DNA of 63,622 nucleotides, the filler included, from Pelomyxa schiedti (lineage: Eukaryota; Protista; Evosea): assembly GCA_020536535.1 (NCBI GenBank). It is 14 parts of 14 records of this genome, joined end to end, with 100 filler letters (N's around TTAATTAATTAA, not from the genome) between each part and the next. Parts side by side here need not be neighbours in the genome. Positions count along the whole stretch, not along the records: positions 3,709 to 20,020 come from JAHLWZ010000083.1; 13 more parts are not named here. One strand, given 5' to 3'. The position numbers were made by a program, and so were the translations under genes. Positions 1 to 63,622 of this stretch are shown one piece after another (the first letter of the stretch is position 1; every line of letters begins with the position of its first letter). A model generated the notes under the pieces. It was given only the letters and a program-made list of their open reading frames with translations, was not told where the DNA came from and did no database searches.

Positions 1-80
1 CCATGTCTTATTTACATAAAAATAACGTTCTATTCAGTAATTCTCCCCTCACCGTACAATCATTACCAACTTCACCAAAG

Positions 81-1099
81 GAGATTTAAAGTGTTCAAAC
101 CTCCTTCTCATCTCAACAGCCGTGGATGCCCCTGTGAATTGCAAATTAACCGGTACATAACTAAATATCAATTTCTCTCAATAACTTTGTCAAAGATTTT
201 GGCACGGCAAGAAATGTTGAGAACCTTGCTCTGGTCAAGAATTACACCTGCGGTCTCGGAACACCTGTTTACATGGTTAATATTACTATTGCTTTCCCCT
301 CAAACTTAAACTTTGGCAGGCCCCAGAGGTTCTATCAACGAAGCCCTACAACTTCAAGGTCCGTCCTCAAGTGGTTTCCTCGCAACTGTCCTAACACTAA
401 CAATCAGGTTGATATATACAGTTTCGGCATGTGCCTGTGGGAGCTGTGGATGCGTGATGAGCTCTGGGCCGAAGTACCATGCTGGGATATCCCAAGAAAG
501 GTATTTTCCGCCATTATCAAGTGACATCAATACACCTCCTCACCACACCCGGTGCACCCCATCAATAATTCCTAATTGCACCCATTCATCCCGAACACAT
601 AATACCAAAGATACACCAGCCACGCACACATTTCCGGAAATAGACCGACCAACCTCACTCCAAATAGGTAGCCGGGGGAGCCAGGCCCGACTTTGACGAG
701 GAATGCCCGAAGCAGTACACCCAGCTGGCGCAGAGGTGCTGGGCCCAGAACGCCGAGGAGCGGCCGGAGTTCCCCGACATCGCGACGACCCTCGCCCAGA
801 TACTCGAGGAGGCCCGGCCCGACCTGCTCGCCCACACGCAGCAGCCCGCCGCGGCGGACGACGCCGAGGGAGGGGTGTCTATGGCGGCGGCCACCGGGAG
901 CAGCAAGACCGTGTCGAGGCCGAGGACCAGGAGGACAAAGGACTTCAGGAGGGAGACGGCCATGCTGTCGATGACTGGGGAGAGCAACGCGGGCGGGGGG
1001 GCGGACGCCGCCGACGCAACGGGGTTCAAGCAGGTCGCAGGGAAGGACCAGCAGAGGCTCAATGCTGCAAGAGGCGCAAAGGACAAGGACAAGGAATGA
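81..1099 (+). CDS. Tyrosine-kinase-like (TKL) protein kinase, 3' part (5' end outside the window)
   Basis: Manual splicing of GT-AG exons 81-152, 196-275, 320-358, 408-500 and 668-1099 gives RDLKCSNLL...KLTDFGTARN...[32 protein letters not shown]...RCWAQNAEERPEF (kinase subdomains VIb-XI). Confidence 0.92.
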
Positions 1100-1420
1100 C
1101 AACAGTCAATCATCCATATTTAGATCGTATGGCAGGCACACAGCGGAATGTAAAAAAAAAAAAACCAAACCTTCTCTATTACGTACCACACAGAAACAGC
1201 TTCTCGTTTGGCCTTGTGTAAACAGGTCTTTGTAATACAAAGATTCAGTGCCCCAGGTGATTCCTGGCAATACTCGAAGATGTCTCCTCTGCCGGGATAG
1301 CGGGACTGAGCGGTGCGAAGAATAAAACGAATTTATTCTTGCTTATTGAGGCAAGAAGGAGGGCAAACGGGTGAAACATGACTAAGGGTTAAAAAACCAT
1401 CTTAGTCTTTGTCTGACGCG

Positions 1421-2962
1421 ATGATCCGCACGGAACCAGGCGTTGTTGGGACTCGTGAGTACGGGAGCACAAACAAAAGCGACGACGGAGGGGGAGGAGG
1501 AGGCGGGACGGCAGCCGGCCGAGCGGACGACGGGACGACGACGATGTGGGTGTCTGTTGTGGAGGGCGTGTTCAGCAGCGCGGCGCTGAGCTTCGGCGAC
1601 GCCTTCTACGCGCCCTTCGCCATCTCGCGGGGCGCCGGCGACGCCGTGCTCGGGGCGCTCGTGTGGGCCCCGTCGCTGGCCGGCGCCGCGGCGCAGGTCG
1701 CGTCGGCCGCCGCGTCCACGCGGCTCAGGGTGTCTCGCAGGCGCGTGGCAATTGTGGGATCCCTGGTCCAGTCCCTGCTCTATGGGTTGATGGCTCAGAT
1801 TGCAAGGCTCCCTGTTGGTTCTGATGGTTCTGGTGACTCTGATTCTTATGGTTCTGCTGCTGCTGCTGAATCCTTGTTGATGCCTGGAACCACCCATGGG
1901 GGGAACAATGGAATCAGTGATAGAATGGCTGGTGGATCCTCAGAAGCATCAACATCGGTTGTGTGGATGGCTGTGTGTGCGGCTCTGTGCGTGGCTGTTG
2001 GGGGTGCTATTGCTCCGGCGTGGCTGAGCTGGATGGGGCAGGTGGTGCCGAGGGGAGTGAGCGGGAGGTACTTTGGCAGGAGGGCTGTGGTGTGCGGCCT
2101 CGGGGGCGTGGCAAGCGCCGCCGTTGGGAGCTGGGCTGTGGGCGCGTGGCCTGGAGGGAGTGCCTACCCGCTGCTGTTCTCTTGCGCGTGTGCTTCTAGG
2201 CTGTGCTCCTGTGCTCTGTTTGTGATGTCTCCTGAACCGGCGACTACTGTGGCTGTTGGGGGAAATAGTACCACAGCCGAGCCTACCGGAAATGCGGCCA
2301 TACAAAGTGCTGAGGAAGGGAAGAGACACAGGAGGAGGTCCTTCGTGATTGTTCTGGCAACGTTTACTTTGTCTAATGTGATCGCCGGTACCTGCACACC
2401 TTTCTACGTGAAACATGCTACCACGGTTCTCTCTGCTTCCACTTATGTTGGTTCACCTCTGCCGTCATCTACATACTCTGGGCTTGCTGCCTCAACTTGG
2501 GCGGCATCCACAGTGGTAGCAACTGTATCAAAGCTAGCAGCTACACAAATATGGGGGAGGATTGGTGACTCTCTTGGCCACATCCCTGCTTTCCTGGCAT
2601 CACTTGTGCTTGGCGGGGCTGCCTCGTTCGTTTGGGCATGTTGCGTTGGGAAACTCACACTGTTCCTGGCCCAGTGTGTGAGTGGAACATTTGCAGCTGG
2701 GCAGGACCTTCTGTCATTCACTGCTGTACTGGCTGCAACTGAGGGGAGTGGTATTGATCGGCAAGTAAGTGGGGCACTGTTCAATGCAGCACAGGGTGTA
2801 GCCACTGCCCTGGGGTCTGTTATTTCTGCGTACAATCTGTCACAAGGATACTGCAGTTACACCTCATTGTTTGCAACAGGGGCCATATTGAGACTACTGA
2901 TCACCACAACTGGTGTCCTGTGTTTACATTTCACAAACAGGCATAGTTGTGACTCACACTAA
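1421..2962 (+). CDS. Major facilitator superfamily transporter, intronless
   Basis: ~514-aa ORF with many hydrophobic segments and MFS loop motifs WLSWMGQVVPRGVSGRYFGRR and WGRIGDSLGH. First ATG is at 1421. Confidence 0.85.
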   Translation: MIRTEPGVVGTREYGSTNKSDDGGGGGGGTAAGRADDGTTTMWVSVVEGVFSSAALSFGDAFYAPFAISRGAGDAVLGALVWAPSLAGAAAQVASAAASTRLRVSRRRVAIVGSLVQSLLYGLMAQIARLPVGSDGSGDSDSYGSAAAAESLLMPGTTHGGNNGISDRMAGGSSEASTSVVWMAVCAALCVAVGGAIAPAWLSWMGQVVPRGVSGRYFGRRAVVCGLGGVASAAVGSWAVGAWPGGSAYPLLFSCACASRLCSCALFVMSPEPATTVAVGGNSTTAEPTGNAAIQSAEEGKRHRRRSFVIVLATFTLSNVIAGTCTPFYVKHATTVLSASTYVGSPLPSSTYSGLAASTWAASTVVATVSKLAATQIWGRIGDSLGHIPAFLASLVLGGAASFVWACCVGKLTLFLAQCVSGTFAAGQDLLSFTAVLAATEGSGIDRQVSGALFNAAQGVATALGSVISAYNLSQGYCSYTSLFATGAILRLLITTTGVLCLHFTNRHSCDSH

Positions 2963-3096
2963 AAAGAGATCGAGCGACGCTTAGAATAGCAGTTCTAAAT
3001 CTAATGCCAAGTTGCGGAAAGCTAAACGGCGTTGCCAGCATTGCCCTTGCGTGCCACGCGTTTAAACGCACTTGATCTTTGTAACCAAAGGGAGGA

Positions 3097-3166
3097 AAAA
3101 TAATTTGTTTTGTCGATCGTAGTAGTTAACTATTTTACTACTATGATCAACAAAACAAATTATTTT
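3097..3166. repeat. Inverted repeat/hairpin: 29-bp arms, 2 mismatches, 12-nt spacer
   Basis: AAAATAATTTGTTTTGTCGATCGTAGTAG (3097-3125) versus CTACTATGATCAACAAAACAAATTATTTT (3138-3166). Confidence 0.85.
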
Positions 3167-3608
3167 CCTTCTCCTTCTTCTTCTGGTTACACAGATCTAA
3201 TGTAAAGGTATGTAGGTCAACATGGATTGGCGAACCTTCAAGGTCTCAATTGAAAATAGTGCTTGTAATGTAATGTTCGGTCCTCTGTTCACTGATCACA
3301 CTAACCAACAAGGAGCCAAGACTTCCGAAAAAGCTTGCAGCCTTTGCACGATTTCCATTGCCGACAATTCGTTGATTCTAAATTATGGGTCTGTGTAGAG
3401 CTTTGAGCTTCCCCCAATTCAGTTGCTATGGTGCCGGACATTTGGGTATTGTGTTGTTTTGTTTGTTGGATTGTAAGTGTGATGTGCAAAGTTCAACTTC
3501 TGTGGAATGTTGGGAGTTCAATTTAGACCCCCAGTGGGTGTAGATACTTGAGAAGGACTGACTTGGTGGTTATTTTTGTTGTTGGGGAGGTGCTTTTTAT
3601 TGCCGTAC

Positions 3609-3708
3609 NNNNNNNNNNNNNNNNNNNNNNNNNNNNNNNNNNNNNNNNNNNNTTAATTAATTAANNNNNNNNNNNNNNNNNNNNNNNNNNNNNNNNNNNN
3701 NNNNNNNN
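3609..3708. other. Artificial 100-nt contig-joining spacer (N44-TTAATTAATTAA-N44), first of 13
   Basis: The same spacer starts at 3609, 20021, 34918, 36254, 41632, 47423, 51946, 53576, 55905, 57677, 58890, 60452 and 62016. A plain N100 gap lies at 18459-18558. TTAATTAATTAA has stops in all six frames. Confidence 0.97.
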
Positions 3709-4063
3709 ATCACAAATAAACCTCATAGAGATCAATAGAAAGTAAAAGCAAATCACAACCTTACATCCATTTGTTGTTAACTGCTCTAAAGTCCCACCAG
3801 ATGTGAAGTTGTGCCCATGGAGAGAGGGCGCCAGGAAACAAAGCTCAGCAGCACATTTTTCCTTCTGTACTGCATCAGCCAACTTCATTGTGTGACATTC
3901 CTCCAAAGTAAACACACATTGGCCCAAGAAGGCATCCAAAGACGCCAGGCCTTCAGAGTAACCCTGCTGGATACAAAGTCAGACTGCATTACAAAAGGGC
4001 AGGTTTGAGACCTTTCCGTAAACCATTGAGTTATAGTTCCAAAGGATATTCTTTTCCCAATCT

Positions 4064-5201
4064 TCATTTGCTTTTGCCTTGTGAACGAGTTAAACAAGGC
4101 TTTACAGAGAAAGCTACCCTCTTCACTTCGGCAATGAGTGGTAAAATTTTGGCATGATCAGTAATTACACCATCCATCACAGCATAGCCAACTATACCAA
4201 GCTGATATTGTGTGGGTAAGCCAGTGACATCAGTGCGCAGATCACCATCAAGTAATCCCGCAGTAATTGCTTCAGAAAGCTTCATAACATCACTTGATTC
4301 CTGATCCCGTCCAGCCTGCCTGAGCATCTTCCGGGAGATAGTTTGTTTGAAGTGAGCGATGTTATAGTCATCTGTCTCATTGTGGTTTGGTTTCAAAGCA
4401 GTAGAAGGTAAAGCTCGCACAACCACAAATTCTGGAATTGTTCTAAGATGAGTAAGATGACATGCAAAACCACAGATAAAGAAAAACCGCAGTGGATCTG
4501 TTTCTGCATGTAGCTTGGGTTTTTTATCTTCCTCTTCAATCTGGGCTTGAAACGATGCCAGAACTAATGTTTTCCGACTTTCAACAGCTGGAGGAGGCTG
4601 TGTCAAGAGGTGTAGAGATGCGGCACTTGAAGCAGGAAAAGGTTGTGAAAGAGATGAACTTGAGGTCGTAGAGGACCATTGCCCATTCTGGTGCAAATTC
4701 ATCTCAGCAAGTGATTGTTCCTCAATAGAGAGGTACTCTGGGTGAGTGAGTCTGAGATTTGCTTATGAAAAGTGAGAAACACCATAAATCTTTGATTTAA
4801 CCACCCATTCTTCATTTTGTTTCTGACCGGCGCCGGTCAGCACCACCACAGCGGTCATGGGGGTTGTTTTGCAAAAGTGGGTATCACTTCCACTATTGGT
4901 TCTCTGACCGGCGCCGGTCAAACACTTTGTTGTTTTCGCCACATTTTTCCATTTTTAATGAGCAAAACACAAACAACACACCTCCTGCATGGCACCGCGA
5001 TACACCGTCATAGACTCCATCGATGTCTTGTGCTCTGAGAGTGATTGGATCTGTTCCGTGAACTGTCGCCTTCCACCTCTCCAACGCCAGCCGCTGGAGA
5101 CAAGCACTGCCCGCACGCAACTTGACCCAAATTTCAGAATCACTCTGCCATCCGAACTTCCGAATGTCTTCCTCTCTGTCTGTTATTCGCCCCGCATCCA
5201 A
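4064..5201 (-). CDS. Spliced hypothetical protein inside the dispersed duplication (copy 1)
   Basis: ORF 5201-4982 (DAGRITDREEDIRKFGWQSDSEIW...HAG) joins ORF 4761-4064 in frame through a GT-AG intron at 4981-4762 (HAG|ANLRLTHPEYLSIEEQSLAEMNLHQ). No recognisable domain; 5' end unresolved. Confidence 0.45.
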
Positions 5202-5537
5202 GTCCCGATCGTAATTTCTGAAAACTGGGGTTTTGATGGGGTGTCAGTGTATTTGGGGGTGGTCATTTTACCAATGAGGCACCCCGCTTTGTGGTTTTCC
5301 CACCCTTGGTGCGCGTGTGTGCGGCGATTGTTTTGGAGTTTGGTGGCAAGTTTTTCTTCGAGGGAGGCACACCTTGGGCCATTTCTAAGAGTCGAATTCT
5401 TGCCATGAACACCGATGAGCCGATGCTGTGTAGCTCTGCTGGTGTTGGGTCATGAAAATATCGACTAGCAGTTGCCCTCATCACCTCGGTCTGCTGATTC
5501 TCCACCTTGGTTTTCAGGGTCTCCTTCACTCCTTGCA
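4321..5537. repeat. Dispersed ~1.2-kb duplication, copy 1 (copy 2 at 18790-20020)
   Basis: Co-linear, same orientation, roughly 90-95% identical by eye, from TGAGCATCTTCCGGGAGATAG to ...CACTCCTTGCA. Confidence 0.95.
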
Positions 5538-5889
5538 CTGCATTTTGCGTTGCCACTTTTCTGTGCAGCAATTAGCTTCGTACTTACCCCAAAGATACAT
5601 ACAGGTTTATTTTCTCCTTCTCAGTCCTTTTGCTCTTCTCCCTCTTGTGTTTGCTTGAAATTTCACTATCCAACGACAACCTAGCTTTGATTGGTTTCAT
5701 TTTGTTTTTGTGTTTTGCGTTGTGTTACTTTTCTTGTTTATATGCACGGTTTTCTAGTTTTATTTGATATTGATAAAGTGTATCTGAATTGCGTGTGGCT
5801 TTGGCATTTTCCCTGCTTTTATTATTATTATTCTGTGAATGTAATTGACTGCCTACTCACTTTCTTTACACTAAAACTAACCAGAAACA

Positions 5890-7950
5890 AAACTTGCTCC
5901 GGGTGTGCCCTGAAGTTATGGCAACCAGTGGGTCACCACTGACACTGTTCTCACAATTGTGTGATCACATTCAGTTTGGTGGAAATACAGCAGGCAAGGG
6001 AGAAGCTTCATTCAAAACGCAAGTTGGAGCAAGATATGTACTTGGTCAACAAGTTGCAGGGGTTTGCTTTACATGTTACAAGTTTAAAGGTTTCCTTGTT
6101 TTTTTTTCTTCTCGTTTATTTGTTGTTTTTTCTTCTTCTCGGTTATTATGGTAGAACCTCTCATTTTTTTCTAGTCTTGCTTAAATGAAGTCTTAGGAAA
6201 GACAGTGTGTAGAGCCGCATTTGATTGGGCATGAGCGCCTTAGTAACTTACATTTATTTATCACTGGGGCTAGGTCTTTTACTACATTATAATCACTACC
6301 CTATAAACTGACACACCAATAGAGATGCCACTGACTATCGCTGCTACAGTCACTCCTGTGAATCTGACAAGCAGAAGACTGTTGTTGAGTGGATTACCTC
6401 CCGTGTCATTGAGTCCCATTTGTGTGAGCCCATGGTTGGGAAGAAAGGTATTGATCGTGATGGTAATCAGAGGGTTATACTGCCGGCATCTGAGACACTT
6501 ATTGATCTATTTTCAAGACTTGTGGATGACCTCCTTGATGAGAAAATGCCAGCAGAGAGAGTACGATTTAATTGCTCCTATTTTCTCTAAGATGCCATCA
6601 GATTCCCAGCCTTCGGACTTTCTATAGAGTTCTACAGAAGCAGTTTCCTTTCATTATTCATGAGCGAATTACCACCCAGACTCAGTGCTTGATCTGTGAT
6701 CAGCTGTGACGCTCAAAGGCAGATGCACTGCGTGAGACTGATTCTGAGCAACTTGCTTCAGTACAAAAGGCTATTGATGAGCACACTAAGCTTCACCTGG
6801 ATGAACGGCACCATCAGAGCCGGCAGTATGCTGAGTCTCATAACTTTCCAACAGAGTTGGGTGCTGTGTGTATGGCTGCCAAGCAGCATCTTATGCTTCC
6901 TCACTTTCGTGGAGGAACTACAGTATCACAAGGGTGCCCCAAATATTCTTTGCATATTATGGGTATCCAGGATTGCTGTACTGTGGAATGCTGGTTGCAA
7001 AACGCTGGGTGCAGTCTGTTGAAATTGGCTTTTTGCTTCCAGGACATGGGCATGGCCTGCAAGATCAGCTGTTCAGCTCTCTGCATGTTCCACTCCACAC
7101 ACAAGATGCCCTTACAGTGCCTGCATTTCTGAAACTTTGCGAGTATGCTTATCAGCACAAGCCAATCACTCTGTTTGTGCTGGATGTTGTCTGGGACTGG
7201 CATGGTTACTTCTCTCCCTTCTTACAGGGGTCTCAATGGCAATGCCTTGAGGACTGCTTTGGATTTTTGATCTCCATTGGAGTTCCCTCAGGTTCCACCC
7301 ACGAATCTGTAGTGGTGCAGTCAAGAAGATTTAACTCACGAGAACAATGGTCAGAATACGGCGCTGATTTGTTTCCTCAGGGAATTCCAACAGGGGTGCC
7401 CAACACTGTGCCTGCTGATTTTTTGGTTTTCAAGTCCACTGAAATTGGATCCAAAGCACTTCCTCCTTCATTCCCTGCATTTGGTTCAGGCTCTTCAATA
7501 GTGTGTATTTCTGCTTTATACTGTTCTGCCTCTTCATTATTACAATCCTAAACCTAAGTTAATAACCACAACACATGGAGTCATTGTTCTGTGTAATGAG
7601 TTACTTTTTCCTTACTATCATTTAGTGGGGTGTAGAGAACTTCTGGAGCACAACTGGCTTTATTCTGGCAAATGAAAGGGTGACTGTACCACCATTGACT
7701 CCCCATGCCTCAGCATTTCTTCAAAATATCCACCAAGTGCAAACATGAAGACTGTGTTCCTTTGCCAAGCATGATGTGGTTGTACTTTTTGATGGAGGTA
7801 TAGCTGAAGTACATAGAGTAAAGAGCCACGAGAATCATACATACCTACTTGTGAAGTTCTGGATTTCAGCTGCATCACAAGGTTGGTTCTTTTCCAAAAA
7901 TCCTTCTGTTGTTGTGTTGCTGGAAACACTTGTTTTAAGGCCCAGGTGAA
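5890..7950 (+). mobile_element. Decayed Sola/DUF7869-like DNA transposase (stops, frameshifts, internal deletion)
   Basis: Ordered motifs across frames: CSHNCVITFSLVEIQQAREKLHSKRKLEQDMYL; KTVCRAAFDWA*; W..EPM..ILP; FPFIIHERITTQTQCLICDQL*; HTKLHLDERH; LMLPHF; LHIMG; EIGFLLPGHGHGLQDQLFS. The order matches my recall of Sola-type transposases (VCxxxF, CxxC, H, ER, PHF, FLxxGHxxxxxDxxF). Confidence 0.68.
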
Positions 7951-8900
7951 ACCTCTTTTTCTTGTTCTTATCCTCTTGTCTATTATAATGTTGCCACCAA
8001 GTAAGTTTTTTTCCCAGTCTATGTAACAGATCCTCAGACTTCATCACACTCAGCATCAGCTTGTTCTAACTATGACTAGATATGTCCTTTGGCATGGTGC
8101 CAAAACTGACACCTTCACACAAAGGCATACATTAAAACAAGTGCCACGTAACACTATTGCACGTTGCTGTTGCAACTTGCTGCCACCAGTACCACGCTAT
8201 GAAGAACACCAGTGGCCACCTTGCTTTTAACACAACTGTTTGTTTTGAACACCAAGGTTTTCCACAAAAAATGACACTCAACTGAACAAAAATAGCAAGG
8301 ATTTTTACACAATATCAACCACAGAGTGGCAATTTGACTGTAATTTGGTGCTTTTTGGGTGTTATTTCCTGGGTTCTGTAAACCTGATTCATTGGCAAAA
8401 GCCTGACTAGGTTGGCAGGAGCTTAATTGCAGAGAGACGAGAGCCACCCCACACAGCACCGTTGTTTGTTTACAGATGAGTGAATTGTCCAGAGCCTCCA
8501 ATTTTTGTTGTTGCTTGCTGTTGTGTTTGAAGGATGAACGACAACAACGCGATCGGATCTTCAGCAATGCTGATGATACGATAAAAACACCGGCACCCAT
8601 CGTCATTGTTGGTGCATCTAACATCCATGAGAATAAGAAATAAACAAAAACACCAGGTAATATGGATCTGCTGTAACAGGGCAACAATTGTTCGGTGGTT
8701 GCAAATGGAGCTCCTTAGGCTTTCTTTTTGCTGAGTCTTCTCAAGTCCATCAAACCACTAACTAGGTATCGAAGAGGCAACGTGCGCACGGGACCAATTC
8801 CCCTTTGTCGCGCATCACCGCGCAACCGCGGCACCACTCAGTCCCGGAACACGAGGCACAACCGCATCATCAAACTTTCAGGTCTTTTGGCGCTCGTTTG

Positions 8901-10031
8901 ATGGCGGACCCAAAAGCAGTTGAAACCAAGGACAACACGGACGCGCGCGGCCAGTTCATTGCCCTCGGCGTCGGTGTAATTGTGGGACGTTGCGGCCGCG
9001 ACATCGCCAGCGCTGTGTCGGCCCTCACGCCCCCTTTGTTGTCGTGTATCGGCCGAGAGTGGGTCGTGTTCCCTGCCAGGCTCGTCGTCGTGGAGATGGC
9101 GTATCAATCATTCCACAAAGCCAAGGAGTTTGTCAGGTTCAGCGTGTCACCGACTCTGGGCCTCGTGCGGCATCCCACAATGATCAATTTCGGAATCAAC
9201 AACAAAGTCACATACTGCTACGGGTGGGTGGGTCCCCAGTCATCAGGCGACAGGTTTGCCCTGACGATGGCCCAGGCTGCCGACGACTCCAGGGAAGCAC
9301 AGAAGTTGGTCGTGATCGACACCAGCGGGCGCAGTGAGGACCTGAGGCTGTGCAACTGGCTGAGCCTGTCTGGGCCCTGGTGCAACAACAGGAGGTGGAT
9401 TGCAGCCACAAAAAATATACCTCTGACATCGTCACTGACACTGTGGAACCTTGATGGAGTTGAGAGTGGCAGTGTCTCCAAAGTGGAGGACATTGATCTG
9501 CTGTGGAGGGTGTCCCGGGCCGCGTTTTGTGATGACAGTTCACTGGTTGTTTCACAGCCGGAGGGTGGAATCATGGTGATTGACCTCGAGGCCACATTTT
9601 CAGAGAGCAGGCTGGTTTGGACCCCGGTGCAAATCGCTGATTTTGATCGGATGTACCTCAACCACATTATCTGCTGGAATGGGGTGTTGTATGCCTTGTT
9701 GTATGGCACAGATGGGAGCACCTGGGTGCAATGCCTGACAACTGGTGGGCGCACGAAATTGAGTGGAGACTATACTGTGCCACTTGGTGGGCCCTATGTT
9801 GCCGTGTGTACCTCCAGAGAGGAGCGTGGGGTTGATGTATGCAGCATTGTAGAGCCTACCAAGGTGCGCGTACACCACAGGGCACAGAATGGAATCGAGA
9901 GGTTCGTGCTTGGGCGGGAGATGGTGTTCTGGGACAGTGCCCAAACCACCACCGAGGTGATTGATGCTGTGACTGGCTTTGTTGTCTTCAAAATGGCCGT
10001 CGCTTGGTGCTTTGTGGCAAGTGTTTCATGA
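8901..10031 (+). CDS. Orphan-superfamily protein (ARxQFxAL-RCG N-terminus, beta-rich C-terminus), intronless
   Basis: MADPK..DARGQFIALGVGVIVGRCGR..IGREWVV..., ending EVIDAVTGFVVFKM. Close paralogue at 13268-14413 with the same tttgATGGC start context. Confidence 0.85.
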   Translation: MADPKAVETKDNTDARGQFIALGVGVIVGRCGRDIASAVSALTPPLLSCIGREWVVFPARLVVVEMAYQSFHKAKEFVRFSVSPTLGLVRHPTMINFGINNKVTYCYGWVGPQSSGDRFALTMAQAADDSREAQKLVVIDTSGRSEDLRLCNWLSLSGPWCNNRRWIAATKNIPLTSSLTLWNLDGVESGSVSKVEDIDLLWRVSRAAFCDDSSLVVSQPEGGIMVIDLEATFSESRLVWTPVQIADFDRMYLNHIICWNGVLYALLYGTDGSTWVQCLTTGGRTKLSGDYTVPLGGPYVAVCTSREERGVDVCSIVEPTKVRVHHRAQNGIERFVLGREMVFWDSAQTTTEVIDAVTGFVVFKMAVAWCFVASVS

Positions 10032-10428
10032 AGCAAAGAGACGAGACATTCACAAACTGAATTTTCTTGGGCAAAATACAATTGTATTGTAAAAAAGCTA
10101 ACGCAGGAATTTCCGATAAACCACAGTTTTCAACTAACTCGTCGTGTCGCCGGCACACAATCAGGGGCGCGGTTCCCAGTGCCTCGTGTTGATTGGATCA
10201 TAGAACACAGGAACAGATTCAGGGTGTTGTGTTTCGACAAACAAAAAGGAAAGATTTTGGGGTACCAATCTTTTTTATTGGAATGAAGTTGGTGTGGTGG
10301 GAACTGGACTCTCCTCTGGAAGTGACAGACAGCTCTCCTCTCTGTTGGCGGAATTAGTCTACGTGTGTATGGACACAGCGATAGCGGAAAGTGGGAAAAA
10401 GCGCTGTTGTTGATGTGTGGCACAGCAC

Positions 10429-11180
10429 GCTCAGGCGGAGGACGGCACGGAATCGCGGAGAGACGAGAGCCACCCCACACAGCACCGTGCTTGTTGAAGG
10501 CACGGTGGCAACACCCACAACGCGAACCACGGCATCCACCACCCGAGGGGTGTGTGTGTGTTGGCCTGCTGTTGCTGCTGATGATATGGATTATTACGAT
10601 CTCAAGTGATGATTCTGGAAAACGGGTTAAGAATCACTTAAAATAAAAGATGTCACACCTGTTTGTTGTGCTCCTCATGTGACAGAGGTGCCTCTCATGG
10701 CAGAGGCGGGCACATCATTCCCGCTCAGGCGGAGGACGGCACGGAATCGCGGAGAGACGAGAGCCACCCCACACAGCACCGCACTTGTTGAAGGCACGGT
10801 GGACGGCAGTGGCAACACCCACAACGCGAACCACGGCATCCGCCCACCCGAGTGGGGTGTGTGTGTTGGCCTGTTGTTGCTGCTGCTGGCATGGATGATT
10901 ACGATCTCAAGTGATGCTGCTCGGCTCTGGAATAAACACGTTAAGACTGATTTAAAATAAAAGATGTCACACCTGGTTTGTTGTGCTGCTCATGTGACAG
11001 AGGTGACGTGTGGCACATCATTCCCGCTCAGGCGGAGGATGGCACGGAATCGCGGAGAGACGAGAGCCACCCCACACAGCACCGCGCTTGTTGAAGGCAC
11101 GGTGGACGGTGGTGGCAACACCCACAACGCGAACCACGGCATCCACCCCCCCGAGGGTGGGGTGTGTGTGTGTGTGTGTG
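10429..11180. repeat. Tandem repeat, ~300-bp unit (2.5 copies), with a dispersed partial copy at 8434-8640
   Basis: Units start with GCTCAGGCGGAGG at 10429, 10723 and 11026 (periods 294 and 303). The core GAGACGAGAGCCACCCCACACAGCACCG also occurs at 8434-8461. Confidence 0.92.
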
Positions 11181-11939
11181 TTGGCCTCCACATGTTGCTG
11201 CTTGTTGTTGTGTTTTAACGCGTCGGATCTTCTTCAGCCACCCGCCATTGTCGTTGACGGTGCATCATCTAGACACAATCGAGAATAAGAAAATAAGGCA
11301 TTTAACTTGATTAGATCTTGCCGTTGGTGTTACTCCATGAACAGTTCTCCTTGAAACACAACTTGGGTGTTGCAACGCGGCAAACAGTGCAAGAAAACAC
11401 CTGACCCGAAATAAGAACAAGACACAACAACAGCACCGTCACTGTGTCGCGAGGGTGACAGGCACCAATGAGAAAAAAAAACAAAGTTGTGAATGCATAC
11501 ACGTTTGACCGGGTCACATGTTGTTGGTTGTGTAGATCTTGCCTTGGTTTTATTTTTTAATGATTGTTATGTGTTCGGGTCGCATGCTGTTGGTTGCCGA
11601 AATGTGTGATCTTGGTTTTACTATTTTTTTATGATTATAATTTTGTGTTCTTTGGGGGTTTATAAGTCCGCCAATTGGTTCTTAACAGATAAATTATCTG
11701 CAACTGCGATTTTCCCAAAAACCAATTGCACCAACCCGATCACTTCCACATTGTTCAGTGGTTTAGTGCGCGCGCTTATGGCTTGTGTTGCCGCTGTTGT
11801 CGTTGTTTTTTGAGTTTGTGGCAAGTGATTGTTGTGGGTGTTGTTGGAGAACGATAACAACAAGAAAATTACATGGTCACAGATGTTGCCTCTTAAAAGA
11901 TCTGTGAAGCGTTTATAAACATCATCAGGGTCAAAAGGA

Positions 11940-13190
11940 TCACCACAACAGTGAGGACTGTTGGTTGATGCAAAAATCTCCTCCCCCAGAAGGCAAAACA
12001 TCAAACGAGATCACCACAACACCAGACTCAATCACCAGAATCTTCCTGTCACTGGTTTGCACTGCAAACAAAAGCCCCCTGCCGCAAACAACCTGATCAA
12101 AGGTGTCCCCACAGTTTGTGCACCTCAGTGGTTGGCGCGTGTCGTTGCAGTCCCACAGCTGGTAAGAGTTGTCCCATGCCCTCCCAACACAGAACACGCT
12201 GTCGTCCAACTGTGACAAGTCGGAGCACCTGGCCGAAAGCACTCTGGCAGTCCCTGTGTCAGCTTCCACCTGAAACACAAAATTGCCATACGACTTCACA
12301 ATGAAAATCACAGCGCCATCAGTCTTCTTCCGCCTCAAAACCAGTGCTGCATCAGGTGATTGGAGGGAAGTACCAGGACCAAAGGAGTCCTGCCTACTCT
12401 CTGTGGATGTCTGAATCAAAGCAGTGAACTTCTGGGATTCGTATGTCTTGAGCACATCAAAAAGTGTGAATGAAATGGTGGTGGTTTCGCAACAACTCGA
12501 AGTAAGCAGCACCTCATCGGGAACAGTGTGGTTGCAGAACGTCCTCATTGTGCGACTCACACTCTCAGGCAGCAGCATAGATACCTTCGCATCAGGCATG
12601 GTTCTCTCCTTTGGTATCCCTTGCGAAGTATTGAGTCTGGTGATGGTGATGCTTGCTCCATTTGTTCTTGCCCTCCAGCCCAGTGTCACCCACCACTTGG
12701 CGTTGAGTGCTCCGCAACAGTCGAGCCCCCCGTGATTTCTAACATGGCGCTCATTCCGCCCCAGAGAGTCAACAGCAGCACTCTCCGCCTTGTGCAGGCA
12801 CAAGTAAGTGCACCCACTTCCGGGCTGCTGTTTCTTCAGCACTGTGACACCTGGTGCTACCCACCCCTTGGCGTCAGAGACGACCACGTCGCGCGTGATC
12901 ATCCCCAGGGTGGTCAGTGACACGTCAAATGCAACTGACCACGTCACGATGCTGTAACGGTCAGCAGCTCCTCCCCCTCCCCCGCTCCTTTCGTCGATCA
13001 CCAGGGCGAACTTTCTCGAGGTGGACACGACCCAGTCGCGCCAGATCTGGTGGGCCAGAGGCGCGACGCAGCACACGTGGCGCGCCGGGCTGTGTGCCCC
13101 GCAGCGCGAGTGTGACGAGGTCATCAGGGCAACGAACTGGTCCGTGGCACTGACCGCCGTCGGTGTCACCTGCTGGACCGTCGCTGCCAT
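11940..13190 (-). CDS. Orphan-superfamily protein, divergent subfamily, intronless
   Basis: MAATVQQ..SATDQFVALMTSSHSRCGAHSPARHVCCVAPLAHQIWRDWVV..., ending ILVIESGVVVISFDV. Confidence 0.85.
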   Translation of the reverse strand: MAATVQQVTPTAVSATDQFVALMTSSHSRCGAHSPARHVCCVAPLAHQIWRDWVVSTSRKFALVIDERSGGGGGAADRYSIVTWSVAFDVSLTTLGMITRDVVVSDAKGWVAPGVTVLKKQQPGSGCTYLCLHKAESAAVDSLGRNERHVRNHGGLDCCGALNAKWWVTLGWRARTNGASITITRLNTSQGIPKERTMPDAKVSMLLPESVSRTMRTFCNHTVPDEVLLTSSCCETTTISFTLFDVLKTYESQKFTALIQTSTESRQDSFGPGTSLQSPDAALVLRRKKTDGAVIFIVKSYGNFVFQVEADTGTARVLSARCSDLSQLDDSVFCVGRAWDNSYQLWDCNDTRQPLRCTNCGDTFDQVVCGRGLLFAVQTSDRKILVIESGVVVISFDVLPSGGGDFCINQQSSLLW

Positions 13191-13267
13191 GTTTAAGAAA
13201 AAAAAAAAGCGATTGTTGATTTCTGAGAATCTGCTCAGGGGAAACAGGGGTTTAAAAGGAAGGTTTG
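13191..13267. promoter_or_regulatory. Putative 77-bp bidirectional promoter between divergent superfamily genes
   Basis: ATGs at 13190 (-) and 13268 (+) point away from each other; the spacer contains a poly-A tract. Confidence 0.5.
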
Positions 13268-14413
13268 ATGGCAGACCCAAAAGAAGTTGACAACACGGAC
13301 GCTCGGGACCAGTTCATTGCCCTCGGCGTCGGAGTAATTGTGGGACGTTGCGGCCGCGACATCACCAGCGCTGTGTCGGCCCTCACACCCCCTTTGTTGT
13401 CGTGGATCGGCCGAGAATGGATCGTGTTCCCTGCCAGGCTCGTCGTCGTGCAGTTTGCGTCTCATTCATTCGGCAAAGCCAAGGAGTTCGTGAGGTTCAG
13501 CGTGTCACCGACGCTGGGCCTCGTGGGGCATCCCACAATGATCAATTTCAGAATCAACAACAAAGTCACAAACTTCTACGGGTGGGTGGGTCCCCAGTCA
13601 TCAGGCGACAGGTTCGCCCTGACGATGTCCCAGGTTGCTTACCACACCATGATGGTCGTGATCGACACCAGTGGGCGCAGTGAGGACCTGAGGCTGTGTA
13701 ACTGGCTGAGCCTGTCCGTGCCATGGTGCCACAACAGGAGGTGGCTTGTATCCGCGAAAATAGCAAGATGCTCTCTGACATCATCACTGACACTGTGGAA
13801 CCTCGATGGAGTTGAGAGTGGCAGCGTCGCCAAAGTGGAGGGCATTGCTACGCCGTGGCTGGTGTTCTGGGCCGGGTTTGGTGGTGATGACAGTTCACTG
13901 GTTGTACCACAGTTGCAGGGCGTCATGGTCATCGACTTGGAGGCAACGTTTTCACAGAGCAGGCTGGTTTGGAGCACAGTGCCAATCGCTGCAGTTGATG
14001 GGATGCGCATACTCCAGCGCATAATCTTATGGAACGAAGTGCTGTATGCCTTGCTGTCCGGGGGAGATGGAAGCACTTGGGTGCAGTGCCTGACAACTGG
14101 TGTGAGCACGAAGTTGAGTCAAGGAAAGACAAAGCGACTTGGTGGGCCCTATGTTGCTGTGTGTACCTCCAGCAAAGAGGAGTGTGGAGTAGATGTGTAC
14201 AGCGTTCTGGAGCCAACCAAGGTGCGCTCAAGACACAGGGCACACAGTGGGATTGAGAGGTTAGTGACTGGGCGGGAGATGGTGTTCCGGGACCATGGAT
14301 TTTGTGAGCCACCACCAGGACCAAACACCATTGAGGTTGTTGATGCTGTGACTGGCTTTGTTATCTTCAAAATGGTAGTCGTCACTGACTACTTTGTGTC
14401 AAGTGTGTCATGA
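13268..14413 (+). CDS. Orphan-superfamily protein, close paralogue of 8901-10031
   Basis: DARDQFIALGVGVIVGRCGR..., ending EVVDAVTGFVIFKM; co-linear with 8901-10031. Confidence 0.87.
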   Translation: MADPKEVDNTDARDQFIALGVGVIVGRCGRDITSAVSALTPPLLSWIGREWIVFPARLVVVQFASHSFGKAKEFVRFSVSPTLGLVGHPTMINFRINNKVTNFYGWVGPQSSGDRFALTMSQVAYHTMMVVIDTSGRSEDLRLCNWLSLSVPWCHNRRWLVSAKIARCSLTSSLTLWNLDGVESGSVAKVEGIATPWLVFWAGFGGDDSSLVVPQLQGVMVIDLEATFSQSRLVWSTVPIAAVDGMRILQRIILWNEVLYALLSGGDGSTWVQCLTTGVSTKLSQGKTKRLGGPYVAVCTSSKEECGVDVYSVLEPTKVRSRHRAHSGIERLVTGREMVFRDHGFCEPPPGPNTIEVVDAVTGFVIFKMVVVTDYFVSSVS

Positions 14414-14425
14414 CAGAGAAAAGAG

Positions 14426-14811
14426 ATGTTTCAATGGAATTTGGAGTGGCTGTTGGTGGTCAGTTGGTTCGGGGATGGGATGCCAGTGTGGAACTTTGAT
14501 CACATCCTCGAGAGTGGTGAGGTGGCAGAGGCGAAAGGCGTTGCACTGAGCATTGCAGAATGGCTGTTGAGGGCGATTCACTGGTCATCGCCCGGGATGG
14601 TGAGTTGTCACAACAGGAGTTGATAAGGATGGCTGTTCTCGATTCAGTTTGGTCAGGAACTCGTTGTGAGGCAGCCAGGGTCACAAATGACAGTGTCACT
14701 GCAGTTCTCACTCCTGCATCCACCTGCCGTACACACCAGCATGCTGCCTCTGGCTATGTACTCTTATTGTCTGCAGCTGCTGTACCCCTAATCGAAAACA
14801 AAACTGTCTGA
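14426..14811 (+). pseudogene. Internal relic of the orphan superfamily (frameshifted, lacks both termini)
   Basis: WNLEWL...MPVWNFDHILESGEVAEAKGVA aligns to RRWL...LTLWNLDGVESGSVAKVEGIA of 13268-14413; continues in another frame as GDSLVIA. Confidence 0.5.
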
Positions 14812-14827
14812 AAACCAGATTGGAAAG

Positions 14828-17077
14828 TTATTCTTTATTCCCAAGAACCAATACCTTCATTAGGTCAGTGAACACAGACACCCTTCCAGAGGCCACATCG
14901 ACGACTGTGATTGGGCACACGTGGTGCACCCCTGGTACCAGTGCAACAAGCTCAATGTCAAAGGCACATGCTTGTCCTGGGAACAGAGGGAATGGCCCCC
15001 CAACCAGCCCACACACCCCCTGTATCACCATGCACCCTGTGGGTTGTTGTTGTGGCTGTGGTTGTTGTTGCTGTGATCGGGGGTTGATGGCTGTGTCTGT
15101 GAAGTTGATGTGAACTCTCATTTCGGCAGAGGATTTGTTGGTAAGGGAGCAGTGGATTGTGAAGGGTACCTCAACGTGTACTTTGGGAGGTGATGTTGAT
15201 ATTGCCGGCGATTCTGATGATGTTCCGGCACCTTCGGAATCATCATCACCATCTTGTGGTGTGTTGCCGGTGTTTGTGTTGATGAGTTGCATTGTGAGTT
15301 CCAGGGTTTCGGAATCATCACTGAATCTCCTTTTGAGAAGGGTGGTGTAGAGCCGGCCGAGGTCACCAAAGAGCCCCCGCCACACAACGCGGACACAGCC
15401 TACGTCCCGGCCTTGCCGGATCTGCCAATTGTGAGTTGTGGGAAAGGTGGGGAACAGTACAAACATTGAATGTGACTGGGTCCCGCGGCATCAACGAGAA
15501 TAGAAAGCTGGACGCCTGACCGGGGGCCATCCACGATATGGTGGACAGAAGCGGAGTTGTTAGTTTGTTGGCCGGGGATGTTGAGGTGGCTGGGGATGTG
15601 AGAGCAGTTGCCGGGTTTGGTGCCTGTGTGGGTATTGCTTTGACTTGTGGTGAGGGACTTATTTGCTCGGAAATGTACCACTCTGTTGGTTCAAAAGACA
15701 CGTGGTCAATGAAAAGATTGGACGGGCACTCATTCGTAACCTTAGCTTCTACATACAATCCATGAGGTTGCTCAACAACCTAGAAACAGTTAAGGGAATG
15801 AGGTGAAAAGAGTGAATGCTAACCTTGGAAATTATTGAAACCGCACTAGACACTGGGAACTTGAACATACGGGAAAAGGATCTTTCCTCCTCACTTGAAG
15901 TTCGCGTGTATGCTACAGTACATAAAAGTGTGTGCTCTCCAGTGTCCTCAAGTAGCCGGTGAACTAGAACGTTTATTGACTCTACACATTGTTAGCCGAT
16001 TGCACATAGAGCTTTGAGTTCTGCAAACCTCCTTTGGAGAGTTTAGGTACGGCGCAGTCTCTTGTTTCAGCGAGCTTGTACGAAAGAGATTGAGCAAGTA
16101 ATTGCGGGGAACCAGCTCCCATACGGCCGAGATTTGGGACTTTTGATTCCCCATATATAAGTTCAATTCTACATATTATTAGAAGAGTAAGAAAGACCAA
16201 CCAAATTCCGCTGCACTAACCTATACCAAACGTTGAACAGGTCAATCCCCGACGAATTGAGCAAGTTCACATAGCACCTTAGCATCTCCCCAACGTGGAT
16301 GTTCTTGAATGCCTTTGGTATCTCGAGTGACCCCAGGCCGAACCCATCGCCCACAGTCCCCAAGCAACTACTAGCCGGCGGCGGCGCCGCCTCCCAGCAC
16401 TGCGATAGGCTCAGGCTCCCCACGCTGCTCCCAGTCAGCCCGTTGGTTCCCCCGCTCATCACCTCGCTCCCGCTGCCCCCAACCCCCCCGCTGCTCGCCG
16501 CACTCTCCCCCGTGCCCCCGCTGCCTCCCCCTCCCCCTGCCCCGCCCGTGTCCCTCTCCCTCTCCCGCTGGCTCCCCATGCTGGGCCTCCCCGACTCTGA
16601 CAGTGCGTCGGGCTCCTCTGCGTCGGCGTCGGCCTCGCGGGTCTCTTCCGGAGTGAGGACGCCGCCGGTCTTGGTGGCGCCCCGCTCGGCGGAGCTGGGC
16701 TCCGCGGTCGCGGCGGCGGCGCCGGGAGGGGGAGTCTGGGCGCAGGGACAGGTGCAAGGGGTGAACAGGGCGGTGGCGGGGAGGACGGCGGAGGCCACGA
16801 AGCACGCGTTGGCCATCCTCATCACCCGCACGCGTATCGCCTGCGTGTTGGCCGCCGCTGCCGCCGCTGCGTCGCCGCCCGTGGCTCCCCCGCCGGTTGG
16901 TGGCTGCTGCTGCTGCTGCTGCTGCTGGGGCTGAGACGGGGAGGACGACGAGGACGAGGAGGAGATGGAGGACACGCCAGGGGAGAGGGCCTGCGGCGGC
17001 GGGGACGTGGACGTGGACACCGAGGGCGGCTGCGGCGACCGCGACGAACTGCCTCCGACCGACGCTGCGGACATCAA
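14828..17077 (-). CDS. TRAPPC13: Trafficking protein particle complex subunit 13 (multi-exon)
   Basis: AIRVRVMRMAN; LEIPKAFKNIHVGEMLRCYVNLLNSS; LEDTGEHTLLCTVAYT..ERSFSRMFKFPV; LFIDHVSFEP; FDIELVALVPGVHHV. These follow TRAPPC13 motif order, with long low-complexity inserts. Confidence 0.82.
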
Positions 17078-17339
17078 AAATCAAAAAGTAGGGATGAGTC
17101 GAGGGACGAGTCAGTGGGGGTTCTCATTCGAAGGAAGGGCTCTCTTTACGGATAGTGTCGTGAGGTGCCGTGCCTCGTTGGGTCACGCAACTGACTTGCC
17201 ACAGAGCTCTCCACAATCTACTGGAGGTATAAACAGGTTTATTACTAAACAACTTGTGGCTGTGACATAATTTTGGGACCCAAAAGAGGAAAAAGTACCC
17301 TCGCCCATCCATAGTTCAAACACTCACAGTGATAGATTC

Positions 17340-18259
17340 CTAAGAATCTTCTTCATTGTCATCTTCATCATCAGGATCAGTGAGGAGACTGGGAAAGAGT
17401 GCTGCAAATTGTGGTTGCTTCCTGTTCCAATCCACAGAGCCCTTGGCCAGGTTTCTCTTCTCTGTGTCTGTTGTTTCAATTGATCCAACTGTGTGACTCT
17501 GTTCTAGCTGCAATGGTTGTTGTTTGGTTGATTAATTCGGTGTATTGGTAACAAGATTCATGCCATAAATGAGAGCAGTCCAAGTAGTATACTGCGGAAA
17601 TTGTGTTTGAGGGTCAAAAAAAACAGGAAAGAGGAAATAAGTACCTAGAAACGGACCATGAAGGTACCCATGATTCTGGGTGAACTGGAGTCAATAAAGT
17701 GTGGTTTTAATTCAGTGATGAATATCAGATAGCTTAACATACAGTCACTCATTGACAAGCATAGTTTCTTGTCAGTGGCAAATCTTCCTGATGGGGTCTT
17801 CATAATAATGCCTACAAGGTGGGTAATGAAACAAATTACCACAAATACTATATACACACTTGGTGGAGCGAGAGGATATGTAGGTGGAAAACGCACAATA
17901 CCCCAATATATTCCACCCTGGTACACTGTATCCATTGGTCCCAGTAACACGTAGTGCCATTCTGGGGGTACAAAAATCTCAAAAAAGAAAACAAAACAAT
18001 TGTGTCCCAAACAAAGTGACGGCCACAACTGACCTAGGATGTTTTCAGGGTGTGGCCTCGTCAGTACGTGGTCAATTGGTGACTGCAGTATCTCCTGCCA
18101 CTCTTTCTTCAGCCTTTTCTTGTTTTGTAGGCCAACAAAAAAAAAAAAAAAAAAGCCTTTCAACACAAAGAGTACAGACAGTCCCCTCAATTTCACGGAA
18201 AGCATGCATACCACACAGTCCACCGTCGGTGTCGCCGTCGCCCCTGTGCTCGCTGCCAT
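17340..18259 (-). CDS. UBC6: Ubiquitin-conjugating enzyme E2, Ubc6/UBE2J type (multi-exon)
   Basis: [99 protein letters not shown]. The last intron (17563-17508) is GC-AG. Confidence 0.92.
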
Positions 18260-18558
18260 ACTGCGCCTACCTCTGTGAAGTTCGATCTATCTATGGGCAG
18301 ATGCCAATTGTTCTGATTGGATCAGTGAGTGACCCCTGCCTGAGGGTGGCGGACTCGAAGTGTGCAGCCCAATGTACTTTAAGTTGGGCCAATTTTTGGT
18401 GTGACTCAGATGTCAAGGTAGTTCGGAGTCAGGACACCTGCTTCCGTGCTTCCGAGACNNNNNNNNNNNNNNNNNNNNNNNNNNNNNNNNNNNNNNNNNN
18501 NNNNNNNNNNNNNNNNNNNNNNNNNNNNNNNNNNNNNNNNNNNNNNNNNNNNNNNNNN

Positions 18559-19685
18559 GCATGACGAATATTGCTAGCTTTCCACCATTCATCAGTAGAA
18601 AGCTTAAGAAAGGTAAATATATGTGCAGAGTGAGGAGGTTTTCAACCTTGAGAGCCTCAAGATGAACAGAAACACTTTCCACAGTCCACAGTGACTTTGG
18701 TTTGGTAGGACTTTTTGGTGCAAAGAAATCCGGTGCCAAGGCATTAATCTTGACCATACACTCCAAGTTCCTTTCTGGGAAGGAGCTGCTGAGCATCTTC
18801 CGGGAGATAGTTTGTTTGAAGTGAGCTATGTTATAGTCATCTGTCTCATTGTGGTTTGGTTTCAAAGCAGTAGAAGGTAGAGCTCGCACAACCACAAATT
18901 CTGGAATTGTTCTAAGGTGAGTAAGATGGCATGCAAAACCACAGATAAAGAAAAACCGCAGTGGATCTGTTTCTGCATGTAGCTTGGGTTTTTTATCTTC
19001 CTCTTCAATCTGGGCTTGAAACGATGCCAGAACTAATGTTTTCCGGCTTTCAACAGCTGGAGGAGGTTGTGTCAAGAGGTGTACAGATGCGGCACTTGAA
19101 GCAGGAAGAGGTTGTGAAAGAGATGAACTTGAGGTCGTGCTTGTGCAGGTCGTAGAGGACCATTGCCCATTCTGGTGCGAATTCATCTCGGCAAGTGATT
19201 GTTCCTCAATAGAGAGGTACTCCGGGTGAGTGAGTCTGAGATTTGCTTATGAAAAGTGAGAAACACCATAAATCTTTGATTTAACCACCCATTCTTCATT
19301 TTGTTTCTGACCGGCGCCGGTCAGCACCACCACAGCGGTCATGGGGGTTGTTTTGCAAAAGTGGGTATCACTTCCACTATTGGTTCTCTGACCGGCGCCG
19401 GTCGAACACTTTGTTGTTTTCACCACATTTTTCCATTTTTCATTAGCAAAACACAACCAACACACCTCCTGCATGGCACCGCGATATACCGTCATAGACT
19501 CCATCGATGTCTTGTGCTCTGAGAGTGATTGGATCTGTTCCGTGAACTGTCGCCTTCCACCTCTCCTCCGCAAGCCCCTGGAGACAAGCACTGCCCGCAC
19601 GCAACTTGACCCATATTTCAGAATCACTCTGCCATCCGAACTCCCGAATGTCTTCCTCTCTGTCTGTTATTCGCTCCGCATCCAA
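18559..19685 (-). CDS. Spliced hypothetical protein inside the dispersed duplication (copy 2, 3' end lost in gap)
   Basis: Near-identical to 4064-5201 up to TISRKML, then continues with a different sequence (SSSFPERNLECMVKIN...). Confidence 0.45.
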
Positions 19686-20020
19686 GTCCCGATCGTAATT
19701 TCAGAAAATTGGGGTTTTGACGGGGTGTCAGTGGATTTGGGGGTGGTCATTTTACCAATGAGGCACTGCACTTTGTGGTTTTCCCACCCTTGGTGCGCGT
19801 GTGTGCGGCGATTGTTTTGGAGTTTGGTGGCAAGTTTTTTGTGTTTTTCTTCGAGGGAGGCCCATTTCTAAGAGTCGAATTCTTGCCATGAACACTGATG
19901 AGCCGATGCTGTGTAGCTCTGCTGGCGTTGGGTCATGAAAATATCGAATAACAGTTGCCCTCATCACCTCGGTCTGCTGATTCTCCACCTTGGTTTTCAG
20001 GGTCTCCTTCACTCCTTGCA
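18790..20020. repeat. Dispersed ~1.2-kb duplication, copy 2
   Basis: Matches 4321-5537; truncated by the spacer at 20021. Confidence 0.95.
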
Positions 20021-20166
20021 NNNNNNNNNNNNNNNNNNNNNNNNNNNNNNNNNNNNNNNNNNNNTTAATTAATTAANNNNNNNNNNNNNNNNNNNNNNNN
20101 NNNNNNNNNNNNNNNNNNNNAAAATAAAAAAAATAAAATAAAAAACCATTACAAGTGCAACACGCA

Positions 20167-22204
20167 ATGGACCCGCGAGGCATGTGCACGACTCGACTAA
20201 CGAATAATTCCTTGTTTGTTGTGTTTGTTATTGCCTGTTGCGACTGTCTCCGTTTTGTTTTTTTTTTTTTTTTTTGAAACCGTACACTTTTTTTTTTCGT
20301 ATTTTGTTATGCAATGTGTGGCAGTTACCTTACGGTTTGAATAGACGCGAATGTTATTGTGAGAAAGGCTGCTGTTATTAGGAAGCCAGTTCCTACGGAA
20401 GAGACCAACGAATATGAGCCAGAACTCCCAGAACCAGATACACCACCTGTATTGTTACTTACTTTTTCTTTCCCCTTTTTCCTGGAGGTATTTTGTTAAA
20501 CTCACCTTTGAAGGAGTACACTGAACAACTTGAAGAAGCGGCACTTAATGCACTGCTCTCTGAAGTTGGTGAAGACATACCAGTCAAACCAGTTGCACCT
20601 TCTATTCCTGTCGATGCACAACCGACCAGTAACACCTGGGCAAAAGTTGCTTCACAGAGCTCTGGCACACAGAACACAAACACAAATACAAATACAACTA
20701 CACACACGAAACCTCAGGAACCAGCTTTCCCACCTGGCACAGTTGAGTCAACATCTACACCTACATCAACGCCTACACCAGCAACAGCAACAGCACCGAC
20801 TTCCAATGACCCTTCTGCCGCAACGACACAACCAACAGGCAGTACTGCAGCTCCAACTGTGGATGCAGCAGAAAAGAGGAAAAGAAAGAAGAAGCCAAAG
20901 AAGAAGAAGAAGGACACTTTCATGTCACAAAATGACTACGATGTGTATTTCTCTGGTCTGCCACATGATGATGCCACAGAAGAGTCAATTGAAGGCCTGA
21001 AAGCGGAGGTCTCAGCATTTTTTGCCAAATGTGGTGTTTTGAAGAAGGATGAAAATGGTGGGCCTTCCTCAAGTCTAATGTGTTTTCATGTTTATGACTC
21101 TTTGCCTTCGCATTTGCCATCTTCGTCAACATTCTTTTCGCGTACTTTTGCCTACACTCGCGCACTTTGTGTTATTATATAATGTGTTCGTGTCTTCCCC
21201 ACTCCCTTTTCTTTTCTGCCTGGATTTAGCTGAGCCAAAGATGAAGCTATATGTTGGAAATGGAAAATTCAAGGGTGATGGTGTTGTATCATTCTTCAAA
21301 GTGAGTTGCTTCTGTGATCACGAGAAATAATACCCTTTTTTACCCCCAGAAAGAATCAGTGTTGTTGGCACTTCAATTCCTGGATGGCTCTGAAATAAGA
21401 CCCGGTGTTCCCTTAAAACTGGAGCGGGTACACATGGTTTTTCATTGTAAACCTTAATTAACCCACTTTTAGGCTGTTTACCAAAAGAAGCCGGAGGGTT
21501 TCCAACCTCCTCCAAAGAAGCCCAGAGCAAAATCTAAAGTAGATCAATCAAAGTATGCACTACCAATTCATTTATGCACCCATCAAATAACAAAACTTAG
21601 GGAACTTGGGTGGGATGAAGATGACCGAAGACATGTTGTTATCAAAAATATGTTCTCACCTGAAGAAGCAGTGGTAAATTATTCCGTTTTTGGTGCCTTA
21701 CTAATGCCTTATAGGAAGAATTGAATTTTGTTAAAGATTTGAAAGATGACCTTACACGAGAGGCTGCAAAGTGTGGGCCAGTCGAAAAGGTGAAAGTCTT
21801 TGAGGTATCACATCCATTTCTGGGTGGGGGGGTGTTTACCTGGTTTCTCCGCAGAGAAACCCAGAAGGGGTAGTTGTAATAGTGTTCACTGCACATGAAG
21901 CAGCCGCCAAGTGCATCAATGTGTGTAAACCTCTACCAGGCCTTCCTACTTTAATCAAAACTTTTTCATACAGATAATGAACGGCCGATTCTTTGCCCAG
22001 CGGAAACTCTTTGCCGATTTCTATGATGGTGTCACCAATTATTATGTTGCCGAATCCGAGGAAAGCAAGGCAAAACGTGTTCAAAAATTCCAGCAGTGGT
22101 TGGAAGAGGATTCCGACAAGGACGAACCATTCTCTTCAACTACCACAACAACAACTCCCTCATCTTCTTCCACAACAACCCCAAGTGAGGAGGAAAAAAC
22201 CTAA
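20167..22204 (+). CDS. HTATSF1: Tat-SF1/Cus2-like U2 snRNP factor (RRM + UHM, multi-exon)
   Basis: DVYFSGLP..FAKCGVLKKDENG|EPKMKLY..FKGDGVVSFFK; ESVLLALQFLDGSEIRPG; RHVVIKNMFSP; KCGPVEKVKVFE|RNPEGVVVI; MNGRFFAQRKLFADFYDGVTNY. The start is inferred from a GC-AG first intron. Confidence 0.88.
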
Positions 22205-22273
22205 AGTGAAAACCTACGAATAAATTTAAGCCCTTCAACTGTTGATTTATGAAAATTGTCTATTTCTTCCCAA

Positions 22274-25200
22274 TCATCGTCTACTTTTTGCTCCTTTCTT
22301 TTTGGTTGCTGCTAGAGGTGTTTGTGGTTCTTCCCTTTGCTTCTTTGTTTTTGGTGCCTTGCTTTTGGCTTTCTTGCTTCCTTTAGTTTCCTCTACTTGT
22401 TGCTGTGGTTCATCCTCATTGTGTTCAAGAGTGGACCTCCTGGGTTTCTTGGGAGGTGGGGATCTGGGTGCTTCATCAGGCTTTGGACTTGGGTCTTTGT
22501 TGATGGAGGCAGAGTCGGGTGCAGTTTGGTCTTCTAGGTCAAGTACCCATTGTTTGGGTGGTGGCCGCTTATCGGGTGAGAACAACACCACGTTTGCCTT
22601 GGGTGTTCCTCGTAAGTCCGGCTTGCGGCTTGGTTGATGGAGTGGACTTGAGGCTACAAATGAGGTCCTGGAACTAGAGTTTGAAGTAGAGGAGTCCCGC
22701 TTCGGGGTAAGGGGTGTTTCTGGGGGTGCTGGAGACGCTGGGGGGTGGCGGGGAGGTGTGGAAGGGGGATTGGAGGACGAAGGAGGGACACTTGAGGTTG
22801 TGCTGGTTGAAGGAGAATCTGAAGAGGCTGAGGAAATCGAGGAAATTGATGAAATGGAGGATATCGTAGATGATGAAGACCTGGATGGGGTTGCTGACAC
22901 GCCCGCGGGGGGGCGTTTTTTGAATGGCGTGGCTCTAATAGAGGCATCTGATTGGAGTTTTGGAACAGTGTATCTGTTCAAGGCAATTAGGTTTCGATGG
23001 CGAAATTAAGACAAACCTCTCTAAATCCTTCCGGGGAGACACAGTACGGGGTGTCATCATCTGGTATAAGATAAGACAACAAAGGGATATGCAAGTGCAT
23101 ACAACAGATTTGCGGGAGGGTTTTGCAGGTGTCTGAAATGTTTTGGCACTGAGTTCGGCCAAATTTTCATGTTCAAGTTCCTGAGCCAGTTGCTTGTGTG
23201 CAGCAAGTATTTCTGTTTTTTTTCATTACCCAAAGGGACAAAGTGAGGTTTCTTACCTGACAGCTCATTTTTATAGTCTTGCATGAGATTTTTTAGCAGT
23301 AACAAGAGATTTCTTATTAACGGAGAGTGCTGTTTTTCAAGGAAATTTTTTAGTTCCACGATAATTGGGATGACATTTTCGAGGATGTTCTTTCTCTCTA
23401 TCTAAATAAAGGTGAATAGGTGTGAGAAGTTGCCTTGTTTTTTTATACAGTTGCAGCAATCTTCCCTGTGGCTGCTGCTGTGGCTGCTGCTGCACTGGCT
23501 GCTGCCGTAGCAGCGGCTGATGCATTCTCGGCTGCGACCTCGTCTTCTTCCACTGCAGTGGGATTTGCTGACACTTTGATTTCCTATTATGTAAGATCAG
23601 AGGTACAATGAAACTGCGAGAAAAGTTTTACCTTGCAGCATATTATCCTAAAGGAGTCATCCAAAACATCTTCTGCCCCTCGCAAAGGAAGGGTTGCTTC
23701 AGCAATTCCTCCTAGAATGTCCTTGTACATGTCATCTTCAGAGAATCGAAAAACCCAGAAACCATACTTGAACAAGTTTTCCCATGGTCTTTAATTTCTG
23801 TTCCCATGTCATTTGAGAAAGCATGAATGAATAAATCTTCATGCGTTTACTGCACGAGAGGTAATTAAAAAAAAAAACATGACTTTCCTTACTTACAGTC
23901 TATTTTCACCACTTCCAGTGAGGGAACAATGGGGATGAGCTTCCGAAACTTTTGATGCGGAACCAAAATGATTCATTGTCTCGTGGAGAGTGCATTCATT
24001 TAAGTCTGAGTTATTGTAAAGAATTAAGCTGATAGACTGGAAAAGAGTACGGAAAACTGTCTCAACAAAATATGTGAAGAATAAATCTCTATCCTTCCCC
24101 CTTGTTATTTCAAGTAAACACTCAGTTGCTGCAGTAAGTGCTTTCATTTTTATTGCCGATTTGATTGATTTAATGAACCTTGTACGGCTAAAGACTCATC
24201 GGAGTCAGCCAACAGCCTTAGGAAAAAGAAGAAAAGGGGCCCTTTCCATTTTACGAAGGCTTCTTGCAAAAGCCTAGTTAGAAGAAGGAGGGCCTGTTGC
24301 CGAACGAGCTTGCTGCGGTCCAGTAAGCAGTGTGCCACTGTGGTAATGTGACTGGAAAGTGAAAAGGGAGAAGAGTAAATGCTAGGCGTTTGTCAGTTGG
24401 CACTAAGTAAAGGTTACCTATCTACAAGCCCAGTGTGCCTTAACGAGATAAGAACAGTCAAACAGAAGGGAAAAAGTACCTAATGCAGAGATCGCATAAA
24501 ACAATGCAAATATTATTCCTGCATGGATGAGAAAAACAGTTGACACTACTAGTGATACCTTATAACTGGTATACTAGACCGTTCCAACATGGTGGAAAGT
24601 ATAGGAACAGTCTATTTTACATTACAAAAAAATCAACAACACAAGGGAAAAATCAACATTTTTGGCAATATCAAGGTTTTCTGATACCAGAGTAAGTTGT
24701 AAAACATTGGAACGTTGACTTACCCAAACACAACTTTCCCAAAGTGACAATGGCATTCCCTCTTATTGAAAGCGGGTTAAGAAAGCTCCTTGATTTCTTT
24801 CCATCGGTATCTTCTTCTTCTGGTAAGACTGGGGCAGAGGGAGTAACAACGCTTTCAATCAATGCCTGAAAGAGTATAAATAAGCTCATGTGCAGGGTAG
24901 GATGGATTGGTGGCAACTTTCACAATATCGATTAGTCTTGGAGAAATCGACTTGGGTGCAATCATGGACAGCTCTCCCAGTGTAAACAAATGCCAGCACA
25001 TAGATTTTGCAGTCTCGTTGCTTACCCCACCAGAATCATTCTCGAGGAAATTTCTCAATGTGTCTTCACATTTGCAGATGAGTTGGTGCACCCACTTGGT
25101 GCAGTCTGCAGTTCTTTGAAGCTGGAGAAACAAGGTTAGCGATCTTAGTAGTCCAAGGAAAAGGAAAACACACGTTTTTCACGGTTCTCATAAATGCTTG

Positions 25201-28200
25201 TATTACGGCAGGGGGGTATGAAAAAGTGAGCAGTCGATCATGGAAGTCCGCAATAAGAGATTTGCATGTGGGAATGTCCAAAAGGGAAACAACACACCCA
25301 AGCACCATCACAACACGCTCGTAAATTTGTTCGTGCTCTGAAGGTAATTTGAGGGGTAAACAGGGTTTTTTTTTACTGGCCATACCAATAACTGATGCGG
25401 TATTTTTAATGGATTCCCATGCACTAAAAATTCTTTTACTGTCAAGCCACTCTTTTACATGAGGTGCCAGTTCAGAGAGGAGGATCCACGCCCCCTTTGG
25501 AGGTGGTTTTTTTGAGTGACATCCATAAAATCGAAGTCGAATGAAGAAAGAAAAACCTTGTTCGTGGAAAGGGGATCTGTGAGGGCATTGGTCAAGGAGG
25601 AAATTAACTTCTTTGTTGCCCTTTTCTTCTCAGCAATTACTCTGCATGCACACTGCAGGCATCGTTGAAGTTCGCTGTCGATTGATTGGAGAACCCCCAA
25701 GACGGATTCCCGTAGAGGATCACTATTTAAAAAGGAATTCAACAGACTGTCTGACAAAATTTGGCTCATACCTGGAACTGGAAAGGGGTTTTAGTATTAC
25801 TGCCTCTATGGCAGACAACGCTTCTTCTTGCACGTGACTGTCTACGTCTAGAATCATGGGCAGTGCAGCTTTGAGCCAATGAGAAAGAGCAAGTTTATCA
25901 TCAGAGTCAGAGCTTTCAACCATCTACAGTAATTTAGAATCAGTGCTTCAACGGCGGAAAGAAATTTTTTTTTTTGTGTACTTTTGTCAAGCAACGAAGG
26001 CAATTCTTCCTCACAAGGACACTCAGGTCGCCACAATGTGCGGTCAGAGAATTAACAACCAAATTATTCAGGGCTTGAAGAGTGCCATCTGTGTTTTTGA
26101 TAACCCGGGCAGCAAACTCTGGAATAAGAGTGGTGAAAAAAAGTGACTGAAAGTGCCTGTTTTTTTTCTTACTTTGCAATTCCACGAGGGCTTGTATTGC
26201 TGCATTTCGGACAAGGGGACTTTTATTATCGTTGGCTCGTCTTAAAATCACTGATATAATGGCTACACAACGTTTAGACTTCCTGAAGAAAAAAAAGGTA
26301 TAGTAGAGTACAATTTTCATCTGTGTTCAATTTGGAAAGAGTGGGAATAACATTCTTTTGGACATCTGTTTTCCAGAAATCAGTGTGGAAAGTAACAAAA
26401 GAAGGGAAAAGTAATAAGATACGTACAATCACTGAGAGGTGTTTCGTCTGTGGAACCAGAGACGTTCTCCAGAACGCTCGATAAGAGTGTTACAGCTTCA
26501 TTCATTTTCCATTATCAAAAGAAGAGTGGAAAGTGTTCCACGCATACCTCTCGACCTGACAGAAGGAATTTTATCTGACGAGCGCTGTGTTATGTCATGT
26601 TATGGAACGGGGAGGTGTAGGAGTAGTAGTATATTACCTCAATCAGAATGGAGAAAAGTGGAGGAACACTGTTGTGTGCAGTAAAATCGTTAAGCATGCG
26701 CGAAACCACCTCTATTATTGTAAGAGACTGTAAGAAATAAGTGGCATTACACAAACCAAGGGTGAACTGCCGACAATTTGCCTGTTTGAAGTTAGTTCTC
26801 ACTTACAGTGTTCCCACTGATGTACCGATTGATTTTTGCTGCATTTCATGATGAACGTGGTGAGATTGTCGAAGTCAGAACTTGGAAGTGACCCAGCTAC
26901 TGTGCAAACTGTTGCCGCTGCTTGCACACGATAGTCGGCCTTGGTGCGCATGGATCCCGCATCCACACATACATGTTGTAATGTTATAAGAACAGCATGA
27001 GAGAGAGCAGCAACACTGGCGAGATTTCTGAAGTGGTTGGTTGAATTACTTTTTTTTTTTTGATGAGGTAAGAGTGCCAACAAACTTGAGCAGATTTGTT
27101 GCAACACGTGAGCTGATCTACTGTAAATTAGAACACAAGAAAGGAAGAAAAAAAAGGAGAGAATACAAGGAAAGCTTGTGGGATGGGAGTTCTGGCAACA
27201 GAATAAGACATGGTAACAGACGGCAAAAGAAACTTGAAGATGACCAAGGCTGTCTGCGTTTTGATTACGATTGTCAGAGCCCACACCGCAACATACATCA
27301 GTTTGGGTACTATCGTTTTGTATCAGTTCTTCCAGTGCACGAGTGGCTGCTTCCGCCACAGGCTCAAATTCATGGGCAGTGCTGGTCTTCTTTCTATGGA
27401 GGTTCACATTTTTATTGGGGTGTCTTGGTGCCACATACTTGGTGTTGGGCCCTTCATCAGGAATTTGTGTCAACTTGGTGAGTGTGTCAGCAACTTGGGA
27501 AAGATAGTCTTGCTTATTTTTTCGCCCAAACATCTTCATGAGCTTGGTTATATGCCTTCCTAGTTCTTCAACAGCACGAAACAGTAACTTGGGATCCACT
27601 TTGCTCACATCAGAAGAGGAATTGTTTTGAGGTTCCTTGCATAAAATGTTGGATTCGGCCAAATCCAAAAGAAGGGTAACAATGAAACCTGGCCTTTTTT
27701 GGTTCTTTTTCCCCTCCTTCCTTTTTTTGGCTTGCCCGTCTCCTCATTCATTGCCTCCACGTTTTCATCAACAATACCATCAGGATTGTCATTGTTCAAG
27801 GTGTCAGTATTATTATCATCAGCAGTGCGGATCTGGGTGGAGTAATTCTTGAGGGCCGACAGAAGTGCAGTAACCAACAGAGAGTGGAAGATGACTCTGC
27901 TTCCTGGGAATTGAAGCATCTGCACGTCTTTAAAACCTTATTTTAATGCCAAAGAGAGAGCAAGCTCACTTGAAGGTAAACCCTCACTGCGAGAAGACGA
28001 ATGTTAACCGGCTGTGACCGATCTGCAAAAATGGCGAACATCGTGGCAGCCATGCACCTGGGTTGCCAATTTGCTCCCTCAATCGTTGCCCACAAATCCA
28101 CAATCTTCAATTGCTTTTCTTTTCTCTCTGGGGATTGTTGGGTTTTGTGCTGCTGGATAACATTGTTATTGGATTTCAGAGTGGAATCGAGCCACTTGAC

Positions 28201-29037
28201 TGCCGCCGTCAGTGACGGTTCAAAATCCCCAGACACCTTCTGGAATCCAGATAAATTTGTCAACGTGTTCGTCGAAGAGGATCCCAATTTCGGTGCATCA
28301 ATTTTGGGTGCATTGGTCGGGGAATCCCACATAGAATCGGCGTCTGTGGAATCAACAGAAAACGGAGCCAAATCCGCAAGAGGAGACGAGTCAGCAGGAA
28401 CAAGTTCCAGTCCAACGATGTCGGAGTAGTCGTCCTCATATTCCTCCATTTCTTCCTCCTGCTGCTCGGCTTGATTCTCCGCCGCGTTTTTGTCGCCATG
28501 CTCACCAGGACCGCCCTTCCCCTTCGTCGTCGCATCAGCAGTGTTTTCAGCAGATGCCTTTCCATCCTCCTCACCCTCCCCTTCTTCTTTGTCTTTTCCA
28601 GAGTCGGAATCGTCGCCGTCGCCGCCTTTTGCAGCCGCTTTTTTCTTTCCTCCTCTCTTGTTGGTTTTCGCGGCCACTTTGCGTGATTTGCTCGGCTTCG
28701 TCGGCTTGGCCTCGCCGCTCTCGTCACCGTCGTCGTCGTCGATTTTCTCGGCAGCGGCAGCAGATGCAGCGGCGCGCCCTCTCTTGCGCTTCGTGTCGGC
28801 ATCACCTTTCGCTCCCTTGGCTTTGGATCTAGATCTCGCGGGTTTCTTCGGCGCCTTTGCGCCGGTCTTCTTCTTGGCCGCATCCTGTGCGCTCCCATAA
28901 TCGTCGTCTCCGTCGCTGCCGCCCACTTTGGCTTCGTCGGCGAAAGTAACAGTTTTCTTGCCCAGTGGCTTCTTCGTCTTGGGTCCTTCCCCGTCGTCAT
29001 CGTCGCTCGCGGGCTTCTTCTTGGCCGCGCGTGGCAT
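22274..29037 (-). CDS. NCAPD3: Condensin II HEAT subunit CAP-D3 (multi-exon)
   Basis: HEAT-like blocks DNKSPLVRNAAIQAL, DLSVLVRKNCLRCLT, WLKAALPMILDVDSHVQEEAL, IRGNAIVTLGKLCL, plus the D3-type LLDRSKLVRQQALLLLTRLLQEAFVKWKGPLFF and KRMKIYSFML. Lys/Asp-rich N-terminus, Ser/Pro-rich C-terminus. Confidence 0.88.
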
Positions 29038-29396
29038 CGAAAAATGGTTTTAGTGGAATTGAGGACCACGTAAGGGCAATTTCTGGATTACCTTCACCTT
29101 CAGTCCATCCCAGTAGTAGACATAAAGGTGGCTTCTTGGTCAATTCTATTTTTCTTGTTCCTTACTCTCGTAGAGGCCATGTTGGGACTTTCCAAGAAAT
29201 TGAATTGAATTTTTTGGCACTTATTCTTCAAGTATTTTGGCCCAAAAACCGGCATTGATACTATTAAGACCGTCAAACCCTAACCCTTCCTCAAAGAAAA
29301 AAAAAAGGAACAGAGACGGACAATTTGTAAATTTTTTTATGTCCAATAGGCAATGGTATCCTCGATTCCACGCACTGTTCTATGTACATATGATGA

Positions 29397-32300
29397 CTAT
29401 GGATCACTATCAGAGGCCGAGCGTGAACTGTCTATGGGTTTGCCAGTGCCGGCGTTCTCAGAATCACTTGGTATCAGTGAATCATCACTGTCACTGTTGT
29501 TGCTTTTTTCCTTGGCTGCATTATTGTTGTGGGATTCAGGGTGCTCTTCAGGGTCTATGTCCTCATCCCAGTCAGAGTGCTGCTTTTCTTGTTTTTCTTC
29601 TTCCAGCTTTGGTGTTGGGGTTTTTTCTGGTGTTCCACGTCCACTTTCTTCTCCCTCACTTTTCTCCTTCTCACTTGAATCTTTTTTGCTTTCCTGTTCA
29701 CTTTCGCTCTCTATTATCTCATCTTTCTCCCCATCACTTACTTCTTTATCACTTCCCACTCTCTCGTGGTTTTCCTTTGCTTCCTCTCTGTCACTGTTAC
29801 TGTGCCGGCTCCTTTCACTGTCACTGTCACTGCCACTACCGCTACCACTTAATTTCTCCTCATCTTCTCTTTCTTCTTTTTCACTGTTTGATAATTGGTC
29901 TGAGTCTTGGTACCTTTCTTCCTGATTGTTGTTGACTTGCCTGGAATGCTTATGCTGAAGTCGTTGGTGGCTTCCATCTCCACTGACATATCTGGGGGAT
30001 GTGCTTCCACTCCCTTCACTTTTGTCACTTTCCACAATTTCATGGTGCTCTGGAACAATGAGTGAATATATTCAAGAAAATACAAGGAACAACCTGAAAT
30101 GTGTTTGGCAGCCAGAGTGGAATGATGGAATTTTCCCGACTGTTTAGGATTGGGTAGGAATGGTGGGAATGTCCCAGAAGTTCTTTGGGAGCTTGATAAC
30201 CCCTTACTTCTGGGTGTGGATGAAGGGGATGCTATAACATGTTTCCCTTCTTTGAAAGGCGCAAAGGAAGAAGTGGAATCAAGCCGCTCATGTGATTTTG
30301 TATTCGTTCGTCCAGGTTCTTTGCCAACCAAAGAGGAACGGGTCGAGTCACCTTCTTCATGGCTTGCTGCCATGTGTGACGAAAGAGACTTAGAGGTTGC
30401 ACCAAGACTCGTTCCTAGATGCCTTGTGGCCAATTGATATTGCCCAAAAAAGGAAGTAACCCCGTTAGTACCCTTGAGAGAGGAATTGAGGCCACTTGGT
30501 TTCCCTGATTTTTATGAGTCACTTAATGGTGCAAAGTTTCCTTTACCATGGGATATGGGGGGTACAATATTGTTTTCTCGGTACGTTTTAACAGTAATGG
30601 GTGATGGGGTGCAAGCCTCTCCTGTTAACTCAAGGTACTTTTCTTGATGCACTTGTTGGGGTAAATTGAAAGGAGAAAATATTGTCGACATACACATGTT
30701 TACAGTAACACAAACAGTTCTTTTTGCGTCCCACAGAAGGTGGGAATTGAGAATAGTGAAATCTCTCCTTACTCAACAAAAAACTGAGTTAGAAAGTATT
30801 TACAGTTGTTTTACCAGTTGTATCCCACTTCAGTAATACACAAGAGTCATTCCCCATTCCACAGTCCTCCAATGTCTGGGAAGAATCGGAGAGAGTGGAG
30901 CCATTGAATTCTAGAAGTTGCTTCTCTGATGCAACACGCAGAGTGCTAGCTATGTTCTCTTTTAGCTGTTTACGGAACCCAAAAAAGTTACAGGTGATGA
31001 AATGGCAATCGTTACGTACATCTCCAACAGTAGCTGTGAGGTCACTGTACAGCGTCATATTGGTAAAGGAAGACTGAACATGGATCTACAAGAAGTTGGA
31101 CCCAAGCTCGGCAAGAAATTAAAACACACAATACTTTTATTTGACCTTCAAAAGCTCCCAATAGTTGAACCAATGGCTCGTCAGGTGATATGGCATAGTG
31201 AAGGAGTTGTGTGGACCATCTTTTACTCCGTAGCCAGGGTGCTTGCAGGTAAATTACTGCACCCGCAGACAAACCTACCTGTATTTGGAAAGGAATTCTA
31301 TTAAGTAAGAGCAAATATGAGAAAGTAAATATTACGGATCGCGGAGTATCCAGCAAATTCCAGTCCCCTTGCAGTGGATGCCGAAATGTACTTGTCTTCA
31401 TGAAGCACATATCTTGGTGCAGCATGGGGGTCGCATAGATATCTACAGAAGAGGTGACAGTCTCCAGGTGCAGTGGCACAGAGAACTGCGAAGACCCGAA
31501 ATCTTAAAGGTAACAGTAAGTGATGTTATTTCTGAGAAACTGCCACTCATACTTGTTCGGGAGGTGCTGAGTGATGGAGTAGGAGGACAGACTAAAAGAG
31601 TAGTCAATTTCGTTTCTGGGAAAGATTTGGGGTACTGTACCCAGGTAATCTGTGTCAGTATGGTTTGGAAGGCGTGAAAATTTCTTCCCTGTCAAACAAT
31701 TGTGACCCTGTGAGACAAACCTAACCAGAGTGGGCTCTGGTCCTAAATAGAATATGAGATGGTTGCATATTTTAACGAAAAAGATCCACCAGAAAAAAAG
31801 GCCATGCCAACAGCTTCAATCGAATTTAAGCAGAGAAAAACGCCCCTCTTTGTCGACCATTCGTCGGGAATCTGTTGTTACACAAGTTTTATTGATTTGT
31901 GGTGTTAGTACATGGAAACTAACGTTGGGGAGGTCAGTTGCTTTATGCACAGCTACATTCCCGAATGTCGGTGGTGAATCTGTATGTGAGGTTGGAAAAT
32001 TGAAACAAAGAAATATCTAGAAAACCTGGCGGTTTTGTTTGTGTATACAATAAAATCCTATTAAACTGAATGAGGAAGCCTTGCTTCGTTCCAAAGCGCA
32101 GATAGGGACCATCAAGTGTCACTTTAAGTCTCGAGGTTGCCTCTGGCTTGGAAAAGAATTTAATTGAGAAGCCAGAGGAAAAAGAAGTACATGAAGGCGA
32201 CAGTAATATTCATTAGCAAAAGAAATGAATGGCATGTCTTCACTTATGCACAGCCGATTCCTGCTATATGTAGACTCCTCTGAAGAAGACTTTAGCCAGA

Positions 32301-33024
32301 AAGTGAAGAAGAAGAAAAAAAAAGGACAGTACCACTGACAACTGTGACTGCAACAGGTTCAGGAAACTCAAGTTTCAGTCTAACATAAGACTTATTTCTC
32401 AAAAACACAAAGTCAAATCTGAGCAAACCTCGAATCCCCTTTTTGCAGAGAATGTGGTGTCCAGTCCTCAGGCAACCGATCTCGCATCTGAATTATCTTT
32501 TCAAACAACGACCTGCCAAAAGCAAGAAAATTAAAAACTGAGGCAAACATGGTGTCAAACGTCCCATAATTCACCCTGGCATCTCCCCGCAACAACAACA
32601 ACAACAACTCAATTGGCACACAAACAAGCAAGCTCCCATAATTTAATTACAGACAGAGAGGGTCATACCTCACAGTGTCCTGGGGCGTGGCAGGCACATC
32701 CAGCCCTCTCACGCGTCGCTTCAAGTGACCAGGCAGTTCCACCCTCACGAAAAACTGCCCCGGCCCCAGCAATCTGCTGCTGCTGTTGTTGTTTCTGTTT
32801 CCTCCCACACTCCCACTCAGTCTCCCCTGCTGATGTGCCGTCCCATTTGTTGGGGGTTGTGCTTGTTGTTGTTGCTGTTGTGAGGGTGGTACCTGGGACT
32901 GAGACTGAGGCTGCGTGGAAGTAGAAACGTTTGAGGCTGGGGTACTAGCCGTAGTGTTGTTGTTCGGTGGCTGAGGTTGCGCTGGTTGCTGTTGGTTCCG
33001 CCATTTTCCCACCCCACCGCCCAT
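29397..33024 (-). CDS. Multi-exon protein with ubiquitin-like domain(s) and an acidic/Ser-rich tail (could be two genes)
   Basis: Spliced exons give FFVRVELPGH..PQDTVR|SLFEKI (Ubl/RA-like) and IKIHVQSSFTNMTLYSDLTATVGD|LKENIASTLRVASEKQLLEFNGSTLSDSSQTLEDCGM (clear Ubl). Linkage to ORF 29397-30035 was not fully resolved. Confidence 0.55.
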
Positions 33025-33463
33025 CGCTTTCCACTAATTACAATTTCGCGAATAATGAAATAGCAGTGGGTGACAGTGAATCTGCCTGAGTCTCGGTGAA
33101 GAATGACTGTGGACTGCGGACCATTGTGAGATTGTGGGCCCTTCCCCAAGCTGATTCTCCGAGCTGTTACGCCCTCGCAAACAAGAAGTACAATGACCGC
33201 TTCTTTTCTTGTGCGCGCTGTCTGGAGGACCCTTCCAGACAGTTCTATTACACTTGTGGAATAGAAGAGCTTTCTCAGGTCAGATCGACATTCCAGGCAA
33301 TTGCTGAATGAAATCACGTTGACTTTTCAGTTGCCGGGGACAGATTATTCAACCTTTTATGCAGATCTTGTTGCATTTTTTTTCCTTAACAAAAACAAGG
33401 AAACCACAGCGGTCGGAACAGCGATAAGCCTACCACCACGTAACCAATTCGCCCCAAGCTACA

Positions 33464-34156
33464 ATGTCAGACTCGGATAATCAAAGCGGCGGTGATGTGG
33501 TGCGTGTTACTCGGATCTGCTTTTTTTTTCTTTTCCTCGCTGGCCCTTTTTTCCCCACCCACATCACCACCTCGCGATCGCTGTTTCTTTCCAGATCCAA
33601 ACAACTTTTTTTTTAACCACTCCACAGGGTTCGGATGTTTTCCCACAGCAATGCTCTGCGTTGCGCAAAAACGGATTCGTCGTCCTCAAGGGGAACCCAT
33701 GCAAAATTGTTGAGATGAGCACATCCAAGACCGGCAAACACGGACACGCCAAGGTCCATCTTGTTGGTATTGATATCTTCAGTGGCAAGAAGTACGAGGA
33801 TCTGTGCCCATCAACCCATAACATGGTAAGTTCCTTTACGCCCACCATAATTTAAATTACACATTACGAGATGAATACGAGTTATTAAAGTTACTTATGC
33901 CCCTATCCCTTACTTATGCACACAACAGAACGTACCCAACGTGACTCGTGCTGACTACCAATTGATCAACATTGATGAGAACTCCGTCTCTCTTCTTGAT
34001 GATTCTGGTGACACCAAGGACGACCTTGTTATTCCTGAGGGAGAGATTGGCGAGAAGCTCCGCGCTGCGTTCGATGAGGGCAAGGAGCTCGTGGTCACCG
34101 TACAAAAGGCCATGGGCATTGAACAAATTGTTGCCTTCAAGGAGGACAGCTCTTAA
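33464..34156 (+). CDS. EIF5A: Eukaryotic translation initiation factor 5A
   Basis: Exons 33464-33499, 33628-33825 and 33929-34156 give [12 protein letters not shown]|[32 protein letters not shown] (hypusine site)..STHNM|[12 protein letters not shown]. Confidence 0.97.
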
Positions 34157-35017
34157 GCAGTGCTACACAATCAGTCCCTGCAAAACTCTTAATACAACCT
34201 GCTTTCTTTTTAAGAATTTCGGAGTAATAACAGGTAATGGGTGCTGCTGCGGACAAGAACGGTAACAGTGCTACCGCGACAGAAGACTCTTGTGCCTTCT
34301 CCGAAAGGCTTCTCGACAGGACGGACTTGTTCGCTGGCTCCACAATGCTTGGATTGTGGAGCAGAAAGAACAAGAACAAACTGCGCAAATTCTGGCTGGG
34401 CAGACAGAAATAGTGCAAGCCATACTAAATCACTTTACTAGCTGCTCTCAATCAGACAATGTAAGGAGCATGCATCATCGCAAGTGCTTCACTAGTTTTG
34501 ACTAGCATTGCCTTTAGCTGTTGTTGTCATCTTCTATTTGTGAAAAACCCAAAAGAAACTCTAAGCAGTTTTCCCCCGTGTTTCTGTGGATTACAAGAAC
34601 ACAGGAAAATGATCAATCTTGTGCAACCAGCTGCCCGCAGCGAGGCTATTTACAATGGTGTGTATCGGCTTTTTGTTCTTCTGCAGTGTGTGTCTGGTTG
34701 ACAGCTGTGCGCAGCAGGAGAGCAGCACATGGCCTACGTCACGGTGCTGCGGCCCGCCCCCCCGCCCCCTGCTCCTCGCTCCCCCACGCCGTCTTCCCCT
34801 TCCCTCTTGTACAGGCCCCCGCCGTCCCCCTCACCCTTCTGCGAAGCAGATGTGAATTCCAATCTGCCATTGGTACCAAAAGAACACTGACAACTGGAGC
34901 ATCTTGCACACTTCACANNNNNNNNNNNNNNNNNNNNNNNNNNNNNNNNNNNNNNNNNNNNTTAATTAATTAANNNNNNNNNNNNNNNNNNNNNNNNNNN
35001 NNNNNNNNNNNNNNNNN

Positions 35018-36253
35018 GAAAGGGGTCACAGTGAGGGAGAGGCTGTGGGGGGGCCCGCATGGGGTGACCCTCACCCCTGATGTTAGGGAGTTATACCCAG
35101 GCTGCAAGTCTGACGAGACCCCACGCCCAAATTACATTGTCAAGGCATGCAAATTCATCCCTTGAGTTACGGCAACACAAGGATGGTTTTCTTTTTTTTA
35201 AAAAACAAGTTAATAATTAATCCACAGCCGTTGATTGCCCTGATGCAATACTCCGCACCAAGCGATGTTCCTCTGCCCCCAGGGACAAATGTATGTGTGT
35301 AGTTTGTTCGTTGTTTATTTAATCGTTTCCAATCAATTCGTTTCTCGAATTTTCTTTCTATTATTATCCCTTTCTTTCCTATTTGGTCACTATTTTCCCC
35401 AACCACAGAGCCGCGATTTTTGGATCAACCTATTGGACTCCAGGCCAAACCACATTCACCTCGCAGCTGATTCAGCATCATCTCTCCGAATTTCTGATGG
35501 TGTCATTGTTGTTGTGGACTGCCTTGAGTGCATTCCTTTCCAAACTGAGTCACTCATTTGGAAGGCACTTGCCGAGGGTGTCAAGCCGGTTTTGGTGCTG
35601 AACAACGTTGACAGGCTCATTGAACTCAAGAAGGAGGAGGATCCAGAGGAGGTGTTCCGGACACTCTCCCGTTCAATTGATGGTCTCAACTGCATCATTT
35701 CAACCTTTGTTGACAGCCCTTCCGTGATTGGTGGTGATGGTGATTCATGGGCGCTTTCACCAGAGAAAGGAAATGTGGTGTTTGCAAGTTCGCGAGAAGG
35801 ATGGGCATTCACAATTGGTCACTTTGCCAGGATTCATGCACCCAGGTTTGGGTTGGATCCTGAACAAATGACACACAGACTCTGGGGTGAGAACTATTAT
35901 GATCCCGTTGCGCGGAAGTGGAAGACAGACCAAAGTGGTGAGGGTGGAAAGCCACTTCCACGGTTCTTCACCCAATTTATCATTGAGCCCATGTGCAAAC
36001 TCCGTTCAAGTTTAATGGCTGGTGATCTGACCAAGTGTGACTCAATGCTTTGCAAAATGGAAAAGATTGGTGTTGTTCTCAGCGAAACTGAACAAGTGTG
36101 TTTCTCCCTCTTTTCTACATCTCACAAAAAAAAGAGTTTGACCCACCAGGCACTTGTGAATTGTGTGATGGGAAAGTGGCTTCCATTCAGCAGCACAATC
36201 CTGGAAGTCATTGCCGTGCACCTACCGTCGCCTGTTGTTGCACAGCAGTACCG
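35018..36253 (+). CDS. Divergent eEF2-like paralogue, internal fragment (both ends in gaps)
   Basis: FWINLLDSRPNH, LRISDGVIVVVDC, KPVLVLNNVDRL, GNVVFASSREGWAFT, RLWGENYYDP, WLPFSSTILEVIAVHLPSPVVAQQYR. Confidence 0.85.
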
Positions 36254-36626
36254 NNNNNNNNNNNNNNNNNNNNNNNNNNNNNNNNNNNNNNNNNNNNTTA
36301 ATTAATTAANNNNNNNNNNNNNNNNNNNNNNNNNNNNNNNNNNNNNNNNNNNNAGCTGTGTGGCAGACTGCAATCCTAGGCTTGGTTTTGACTGTCCTGT
36401 CACCAGTAACTTCACTGCCACATCACAAACCACTGACAACTTGTTGGGAGTGGCCCAGTTGCAACTGCAGAATCAGCTTATCATCTCTGCTCTGTGTGGA
36501 AGTTACAGCTGGGTCTTAGTGGTTTCTTCACACAGCTTCCCAGTGATGTTTCCAATCAGAGTCTTCTCCATCACAGCTATTCTTTCATCTATCTGGTGGT
36601 TCACCAGCTGCAAGTAGACTCAGTTT

Positions 36627-36782
36627 CTCCTTGTGTTCTTGTTGTTTTGTTCCCACTCAGTGGCTCTGCCAGCTCTTCTTGTTGTGTTGTGCTTGGATTG
36701 CAAATAACCATGACAAGCACAACACAACAAGAAAAGCTGGCAGAACCACTGAGTGAGAACAAAACAATAAGCACAAAGGAGG
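36627..36782. repeat. Long hairpin, ~69-bp arms, 18-nt loop
   Basis: 36627-36695 is the reverse complement of 36714-36782 except four transitions and small indels at the base. Confidence 0.9.
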
Positions 36783-36859
36783 AGCTGGCAGATTGGTTAT
36801 TTGCCAATGGCATTGGTGGTGGTGTTCTTTGCTGAAGTTCTTCAGCTGTGTCACCAGAC

Positions 36860-37050
36860 AATTCTGGCTTCAAGCTTGTCATCCACACAGGTACATAACC
36901 TCATACTCCCATCCTTCTTCTATGAGATGGACAATGGTGCCACCCACTCACTCTTCCTTGGTGCTATCACATCAATTCTTAGCATCTCATGACCTCTTCC
37001 TTTGGTGTGAACTTCTTCTCACTGTCTCCTGTGTGATTCAGTGAATCCAC
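36860..37050 (-). mobile_element. Ty3/gypsy reverse transcriptase relic
   Basis: HTGDSEKKF.. then EMLRIDVIAPRKSEWVAPLSIS*KKDGSMRLCTCVD, matching the gypsy EMLxxGVIxPSxSPWxSPxxxVxKKDGSxRxCVD motif, with an in-frame stop. Confidence 0.7.
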
Positions 37051-38207
37051 AGGCAAACTCTTCGATGCAAACCGCTGAAGCAACGCAGGACTGAGAGACT
37101 CAGGTGCTGAGTCAGCAGCGCGGACTTAACGAATTTGGAAATCAACTTCACGGAAATCTCCATGATCATTCGACTCGATTTCAAGGCCTTTATAAGCTTG
37201 ACGCTCCAAGCTCAGAATCACATCGAAAAACACACAAACACAAACAAATAAACAACAAACACAAGGCAAACAATAGAACCCTTTATTCCAATCGAATTCA
37301 TCTCTTTCTGTCTTCCGTTATTGAGTGAGTATCCCCACATTAGTTCAAGCACAACATACACAGAAGCATACACTCCTCACTCCCCTGGTTGTGTACTTGG
37401 AGGTACACAAGAAAAAAAGTGCACCAAACTTACAACACATATTGACATTCCAGATCACCATCCAAGCTGCCAGAAATACAGAAAATCATGCCAGCAATGA
37501 CTCCTCATACAGGTTGATGGAAAAAGACCTAAAGCAATTTAAAAAGTTGATAAGATAACGAATTAAAGTGCATAAATTGTTAAAATAATTTATTATTTAA
37601 CACCACTCCATGCATTCAGATCTTTTAAAATAACACAAGAAGGATACCTGGGAAAAATCACTTAAGCCACCAAATTCCCCTGTGCATCCCCTCAGTGCCA
37701 ACCAGGAACCCCTGGCAGCAGTTACTTTGAGGGGAGGGTAAATAGAGCACAATACCTGAAAGATCATGGCCACTTGACCACACCACAGAGACGGCAGGAG
37801 ATGGATGTGAGGCCAAAATAATGGTGTTGTGGTGTGTCATGGTGTGTCACGTTGCATTGCCCTGTGGTATTCCCTCCTCTCTTGCTTCACCTCTTTTTAA
37901 CTTTTTGCAGGTGGGGGAGAACTTTGCCATACACTCACCAAGGAAACCTGTTACATTTTGTTTGTATTTTTTTTTTTTTTTTTTTTGTGAGCAAAGCAGT
38001 TGCAGCCCAATCAAATGAATTTCACCTTCACCTGAAGTTTGCAGTGCATAATTGCCCAACAGGGTCCCTTTGATCCCTCCACTTTCCATCTATTAATTGA
38101 TGTCTGAAATAATTTAGGAGATATTTGTGAAGGAAAAACCCCATGTATGTAATGTGAAAATTGTGTTTCATCCCAATGTGGAAGTGGATTGTTTTTGTGG
38201 CAGTGGT

Positions 38208-40906
38208 TCAAGGTATCTCTGTTTTAGTTTTGATTGGTGCACGGCAGTGAGTGCACTTCCTCACAGTTGCTGCACACTGCACAGGTTTTTTTGTTTTGTG
38301 TGTGTGTGTTGTCAGAACCCACCAAAGAATCAAAGAAAGAAAGCCACAGACCTGAGAGCACAGCACCACGTGACCACAAGGCTGGAACTGCACGTTTGGT
38401 GGCCTCTCATCACACTCAATGCACATCATCACCACGTTACCTCCTCCTGTTGGGCTGCTGCTATTGACACTGCTAATCATCCCTGTTTGTTGTTGTTGTT
38501 GCTGGGGGGCGTGTTGTGTGTAACGACCTGCTGTTGGAACGACAGAGGCAGCGCACCCTGGCTGTGTCGGCATTGTTGTTGTTGTTGTTGAAATCATGCT
38601 GGCTGCTGAAGTGCTCTTGGAAACCATCACATCCACGACCGACTGAAGTGAACGAGGGAGCAAGTCAGAGAGCTGAGACCACACATCAGGGTGTGACATG
38701 AACTGCTCGTCACCCTCAAGACCACGCATGAGCATGTACTTGCGATTGTGTGCCTCGTTGAGCCCCTGGCACGTTGAAAGGAGATCCTCGATTTCCTTGT
38801 GGAGCCTCTGACCAAGTGCTGCCTGGGAGGTGCACTCCTTGTGTAACACTGTGTGTTGGTCAATGACCGCGTGGCACTTGTCAAAGTCGTTGGATCTCCC
38901 CCCTTGAGTCGACAACACTGTGTCAGTTGTGATCCCTCTCAACAGCAAACTGAAAGGGACACAGGTGGAGGAAGAGGAGGGTGGAGGAGGTTCCAGAGAT
39001 CTCAGAAGCAACCACGGTTTGAGAGCCATCAAGTTGCTGATGTCTGTAGGGGTGTATAAGCTGAAGACTGGGTAAATATGTGGCTGGAATTTACCTTTGG
39101 TTGGAACTGCTTGTGTTCCTCGTTCTTTTTCTTCAGTGTTCCCTGACGATGATGACAATGTCTTGATTTCCAGAAGCTTCTTCATCAATGACGAGAGGGT
39201 CCTGGAGCACTGCTGTATCTCTGACTTGCTGCTCTCCACTGTAAGTGCTTGTCCAAGAACTTGTTTGCACCTTGTGTCTGACTCATCAACTGCTTTTTCA
39301 AGTTCCTTCCTCAGAGTTGACAGGTCCTTCAAGTGAACCTCAAGTGAAAGGTTCCTTTCTGTGGCACTTTCAAGAAACTGCTTCAGCACTGAAACTGAAT
39401 GCTCAAGTGAGACCAACAGAGGTGCTGCTTTTTGCAACCGTGATCGTAACTTGGTTGCCACCTTGAATGCCGTGGACAACTCACAAAGTGCCTCTGACCG
39501 CATTTGCTGTTGCTGGTTTGTTTCATTCACAGCAAGCACTCCATCACCTTCCTCTTCATTTTGCTTGAGTGAAACGAGAGGTTAACTAAATAGTATATTT
39601 AAAAAGCATGCCTTTATCTTATTTTCTGCAATGTTCAGCAGGTTCTGCAATTGTGTCCTTTCAGTGTTCCATTGATTTCTTTCCATTTCCCTCTCTCTGT
39701 TGTGTTCCTCCTTCAGTTTCTGGGTTTTTCTTTTAGTTGCTGTTTATTGTGTGGGAGGAACAAAAATACTTTGATCCGTTGGCTCTCAACCAACAACTGT
39801 GGCAGCGACGATCCCAACACATGCAAAGCAACTCCATCAGCTCCATGGAATGTGTTTCCTTTCAGAATCCCCTTCCACTGGTTGCTTTCACCCCCGTCGC
39901 TGGAGGACAGTGACGGTGAGAGTGACATGACACCCTCACCACGGATTCTCCTCGTTTGCTTTGGTTCTGCAACATCTTCTGTGAATGTGCCAGTGAACGT
40001 GTCACCGTTTGGCCACTCCATTGTTCCCTTCACCGGGACACCCCTTTCCCACACACCAGTGAATGATGACCCATCCCTGGCCCACCTCTTCGTCCCGTTA
40101 CCGTGCTCCATGTGATCCACCCAGTTTCCCTGATACCTGTCGCCGTTTGACCACAACCTCACACCCTCCCCATGGAACCTCCCGTTCCTCACCTCACCCA
40201 CGTAGCTCCCTCCTGGGTCGTTGAGGGGGCTGTTCTCACCAATGAGCATCCTCCCTTTTCCATTGTCAGCACCGCGTCGAAACTCACCACACCAGATTGT
40301 GCCTGTCTCTGCACTCTTCCGCATTCCATGCCCGTGCGTCTGATCTTTGTCCCACTCACCCTCGTAGACAGTCACCATCGCCTCTGTGGTGGAGCCGGCC
40401 TGTGTCACCACCGCGTCACCACCACCACGAGGAGGTTGGGTCGTTTTGGCCTCGATGTACCTCCCATCATCACCCCTGGTCATCCTCTTCCTCCACACTC
40501 CCCATCCTTGCATGTTGTGAGATTGTGCCGAGGCACCCCATGCCCACTCGCCCTCATACACGTCCACGCCGTTGGGGTGGTGCCACGTCCCCCTGCACCA
40601 GGACCCGCCGCGCCACAGCCCCTTGTACCACGCACCGTCTGGCCGGCGCCACACACCCCACCCGTCTTGGGCGTCGTTCTTCCACTCGCCGTCGTAGGTA
40701 CAACCGTCTGGCCATGTGAGCACCCCCCGCCCGTTCCTCAGCCCGTCGCACCAGCCGCCGTCGTAGGTCTTCTGGACCTTGCCCGTGGCCATGTACGTGA
40801 ACTTGCCCCTGCCATCTGGCTTGTTGTTTACAATACGTCCAGTGTACACACCACCGGGTTGCACCGCGTTGCCAACAAATTCGACGATGCCCGGCTTTGT
40901 CGACAT
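38208..40906 (-). CDS. MORN-repeat, coiled-coil, C-terminal RING-HC protein (putative E3 ligase)
   Basis: MORN repeats (YDGGW..G.RNGRG, YEGEW, YQGNW..EHGNG) splice in frame via a GT-AG intron and a GC-AG intron (39611-39564) into a coiled coil, ending CIECDERPPNVQFQPCGHVVLCSQ|CAATVRKCTHCRAPI. Confidence 0.82.
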
Positions 40907-41362
40907 CTACAAAAAAAAAGTTGGTTCTAAGAACAATCAAAGCTTGTTGTTATCGAAGACAAACCTTTGACCTTGATGACACTCATCAGTGACCCCTTTT
41001 GAACACAAAGCAGCAAACCAGTCTACCCTCGGTAAATCCCATGCCTGTGATTGCAGAGGTTGTCGTAATCATCTTGTTTGGAAGTACCAACACGAGAGGA
41101 GCTCAGTATCTCGACGCTGCAAGGAACACAGATCGGTCATGTTTGATCCAATGCATTTCAGTGATTTGTTTTGAAATGCATTCATAAGTATCCCACTTAA
41201 AAACATTTCTTGCATTTGAGGTTACATGAGGATGCAAGGGTTGTTTGAAGGTGAAACTGGGCTTGTTGGTGCGGCCGCTGTAGTGTGGCTGTGCGTAACA
41301 GCCACCAGTTGACACCCAGTTACTGTGTCCTCGATTGTGTGCCTGCAAATAATGAAAAGTGA

Positions 41363-41631
41363 TCACCAGGGTTGATATCCGGGATATTTCCTGAAGAGGG
41401 AGGGATCGGAGGGCACAGAGAAGGCACCAACATGGAATCCTGTTGAGCAATCATGCACCGCGAACTTGATCTCAGTGGCACTGCCGTGAGTCTCTGAACT
41501 GTGTGTTGTTGAGACAACCAGCTGTGACTGCACACCACCGAGGGAAGGAGCTGCCCAGGTGCAAGGTACACTGAGTGTGGGAGGAGTCGATGTGAGGCTT
41601 CCTCCATTGTGGAAAACCTCAAACTTGGGAG
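41363..41631 (-). CDS. C-terminal fragment of an orphan-superfamily gene (56-57 kb subfamily)
   Basis: PTLSVPCTWAAPS..EIKFAVHDCSTGFHVGAFSVPSDPSL matches PTICVPCTWAAPS..EITFAVHDGATGFHVGDFAVPFDSSL at 57.1-57.3 kb. Confidence 0.75.
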
Positions 41632-41731
41632 NNNNNNNNNNNNNNNNNNNNNNNNNNNNNNNNNNNNNNNNNNNNTTAATTAATTAANNNNNNNNNNNNN
41701 NNNNNNNNNNNNNNNNNNNNNNNNNNNNNNN

Positions 41732-41882
41732 TGCTCAAGCATCTCATCCCCTCCAAACTCTTAGCGGCGAATTAAGTGATTGAGCCCACCTCTTTTTCCA
41801 ATGCAATTGCAGCATCGATGTCACTCTCCTGCAACTGCCTTATTCTGTACTCGCTCCCATCACCGATGCACCACCCTTCCAT
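41732..41882 (-). CDS. Probable GNAT acetyltransferase, N-terminal fragment
   Basis: MEGWCIGDGSEYRIRQLQESDIDAAIALEKE resembles the GNAT beta1-alpha1; intron follows, then the gap. Confidence 0.45.
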
Positions 41883-42050
41883 CACAATTAACAAAAAGCT
41901 TCGACTCTCCGAAAACCGCCAAAGCGGTTGATGACGCGACAGGCGGCGCAAACTCCAGGGGCGATCGACAGTCGCTCCACATCGGTGCAGCAGGAGGGCA
42001 CCTGCCATTCGCAGGCAGAGGGACCGCCCCCCTCCTCGGCATCACTCCAT

Positions 42051-43247
42051 ATGGAGATGACGCCATGGACCCTGATGGACGACGGAAGCGGCCTCGTGGG
42101 CACCTCCGTGAGATTCCCGCGGCCTCGGCTGACTATTGGCCCACCATCGTCTTCCTCACTTGGGGCTCTGGGCGTGTTCCCTGATGCATCGGTGGTGGCG
42201 TTGTTGGCTGGGACACATGGGCGGTGCGGGGCAACAAGCGCCGTGAGGCTCCTGGGCCGCCACGGTACCGAGCTGGCCAGGATCGTGTGCGACGCAGTGG
42301 CCGTGGCTCTGACCGAGTGCACGTTTGTCGTCGAGTTCTGGGGTACGTCGTTTCAGCATCGTGGCGGGTGGGGCCGGCAGATGTGCTTCAGTGCTTCGCC
42401 ATTGTGCGGAATCACCAGTGGAATCACCAAACTCACTGGTTTGCATTTCGCACAACAGCGGACACCCCGGAATTGTGCCCAGAACTCCTTGTGGGATGTA
42501 TCTTTTAACGATCGCGACTGGGAAGAAGCGCCACCAGTGGAAATTTGGATTACATCAAAGCGGGCGAGAGAATGCAAGATTGTTCCACTTGATGATTCAC
42601 GATCCCTTGTTGCGCGGTTCATTGAATTTGACCCTGGGGATCCAGACCTGTTGTTATTGATTACTTCTAAGAAATCGGACCCAACGAGGGTGGTTTTCAT
42701 GATGATAGATGTGGCCAAAACGCTCTCAAGCGAAAGATTGGCCATTATGCATCAAACTGGTGATTTCATGTGGCCTTTCCATCGCGGCCTATTTCACATT
42801 GAATCCACCTTGGTTATGAGGAGTTCACAGCGCGGTCACCGCCTATTTGTTTCCCAAATCCAGTGGGATTCCACTTTCCAGGTCATTGAATCATTGGAAG
42901 ACAGACGCACAGTCAAAACAATTTCATTGACACAAGAGAGCATGTATGTTCTGTCCAGGTCCGGTCAGAGGCTGTTTGTATTTGAACATGAATCATCTGG
43001 CTGGTGTTATCAAATTCGGGACTGCACCGAGGCAAGTTCTAAGCAAGTGAAAAAGGTTCATGTCGGCGCTCTTTATTCTCGCCTTGGCCCTGTTGAATCA
43101 GGATTTCTGTTTCAGCCGTTCTCACCGAATCACATTGACGATCGCGTTGAAGTCCTGGAATTACTATCTGGAGTTCGTGTACTCTCTATTGATGTTGTTG
43201 GGGCAAAAATTACATCAGTCACAGCTGTCCGCATTCATGATCGGTAG
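42051..43247 (+). CDS. Orphan-superfamily protein, intronless
   Basis: VVALLAGTHGRCGATSAVRLL near the N-terminus; ends VEVLELLSGVRVLSIDV. The ORF is open from 41928; first ATG at 42051 is used. Confidence 0.78.
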   Translation: MEMTPWTLMDDGSGLVGTSVRFPRPRLTIGPPSSSSLGALGVFPDASVVALLAGTHGRCGATSAVRLLGRHGTELARIVCDAVAVALTECTFVVEFWGTSFQHRGGWGRQMCFSASPLCGITSGITKLTGLHFAQQRTPRNCAQNSLWDVSFNDRDWEEAPPVEIWITSKRARECKIVPLDDSRSLVARFIEFDPGDPDLLLLITSKKSDPTRVVFMMIDVAKTLSSERLAIMHQTGDFMWPFHRGLFHIESTLVMRSSQRGHRLFVSQIQWDSTFQVIESLEDRRTVKTISLTQESMYVLSRSGQRLFVFEHESSGWCYQIRDCTEASSKQVKKVHVGALYSRLGPVESGFLFQPFSPNHIDDRVEVLELLSGVRVLSIDVVGAKITSVTAVRIHDR

Positions 43248-43361
43248 AGAAAAAGATAAAAGCTAGAAAAAAAATAAATTCTACAAAAAGATGCTCTTTC
43301 TTTTTTATTGTTTAGTTGTTGTTGTTGAAACAAAGCAGAGCTTTGAAGTATGGGAGGAAAC

Positions 43362-45098
43362 CTAGAGTTTGGATAGAAAATTAACAGCAGTTGACTCGCT
43401 TGCCCTGCGAATGGCCCAAGTGAGCTCATAGCTCTTTTTGGCATCAGAGTAAGGTGACAAGATACGATCTGAGTTGCCGGACGCCACGGCAGACAAGAAC
43501 GCCTCGTCCTCAGACATGTAGGGATCGTCACCTTTGAAACTGAGGACCTGAGTCTCCTCAACGCCTGGAGATCTGATCACGAGTTTGCATTCGGTGTATG
43601 GGTCGATAAGATTCATGAGGAGGCCGTCGGCCCAGACTTCAAACTCGGATGAATAGCGTGTGTCGTTCAACAAGGACGAATGGGTAAGAGATCCAAGGGC
43701 GCCGCTGCGGAACCGCCAAATCTGGTTGATTCGATAAATTAATTAGATTTAGGGGAAGCGGCTCGCGGAAAATGTGAGGAATTGTTGTTGATACGTACTG
43801 CAACTGTGGCGCGAGGAATCCTTCTTGATTCGGGAATGCCTTCTTCAACCATTTTCTAATGACTTAAGTTAATAGGGATTCCCAGAATGTGTAGAGTTTG
43901 GTTTGTGGAAATAATAATACCCCAGTGAGAGGATCTGTGGGCATCCTTGATAACATTCCAAGTGGCTCACTTGGGCTTATGCAGTATGCCTTGACTGTTT
44001 CCAAAGCAACATCCCCTCCAAAATACCTTGCAAGGTCACAAAAGTGAGTTGCTTGCTCCACAATTGGACCTGGTTTGATTCTTCAGTTATCTGGCTAGGA
44101 AAATTGGAAGCAACCTCCTGATCTGTCATTGTCCCACCAGAAAGGTTTGGCAATGGCAGTATACGCTGAGTTGTATCTGGCGGAGATGGTGCACACGGGC
44201 CTTCCATGTTGTTGTAACAGTTTCTTCATGTGTTGGACAGCCTTCAGGTACCGCATCATATACCCAACGACAACGACAACTCCTTGCCTAGCCAGCAAGG
44301 TTCCCACTTCTAAAAATGACCAGTAAGGGAAGTAACAGTTACACAGAAGTTACTTTCAACATCCTCTGGGGGTTCAACAGAAAGGGGCTTTTCAATGAAC
44401 ATGTGCACGCCAGCAGCACCACATCTTATCTGGTTTTTAACAAGTGTTGGAAGGGCATGCACAATGATGGTATGGGTTACCTCCACATTCTTCGGGAAAA
44501 CCAAGCCGCCGTGAGCAACAGGTGGTAGTCCAATGAAAACAACATCAGGCCTAGCCTGTACCAACACAAAGTGCAAGTAAGTAATCCCCGTCCCCAAACA
44601 CCAACCAACAGTCACCACAACCACCACAGCACGAAACACGATATTCTCTCCAAGCACGAACACAAACAACACACTCACGCACTTGAGCGAGCATTTCATC
44701 CACGGCGCCGTACACCGCGCACGAGTCCCATTTAGACGCGAATTCGCCCTCCGAACCACTCGGGCCTGTTTCGCACCTCCTCCTCCTGGCGTCCACGGCC
44801 CTGCGTGCACGCCCCACGTCGGGGTCAGCCACCCCCACCACTACCACGCCGCGCACGCGCTCCACTCGGCTGGCGTGGTCCCACGGCCCCTCATTGGTTC
44901 CTGTGTGGGTGGTGTGGGTGCGGTTGTGGTTTTGTGTTGTTGTAGTAGACACGACGCGCGGGTGTGGGTAGGAATGAATGGAATTTTAGGTACTGTGGAA
45001 ACAAAACGCGAGCGTTCGGGTTGGATTGTGGAGAGGCACTAACCGAAATTAACACCACCGGCACCAATAAATCCAACACGGAGAAGCGCCTTACTCAT
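43362..45098 (-). CDS. Gfo/Idh/MocA-family NAD(P)-dependent oxidoreductase (multi-exon)
   Basis: MSKALLRVGFIGAGGVNFG|TNEGPWDHASR; PDVVFIGLPP; HMFIEKPLS; VGYMMRY; GPIVEQATHFCDLARYFGG; YSDAKKSYELTWAIRRAS. Confidence 0.9.
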
Positions 45099-45161
45099 GT
45101 TGGATTCGATTTGTTTGTTGAATTACTTTGAGTGAGGGGGAGGAGGAGAAGTACTGGTGCA

Positions 45162-46670
45162 TTAGAATTTATTGATTACGTAGAATAACATGTGGGTTCT
45201 CAGCACCAGGAAGAGCTGCACCCAGTGCAATGCTTTCTTTCTCAGCCTCAGAAAATCTTCCTGACTTTATGTGAGACAAGGGAGTGTTTTGGTGAGTTAA
45301 AGTGTGATGGCATACTGTACACGGAAAAGGTCAGCACTTTGTGGCTCTAAAGGGGCATTGGTACTCATCTTCATGAGTGCCACTCCCGAAATTATCGTTA
45401 ACTTGCGAGAACTGACGGACTGGTACAAAATGTGGATGGTCAACTAAACAGGGGAGATGAGAAATGCATTACCAAGGGGTTTATTATACGAACTGCGGGG
45501 ATAATAGTAAGTCTGTAAGTCATGAACGTTGCCTGGCGCCGTGAAGGCCTTGATAGTATGCGTGTCAAATATAATTCCTTTCTGATGTTTTGTGTACTTT
45601 CTGTGTATATCCATCCTCCTGCAAGAAATTTGTTAGGCAACCCAATATCAACTCCTCTTGAGTGCACACATCTGATATGAACGCAAATGGCTCATACATA
45701 TACAAGTGGGTGGAATCTGCTGGTAGAACACAGGAGCAACGAGATGTGTTCAAAGTATGTGCAACCTCAAGGAGTTTTTCTGGTTCTTTTCCACATCGTG
45801 AAAGCTTCACGGCTTCATTTGTTGGGAATTTTGTCTGTTCTATTCTGCCATAAAACAGCAGCTGCAGTTTCTTAAGCAACTTTAAGGTATCCACTTCCAG
45901 ACAGTTCAAAGAGGAAGTCAATGTTAATTCAGAAGTAAGTCGCAGGTGTACCAGTTTCTGGCCTCAACCCAGGAGTACAGAGGGATTGTAGCAAGGTCAG
46001 GTGTTGTGATGGTGCTGCATAATGACATGGCACTGCAGTGTTTTATGTGAATGTTATAGAAGGGAGGAAAAATAGAGGCATACAAAGACGGGAAGGCATG
46101 GAACAGGAAAATTGGTGCATACAACAGCATTTTGTCCAACACAATCCCATACTCGTTCCCAAACATTGATGGTAAGTTACAGTACAAAACAGAATGAACC
46201 AAGGGCAAAACTGCACTCATTACTTGAGATTACACCCAGAGATGACCAGTGCCACCTGCTCTGCCATCTCTTCGAGTTTCCTAAGTGTATATACATCCAC
46301 CACAGTTGGTGCGGGGAATATGGGGCAAAGGCAAACCTGAACGCATCTATGAACGCACCCTTTTCTGCTTATGTTATTGGCGCTTGCACTTTCGATATGT
46401 GCAGCAGAACATGGGCATGATCAGCATCAACTAACTTCAATAACTGTTCCGCAGAGAGCTCTTGTTTCCAAGGAATAAGTGGGAAGAGAGCTGATGTAAA
46501 CAAAGCAAAAACAACGGTTCAGGAGTGTTCGCACATTGTACATAAAACACCTCCAGAACGAAATAACGGCTTGTGGTTTCTCCACCATACACCGATCTAC
46601 ATCTCACTTGGCAAGGGACCTTTATCCATGCATCATCGGGTGCTGCTGATAACAATTCCAGCGGATCCAT
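45162..46670 (-). CDS. Multi-exon hypothetical protein
   Basis: Several exon-like blocks join in phase (MDPLELLSAAPDDAWIK; FR|KLEEMAEQVALV; DHPHFVP..CPFRAT|NQEDFLRLRKKALHW). No domain recognised. Confidence 0.45.
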
Positions 46671-47859
46671 TGCGGCACGTAGGCTGCTCGTATGTCGATG
46701 TCGTCGCGCATGTAGTTGTAGTAGCTGCTGTCCTTTTAGTATCATCCTTCATAAATTAGTGGGAAGGCCACATATGGTCCCTCTCTCAAGGACGCGTTGT
46801 TGTGCAACATCCCAGAGACCGGCACATCCAACCAGAGCCTGGTATATAACAGCGATGTTGACGGAGGGGTAGCTTGTGCACTCAAGACCCCGAGTGGCGA
46901 CAATCACAACGGCTGTTGTTGTTAGCACAGATTGTACAAGTCGAAGAAGAAAAAAACCGCGCGGCTTGAGCGTGTTAGCGTTGGCTTCATCTGTTTTCGC
47001 TTCTTCCGTCCCACCTCCCCCCTTGTCGGTCCCACGAGTTTTAAAATCCCCATTGTCCTGATGCGAGGGGCAAAGCACACCCAAATTGCGGATCCAATGT
47101 ATGGTTCACAAAGAGTGTTCCCATAATCAATCCCACCCCGAAAACTGTAAGGAGAAATGTACAGTGATAATACCCGAAAATTGGGAACACCCCCAAAATA
47201 TAAGTTTCAATACACATTACATTGTGATTATGTAAGACCTATTTTGGCTTTAAAAACAATGACTTAATGACACTTGACCTATATTTGGCCAGAAAAACAT
47301 AAATCCAAAGGCAGAATTTTTGCTGTCCCCAACACCAAAACCAGTGAGTTTGGTTGTGATTGGAAATCCATAGGATGCTTTGATTTGTTGGGCAGGAATT
47401 GAGAAGGGAAGGGGAAGAAACANNNNNNNNNNNNNNNNNNNNNNNNNNNNNNNNNNNNNNNNNNNNTTAATTAATTAANNNNNNNNNNNNNNNNNNNNNN
47501 NNNNNNNNNNNNNNNNNNNNNNTGCCCTGAATGCCGTGCAATCATCAAGGACAAAATTAATTTGTTGTGAAGTGAATGTGAAGCCAACCCATAAAAACTG
47601 TTCTTCTTCAAAACGGAATCCTCTCAACTCAAAACAGGTCCAGAAGTCACACCTGAACTGGTCGTCGCTGCCTTTCCGGTATTGATTACATGTGGAGGCG
47701 GGAGCCAGTGGAGTGGTGTGTGGGTGCGCAGCAGGAGCAAGTGAGAGAGCGAGAGTAAGGGGTGTCAGTGCCAAGGTGAAGTGGGTGGAAAGCCTGACAT
47801 TGCACTCTGTTCGTCACCTGCCAAACATAACTTCCTTCATTGAGCAAAGATCGAAAGAC

Positions 47860-47990
47860 GTCTTTAAAGAACCCCAAAATACATCAAGAAGCAAGCCAAG
47901 TCAGATGGTCTCAGGCTGCAGTCGGCACCAAATGAGAGGAAACAAGTGTAATCCTGGTGGTCCCGTCCTGTTTGGAGCTAACCGACTTCT
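47860..47990. repeat. Segment with an inverted diverged copy at ~51020-51190
   Basis: CCAAGTCAGAT..GCTGCAGT(C/A)GGCACCAA(A/C)TGAGAGGA(A/G)ACAAGTG..TAATCCTG..GGTCCC..TTGGAGCTAA is shared in opposite orientation. Confidence 0.75.
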
Positions 47991-48615
47991 TCGTCAAGCA
48001 AGTTTTACCTGAAGAGCGATACATACGTCAAACCGAAGATGCAAGACCGCAGTGGTGCCCATGATGGTGGCGTGCCACAGCGGCAACAACGTGGCCACGA
48101 TGATGTGGACTACTTCACTGCACTTTCCACGGATTGCCTTCGCACTTGGGCCGACGATTGCGACACCAATCGAGAGCGTACCACCTGTCATTGAAACTCA
48201 TCCTCGCTCCAAGGTGTGTGCCTGCCCATCATCATGTAATGGACCACGGCAGCACAAACAACAACAACAACAACGATCAACAACAACAAAGGGAAGTGTA
48301 TCTCCAGCACGTGAAACCGAGTGGTTGTTCCTTGGCAGCGTCGCAACGACAGCAACCAACACAACCACCAACACAACCACCAGCACAACCAGCGCCGGTG
48401 TCAGCAGCACTTGGGCACATGGTGTGGTATTGCCTGGTGCTGACGGATCCAAGGCTGCTGGAGCCCCTGTGGCCACTTGAGGTGTCTGTGGCTGACAAGT
48501 TCTGTGTCGCCGCGAAGCATCACCCGCTGCCGATACATCAATGGATGGTCGATTTCCTGCAATCTTTGGTTTCCCTGAAGCCTGACTGCTTCATCATTCA
48601 CAGGTTTGGGTTTTC

Positions 48616-48690
48616 CTTTTCTTTTCTTTTCTTTTCTTTTCTTTTCTTTTCTTTTCTTTTCTTTTCTTTTCTTTTCTTTTCTTTTCTTTT
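48616..48690. repeat. (CTTTT)15 microsatellite in a probable intron
   Basis: 15 perfect units between a GT donor at ~48604 and a downstream CAG acceptor. Confidence 0.95.
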
Positions 48691-48719
48691 TACCCCCAGC
48701 TCCCCTCTCCAGACTAATA

Positions 48720-49390
48720 ATGACATGGTTCAGAGGAAAAAAGAGAATGCAACAGCAGCTTGAAGTTGTTCATGCATGGCACACGTTTTACTTGGCCTCA
48801 CACTCTCCCGACAGTATGGGTCATGGCCGTTCACTGATGAAACAAAGAGCATGGAGCGCACATCAAGACGGCGGCCGACGGTGGCAACCAAATGGCGCAG
48901 TACTGGCTGTACCTTAAGCGGCCCAGAGTGGTGGTGGTGGTGAGCATACCCACTTGGAGTACTTGCAGCGGTCTTGCATCACAGGGGTTCTGCCTTGCCC
49001 TCCATCAACTGGGTGCGATGTACCGCAACGTCAGCTCGCCAATGGGGGTGGCTTTGAACCGGGAAGAGGGCCTCAGGCTGCTTCGAATCGGAGCCGAAAA
49101 GGGGGACTCATGGTGCCAGTTTCAAATGGCGCGGTCTGTGGCCGAGGAAGGAGACCCAGCCAAGAAGCACGCACGAGTGGCTGAGGTGGCTCAAGCTCGC
49201 CTGAGTGACCAGGGATTGCCAGGTGCACAGTACTCCATGGCACTGGAACTTGGCAACACTGACTGCTGCGGTGGGAAAGGGAAAGAGAACCACCAGGTGG
49301 AATCACTGCGGTTGTTCAAGCTCGCTGCTGCTCAAGGAATGGCTGCGGCGCAAAGCGAACTTGGCATGCTTTACCTGAAAGGAAATGGCC
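48720..49390 (+). pseudogene. Sel1-repeat gene, disrupted and truncated
   Basis: AHIKTAADGGNQMAQYWL; LRIGAEKGDSWCQFQMA; SDQGLPGAQYSMA; FKLAAAQGMAAAQSELGMLYLKGNG. Upstream in-frame stops and a frame change near 48858. Confidence 0.7.
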
Positions 49391-49510
49391 CCACCCCTGC
49401 ATCTCATGACCACTTGCCGTTGCATTCCAGGCCCACTCGTCATTTATCACATCCAGGCCGTTGTGGCAGTGGTGAAAGGTCCTTCCCCTTTTCCAGTTGC
49501 CCCTCCACAC
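49380..49510 (-). pseudogene. Inverted MORN gene fragment
   Basis: WRGNWKRGRTFHHCHNGLDVINDEWAWNATASGHEMQGWG aligns to WRGGSWCRGTWHHPNGVDVYEGEWAWGASAQSHNMQGWG of the 38-41 kb gene. Confidence 0.72.
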
Positions 49511-49648
49511 GTGTCGTCAACAACCGTGGTGGCGGCAACAACACCGACGACTTTTCTTGCAGTAGGCATTGGCCTGTGTTGGGTTTTCCCACATTTAATA
49601 CATCGAATATTTTAGAAGTACGCGTTGACAAGCCCTTTCATCAGACTA

Positions 49649-50438
49649 ATGGCAACGAAACAGGTACAGCAGTGGGGTCCAGAGGGTGCAGTGAAGGTGT
49701 TTGTTTACGACGACGCCTCGTCTGCTGGCGGTGGTGTGTACGCTGGTCGGCTGGTTGATGGCGAGTGCGACGGCCGGGGCACCTGCAAATGGACCAACGG
49801 CAACACCTACGAGGGTGAGTGGAAGGACGGCTTGACGCACGGCAGAGGGGTCCACTGGTGGGCCGACAGCAACACCTACGACGGCGAACTGCGCAAGGGC
49901 AAGGAGGAGGGCTGGGGTGTACCAGTGGCCCAACAGCAGCTGGTTCGAGGGGCTGTGGAGGGACAACCACTGGAAAAGGGGGACCTGGCACCACAGCAAC
50001 AGCAGCCAAGGTGGTGGGAGTTATGTTGGTGAGTGGAAGGACGACGTGTTCCATGGTCGGGGTGTGAGGCTGTGGGCAAACAGTGACAGGTACGACGGCC
50101 AGTGGGTGCAGGGGAAGGAGCATGGTGAGGGAACCAAGATGTGGAGCAGGGATGGATCGTCATTCACTGGGTTGTGGGTGAGGGGTGACCCAATTGAGGG
50201 GACGAGGAGGTGGCCAAACGGTGACAAGTTTGAAGGCACGTTCACACAAGATGGTGGTGGGAGTGGATGGGAGTGCCGTGGTGGTGAGGGTGTTGCAACA
50301 CTGTCACCATCATCTGCAGGCAAGAAGCTCCTTGGGCAGACACTGACGGTGCAAAACAGCGATCCAGGAGTGTGCCAGGAACATCTCAACACTCACTCAT
50401 CAAACTGGAACCTTCAGAGCTGTGCAAGTGTGTCTTAG
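49649..50438 (+). pseudogene. MORN-repeat gene with a 2-nt frameshift near 49918
   Basis: MORN repeats continue in another frame; GGCTGGGGTGTACCAGTGG lacks one GT relative to the expected GGT GTG TAC CAG TGG (GVYQW). Confidence 0.8.
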
Positions 50439-50641
50439 AGAGCACAAGAACTGGAATGGTGGTGTGAAAGATGGAGCTGTGGCAGAGGTGACCATCCTCA
50501 TAAATCAGCGTTATTTGCATCTTTTCTGACTTTTAATTTTCGGCAAAGTGTCAAGTGACATGTGGGAACGCCGGTCGGACTTTTTTTGCGGTAACCAAAA
50601 ACAAGCAACAAAGCAAGCTCTAACTATTTTGCCCATCATCC

Positions 50642-50881
50642 ATGGCCGCAAACAAACCACCCGTCAGTGTTGTGACAATGGTTGTTGACAACATTTCGGT
50701 AGTGTCTGGTGGCGCAACATACACTGGTCGGGTGGTTGATGGGAAACCCGACGGCAGGGGCACGGTAAAATTGCCAGGTGGCGTCACGTACGACAGTGTG
50801 TGGCTCAACGGAGACATGAACGGCCGAGGGGTGTCCAAGTGGCACAATGGCACCTGCGAGGGAGAGTGGCTCACACCCTGA
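50642..50881 (+). pseudogene. Truncated MORN gene (5' part only)
   Basis: GGATYTGRVVDGKPDGRG..YDSVWLNGDMNGRG..CEGEWLTP* matches the start of the 40906 MORN gene, then stops. Confidence 0.7.
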
Positions 50882-52045
50882 TTCCAAAGTGTGTGCAAGT
50901 TCCCCAATTTGGATGGGATTGGGGAGATTTAACACAATTTGTATGAACATTGGGGGGCTGAATTTGTACCCAAATTGGTACTTGAAACCCAAAGTGGGGA
51001 TCTCTCCATCCCACTAAGTCAGACTCAGAAGTCAATTAGCTCCAACTGGGAAGGGACCAACGCGCCCAGGATTAATTAACTGAGTTGATTGTTTATACAC
51101 TTGTCTCCTCTCAGTTGGTGCCTACTGCAGCAAGACGATCTGACTTGGTGCTGAGAGTGTGGATTTTCGGGGAACATGTTTCTGCATCTTCCATTTCCAG
51201 TTGCAAAGAAGAAGAAAGAATAAAATTTAACACCATCTGGTTGCTGGGGGCTGGTGTGGTGCATGTCACGCGGGTGGGTGACTGGTGGTGCGACAGACCG
51301 TCGCATTTTGGTTCCCGAACTGTTGAGGCAAAGCTTCAATCAGTTCTTTTTGTTTTGCTTTGTTTTTTGTGTTTGTTTTATTTCTTTTTCGTTTAGCTTA
51401 GTCTTCTTTCTGTTTTTGTTCTTGTTCTCACAACAACACAGGTCATTGAAGATTCCATGACGAGGAGAAGGGGCACAGCAGTATGTTTCCATTTCTCTTC
51501 TCCATTTTTCTTTTTCGACTTCTCACATTTGAAAACCAGGTGGTGTTGCCGATGTCAGCAGAATGTGTGTGTGTGGGTTGGCACCGGTATTCCCCCAATA
51601 TATCCTGCACAGTCCTGGTGAGCACTTTTACACCCCGGTTTTTGCCCGTTTTAGCGACAATTTTCTTCTCAACTCGGTCTTTTCTAAGTGTTATTTCGGT
51701 GTTGTGCAAGGGGTAAAACTCTCGTTCATCAGCAGAAAGGGTGGAGGTTCCAAATCCATGTGTGCCAGAAAATTTTCCAGACGGACACAAATAGACAAAA
51801 AAAATAACCAAGTTACCAACAAAAAAAGATGAAAATTCTTGGAGTTGAAGAAAAACCTGGAAAAAAATGTGGCAGGGGTGCCAATCTGCTTGTGTTTTAT
51901 TGCTAGGTCAGGAATCCTCTACCATTCTACAAAAAATGAATGCTTNNNNNNNNNNNNNNNNNNNNNNNNNNNNNNNNNNNNNNNNNNNNTTAATTAATTA
52001 ANNNNNNNNNNNNNNNNNNNNNNNNNNNNNNNNNNNNNNNNNNNN

Positions 52046-52220
52046 TTGGTGCGGCTCCAGTCTGCGCAGTTGCAGTCGCCTTGGCCGTCGTCACCGTGAC
52101 GTCATCGCCACCGCCTCCAGCAACGAAACAGCAAAAACGAGTGATGGTGGATGCCGACGCCAACACGCCAAGTTGGTCACGGGCACGCAGGGTGCTGCGC
52201 CCCAGCTCGAACCCCATCAT
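52046..52220 (-). CDS. N-terminal fragment of a probable orphan-superfamily gene
   Basis: MMGFELGRSTLRARDQLGVLASAS carries the ARDQ motif; cut by the gap. Confidence 0.45.
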
Positions 52221-52346
52221 CGTCTTTTTCTTTTTCGGTTATTCTGTGAACTGCGGTGGCTGTGGCGAGATTGATTTCTTCAAACAGATTAATGTCATGT
52301 TGTAAACACACAGGACTCGTTATCATTTCATTGAGAATTAACAACT

Positions 52347-52500
52347 TCACACAGGTTCCAGGGTGAGATGACGACAGAGTGGAAATTTGAGAGTGAGGAC
52401 ACAGAACCCAGTGAATGGCTCAACAACCCTGAAGTGTGATCCATCTGTGCACAAAAGGAACCCTGACTGTGCCCTCACCGTCAATGACTGATGCATCTGG
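52347..52500 (-). pseudogene. C-terminal relic of an orphan-superfamily gene
   Basis: VRAQSGFLLCTDGSHFRVVEPFTGFCVLTLKF, similar at DNA level to 53391-53575; the upstream part is not an intact gene. Confidence 0.6.
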
Positions 52501-53390
52501 TTATTGTTGTTGCCAGATTGGTGGTTCAGTGCCTTCATCTGAACAATTGGAGTTGGTAATGATGACATTGGAGGGGTTGGTTGGGTCATTGCAATCACAT
52601 CAGCAGGTTGTGGAGAAGGCAGAGGCCTCAGCAAAGGCAGGAGAGCTCTAATAAAAGCATAAAGTAAAACCTTGGCCAATGTTCACCTCAGTGTTGGAAT
52701 TGCTGGTGGTCTTATGAGGTACAATTGTTGTTGAACCAAGAGAAGTTGTAGTTACTACTGTATGATCTTATGAGACACAGAACGCACTATGGACTGCAGT
52801 GGTGATTGATTCTGAGGCAATCTCGACTGAGAATTGGACAACAGCGTGGCTTTGAAGCTAACCACACCTAACCACACGAAAATTAATTATCCTTTGAATC
52901 TGGACTATTACCAGAACGAGACAGCAAAGGTAATGATCAGCACACAGTGCTACTGGGTGCACAAATACAGTTTTGATTACATGCACACTTGTCCAAGAAT
53001 CCATTTGAACATCACAGCCTTTTAACCCAATCGCACAACCACTCTGTGAGATTTTACACACTCCCTTTTATCCCTTTCAAAGGAAAGGTCTTGGGTATCT
53101 CAATGATGTTTTTGTGAACTTGATTTCTGAACTTGGTAAAACTGTTTTGGGCCTGTAGAACCCCAAAGGCCTTCTGGTGGGACAAACTCTACACTAGTAT
53201 CATCAACAACACTGCAGCACACCTCCGCAGAGTCACCACCAACACTGCACCCTAGAGATGATGGATTCAGGCATCATCCTTTAGATTATTGTAACTCACC
53301 AGTTTAACCAAATCCCTGTCTGTGTGAGTCTCAAATGTTTTGGTTTGTTCCAAAGGGCTTGGAACAAAGATGGTTGTTTGTCTGCCACTG

Positions 53391-53575
53391 TCACAAAGCT
53401 TGGGTGGACATGAGATCAAAGTTGATTTCCTTGAACAGTGGAAATGTGAGAGTGACAACACAGAACCCAGTGAATGGATCAATCACCCTCAAGTGTGGCC
53501 CTGCTGTGCACACAACGAACCCTGACTGTGCATGCACCTCAAAGATGTCACGGCCGTGGCTGTGGAGTGCTTCCT
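53391..53575 (-). CDS. C-terminal fragment of an orphan-superfamily gene (5' part in gap)
   Basis: FEVHAQSGFVVCTAGPHLRVIDPFTGFCVVTLTFPLF...*. Confidence 0.65.
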
Positions 53576-54595
53576 NNNNNNNNNNNNNNNNNNNNNNNNN
53601 NNNNNNNNNNNNNNNNNNNTTAATTAATTAANNNNNNNNNNNNNNNNNNNNNNNNNNNNNNNNNNNNNNNNNNNNAGGCTACTGCACAGCAACTGAGGTT
53701 CATGCAGATACCTTGTGGTTGTCACTCATGTATCACATCTCTCACCTCTTGGTTGTGGCAACCTTTTTAGATCCACGTTACAAAGACCGCTGCTTCACAC
53801 CTGCTGAGCGTGCAGAATGATAAACTTGCAACTGTTGCTCAGTGTGTTTTCCCAGCATCTCACTTTCACTCACACTCATGTAGTGTCGAGCAAAATCAAC
53901 AGTTCATGATCGAAACTTGACCCATTGGGTGCGTTGGTATTCTGGCACCAACCATGTTGAACACATCCTCTGATATCAGAACCCTTGTGTTCAGCTCCCA
54001 GTTCAGCTGCTCAAGCCTCGCTGTGACCGCAGGTCTCCCTTGAGACCACGCCTGATGGTCTCTCCATGGCCATCATGTTGCTGGTGGTCGATGTTGAGGC
54101 TGACCTGGTGCTCGGGGGGCTTTGGGAGGACAAGCCTGGCTCCTGGTCTGTCTCTCCTGCAGTGCAGTATCTGTTGGTGTCGAAACCTCGGGCTTCACCA
54201 TTCTCATCCTCGTCTGTCCGAAGTGGCAGGCATGCCAGGTTTTCTGAATCATTCACTCGCAGTGATGTGGCTGGTGTGTTTTGTTCTGGTTCTACCTTGT
54301 TACTCCTAGGCATCCTTGACTGTGAGGTTCGTGGTGTGTGGCACCTAAAGTTTGATTGTAGTGTCTCTTTTTCTCCTTTTCTCCTGATTCAACACACTGC
54401 ACCTCACAGTAGTTCCTTCACATTTTTCGGCAAAAAACGGAACTCCCTGATGGTTAGCTTACATCCATGGGCGCGAATGCATATTTTACCTTTGGTAATT
54501 GTAACCCCCAAATCAAGGCTGGAGGATACAACATCAACCTGATACCTGTATCTTCGGAGTTTTTCCGAGAAGGCACTGAAAAATTGGGTGCTTGA

Positions 54596-55267
54596 TCAAG
54601 AGTACTTGGCGAAAATTGAGCCATAACAGAAAGCAGTGGGCACATCAAAGGGCCTTTTCCTTTCAGTGCTAACTTGGCTCCATATTCCCTCAAATTCTTG
54701 TGAGTTCGCCACTTGTCTCCATGAGGAGCACACCCTTGCACATACACACACAGAAACAGCATCCAGTAGGGATAGAACATGCAGCAAGGTGTTCTGGTCC
54801 TTCCAGTGGTGATTGCTTATGGTACTGCTCGGGAGCACACCAGTACCACTCATGGAGCTCACAGAAGAGGTTGTAGGGTTGGTATTATTAGTGGCACTGG
54901 TTGTAACAAAGGCTAGGGTCCTCCGCTTCTTTTTAGCTTTGCGAGGAGTGCTGGTGGTTGATGTAAGAATGAGCGGAATATCTGTGGACGAAGTAATGCT
55001 CCGGGTGTGGAATGGTGGGTGCAGAAAATTCCACAGTGACTCAAAGTAGGCGTAGTAGAAGGACCTGTGGTGGCTGTAGCATGACCGGGCCAAAGCAACC
55101 TCTTCAGGGGTGAATTCTATTGCATATCCAATGTCCGTGCACCACAGAACCACAGCAATAGACACTGGTGAAAATGTGTTTCCTTGTATGCACACAAACC
55201 TCGGCCGTCCAATTTGAGGGTCAGTACCATCATTTTCTGTTGTGTTCGGACATCGGGTGTTGGTCAT
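54596..55267 (-). CDS. F-box protein (F-box in the C-terminal third)
   Basis: DQNTLLHVLSLLDAVSVCVCARVCSSWRQVANSQEFEGIW fits the F-box consensus. Confidence 0.75.
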   Translation of the reverse strand: MTNTRCPNTTENDGTDPQIGRPRFVCIQGNTFSPVSIAVVLWCTDIGYAIEFTPEEVALARSCYSHHRSFYYAYFESLWNFLHPPFHTRSITSSTDIPLILTSTTSTPRKAKKKRRTLAFVTTSATNNTNPTTSSVSSMSGTGVLPSSTISNHHWKDQNTLLHVLSLLDAVSVCVCARVCSSWRQVANSQEFEGIWSQVSTERKRPFDVPTAFCYGSIFAKYS

Positions 55268-56004
55268 TTGTTATAATTACATGATACATTAGAAATACTC
55301 AATGTATCTAAAATCTATCCAACGCCACTTATTTCACTTTTCAATCGAAACGCGTACACACGTTGCAACGTGGTTGATTGGCGTTTGGGGTGCGTGTGCC
55401 TCCCATAACCGGTTAATAAAAGCCGGCCGAGGGTGCGCAGCACCGGCACGTTTATGCGACGGTTCGCCAACGAAACGTCACCACCACAGCGAGAGGAGTC
55501 TCCTGCTGGAATCACCGGCCTGGGCACGTACCACCCGTACCCGACCCCAACACAGTGCTCGCTCATCCAAAAACCTATTTCAAATCCAACAAGGCGACCC
55601 CTCTTTTTGTTATCCCACGATGACAAAGGGGGGGAGTCAGTGCCCAGTGGGCCGCGTGGGTGGGAAATTCTCGTCTCAGGCCCTTGATGTTCTTGCAGTT
55701 GGGACGGAAGTCCAAACAAGGCATTTTCGCGTTACCCCCGTTTCTAGAATGGACGCCACCACGACCACTACCACGACGTCGCCCTGTGTTACTCACGGCA
55801 CGCTGAACACCAACAAGCACGCACGTGCACCAGTCACCGTCGCGTCGGGGGAGCCCCCCTTTGGGCCCAGCTATGCGCCCGCAGCAGCCACACCAACCGC
55901 GGCCNNNNNNNNNNNNNNNNNNNNNNNNNNNNNNNNNNNNNNNNNNNNTTAATTAATTAANNNNNNNNNNNNNNNNNNNNNNNNNNNNNNNNNNNNNNNN
56001 NNNN

Positions 56005-56119
56005 AGGATCCAAAGAAATCACGTTTTCAGTGCATGAGGGTGACACAGGGTTCCACGTTGGTGATTTCACTGTTCCCTTCGACTCCTCCTTGTTTTTCTT
56101 CAACCCAAAAGTGTTATAA
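56005..56119 (+). CDS. Tandem array copy A, 3' end
   Basis: GSKEITFSVHEGDTGFHVGDFTVPFDSSLFFFNPKVL*. Confidence 0.75.
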
Positions 56120-56206
56120 AACAGATTGACCAATCCGTCATGATTGATGAGGGTTCGTCTGCACTGTTGGCAGATATGATTCATAATTTAATTTAATTAT
56201 TATTAA

Positions 56207-57310
56207 TGGGACGGCCAATGAACAACAAAAAGTACCGACCACGGCCAAGTCACAAGTGATGGCCCTCCTTTGTGCTCCAATCACAGAGACAAGAAGAAGC
56301 GGAACACCAACACCAGAAACAACAACGACAACAACAGCAACGGAGCAACCACCACGTGGGTGTAATGATCCTAGTCCCCAGCTTGGTGTCAGTGTTGATG
56401 TTAGTGGTTGTTGCTGTGCCCCACAGTCCATTAGTCAGGATCCTGTTGTGACACACTCACAAACCCTGGAACACGCAATTGTGGAAGTTGGCTGTGATGG
56501 AGAACAGCCAAGACCAGTTGGGAATGTGGATACACCATGTATACTGCTGTATTGCAACAGAAAGTGGATAGTTGGAAGCTACAGTCATTTTAGAGAAATG
56601 AGTGTTTGGAGGGTTGTTGATGGTGATGCGGTTCAACCTGGTTGTATTCTTGAGCTGAATTTTGATAAGTCATTGGGGCTGCATTGTGAGGAGATGTCAT
56701 CGGTGCTTCATTTCTCACCGTTGGATGATGACGTTGTTGTGGTGTCTTCAAGAATACCCTCAAGAGCTGACCCCTACATTTTGAGTTTTTGTGACTTGGA
56801 AGCCAGCACCAGCCAGGGGAAATTCATCGTGACATCAGAGGGGACCTGCGGGCGCAGGCCTCCAGAGAGTGTGCTGTGGAGGCCTGAGGGCTCAATGTGC
56901 AGATTGAATATTGACAGTGCTGTGAATGCTTTCTTCACCACAGACCAGGCAACCAACAAGCGAGTGGTGGATGTTCCAGTGGAAAATAAAGTCATTCCAG
57001 TGGGAACCATGCATGTGTTTGTGAGGGCTGACAACCAGTTCCAGGTGTTCAACACGGGAAACATGAAATCAAAACCAACCATTTGTGTTCCATGCACATG
57101 GGCAGCACCATCACCAAGCACACGCAAGTCATGCCTCATTGCATCAACGTCACACCAACACCCTGTCAATGACAAAGGATCCAAAGATTCAAAATAGCCA
57201 AAGAAATCACGTTTGCAGTGCATGATGGTGCCACAGGGTTCCATGTTGGTGATTTCGCTGTTCCCTTCGACTCCTCCTTGTGTCGCATCAACCTGAAAGT
57301 GGTGCCTTAG
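56207..57310 (+). pseudogene. Tandem array copy B, orphan superfamily, frameshifted
   Basis: TTAKSQVMALLCA..CNRKWIV... The upstream ATG is out of frame relative to copy C, and a 17-nt insertion at 57188-57204 gives a premature TAG before KEITFAVHDGATGFHVG. Confidence 0.72.
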
Positions 57311-57421
57311 GGGAAATCTTTTTTTTGATGATTGACAATCTGTGTGAATGACCAACAATCAATCATTTCTTGGAAGGAGCCGTCGACGGGTTGTCGTTGA
57401 CGAACAACACGCACCACGATT

Positions 57422-57676
57422 ATGGGACAGAACGAATCCACAACACAGCAACGAACACAAGGGACCACAACAACAACAACGGCCAAATCACAAGTGATGG
57501 CCGTTCTTTGTGCCCCAATGTCTGAAACAAGAAGAAATCGTTCAAGTCCCTCTTCTCTTTCCTTGTGGCTTGGTGTTGGTGGTCGTGGTTGTTGTGTTTC
57601 ACAGTCCATGATTGAGTGGATTCAATCAACCACAGTGTTCAGGATGTGGGCTGAGGATTGGGTTCTCAGGCCGTGT
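57422..57676 (+). CDS. Tandem array copy C, 5' end
   Basis: MGQNESTT..TTAKSQVMAVLCAPMSETRR, homologous to the copy B N-terminus; cut by the gap. Confidence 0.72.
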
Positions 57677-57776
57677 NNNNNNNNNNNNNNNNNNNNNNNN
57701 NNNNNNNNNNNNNNNNNNNNTTAATTAATTAANNNNNNNNNNNNNNNNNNNNNNNNNNNNNNNNNNNNNNNNNNNN

Positions 57777-58889
57777 GGACGGTTTGAGCTTTTCTGTGCC
57801 TACAGCAAAATATGTGATATTAATCTTTTGGAGTACCTCACTGACGAAGTTCATGTACCCCTGCCCGAGGTAAAGGATAAGGAACTGTTGAAGGCCATCA
57901 TCACCAACAAGAAAGACAGTGTTCCAGTTGTGGAGTTGATGGTGCACAAGATAGGGGAAGCTAAACTTCAACATTTACTGATGGATAGCTTCATTGATGA
58001 CGCATTGTCTGTCTCGAACTTCACTGTGGCTGACTGGTTGGAACAAAGATACCACATGCTAAAAACCACCCTGAGGCGCCCACACCTGGCACATGTGGCA
58101 AAGAATTGTTTTGGTTCCAACCCACTGAACTGGCTGTTGCAGAGGGTTCCACACAACTTACTTGATGAGAGCGATGTCACAACTGCAGTTGCTCATTGTG
58201 TGTCATTGGACAACTTCCGTGGAGCAGTCCTCTTGTTGAATAACTTCCACTTCCATGATTCTCCTGATGTCAGAACGATGTGGGATGCAGTGCTTTGTTC
58301 ATTGCCAAGGGCCGACATTTATTCAGCACAACAGCTGGCTGTAGGCCGGTTCACACCCTCGCAAGTGGCAGAAAGCTTGACAACCAGATTTGTCACTGTT
58401 CATTCATCTAAAACTGCGAAGTGGCTGATTGGTGAATACAACCTTACAGCACAGCAGCTCAAGGCAAACAACAACAGTTTGCTGTTCCAATTGATCAGAG
58501 GATCCAAGACAAGTTGTGCTGATTGGTTCATCAGAAACTTCGCTGTCACTCTGCCTGAGGTTGACTGACACTCAACAATGTTCTCTCCTTCAACAAGTTC
58601 ACTCAACAACAAACAGGTGTTGCTGATGTTTGAGAAACAATCATCATCACATATAGACTTCCCCTCCCGCGAGACACAGATATCTGAAATGAGACTATCA
58701 ACGTGGAAGATGCTCCTGCAGCGATTCCCAGGGATTACAGCAGAGACTGTGAGACAGCACTGCATGAGGGTGGTCTCAGCATCACCCAGCCACATTGAGT
58801 ACTCTATTCGCACCCTGGGTCTCACAGCCAAGGAGATAGCACTCTACTGCCAGGCACACTTCCCCTGTACACTCCCCACAGACACACGC
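57777..58889 (+). pseudogene. Helical-repeat (ankyrin-like) orphan gene with one in-frame TGA
   Basis: One frame is open across the whole segment except TGA at 58566-58568. Repeating WL..[FY] helices: ADWLEQRY, LNWLLQRV, AKWLIGEYNLT, ADWFIRNFAVT. Confidence 0.6.
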
Positions 58890-60226
58890 NNNNNNNNNNN
58901 NNNNNNNNNNNNNNNNNNNNNNNNNNNNNNNNNTTAATTAATTAANNNNNNNNNNNNNNNNNNNNNNNNNNNNNNNNNNNNNNNNNNNNTTATGGATGGG
59001 TTGGGCCACAGTCTGTTGGCCATAGGTTCCCTTTGCTGGGTACAATAGATACCCAGGGAATAAAGTGCATGAAGGTCATTGACTTGTGTGCTCAACACCA
59101 TCACGTTAATCTTGTACAAAGAGCTAAGGATTGTGAGTCAGCACACTCTTCCACAAAATTACAACTGTCACTTTGTCTTCAATGTCTCCTAGGTCTATAA
59201 AATTTCAATGGTACAAGAGACTTCTTAAATACCACAAGTCTCTTGGGGAAGTAGTATGTCCCACAACACCCCAAAAATTCGGATGTTGACAAAAAAGAAG
59301 GAGATGATTGTGAGGTGTGCAACCCCAACGAACCCCTGCGCCGCCTCGTGGATCTGTCACAGAGCTTTGGGAAATGACCCTTCAGCCACCCCACCCCGTC
59401 CGGCGAGTGTAGCCCCACGGCGCTCGACGCGCAGGGAACCACATCATCAGAGGGGCATGGGCAGTCAAAGGGCCACGGATTGCTCGCAGTGAGCACAGTG
59501 GCAGACCCTGAGACAACACATTTGAGTTGAGGCTCGCGGAGGAAAATCAGCCCCCCAAATTATCGATGAAATCGTCAACCTCGGGGGCAAAATTTCGAAG
59601 AAGGGTTAAACTTGGGTTTTTTACGAGAAAACTGTTTGGGTTTGTGGTTGGGCTTCCAACGGACAACTCCACAATTCTTGATGTTAAAGTCGAAGGAGCA
59701 CACCTCAATTGCATCAACCTCCGAAGAAAGGTGACAAACTCAGCCCATAAACCAGCACAGATTTTCCCAGCGGGTTAATTATGGGATTTGTCCAACAATG
59801 GTCCCCGAGAGAGCTTCTGAATCAACAATTCTTTGAAAGGGTGGCGGTTGCTGTAATCCTCCCCCTCTTCCTTCATGTTCTCTGAATTCGGGCCTTTTAG
59901 TTTTGTATGTTGTGTGTGTTTTTGGGTGCTTGAGAGGGGAGTTTGTGTGGTTGTTGCAGTGGGTTTTTTTACTGTTTGACTCATGGATGTTACCAACATC
60001 AGTACACAGGAAAGATGTGGGAGGTCCGGTCGCCGTTGGATCATTTTGAGGACCAGGGCAGGCACAAATGTACACGAAGGCAGTAGGGACCCAGTCTGGT
60101 CCGGAACCGTGTTTGATGGTGTCTTGTGCAGAACAAGAGGAATCAGGAGGTGGTTCGGGAGATGGAGGAGGAAGATATCATGCCGGAATCCTTCTTTACA
60201 AGCGTAGTGAGAAAAATAAAAACCAA

Positions 60227-60433
60227 ATGAGTGGGTCCACGGTTGAGGGTGCAGCAGCAACAACAACAACGGCGGCGTTGCCAAACGACGAGGCGGGGTA
60301 CATAGTGCGTGAGCTGTACTCGGCGGAGCAGATACGGCAGCGGGTGAGAGCACTCGCGCAGCAGATCCACGACGAGTACCGCCCGCTGCTCACAAGCTTC
60401 GACGACCAGTTGGTACTGGTGGCGATACTGAAG
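60227..60433 (+). CDS. HPT: Hypoxanthine phosphoribosyltransferase, first exon
   Basis: LYSAEQIRQRVRALAQQIHDEY..QLVLVAILK, then a GT donor and the gap; typical HPRT N-terminus. Confidence 0.8.
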
Positions 60434-62115
60434 GTTCCCAGCTCCGCTTCCNNNNNNNNNNNNNNNNNNNNNNNNNNNNNNNNNNNNNNNNNNNNTTAAT
60501 TAATTAANNNNNNNNNNNNNNNNNNNNNNNNNNNNNNNNNNNNNNNNNNNNTGATGAGGGTATTGCTGGCCAGCAGAGCTTCCCCACTTTGTACAATTTT
60601 GTAACGTGTCTGGCCATTGTTGTCCCCTCACAATGCATGTGCTCTGTGTGTTATTGGTTGTACCAATAAAACGAAAATTTCACCAACCTGGGTATTTCCA
60701 CGAAAATGCATCATCGGGTGCATATTCTATGTTCATTTTGTTGTTCACACTAGTTAGACAGGTTGCATGTGGCTGCTTTGAAGGGGGATGTCGATTGGGC
60801 TCATGCTGGCTGCTGGCGCAAATCCAAAGGTTGATTATTCTCACTCTCGATTTCCGGCCGGGTTTTACATTTTCAAAATCTTTTTCCGTTTTTTCAGAAA
60901 AGTGGGGATGGAAAGGGCATCGTCCGGTTGTCCGTAAGACAGGGTGAAAAGAAACTTCGAAATTTTTTTTCACGGAAGGGCATAATGTGCAGGGAAATGA
61001 GCAGGGAAATGAGCGGCACTCATTTGGTGATTATCTCCCCTCAAGTCACGCCAAATCAGCTGGCTTCACCTCCAACATGTGCACCACTAGTCGGAGAACG
61101 AGGTGGTCCTTTGGAGCGGGTTAAGAGGCCTTAAGGTGGCTCGGTGCCAACCAAAAGTCGTTTTTTGTCCTTTGGCCCCTCCCACTGGTGACGCAGGGCA
61201 GCTTTGCCCCGATGCACGACGAGACGACGTCCCACACCCCTGCAATGACGGTGGCGGTACGCAGGGATGTTGACGGTCACTCGTGGCCGACAAAATCGAG
61301 TGCGCACCATCGACATCAGTGACGGAACAGGATAGAAATGGCTAAAAATTCTATGTACAAGCCTGAAGTCGAAAATCGACTTCAGGCAAAAAAAAAAAAA
61401 GTTATGCCCTTTGTCCTTGGATAAAAAATCGTGCCACCTTTTTTTAAATCCACATTTTGAGAAGTGGGCGTTGTGGGGTACACATGAGAGTAAGAAGGGA
61501 AATTTGGGCCTGGTTGTGCACCCGTCACAGTAAAGTGTGGTAGTTGGAAAGCGGAAAAGCGGGGGAGAGTGGGTAAGGGAAGTTGGGGTTGGTCAGTCCG
61601 GTACCTACAACTGTTTAGCAATGACAAAAAAGTAGAAGGATGTACGTCAGTGGTTGTCATGTCAGCAGCGGCAGGAAGGTTGACCACCTAAGTGTAAAAA
61701 AAAAAAAAAAGCATTCCAGTGTCCCAGTGCTGAAAGAACAGATGGAATTTACCTTGCCCGCTGGAATGATAGTTATCTACTATGGGAAAAAGAAAACAAA
61801 GAAACAAGAAGCCCAGTGGAAGGCACGGAAATACATAAAAGGGGTGAGGCAATGCTGTAGGCCTAATACAAGTCGTAAAGGTGTAAAAAATTAATTTTAA
61901 TTAAATTAATAATAAACAATTAAAAATTAAATTGAAACAAACACGTCCAGAAATAAAACAATTAGATATTAGATGGAACGACGTGATGGAATAGACAACA
62001 CAAGGCGGGTACCGCNNNNNNNNNNNNNNNNNNNNNNNNNNNNNNNNNNNNNNNNNNNNTTAATTAATTAANNNNNNNNNNNNNNNNNNNNNNNNNNNNN
62101 NNNNNNNNNNNNNNN

Positions 62116-62350
62116 TGGTAGTAAGGTGTATGCTGCGTATTGCAGCCTGTACCTGCTCTGAACCAAAGTAGGCCTGTGAAGTGACAAGTGGGGGGTAGGT
62201 GTTTAGCAGTGCCCGGCCCTTTTGCAAGGCATCTTCAGATATGTCATACAAGTACACGGAGTAACCATGCAAAGCACACTGAAGTGCAATCTGGGTGCCC
62301 AGTAAGCCGGCACCCACCACAACGACGGTGTGTATATCCTCCACAGTCAT
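62116..62350 (-). CDS. 3-hydroxyacyl-CoA dehydrogenase, N-terminal fragment
   Basis: IHTVVVVGAGLLGTQIALQCALHGYSVYLYDISEDALQKG (Rossmann GxGxxG of the 3HCDH family). Confidence 0.85.
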
Positions 62351-62469
62351 CTCTGTTTATAATAAGTGGCTGCGGTATATTTTAGTGTCATCTATCACGA
62401 GGGAATAAGTGCGATGTGATTAGTAGGGACATAAAAGAGGGCGTATAACGATCGGGGAGTGATATTCAA

Positions 62470-63051
62470 TTATGGGGATGGGGGAGGGGACATTCCCTTG
62501 AGGGAAGGAGGGAGCACTGCGGCGCCATCCCTCACGCGCACCACCAGCGGCACTCTGCCCACAAGGCCGAAGAACTCCCTGTCAAGCGTGGCTCTGTGGT
62601 CCAGCAACCACACATCCCCCAGCTTCCAACTAGCAGCAACAGCAGCAGCGGCAGTGGCCCCACCGACGGTGCTACTAGTACCAGTGCCGGTACCAGTACA
62701 AGCCCCTACGGTGGCGTACTTGCGCAGCGCGGCCACGGGTGGGGGTGTGTCTTCGACGTCGCAGTCGTAGTCGCCGTGGAGGGCTATGAGGAGGTCGTCG
62801 GGGGCCACGTTGGGGATGCCCAGCTGGTTGTGGCTGTGGTGGCTGGGGTGGGGGCTGCCGCCGGGCGGCGTGGGCGTGCCGAGGATGCACGAGGCGAGGT
62901 CGTGGCCGGACCAGCCCTCCTCCGCCGCGACCATGGCCGCCCTCGTGCCGCCCTCGCCCTCGCCCTCGTCCCCTGTGGCCGTGGCGGCTGTTGGTGTGTG
63001 AACCACCCATACACGGTGTTGTTGCGGGTGCCTAGCCGTTGCCTTCATCAT
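62470..63051 (-). CDS. Hypothetical protein
   Basis: GC-rich ORF with globular-looking blocks (RVWVVHTP; AMVAAEEGWSGHDLASCIL; DDLLIALHGDYD; LGDVWLLDH) separated by low-complexity linkers. The overlapping + ORF looks like a shadow. Confidence 0.4.
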   Translation of the reverse strand: MMKATARHPQQHRVWVVHTPTAATATGDEGEGEGGTRAAMVAAEEGWSGHDLASCILGTPTPPGGSPHPSHHSHNQLGIPNVAPDDLLIALHGDYDCDVEDTPPPVAALRKYATVGACTGTGTGTSSTVGGATAAAAVAASWKLGDVWLLDHRATLDREFFGLVGRVPLVVRVRDGAAVLPPSLKGMSPPPSP

Positions 63052-63622
63052 AATCAACAAAAAAATTCCCAAAATGGTTCGCCCGATGAGAGAGGAGTGG
63101 TTCACATCGATTGCCGATCCGATTCACCTGGTTCATCGGCCGCACCCAGATTCCCTGGTTCTGTAGAACCAAGGGCAACCCTGTTTCACACTAAAAAGAT
63201 TGGTCTGAAGAAGTTGTGGGATTTGGTATTTTATTTATTTGGTAGTAAGAATGGTATTCACAATGGATTGGGTAGCCAGAGGGAGGCCAACCACAAGTGC
63301 AAATCCAAGTAGAACCTCGCTGTTGACAAATGAAACGTCGTCATAGTGCCCCTGTGTCGGTGGCCATGATTTGTAGTGGTGTGATATCTCATACACGGCA
63401 GCGGATAGCACTGCATGCATAAAAACAGTGTTCCACATCAACTGCCCTGCTGATCCTGCAGCCGGCTGGATTGTTGTGGGTGTTGTGGTTGGTGATGTTG
63501 CTGATTGGCGTTGGTGGATTTGGCCCAGGCATGTGGCCGAGACAAGAAAGCAAGAGAATTTGTGCAGCACTGTTAGGATTACACTGAGAACCTATGTTTT
63601 GATTGGTGGGTATTACTAGTTG

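Follow-up and report, generated by a model that had tools for sequence, protein, structure and literature searches.

The 63,622-nucleotide stretch of Pelomyxa schiedti DNA examined in this study (filler included; hereafter the window) contains members of a real and undescribed family of intronless genes, hundreds strong, whose products are soluble proteins of ~370-420 aa. These are most likely modular binding proteins that have a docking module in common: a conserved N-terminal module would dock members to one shared partner and variable propellers would bind ligands, a reading to which we assign a probability of about 0.5. If the module does dock a common partner, the family would constitute a new class of modular receptor, born and expanded within one protist lineage. 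It would then represent an independent case of the design seen in F-box, BTB and DCAF proteins, with a conserved adaptor end and a variable recognition end, and an inroad to how Pelomyxa handles prey, endosymbionts or viruses.

Family members in the window and in the genome

The 16.3-kb contig piece at positions 3709-20020 of the window (JAHLWZ010000083.1) carries three intact family genes and two remnants, and the elements that an earlier note on this DNA had placed in this piece (the ORFs of genes A, B and C and a fragment, which starts at ~14429) were all found there. Gene A (8901-10031, plus strand) is an intact, intronless gene of 376 aa (P0002) in a single uninterrupted ORF, and matches the family profile over positions 1-371 (E=4e-149). 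Its paralogue, gene C (13268-14413, plus strand; 381 aa), is likewise intact, intronless and a single uninterrupted ORF (E=9e-145 against the profile); the two share 72% protein and 81% DNA identity, and their similarity is confined to 8896-10041 versus 13263-14426. Gene B (11940-13190, minus strand; 416 aa), also intact, intronless and uninterrupted, belongs to a divergent subfamily that matches profile positions 1-373 at E=3e-68 and reaches only E=0.004 against gene A in pairwise BLAST. A 77-bp spacer (13191-13267) separates the divergently oriented start codons of genes B and C, and both the head-to-head layout and the spacer have a similar counterpart on another family contig, L004.

All three genes share the N-terminal motif A[RT]xQF[IV]AL...RCG...W, which reads ATDQFVAL...SRCGAHSPAR...IWRDWVV in gene B and whose regular expression matches 27 of 29 first-round relatives; the module consensus is ARxQF-h-AL ... 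RCG-xx-SPAR ... L-x-x-h-G-R-x-W-V-V. The C-terminal strand motif reads VIDAVTGFVVFKM in A and C and VIESGVVVISF in B; a strict regular expression recovers it in 15 of the 29 relatives, and it is visible as 'IxVxDAxSG' in the consensus of 76 sequences. Both motifs had been described in the earlier note, which also called for a profile-based count of copies. When the family profile was searched against 1.84 billion proteins, with counts given as cluster representatives, 376 matched at E<=1e-3, 185 at E<=1e-10 and 57 at E<=1e-30; because 376 proteins match at the first threshold and 57 at the last, the sharing of the motif is far beyond chance. Counted as sequence clusters, the family has at least 185-376 members, or about 1-2% of the 19,876 proteins predicted for the species (PMC8887013).

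At the sequence level the family is an orphan, as had been proposed: none of 29 full-length members had a Pfam match at E<=10, and WD40 (PF00400), Kelch, RCC1 and other propeller families were absent from these members at that threshold. Every homologue whose source was looked up (48 of 48) comes from P. schiedti, and all 48 are named either "hypothetical protein" or after an adjacent gene that the model has absorbed; none of them carries a Pfam domain in its family portion. An exact-sequence look-up of P0002 returned the genome contig only. The family is so far limited to P. schiedti, a restriction that is provisional since other Archamoebae may be absent from the databases.

Predicted fold and the conserved N-terminal module

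The AlphaFold model of gene A (pLDDT 87.4, pTM 0.83) consists, in order, of a short N-terminal strand (residues 9-12), a helix-loop-helix module (residues 15-58; positions 8943-9074, plus strand; ARGQFIALGVGVIVGRCG...SALTPPLLSCIGREWVVFP) with helices at residues 15-29, 38-41 and 44-55, and a seven-bladed propeller (residues 59-376; positions 9075-10028, plus strand). DSSP of the model gives 28 predicted strands in residues 59-376, which bears out the ~350-aa beta-rich body described earlier. The further suggestion that this body is propeller-like agrees with Foldseek, which matched gene A to PDB propellers at E 4e-9 to 2e-7 (probability 1.0) and returned more than 500 PDB propeller matches at E<=1e-3, with TM scores of only 0.4-0.5. 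The body is accordingly modelled as a WD40-like beta-propeller of seven four-stranded blades, and its last strand would, by inference, close it by pairing with the N-terminal strand (residues 9-12). Within the full-length model the pLDDT of the module is only 55-69; modelled in isolation it forms the same helices (pLDDT 80.7, pTM 0.54). In the model the module follows the closing N-terminal strand and precedes blade 1, a position in which it may be a mere structural cap.

Among 76 diverse members, mean conservation is highest in the module (2.39 bits per column, compared to 0.9-1.4 in the propeller), so that the conserved part of the protein is indeed the N-terminal helical module. The same pattern is seen between genes A and C, where codons 1-40 have a dN of 0.037 and a dN/dS of 0.23, compared to a dN of 0.16-0.26 and a dN/dS of 0.4-0.85 in the later blades (about 0.6 for the propeller; overall dN/dS 0.57). 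The N-terminal value reflects purifying selection and hence a function at the protein level. Insertions and deletions are concentrated in the propeller loops; however, the propeller body is not freely variable, since several of its motifs (SVSPTLGLV, NRRW, IDLEAT, CLTTG and PIGGPYF) are strongly conserved. The first of these, in blade 1, is conserved along with the adjoining module and includes the invariant residues S83 and G87. The most conserved positions of the module include the polar or charged residues R16, Q18, R30, C31 and S37.

In the proposed mechanism, every member would attach to one common partner or complex through the conserved module together with the conserved first blade, and the variable propeller blades would bind differing ligands, so that the family could act as an adaptor or receptor arsenal. 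We infer the docking role from the conservation of the module. In a more specific version, which we consider doubtful, the 'ARxQF...RCG...SPAR...GRxW' module would be a previously unknown docking box, equivalent in function to the F-box, H-box or BC-box and unrelated to them in sequence, that links several hundred diversified propellers to one ligase or other effector complex. If this were true, an anaerobic amoeba with endosymbionts would devote 1-2% of its proteome to a surveillance or degradation arsenal that is its own and evolves rapidly.

Comparison with ubiquitin-ligase receptors

It is possible, although unlikely, that these proteins are substrate receptors of cullin-RING (or other) ubiquitin ligases, with the module a new or unrecognisably diverged F-box, H-box or BC-box equivalent binding Skp1, DDB1 or Elongin C, and with propellers that pick out substrates such as prey, endosymbiont or viral proteins. 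In overall architecture the family resembles the F-box/WD40 receptors of SCF ligases (Fbw7, Cdc4, beta-TrCP), in which a WD40-type propeller of seven or eight blades follows an N-terminal helical module of ~45 residues, and one of the ten best Foldseek matches to gene A is Fbw7 from the Skp1 complex (2ovr_B; E=3e-8, 363 aligned columns). However, the TM score of that match is 0.42, no better than those of G-beta or amine dehydrogenases. The stronger constraint on the module than on the body also fits a ligase receptor, and by eye the end of the module (P-x-L-L-x-L-I-G-R-x-W-V) loosely recalls that of the F-box (L-L-x-h-x-x-V-C-K-R-W). In addition, certain F-box families elsewhere have likewise grown within single lineages, and massive expansion of that kind, with pseudogenes, is typical of the F-box and BTB receptor families of nematodes and plants.

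Searches for known adaptor domains speak against such a role. No F-box (PF00646/PF12937), BTB (PF00651) or SOCS_box match was found at E<=10 in 29 full-length members or 111 N-termini, and the BTB fold is ~95 aa in length compared to the ~45 aa of the helix-loop-helix module. A profile of the module matched none of the PDB sequences at E<=10, whereas the same tool, given the single Skp2 F-box (a segment identical to 1fs1_A residues 11-50), retrieved Fbw7, FBXL2, KDM2A, beta-TrCP and FBXL5. Alignment of the 111-sequence module profile with the Skp2 F-box by hhalign gave a probability of 0.05%, and Foldseek of the isolated module against the PDB returned no F-box protein (best E=1.6), this last being a weak test given the short query and its pTM of 0.54. 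The F-box sequence Leu-Pro-x-Glu lies at the start of helix 1 and contacts Skp1; the equivalent place in the family reads A-R-x-Q-F, and LPxE with two hydrophobic residues occurs within the first 80 residues of none of 76 diverse members. The WDxR (DWD) sequence is present once in 3 of the 76 and never twice. Apparent fusions of family members to RING/TRAF, RING/B-box and DUSP domains were rejected as well, as the gene models run adjacent genes together and do so just as often with unrelated enzymes (EutBC, eIF4E, Macro, GNAT and cupin). Assignment of the module to the F-box, BTB or SOCS box was therefore rejected by every test run. Of the adaptor reading offered in the earlier note, the conserved helices on a propeller stand, but the specific relation to F-box or BTB proteins does not, and a ubiquitin-ligase role would be an architectural analogy only.

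Several known systems resemble the family in part. Unlike the F-box/WD40 receptors, the family has neither a detectable F-box (by Pfam, profile-PDB, hhalign or Foldseek searches) nor LPxE, its propeller lacks the WD40 sequence signature, and its module is, in the model, inserted after the apparent closing strand and ahead of blade 1 rather than being a free domain on a linker. The CRL4 receptors (DCAFs) DDB2 and CSA have a seven-bladed WD40 propeller preceded by a helix-loop-helix (H-box), as seen in the DDB1-DDB2 and DDB1-CSA structures. The Pelomyxa family also has a helix-loop-helix directly N-terminal to a seven-bladed propeller; however, it lacks the WDxR hallmark on consecutive blades, and neither DDB2 nor CSA is among the top 50 Foldseek matches of the gene A model. 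Within the viral library the closest structures, which also count for a ligase role, are the BTB/POZ-WD-repeat paralogues of Mimiviridae (mimivirus R739, R786, L35 and L76 and their moumouvirus and megavirus homologues; E 6e-9 to 5e-6, TM 0.43-0.51), a multi-copy family of an amoeba-associated genome that likewise combines an N-terminal adaptor-type domain with an atypical propeller. Its sequence identity to the Pelomyxa family is only 8-12%, and its N-terminal ~100-aa BTB fold is absent from the latter. The family also recalls the large, lineage-specific F-box and MATH-BTB families that form birth-and-death 'adaptor arsenals' in Caenorhabditis and plants: in both cases copies number in the hundreds and form tandem arrays, pseudogenes are frequent, and a conserved adaptor end is joined to a recognition end that diverges. 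Those, however, are bona fide F-box or BTB proteins with demonstrated Skp1 or Cul3 binding, whereas the conserved end in Pelomyxa is an unclassified module.

A second explanation, that the module is only a structural cap or clasp on stand-alone binding or scaffold proteins (e.g., cytosolic receptors or lectin-like proteins) that share no docking partner, also appears improbable. It would account for the tethering of the module to the propeller at both ends in the model (strand 9-12 and blade 1), for the joint conservation of SVSPTLGLV, and for the absence of a detectable known adaptor domain. However, a purely structural cap is rarely more conserved than the core strands, as the module is here; its conserved polar and charged residues suggest an exposed functional surface, and its low pLDDT in the full-length model argues against tight packing.

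Copy turnover and annotation

Copies of the family turn over by tandem and segmental duplication. Contig L004 carries an array of at least nine units, including frameshifted and 5'-truncated copies, and the occurrence of intact, truncated, frameshifted and fragmentary copies together in tandem arrays substantiates the birth-and-death evolution that had been suggested. Positions 10350-13049 match L004 14686-17474 by blastn, a segmental duplication in which a tandem repeat (10428-11171; 303 bp, 2.5 copies by TRF) and the B-type gene move together; gene B itself is 93% identical in DNA to a 5'-truncated copy on another contig. The genome has a mean of 7.43 introns per gene (PMC8887013), whereas genes A, B and C each consist of a single ORF, and so do most of the units on L004. 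It is nevertheless very improbable that the family is selfish or foreign DNA (mobile-element cargo, retrocopies, or giant-virus or prokaryotic-endosymbiont genes) that spreads itself with no cellular function: the intronless genes, the hundreds of copies, many of them pseudogenised, the transposase-associated DUF7869 ORF 1.3 kb upstream of gene A and the fold-level likeness to paralogue families of amoeba-infecting giant viruses (9-12% identity, TM 0.4-0.5) are outweighed by the end of A/C similarity at the coding-sequence edges with no terminal repeats or poly-A tract, by the absence of a match to the DUF7869 region on L004, the other family contig, by pattern-limited scans of IMG/VR viral contigs, GTDB prokaryotic genomes and JGI metagenomes that found no relative, by the origin of all looked-up homologues in the amoeba itself, and by purifying selection at the N-terminus.

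The deposited annotation systematically mis-models the family genes, which it fuses to adjacent genes, joins in tandem or cuts short, a concern for any user of the deposited P. schiedti proteome. Model P0047 is missing the 49 C-terminal residues of the gene B ORF, and P0001 joins a decayed family fragment (14429-14551, plus strand) onto gene C by splicing. This fragment corresponds to the middle of the propeller (profile positions 154-196, E=1.3e-3); stops and frame changes come after it, with frame-shifted, non-significant remnants to ~14800. The second remnant, at 8765-8803 (plus strand), has the sequence GIEEATCARDQFP, with which the N-terminal motif begins, and is tentatively regarded as what is probably left of the 5' end of a further family copy. 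Its match to the profile is weak (positions 9-20, E=0.49), and the ATG of gene A lies ~100 bp downstream in a different frame. A similar 5' end is seen by eye in the unit at L004:17553.

Intact genes, relics and fold

Window positions 3709-20020 correspond to the complete 16,312-bp contig JAHLWZ010000083.1 of the P. schiedti assembly GCA_020536535.1, where listing the ORFs and scanning all six frames with the family profile placed three genes, each a single uninterrupted reading frame: gene A (8901-10031, plus strand, 376 aa), gene B (13190-11940, minus strand, 416 aa) and gene C (13268-14413, plus strand, 381 aa). Gene C is followed by a decayed fragment from the middle of the propeller (14429-14551; profile E=1.3e-3), after which stops and frame changes set in, and about 100 bp upstream of gene A, in a different frame, is a tentative candidate relic of the N-terminal motif of another copy (8765-8803, reading GIEEATCARDQFP). 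Of the features described in the earlier note, the N-terminal motif, the RCG...W that continues it and the strand motif at the C-terminus were all recovered. Genes A and C share 72% identity in protein and 81% in DNA, and their DNA similarity (8896-10041 versus 13263-14426) ends about 5-13 bp from the coding sequence. Gene B matches A with a pairwise E of only 0.004 and matches the family profile over its whole length at 3e-68; judged from these comparisons of sequence, it is a divergent subfamily. An Rfam scan of the contig found no RNA genes, and the genome contig was the sole match when the exact sequence of P0002, the model of gene A, was looked up for expression evidence.

The start codons of B and C are 77 bp apart, with the genes head to head. 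A B-type and an A/C-type gene have this arrangement both at window 13191-13267 and at about 17475-17552 of L004, a second P. schiedti contig carrying a family array. The spacer on both contigs is about 77-80 bp long, with an A-run and GATTTC(T/A)GAGAATC, and may represent a shared bidirectional promoter.

The AlphaFold2 model of protein A, based on a 29-sequence alignment (mean pLDDT 87.4, pTM 0.83), contains one short strand (residues 9-12), three helices (15-29, 38-41 and 44-55; pLDDT 55-69 in the full-length context) and 28 strands across residues 60-375 (pLDDT mostly 85-98) that make up seven four-stranded blades; the N-terminal strand is predicted to pair with the last blade, closing the propeller. 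A Foldseek search of the PDB returned beta-propellers exclusively, the best at E 4e-9 to 2e-7 (probability 1.0, TM 0.4-0.5), including a designed eight-bladed propeller, the PALB2 WD40 domain, G-beta, amine dehydrogenase subunits and, at rank 7, Fbw7 in its Skp1 complex. The propeller that the earlier note had guessed for the body is therefore borne out by both the model and the structural matches. Among viral models, the best matches were the BTB/POZ-WD-repeat paralogues of mimi-, moumou- and megavirus (E 6e-9 to 5e-6, 8-12% identity). Propellers were matched by structure, while no Pfam propeller family matched any of the 29 full-length members scanned; the family is thus a sequence orphan with an ordinary fold. 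Its proteins are soluble and combine a strongly conserved helix-loop-helix at the N-terminus with a seven-bladed propeller body that evolves faster. The possibility that the hydrophobic first helix is a transmembrane segment or signal peptide was rejected, as divergent members carry polar residues there (e.g., QFAALLASSHPRCG) and in gene A the 19 residues QFIALGVGVIVGRCGRDIA average about 1.1 on the Kyte-Doolittle scale (calculated by hand), short of the 1.6 commonly required of a transmembrane segment. Elsewhere in the protein, 19-residue windows attain 1.6 in 28 of 76 members.

The conserved module and its possible partner

Over 76 diverse members, conservation in the N-terminal module (residues 15-58) comes to 2.39 bits per column on average, compared to 0.9-1.4 for each of the propeller segments. 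The most conserved module positions include A15, Q18, F19, R30, C31, G32, S37 and W54, those of blade 1 include S83, T85 and G87 of SVSPTLGLV, and the family-wide module consensus is ARxQFVAL-x5-8-RCG-xx-SPAR-x-L-x-P-x-L-x4-G-R-x-W-V-V. Between A and C, dN/dS is 0.57 overall and 0.23 in codons 1-40 (dN 0.037), with dN reaching 0.16-0.26 in the later blades. Synonymous divergence between the two genes roughly doubles after codon 200, with 14% of fourfold-degenerate sites differing in codons 1-200 and 28% in the remainder (Fisher p=0.04), which hints at a mosaic history, or at gene conversion or recombination in the 5' half.

The leading explanation, to which we assign a probability of roughly 50%, is that the conserved module, together with blade 1, would attach every member to a common partner, while the propellers of different members would recognise diverse ligands. 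It is unlikely that the module is instead a purely structural cap. It is similarly doubtful that the shared partner would be a cullin-RING ligase, an analogy for which all of the membership tests failed. The earlier note had envisaged an arsenal of F-box/BTB-like ubiquitin-ligase adaptors or recognition proteins; however, Pfam at E<=10 identified no F-box, F-box-like, BTB or SOCS domain in the 29 full-length members and 111 N-terminal segments, and a 111-sequence module profile had zero matches at E<=10 among 177,635 PDB sequences. In the same PDB search, a single 40-residue Skp2 F-box used as a positive control (confirmed to equal residues 11-50 of 1fs1_A) retrieved Fbw7, FBXL2, KDM2A/B and beta-TrCP, as well as FBXL5, FBXL17, FBXW8 and FBXO31. 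Alignment of the module profile with the Skp2 F-box by hhalign gave a probability of 0.05%. Modelled alone, the module reached a pLDDT of 80.7 with helices as in the full-length model, and F-box proteins were absent from its Foldseek matches (best E=1.6), although this is a weak test. The LPxE motif occurred in none of 76 members, and the DCAF hallmark WDxR occurred once in 3 of 76 and twice in none. Membership in the F-box, BTB and SOCS families is consequently rejected. The module end P-x-L-L-x-L-I-G-R-x-W-V resembles the F-box end L-L-x-h-x-x-V-C-K-R-W by eye, a likeness that we do not count as a result.

Family size, gene models and copy turnover

The first search yielded 29 relatives, every one from P. 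schiedti. A profile built from these 29 relatives identified 376 proteins at E<=1e-3 among 1.84 billion cluster representatives; 185 of them passed E<=1e-10, and 57 passed E<=1e-30. All 48 family matches that were looked up came from P. schiedti; most were named "hypothetical protein", and the others carried the name of a merged neighbouring gene. When a 76-sequence profile was used for a second, word-indexed search, the only additions were further P. schiedti proteins. The 157 retrieved proteins contained 183 family units, with at least two units in 32 of them. Since the P. schiedti genome encodes 19,876 predicted proteins with 7.43 introns per gene (PMC8887013), the family accounts for approximately 1-2% of the proteome and its intronless genes are unusual here. 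The family is not mentioned in the genome paper (PMC8887013), and none of the papers listed by a literature search on the amoeba and the features of the family mentions Pelomyxa. The family is large, undescribed and apparently lineage-specific, its restriction to one species being provisional because other Archamoebae may be absent from the databases. A selfish or foreign origin of these genes is very improbable, with foreign origin rejected because pattern scans for conserved peptides in IMG/VR viral contigs, JGI metagenomes and GTDB prokaryotic genomes found no family relative.

Deposited models of family members are often wrong, both on this contig and on L001, L002 and L004 (other P. schiedti contigs). 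In P0001 (13268-14811), gene C is spliced to the relic that follows it, and P0047 stops 49 residues before the C-terminus of gene B (11940-13190). Tandem units are fused in other models into proteins of 600-1200 aa, and family genes are joined to unrelated neighbours (TRAF-like, TRIM-like, EutBC and others). The extra domains of long models include RING/TRAF, RING/B-box and DUSP+UBL, which would have favoured a link to ubiquitin had the fusions been real, as well as EutB/EutC, phosphodiesterase, cupin, GNAT, eIF4E, SAP and Macro domains. Two long models, P0078 and P0049, were mapped to contigs, and each has the family part as its final exon, behind a predicted intron (82-134 bp). This part is a separate ORF with its own ATG in P0049 and a copy with a frame-shifted 5' end in P0078. 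The fusions are annotation artefacts without functional weight and were rejected as clues.

The birth-and-death evolution claimed in the earlier note is well supported. A 21.6-kb stretch of L004 contains at least nine family units in tandem, mostly single ORFs, along with one frameshift-split unit, several partial units and another head-to-head pair. The block at window 10350-13049, which comprises a 303-bp tandem repeat and gene B, has a segmental duplicate at L004 14686-17474 (76-93% identity), where the B copy begins at codon 48, directly behind an in-frame stop. The nearest relatives of gene A are on other contigs (the models P0158 at 83% and P0003 at 76%, versus 72% for its neighbour C). 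The family spreads via tandem and segmental duplication. Some of the frameshifts could be assembly errors, as the DNA was amplified from single cells.

Neighbouring features on the contig

The 303-bp tandem repeat between A and B (10428-11171; 2.5 copies, 86% matches) is kept at 76-91% in L004 14686-15929, adjoining the other B-type copy, and had no match in Rfam or Pfam. An ORF encoding a DUF7869 domain (6868-7551, plus strand; Pfam E=8.7e-13), which is associated with transposases, lies 1.3 kb upstream of gene A, and no counterpart was found on L004. The TRAPPC13 gene (14828-17077, minus strand) is multi-exon, with its C-terminal, middle and N-terminal domains in separate ORFs and one very GC-rich exon (68% GC) of Ala/Gly/Gln low complexity; this example shows that ordinary genes on the contig undergo splicing, whereas those of the family do not. 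A ubiquitin-conjugating enzyme exon (UQ_con, E=1.2e-6; 17645-18259, minus strand) is a neighbour only, with no link to the family. Two directly repeated copies of a sequence of about 1.2 kb (94% identity), probably a dispersed repeat or mobile element, lie near the two contig ends (4320-5537 and 18789-20020) and contain similar ORFs on the minus strand (e.g., 4064-4702 and 18413-19186) with no Pfam match. The right-hand copy includes a 100-N assembly gap (18459-18558).
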